This document shows positions 1-16,058 of a DNA stretch of 16,058 bases, in pieces. The notes beneath the pieces were generated by a model that saw only the letters and a list, made by a program, of their open reading frames with translations, had not been told where the DNA came from and did not search any database. Position 1 is the stretch's first letter. Each line of letters starts with the position of its first letter. The position numbers and the translations under genes were made by a program. The stretch lies in assembly GCA_000002435.2 (NCBI GenBank), contig AACB03000008.1, one strand, 5' to 3'. The DNA is from Giardia intestinalis (Eukaryota).

Positions 1-10
1 ATAGTGGAGT
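1..10 (+). repeat. 3' tail of an upstream intergenic spacer (ATAGTGGAGT = end of GTGATAG repeat + TGGAGTG junction); array continues upstream of window
   Basis: Identical to the last 10 nt of every other spacer (e.g. 5757-5766, 3843-3852) immediately before a unit start. Confidence 0.6.
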
Positions 11-1858
11 GTGATATGTACAAAGGCCAGTAATGGACTGTGCACTGCTTGTAAGACAGATAACAAGTACATATTCCAGAACAGGGCAGACAAGGTGACT
101 CCTGGTGGGGAGTGCATCTTGTGCTCTGATATCAAGGGAGCGAATGGATATACGGGAGTGGCCAACTGTCTCAAGTGTACGGCACCAGGGAATGCAGGAC
201 CTGCCACGTGTAATACCTGTCAAGAGGGGTACTTCCTAAACAACAAGCTTTGTAAGCCATGCGAGGGGAACTGTGCCACCTGTGAGACATCGGCGACCCA
301 GTGCACATCGTGTCCAGAGGGGAAGTACCTCAATGGGAATCAATGTACTGATAGCTGTGGTAATGATAAGTATGCTGACCCGGAGTCGGGAACATGCAAG
401 GCATGTAGTACGATACACGCAGAGTGCACGGCATGCTCCTTCGACAAGGCCACGGGGAAGCCGAAGTGCACTAACTGCGGGACCAATAAGACCCCCAGGA
501 CGGCCCTCGACGGGACATCGACCTGCGTGGCGAAGACGCTTGAAGGATGCGAGGGCGCTGACGAGGCCTTATTTATGAAGGAGGACAAAACGTGTGCTCT
601 TTGTAGTGATGTGACAGATTCAACTCTTGGTAACGAAGGAAAGGCCAACTGCAAGACATGTACGAAAACAGGAAGTGACAATCCAACCTGCTCAGCCTGT
701 CTCGATGGATACTTCTTTGATAGTGGTACTAGTACATGTACAGACAAGTGTGGTGATAACTGTGCCACATGCTCTGTTGCTGGTGATCCAAATAAGTGTG
801 AAACCTGCAAGACTGGATACTTCTTAGTAACTACTACAGATCAACAGGGGAAGAAGTGCGTCCCATGCGATAGCGTAGACGATAAGGGTCGCGAAGGCTG
901 CAGTGTCTGCTCTAACAACGGTGCTTTCAAGTGCACTGACTGTAAGCCTAACTATCGCAAGGAGGGCAGTACTGGCTCTGTCACATGCACCAAGATCTGT
1001 GAAGATGATACTGCCTGTGGAGGAACTTCTGGTGCCTGCGATGCAATAGTGATTGATGATAAGGGTGTAGAGCATCATTATTGCTCATACTGTGGAGAAG
1101 CTAATACGTATCCTATAGATGGGAAGTGTAATAGTGCTAAAGCAAATAATCAATGTGATCAAGGTGTATGTACACAATGCACTAACAACTACTTCTTGTA
1201 TATGGGAGGTTGTTACAAGGTTGATACAGTACCTGGACAACATATGTGCAAGACAGCAGCCAACGGTGTCTGTACCGCTGTTAATGCCAACAATAGGTAC
1301 TTCATAGTCCCTGGGGCAACCAATCAGAATCAGTCTGTATTGGCATGTAGCAACTCCCTTGGCACACTAGTAGGCACTGGTGATACCTCTAAGGCATATG
1401 TGGGGGTAGATGGCTGTTCGGCATGCACGGCCCCAACAGCTCTGTCTGAGACTGGTATGACTGCTGCTGTGTGTACAGCGTGTACCAACAACAACAAGCC
1501 CAACCTGGCTGGGAGCGGGTGCTTCGCATGTACCGTTGACGGATGCTCGCACTGTGGAGCAGGCGGTAAGTGCGAGGCCTGTACCAGTAAAGACCAGAGG
1601 CCGAACACAGACGGAACGAAGTGCATCGCCTGCAATATCGACGGGTGCGTCAGGTGCAGCGAGGAGAACAAGTGCGGCCAGTGTGGGGACGACTACAGGC
1701 TGGAGGGTGAGGCGTGCGTGTCCACCAAGCCCAGCGGGGGCAACAGAAGCGGCCTCAGTACTGGTGCCATAGCAGGGATCTCCGTGGCTGTCATCGCTGT
1801 CGTGGGGGGCCTCGTGGGCTTCCTCTGCTGGTGGTTCGTGTGCAGGGGGAAGGCGTGA
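11..1858 (+). CDS. VSP-family cysteine-rich type I membrane protein, unit 1 (615 codons). The frame opens after an in-frame TAG at 2-4 and has no in-frame ATG and no signal peptide
   Basis: Open frame to TGA 1856-1858. The C-terminus reads ...GGNRSGLSTGAIAGISVAVIAVVGGLVGFLCWWFVCRGKA* (TM + CRGKA tail). Many CxxC pairs. YFLYMGGCY motif at about 1190-1216. Positions about 370-1858 are near-identical to 4221-5709. Confidence 0.8.
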   Translation: MICTKASNGLCTACKTDNKYIFQNRADKVTPGGECILCSDIKGANGYTGVANCLKCTAPGNAGPATCNTCQEGYFLNNKLCKPCEGNCATCETSATQCTSCPEGKYLNGNQCTDSCGNDKYADPESGTCKACSTIHAECTACSFDKATGKPKCTNCGTNKTPRTALDGTSTCVAKTLEGCEGADEALFMKEDKTCALCSDVTDSTLGNEGKANCKTCTKTGSDNPTCSACLDGYFFDSGTSTCTDKCGDNCATCSVAGDPNKCETCKTGYFLVTTTDQQGKKCVPCDSVDDKGREGCSVCSNNGAFKCTDCKPNYRKEGSTGSVTCTKICEDDTACGGTSGACDAIVIDDKGVEHHYCSYCGEANTYPIDGKCNSAKANNQCDQGVCTQCTNNYFLYMGGCYKVDTVPGQHMCKTAANGVCTAVNANNRYFIVPGATNQNQSVLACSNSLGTLVGTGDTSKAYVGVDGCSACTAPTALSETGMTAAVCTACTNNNKPNLAGSGCFACTVDGCSHCGAGGKCEACTSKDQRPNTDGTKCIACNIDGCVRCSEENKCGQCGDDYRLEGEACVSTKPSGGNRSGLSTGAIAGISVAVIAVVGGLVGFLCWWFVCRGKA

Positions 1859-1909
1859 CTTGGGTAGTGAATGCTATACAATGGGTGATAGTGTGTGATA
1901 GTATGATAG
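1859..1909 (+). repeat. Intergenic spacer 1: extended poly(A) motif + 2.9 copies of the GTGATAG heptamer + TGGAGTGAGAT junction
   Basis: GTGATAG at 1885-1891 and 1895-1901, ATGATAG at 1903-1909. The final TAG (1907-1909) is the in-frame stop preceding unit 2. Confidence 0.7.
1866..1872 (+). terminator. Giardia-type poly(A) signal AGTGAAT (AGTRAAY), 8 nt after the stop, within extended motif ACTTGGGTAGTGAAT (1858-1872)
   Basis: Matches the AGTRAAY consensus at the expected distance from the stop. The same motif follows every unit. Confidence 0.7.
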
Positions 1910-3783
1910 TGGAGTGAGATATGCACAAAGGCTGAGGGAGGACTGTGCACTGCTTGTAAGACAGCTAACGGCCTGTTCAAGAACCCTGATGCAACACCAG
2001 AGAAGGGTAGTGAGTGCATACTGTGCTCTGATACGACAGATAGAAACGGGGTCATGGGAGTCGCTGGATGCTCAGAATGCTCCCACACGGGCACTAGCGG
2101 ACCGGCCACGTGTACAGAGTGTCAAGCAGGGTTCGTACGAAGGACAGTGCATGTGTGAAGTGCGGAGACGGCTGCTCTGCTTGCTCAGCTGATACTCCGA
2201 CTCAGTGTACCGCCTGCGTTGAGGGGAAGTACCTGAAGGATGGTAACACTTGTGTAGATGCTGGTGGATGTGACAATGGTAACTATGCGGACAAGAAGAC
2301 CTGGACCTGTAAGGCCTGCAGTGAGATACAAGGATGCACCGCGTGTGCATACGACGACGCCACGGGAAAGCCGAAGTGCACCGACTGCGGTAGTAAGACG
2401 GTCAGAGACGAGCTGGATGGGACAACGACCTGTGTTGATGAGGCCGAGTGCAAAGTGGGCAAGACGCACTTCTACGACGCCTCGAAGTGCGTGCAGTGCG
2501 GCGACAATGGTAAGGGCGGAGTCCAGAACTGCAAGCTGTGCACCGCAAAAGGCACCTGCGAGGCTTGTGTCGACGGGTATAAAGTCAACGGAAACGCCTG
2601 CGAGGCCTGCACAGGAAACTGCGCAGAGTGCGGAACAGCGGGTCAAATCAACACATGTACAAGATGCATGCCGGGGTACTTCCTTAAGGATGGCCCGCCT
2701 AAGACATGCGTTCTCTGTGATGACGAGACAAGTGGGATTCCAGGCTGTGCCGAGTGCACAGGCGGCGTGGGGTCCCTCAAATGCACTGAATGTAAGCCCA
2801 ACTACAGACCCAGCGGAGAACCTAGCGACCTCACATGTACAAAGACCTGTGAAGATGAGACTGCATGTGGAGGGACAGCAGGGGCCTGCGACGCCATCGT
2901 GGTCGGCAACGACGGCAGCATGCTCTCTTACTGTTCAAAGTGTGTTGGCGCCGGCTATGGCCCTATTAATGGGAAGTGCACCAATGCACTTGCAGGTAAT
3001 ACCTGCGCCGATGGCGTATGTACGCGGTGCACCAACAACTACTTCCTCTATATGGGTGGTTGCTATGATGTGTCGAAGGCTCCTGGCAACCTCATGTGCT
3101 CTGCGGCTCCAAGTGGGTTCTGCACCACACCGGTCGGGCGCTACTTCAAGATTCCTGGGGACTCTGCTGCTCAGCAGTCCGTGCTTGCCTGTGGCAACCC
3201 TGTGGGAGCGACCGCGGGCGACAAGGCGTACGTCGGCGTGCTAGACTGCACGGCGTGCGCGGCCCCGCAGGCGCCAGCCGCCAATGCGATGGCCGCGGCG
3301 GTCTGTAGTGCGTGCGACAAGACGAAGAAGCCCAACAAGGATGGCAGCGGGTGCACCCTGTGTGCGGTCGGCGGGTGCAAGAGCTGCGCCATCGACGGGA
3401 TGTGCGAGGTGTGTGCTGAGGACAATAAGAAGCCCAACATGGCTGGAAGCACCTGCTATGTGTGTCCGGCCCAGGGCTGCTCTCACTGCAGCGCAGACAA
3501 CAAGTGTGAGGCATGTACCAATAAAGACCAGAGACCCAGCCTGGACGGCACCCAGTGCATTGTCTGTGACATAGAGAGGTGCATGCGGTGCAGCGCAGAG
3601 GGCGTCTGCGGGGAGTGCGAGGAGGGCTATGTCCCGAGGGATGGCATGTGTGTGTCCTCTGGCACCAACAGGAGCGGGCTCTCCACGGGGGCCGTCGCGG
3701 GGATCTCCGTGGCTGTCATCGCTGTCGTGGGGGGCCTCGTGGGCTTCCTCTGCTGGTGGTTCGTGTGCAGGGGGAAGGCGTGA
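1910..3783 (+). pseudogene. VSP-family unit 2, disrupted by a 1-nt deletion (between 2136 and 2137) relative to paralog unit 5. The 5' part stops at TGA 2156-2158. The rest (2137-3783, 549 codons) continues in the -1 frame to a normal TM + CRGKA end
   Basis: 1910-2270 aligns with 7630-7990. Unit 5 has GGG TTC GTT ACG AAG (7849-7863) where unit 2 has GGG TTC GT- ACG AAG. The ORF-track entry 2110..3783 ends ...GLSTGAVAGISVAVIAVVGGLVGFLCWWFVCRGKA*. The GGCY motif is present. The 3' two-thirds is GC-richer and diverged from the other units. Confidence 0.6.
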
Positions 3784-3852
3784 CTTGGGTAGTGAATGCT
3801 GTACAATGGGTGATAGAAGGTGATAGTGGGTGATAATGTGTGATAGTGGAGT
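3784..3852 (+). repeat. Intergenic spacer 2: extended poly(A) motif + 4 heptamers (GTGATAG 3810-3816, 3820-3826; GTGATAA 3830-3836; GTGATAG 3840-3846) + TGGAGT
   Basis: Direct reading. TAG 3844-3846 is the in-frame stop before unit 3. Confidence 0.7.
3791..3797 (+). terminator. poly(A) signal AGTGAAT
   Basis: 8 nt downstream of TGA 3781-3783, inside ACTTGGGTAGTGAAT. Confidence 0.7.
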
Positions 3853-5709
3853 GTGATATGCACAGCAGCCAGTGATGGAGTGTGCACTGCTTGTAAGACA
3901 GCTAACGGCCTGTTCAAGAACCCAGTTACACCTCAGAAGCCTGGTAGTGAGTGCATCCTCTGTCATGATGTCAATGGGGCAGATGGATATACAGGGGTGG
4001 CTAACTGCGCACAGTGTACCAAGTCAGACAGTAGTCCAGGACCTGCCACGTGTACAGAGTGCCAAGATGGATACTACAAGAACTCTCAGACATGTGTCAA
4101 ATGTAATGAAGCTTGTCTGACCTGCGATGGAAGTGGTCAGAATCATTGTACATCGTGCCCAGAGGGGAAGTACCTGAAGAGTAATCAATGTGTACAAGAT
4201 ACTGGATGCGATGGAAACACTTATGCTGACCCGGAGTCGGGAACATGCAAGGCATGTAGTACGATACACGCAGAGTGCACGGCATGCTCCTTCGACAAGG
4301 CCACGGGGAAGCCGAAGTGCACTAACTGCGGGACCAATAAGACCCCCAGGACGGCCCTCGACGGGACATCGACCTGCGTGGCGAAGACGCTTGAAGGATG
4401 CGAGGGCGCTGACGAGGCCTTATTTATGAAGGAGGACAAAACGTGTGCTCTTTGTAGTGATGTGACAGATTCAACTCTTGGTAACGAAGGAAAGGCCAAC
4501 TGCAAGACATGTACGAAAACAGGAAGTGACAATCCAACCTGCTCAGCCTGTCTCGATGGATACTTCTTTGATAGTGGTACTAGTACATGTACAGACAAGT
4601 GTGGTGATAACTGTGCCACATGCTCTGTTGCTGGTGATCCAAATAAGTGTGAAACCTGCAAGACTGGATACTTCTTAGTAACTACTACAGATCAACAGGG
4701 GAAGAAGTGCGTCCCATGCGATAGCGTAGACGATAAGGGTCGCGAAGGCTGCAGTGTCTGCTCTAACAACGGTGCTTTCAAGTGCACTGACTGTAAGCCT
4801 AACTATCGCAAGGAGGGCAGTACTGGCTCTGTCACATGCACCAAGATCTGTGAAGATGATACTGCCTGTGGAGGAACTTCTGGTGCCTGCGATGCAATAG
4901 TGATTGATGATAAGGGTGTAGAGCATCATTATTGCTCATACTGTGGAGAAGCTAATACGTATCCTATAGATGGGAAGTGTAATAGTGCTAAAGCAAATAA
5001 TCAATGTGATCAAGGTGTATGTACACAATGCACTAACAACTACTTCTTGTATATGGGAGGTTGTTACAAGGTTGATACAGTACCTGGACAACATATGTGC
5101 AAGACAGCAGCCAACGGTGTCTGTACCGCTGTTAATGCCAACAATAGGTACTTCATAGTCCCTGGGGCAACCAATCAGAATCAGTCTGTATTAGCATGTA
5201 GCAACTCCCTTGGCACACTAGTAGGCACTGGTGATACCTCTAAGGCATACGTTGGGGTACTCAACTGCTCAGCATGCACGGCCCCAACAGCTCCATCTGA
5301 GACTGGTATGACTGCTGCTGTGTGTACAGCGTGTACCAACAACAACAAGCCCAACCTGGCTGGGAGCGGGTGCTTCGCATGTACCGTTGACGGATGCTCG
5401 CACTGTGGAGCAGGCGGTAAGTGCGAGGCCTGTACCAGTAAAGACCAGAGGCCGAACACAGACGGAACGAAGTGCATCGCCTGCAATATCGACGGGTGCG
5501 TCAGGTGCAGCGAGGAGAACAAGTGCGGCCAGTGTGGGGACGACTACAGGCTGGAGGGTGAGGCGTGCGTGTCCACCAAGCCCAGCGGGGGCAACAGAAG
5601 CGGCCTCAGTACTGGTGCCATAGCAGGGATCTCCGTCGCTGTCATCGCTGTCGTGGGGGGCCTCGTGGGCTTCCTCTGCTGGTGGTTCGTGTGCAGGGGG
5701 AAGGCGTGA
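3853..5709 (+). CDS. VSP-family protein, unit 3 (618 codons). No in-frame ATG or signal peptide (frame open from 3847)
   Basis: Ends ...GLSTGAIAGISVAVIAVVGGLVGFLCWWFVCRGKA* at 5709. Has CxxC pairs and a GGCY motif. The 3' 1.49 kb equals unit 1 (offset 3851). The 5' 1.38 kb equals unit 8 (offset 10642). Confidence 0.8.
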   Translation: MICTAASDGVCTACKTANGLFKNPVTPQKPGSECILCHDVNGADGYTGVANCAQCTKSDSSPGPATCTECQDGYYKNSQTCVKCNEACLTCDGSGQNHCTSCPEGKYLKSNQCVQDTGCDGNTYADPESGTCKACSTIHAECTACSFDKATGKPKCTNCGTNKTPRTALDGTSTCVAKTLEGCEGADEALFMKEDKTCALCSDVTDSTLGNEGKANCKTCTKTGSDNPTCSACLDGYFFDSGTSTCTDKCGDNCATCSVAGDPNKCETCKTGYFLVTTTDQQGKKCVPCDSVDDKGREGCSVCSNNGAFKCTDCKPNYRKEGSTGSVTCTKICEDDTACGGTSGACDAIVIDDKGVEHHYCSYCGEANTYPIDGKCNSAKANNQCDQGVCTQCTNNYFLYMGGCYKVDTVPGQHMCKTAANGVCTAVNANNRYFIVPGATNQNQSVLACSNSLGTLVGTGDTSKAYVGVLNCSACTAPTAPSETGMTAAVCTACTNNNKPNLAGSGCFACTVDGCSHCGAGGKCEACTSKDQRPNTDGTKCIACNIDGCVRCSEENKCGQCGDDYRLEGEACVSTKPSGGNRSGLSTGAIAGISVAVIAVVGGLVGFLCWWFVCRGKA

Positions 5710-5766
5710 CTTGGGTAGTGAATGCTGTACAATGGGTGATAGTGTGTGATAGTATGATAGTGGAGT
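5710..5766 (+). repeat. Intergenic spacer 3: poly(A) motif + GTGATAG x2 (5736-5742, 5746-5752) + ATGATAG (5754-5760) + TGGAGT
   Basis: Direct reading. Nearly identical to spacers 1 and 4. Confidence 0.7.
5717..5723 (+). terminator. poly(A) signal AGTGAAT
   Basis: 8 nt after TGA 5707-5709. Confidence 0.7.
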
Positions 5767-7578
5767 GTGATATGCACACAGGCCAGTAATGGAGTATGCA
5801 CTGCTTGTAATACAGATAGTCAGTACATATTCCAGAATGGGGCAGACAAGGTGACCCCTGGTGGGGAGTGCATCCTCTGTCATGATGCCACAGGAGCGAA
5901 TGAGAACAAGGGAGTGGCCAACTGTCTCAAGTGCACGGCACCTGGTGGCAATACAGGAGCGGCCACGTGCACCGAGTGTCAAGATGGGTACTACATGGAC
6001 TCTCAGGCATGTACCAAATGTGATGGTACTTGTCTGACCTGTGAGACATCGGCGACCCAGTGTACCTCTTGTAAGGGAAATACGTTCCTGAAGGATAATG
6101 CATGCGTGAATAGTGATGGATGCACTGGAAACACTTATGCTGACCCTATGACAATGACATGCAAGGAGTCTGGTATAGCAGATTGCACCGCGTGTGAGTA
6201 CAACACGACTGTCAGCAAGCCCCAGTGCACCGCCTGTAACAATAAGAAGGTGAAGACAGAGCTGGATGGGACAACCACTTGCGTCGATGATGCTGGGTGC
6301 GCAACAGATAACGTCGACGGATCCCACTTTCTGAGTGATGATAGCACCAAGTGCATATTATGCAGTGATACAACAACAGGAACAGAAGCAAACGACAAGG
6401 GGATTGCTAATTGTAAAACGTGTAAGAAGAACGGAGCCAAGCCGACCTGCTCAGCTTGCCTCGACGGATACTTTGGTTCTGATACATGCACAGCTTGCGG
6501 TGCCAACTGTGCTACATGCTCTGCTGCTGGCAATGATCAGTGCACTAAATGCAAGCCTGGATTCTTCATGAAACAACCCGGCTCTGCTGGTAAGTGCTTC
6601 GCCTGCGACAGTAAAGCCGACAATGGCATCGAGGGGTGCTCCCAATGTAACAGCGGCCTAACCCCTACATGCACCGATTGCAAGTCCAACTATCGCAAGG
6701 AGGGAACCAATCCGGTGAAGTGCACAAAGGCCTGCGAGGACCCCACGGCCTGCGGGGGGACGTCTGGGGCCTGCGGGGCGGTCGTCGTTGACAGCGCCGG
6801 GGCGTTCTCCCAGTACTGCTCGCTGTGCGGAGACCCCGCCACGTTCCCCATCGATGGGATCTGCACAGGAACTAAGGGTGACAACACCTGTGCCAATGGC
6901 GTCTGCACCCGGTGTGCTGCCGGGTTCTTCCTGTACATGGGCGGCTGCTATGATGTGTCGAAGGCTCCTGGCAGCCACATGTGCAAGACTGCCGAGGGAG
7001 GGAGGTGCACCGCCCCCAGCGAGAACGGCCGGTACTTCCTGGTCCCGGGGGCATCCAATACTGATCAGTCTGTCCTGGCCTGCGAGAACCCCCTAGGCAC
7101 ACTAGTAGGCACTGGTGATACTGCTAAGGCATACGTGGGGGTACTCAACTGTTCACAGTGTACAGCCCCAGCAGCTCCATCTGATGGTGGCATGACTGCC
7201 GCCACGTGCACAGCGTGTACCAACAACAACAAGCCCAACCTGGCTGGGAGCGGGTGCTTCCCATGTACCGTTAGTGGATGCTCGCACTGTGATATGGACA
7301 ACATGTGCGAGGCATGCAGTAGTGGTAAGAAGGTGAGCCCTGGAAGGAAGTCATGCGTGGATAGCTGCCCCAGCAACTCCACTGACACCGACTCTGTCTG
7401 TGTGTGCAACGATGGATACAGCCCTGACAGCAGTGGGACCTCCTGTGCGTCCTCTGGCACCAACAAGAGCGGCCTCAGTACTGGTGCCATAGCAGGGATC
7501 TCCGTCGCTGTCATCGCTGTCGTGGGGGGCCTCGTCGGCTTCCTCTGCTGGTGGTTCATATGTAGAGGGAAGGCGTGA
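5767..7578 (+). CDS. VSP-family protein, unit 4 (603 codons). No in-frame ATG or signal peptide
   Basis: Ends ...NKSGLSTGAIAGISVAVIAVVGGLVGFLCWWFICRGKA*. Has a GGCY motif (FFLYMGGCYDV). 5767 to about 7095 is identical to 9451 to about 10779 in unit 6. Confidence 0.8.
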   Translation: MICTQASNGVCTACNTDSQYIFQNGADKVTPGGECILCHDATGANENKGVANCLKCTAPGGNTGAATCTECQDGYYMDSQACTKCDGTCLTCETSATQCTSCKGNTFLKDNACVNSDGCTGNTYADPMTMTCKESGIADCTACEYNTTVSKPQCTACNNKKVKTELDGTTTCVDDAGCATDNVDGSHFLSDDSTKCILCSDTTTGTEANDKGIANCKTCKKNGAKPTCSACLDGYFGSDTCTACGANCATCSAAGNDQCTKCKPGFFMKQPGSAGKCFACDSKADNGIEGCSQCNSGLTPTCTDCKSNYRKEGTNPVKCTKACEDPTACGGTSGACGAVVVDSAGAFSQYCSLCGDPATFPIDGICTGTKGDNTCANGVCTRCAAGFFLYMGGCYDVSKAPGSHMCKTAEGGRCTAPSENGRYFLVPGASNTDQSVLACENPLGTLVGTGDTAKAYVGVLNCSQCTAPAAPSDGGMTAATCTACTNNNKPNLAGSGCFPCTVSGCSHCDMDNMCEACSSGKKVSPGRKSCVDSCPSNSTDTDSVCVCNDGYSPDSSGTSCASSGTNKSGLSTGAIAGISVAVIAVVGGLVGFLCWWFICRGKA

Positions 7579-7629
7579 CTTGGGTAGTGAATGCTATACA
7601 ATGGGTGATAGTGTGTGATAGTATGATAG
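7579..7629 (+). repeat. Intergenic spacer 4: poly(A) motif + GTGATAG heptamers + junction
   Basis: Same sequence as spacer 1. In-frame TAG at 7627-7629. Confidence 0.7.
7586..7592 (+). terminator. poly(A) signal AGTGAAT
   Basis: 8 nt after TGA 7576-7578. Confidence 0.7.

Positions 7630-16058: not shown

Follow-up and report, generated by a model that had tools for sequence, protein, structure and literature searches.

The 16,058-nt stretch of Giardia intestinalis WB DNA analysed here, referred to as the window, is very probably part of a linear array in which pseudo-VSP (psiVSP) units, each a 5'-truncated VSP copy, are arranged head-to-tail. Taken as a whole, this is the best explanation of its features. 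Eight VSP units follow one another head-to-tail on the + strand (Table 1) and are separated by spacers of 54-75 nt counted from the stop codon, which agrees with the two or more units at ~60 bp spacing that define a psiVSP linear array. The units also share the defining deficiency of downstream array members, in that they have neither Inr nor signal peptide nor a proper start codon. Each unit is without its own means of making a surface VSP. The first array member, which might carry a promoter and a leader, is located outside the window.

Table 1 Units and spacers along the window (position 1 is the first nucleotide).
Feature	Coordinates	Strand	Description
Unit 1, 5'-truncated pseudo-VSP	5-1858	+	Open frame WSVICT...CRGKA*, 617 aa; 28 CXXC, one GGCY, TM; first in-frame ATG at 575
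Spacer unit 1/unit 2	1859-1909	+	AGTGAA at 1866 as poly(A) signal; GTGATAG repeats downstream
Unit 2, pseudo-VSP	1910-3783	+	1 nt deleted between 2135 and 2136, after which the body is read in a different frame as far as CRGKA*
Spacer unit 2/unit 3	3784-3846	+	Extended VSP poly(A) signal ACTTGGGTAGTGAATGC, then C-free GTGATAG-type 10/8-mers, closing with in-frame TAG
Unit 3, 5'-truncated pseudo-VSP	3847-5709	+	620 aa; PF03302 E 5.6e-39; unit to which the original prediction was attached
Spacer unit 3/unit 4	5710-5760	+	
Unit 4, 5'-truncated pseudo-VSP	5761-7578	+	605 aa; 1325-nt tract identical to unit 6
Spacer unit 4/unit 5	7579-7629	+	
Unit 5, 5'-truncated pseudo-VSP	7630-9393	+	587 aa; internal ATG ORF 7774-9393
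Spacer unit 5/unit 6	9394-9444	+	
Unit 6, pseudo-VSP	9445-11275	+	2 nt missing in TM region (~11243-11246); CRGKA out of frame
Spacer unit 6/unit 7	11276-11347	+	Longest spacer; five repeat copies
Unit 7, double-length pseudo-VSP	11348-14419	+	1023 aa, 45 CXXC, two GGCY
Spacer unit 7/unit 8	14420-14488	+	
Unit 8, pseudo-VSP	14489-16058	+	3' part beyond window end; 1290-nt tract identical to unit 3

Bodies of the units

The units retain the Cys-rich ectodomain of a functional VSP, with a Cys content of 11.9-13.3%, 24-45 CXXC motifs and 1-2 GGCY motifs per unit. Their matches to the Giardia VSP family PF03302 are well over the Pfam cut-off, with E values of 5.6e-39 to 3.2e-84, and a protein database search with the units returned Giardia VSPs only. 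The top match, XP_001705784.1 (G. lamblia ATCC 50803), is a WB VSP whose annotated start is an internal Met; it is 99% identical to unit 3 over 69% of that unit. The internal ATG ORF of unit 5 is identical to GenBank AAN52102.1, designated 'VSP S7'; a literature search on the origin of VSP S7, cDNA or genomic, found nothing. These matches place the window in G. intestinalis WB or in an assemblage A isolate almost identical to it. The lesson for annotation is that internal-Met ORFs in arrays, such as these two, are not genuine VSP proteins. As a side observation, ICTKASNGLCTACK exemplifies a peptide that is unique to units 1-8.

Seven of the units end in a TM helix, CRGKA and a stop codon. In five of these (units 1, 3, 4, 5 and 7) the frame of this ending is that of the unit start, whereas units 2 and 6 have it in a different frame; unit 8 ends at the window edge. 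At all seven stops an extended poly(A) motif, ACTT(G/A)GGTAGTGAATGC, begins 1 nt past the stop codon and agrees with the extended VSP poly(A) signal ACTTAGRTAGTRAAYRY as defined in the Rodriguez-Walker et al. 2022 preprint. Frameshifts occur in two of the eight units (units 2 and 6, Table 1), and long intact frames of 523-1023 codons are kept in the other six, that of unit 8 being bounded by the window end. Six intact frames out of eight exceed the expectation for old unconstrained pseudogenes, and recent conversion explains this excess. Minus-strand ORFs, which reach 352 aa, gave no Pfam match and are taken as by-products of composition; an Rfam scan of the window gave no match.

Mosaic structure and the possible role of the array

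Comparison of the units with one another revealed tracts of 100% identity that directly adjoin regions of ~55-75% identity. Units 1 and 3 are ~65% identical in the first ~366 nt and then share a 971-nt tract at 100%, units 3 and 8 drop to ~65% identity after 1290 identical nucleotides, and the 1325 nt common to units 4 and 6 lie at the 5' side of unit 6. A 380-nt tract at the 3' end of unit 6 is identical to unit 1; unit 6 is thus a mosaic. Under a model in which differences are placed uniformly, the identical tracts (971, 1290, 1325 and 380 nt) have P < 1e-43. The divergent segments exhibit dN/dS values of 0.18-0.53 with dS near saturation, and Cys positions are kept at 84-100% (92-100% in full-length pairs). 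The low dN/dS together with the Cys conservation indicates that the divergence arose under protein-level constraint rather than by long neutral decay.

A search for leader-bearing VSPs elsewhere in the genome with bodies that match the units had been suggested with the original prediction, and leader-bearing proteins of this kind were found, with identical tracts of 125-287 aa, in a protein-level and non-directional comparison with a WB-labelled G. intestinalis protein set. The 3' part of unit 2 shares 287 aa with the complete VSP P0003, unit 5 shares 142 aa with the complete VSP P0007, and units 4 and 6 share 125 aa with P0018, which has a leader and whose annotation is high-cysteine membrane protein. 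Units 4 and 6 also share a 69-aa identical tract with P0005. VSPs are over-represented in the gene-conversion tracts of assemblage AI.

These features suggest that a truncated VSP unit was duplicated in tandem to build up the array and that segmental exchange may continue among the units and complete genes. Over evolutionary time the array would then serve as a store of VSP body sequence, for the most part silent, and would have no part in epigenetic/RNAi-type switching as such. Of the steps in this scheme the reservoir function is the least secure, and the chances for and against it appear evenly balanced. A silent 5'-truncated cassette reservoir was among the possibilities raised by the original prediction. 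It is consistent with the mosaics and the shared tracts, and corresponds to the view expressed by Adam et al. 2010 (PMC2996952) and Xu et al. 2020 (PMC7000408).

Alternatively, though this is rather unlikely, the units may be genomic debris, that is, dead tandem duplicates with no role, homogenised by incidental unequal crossing-over alone. The frameshifts in two of eight units and the lack of a promoter or start in the units are compatible with debris, as is the essential absence of transcription of psiVSPs in G. muris (PMC7641422), and Adam et al. 2010 (PMC2996952) lists debris as an equal alternative. However, long identical tracts are common to the units and to complete cysteine-rich surface-protein genes of the WB-labelled set, six units have intact frames and conserved Cys residues, and the junction is retained in arrays from independent samples, with analogous psiVSP arrays in G. 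muris.

We consider it improbable that the array serves as a source of regulatory RNA, in which low-level sense or antisense array transcripts would feed an RNAi-like pathway for the silencing of homologous VSPs. Transcripts of some pVSPs are detected, at higher levels in cysts (PMC8700996), hence the term 'silent' is not absolute; antisense reads exceed sense reads at most VSP loci according to the Rodriguez-Walker et al. 2022 preprint, and the long identical tracts shared with complete VSPs could allow targeting. Yet neither strand of the window shows any sign of a promoter, the minus-strand ORFs have no family match and no Rfam family is matched, and the psiVSPs of G. muris are not transcribed (PMC7641422).

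The reservoir reading has a stronger form, to which we assign a similarly low probability, in which the array would be an actively used donor archive with the GTGATAG block (5') and the TM-CRGKA-PAS block (3') acting as recombination-promoting flanks. Body segments might then be copied into promoter-bearing VSPs during infection, giving rise to antigens beyond the ~136 complete genes. The unit flanks would then be comparable to the 70-bp repeats and to the 3' homology that accompany T. brucei VSG cassettes.

Unit boundaries and routes to expression

All eight frames had been predicted to open directly after an in-frame TAG contributed by the last GTGATAG, and the sequence agrees at every unit. 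At the seven starts from 1910 to 14489 (Table 1) the VSP frame reads TGG AGT (GTG/GAG) ATA TGC ACA straight after the TAG with which a (G)TGATAG repeat ends. Unit 1 has the same layout, with TAG at 2-4 and TGG at 5; the start at position 11 originally given for this unit falls on the GTG codon. The pattern W-S-(V/E)-I-C-T-(K/A/Q)-A-(S/E)-(N/D/G)-G-(L/V)-C-T-A-C, also part of the original prediction, holds except in unit 7, where S occupies position 10.

Counted from the stop codon, the spacers measure 54, 66, 54, 54, 54, 75 and 72 nt in order. Each is made up of a constant 28-nt block with the poly(A) motif, followed by GTGATAG-type 10/8/6-mers, three to five in number and free of C. The heptamer GTGATAG occurs 19 times in the window, on the + strand and in the spacers only, compared with 2.6 +/- 1.7 occurrences in shuffled sequences, none of which (0/200) reached 19. 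The C-free repeats resemble the first codons of the units (GTGATATGC), GTGATAG being similar to GTG ATA TGC (V-I-C), and they put TGA-TAG stops into the downstream frame. The repeat block looks as if it had arisen from the truncated 5' edge by slippage or duplication.

Two independent gut-metagenome scaffolds, L002 (ERZ28595607) and L003 (ERZ27316335), show the same CRGKA-PAS-repeat-VICT junction. In these scaffolds the W-S codons are missing, the repeat passes straight into GGTGATATGCACA and the in-frame TAG is one codon upstream. The recurrence of the junction in both scaffolds indicates that it is real and conserved, and no assembly artefact.

Two further readings of the spacers were rejected. 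The window spacers are all multiples of 3, as if the units were deliberately held in one frame, but the L002 and L003 spacers measure 62 nt to the ATA codon (mod 3 = 2). The period-10 repeat could resemble a designed three-frame stop cassette, but frame 2 is closed in just three of the seven spacers.

The extent of the 5' truncation was derived from complete relatives. The complete VSPs P0003, P0005, P0007, P0017 and P0044 carry (G/W)SE(I/V)CT at residue 103-105. They start with a leader, for instance MFQLIPLFVASALMA or MLLIALHLVTSILA; a Cys-rich module of ~88 aa that closes with ...CGDGYFLFMGGCYK comes next, and the module that precedes (G/W)SE(I/V)CT ends GDGYFLFMGGCYK. The position of WSEICT at residue ~103-105 in these proteins indicates that each unit is without ~104 codons, comprising the signal peptide and the ~88-aa Cys-rich N-terminal module. 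The unit frame opens at VSP residue ~104, not at the mature N-terminus. The original prediction, in which the missing part was the ATG and a 14-17 aa signal peptide alone, therefore understated the loss, as the conserved Cys-rich module is absent as well. A tblastn search of the window with the N-terminal module identified weak internal paralogous GYFLYMGGCY sites alone, with none in the spacers or just upstream of the unit starts, and VSP leader sequences gave a best E value of at least 0.28. Neither leader nor N-module coding sequence adjoins any unit start in the window.

The first in-frame ATG is located 570, 144, 579, 234, 144, 234, 849 and 579 nt into units 1-8, respectively, so that the offsets span 144-849 nt in place of the 250-560 bp originally given for five of the units. 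The accompanying claim, that neither an in-frame ATG nor a hydrophobic leader stands ahead of the body, was borne out in all eight units. The maximum 10-aa Kyte-Doolittle value after in-frame Mets is at most 1.16, compared with 2.17-2.41 for real VSP leaders (P0005, P0003), and the 14-17 aa signal peptide that follows the initiating Met of a functional VSP is absent from the units. Likewise, the Inr PyAATGTT of functional VSPs has no match on either strand of the window; it is present in 135 of 136 complete VSPs according to the Rodriguez-Walker et al. 2022 preprint. With no Inr, start codon, leader or N-module in any unit, the prediction that no secreted VSP can be made from a conventional start is upheld.

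Each spacer contains three ATGs, each of which opens a mere 3-11 codons. The first lies within the poly(A) signal, shares the frame of the next unit and here gives MLYNG followed by a stop. From the same poly(A)-signal ATG in other WB arrays the frame stays open across the repeat, as MLYSDSDS..., and enters the body (P0004, P0009, P0011, P0121), and this read-through explains odd N-termini in the 2007 annotation.

The 3' intron motif of Giardia has a consensus of the CTRACACRCAG type. Motifs of this type are absent from both strands of the window, and no CTRAC is found within 40 nt upstream of any unit. Hidden expression, by a leader exon cis- or trans-spliced to each unit or by an unconventional start such as the GTG of WSV, is thus most improbable, even though every spacer ends in AG and long open frames are kept. 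Both routes had been offered by the original prediction. The spliced leader is opposed by the lack of the intron motif near the unit starts and of leader sequence beside them. As for unconventional initiation, the spacer ATGs terminate within 3-11 codons, and a non-ATG start would still miss the signal peptide and the ~88-aa conserved module.

The probability that assembly or sequencing removed the 5' ends of the units is very low: VSP arrays are hard to assemble and the old-assembly XP_001705784.1 matches unit 3 at 99%, not 100%, but one structure is common to eight junctions and recurs in the two metagenome scaffolds, the unit 5 ORF is identical to the independent GenBank clone AAN52102.1, and PMC2996952 and PMC7000408 describe such arrays from two separate WB assemblies. 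The junctions, the scaffolds and the clone all agree with the original view that a sequencing error was unlikely.

Comparison with known systems

The finding and its leading interpretation are already known, having been published since 2010. As described by Adam et al. 2010 (PMC2996952), more than half of the WB vsp genes reside in linear arrays with ~60-bp spacers (from overlap to 241 bp by definition), the downstream array members are all without the Inr, and member pairs share long 100%-identical regions; array members were proposed to be recombination cassettes. Xu et al. 2020 (PMC7000408) describes psiVSP arrays in WB and states the reservoir view, and the reservoir idea is repeated in the Rodriguez-Walker et al. 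2022 preprint. The window is an instance of this class of G. intestinalis psiVSP linear arrays, with the same head-to-tail order, ~60-bp spacer, CRGKA end, poly(A) signal and 100% tracts, and nothing essential differs. On present evidence it only re-illustrates a published genome feature. Modestly new are three details, namely the truncation point at ~residue 104 after the GDGYFLFMGGCYK module, the way in which the C-free GTGATAG repeat merges with the V-I-C codons, and the tracts in common with P0003, P0007 and P0018. These details are absent from the descriptions of arrays in the accessible portions of Adam 2010, Xu 2020 and Rodriguez-Walker 2022.

The G. muris genome (PMC7641422) contains psiVSP arrays with segmental gene conversion and essentially no transcription. 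Like the window, these arrays are tandem, have no signal peptides, show evidence of recombination or gene conversion with intact VSPs and are largely untranscribed. They differ from those of G. intestinalis in the CRGK tail, in being almost all telomere-adjacent and in coexisting with few intact VSPs; the G. intestinalis arrays are not preferentially telomeric (PMC7641422).

If psiVSP arrays do donate to expressed VSPs, the antigenic repertoire of Giardia would effectively be open-ended, and vaccine strategies built on a fixed set of complete VSPs would have to allow for array-derived sequence.

Silent-cassette archives include the T. brucei VSG arrays (70-bp repeats), the Borrelia vls cassettes, Neisseria pilS and the Anaplasma msp2 pseudogenes. 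Such archives resemble the window in their promoterless 5'-truncated tandem copies with open frames, mosaicism with expressed genes, a short upstream repeat and a conserved 3' block. In contrast to these systems, Giardia switches without DNA rearrangement, possesses more than 130 complete genes and has no single expression site; as set out by Adam et al. 2010 (PMC2996952), both the sequence and the location of the VSP are unchanged in Giardia antigenic variation.

Poly(A)-signal ATG codons and annotated N-termini

Each of the seven window spacers contains an ATG inside the AGTGAATGC of its poly(A) signal. This ATG is in frame with the following unit, yet in the window it ends early as MLYN(G/V)-stop. 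In other WB arrays the corresponding frame remains open through the repeat, giving MLYSDSDS...LLFMGGCY...GSEICT in the database proteins P0004, P0009, P0011 and P0121. Read-through from the poly(A)-signal ATG in these other arrays gave rise to false N-termini in the 2007 annotation. In a further database protein, P0006, the spacer-derived stretch MIVLCGVLCSV resembles a hydrophobic leader.

Positions of poly(A)-signal ATG codons and repeat parts in the window spacers, and of the metagenome spacers compared
Sequence	ATG in AGTGAATGC	Repeat part	Spacer compared
Window	1871	1884-1909	
Window	3796	3809-3846	
Window	5722	5735-5760	
Window	7591	7604-7629	
Window	9406	9419-9444	
Window	11288	11301-11347	
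Window	14432	14445-14488	
L002			105-166
L002			2114-2175
L003			1872-1933

Spacer repeats and reading frame

The repeat parts of the window spacers are rich in GT, and none of the seven contains a single C in its 26-47 nt. The final repeat copy is similar to the first codons of the unit (GTGATAG versus GTGATATGC), and V-I-C-T is joined directly to the repeat in two gut-metagenome scaffolds that carry an array junction, L002 (ERZ28595607) and L003 (ERZ27316335). The spacer repeat may have arisen by slippage at the unit's truncated 5' edge; a role in recombination is speculative.

All seven window spacer lengths are divisible by 3, which places the units in one common frame, two frameshifts excepted. 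This divisibility is probably coincidence or local inheritance, because the L002 and L003 spacers, with 62 nt to the ATA codon, break the rule.

Relatives of the array units

A solitary VSP on L001, a 132-kb Giardia contig (ERZ28528424; region 10001-10420), carries an N-terminal module absent from the array units. By eye, the module is seemingly GC-rich, with an apparent composition drop at the GSDICT boundary; leader-like codons (LLIPLFAVSTIA) lie upstream without an obvious ATG in this assembly.

GenBank AAN52102.1 (UniProt Q8I8W2), entered as 'variant-specific surface protein S7', is identical to the 539-aa ORF that starts at an internal ATG of unit 5 (7774-9393). If cDNA-derived rather than genomic, this entry would show psiVSP transcription.

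Unit 7 (11348-14419) runs to 1023 aa, approximately twice the normal length, with 45 CXXC motifs and two GGCY modules. It looks like a fusion of two VSP bodies that has lost the TM/CRGKA and spacer between them, and its distal part has 158 identical amino acids in common with XP_001707661.1 (P0090).
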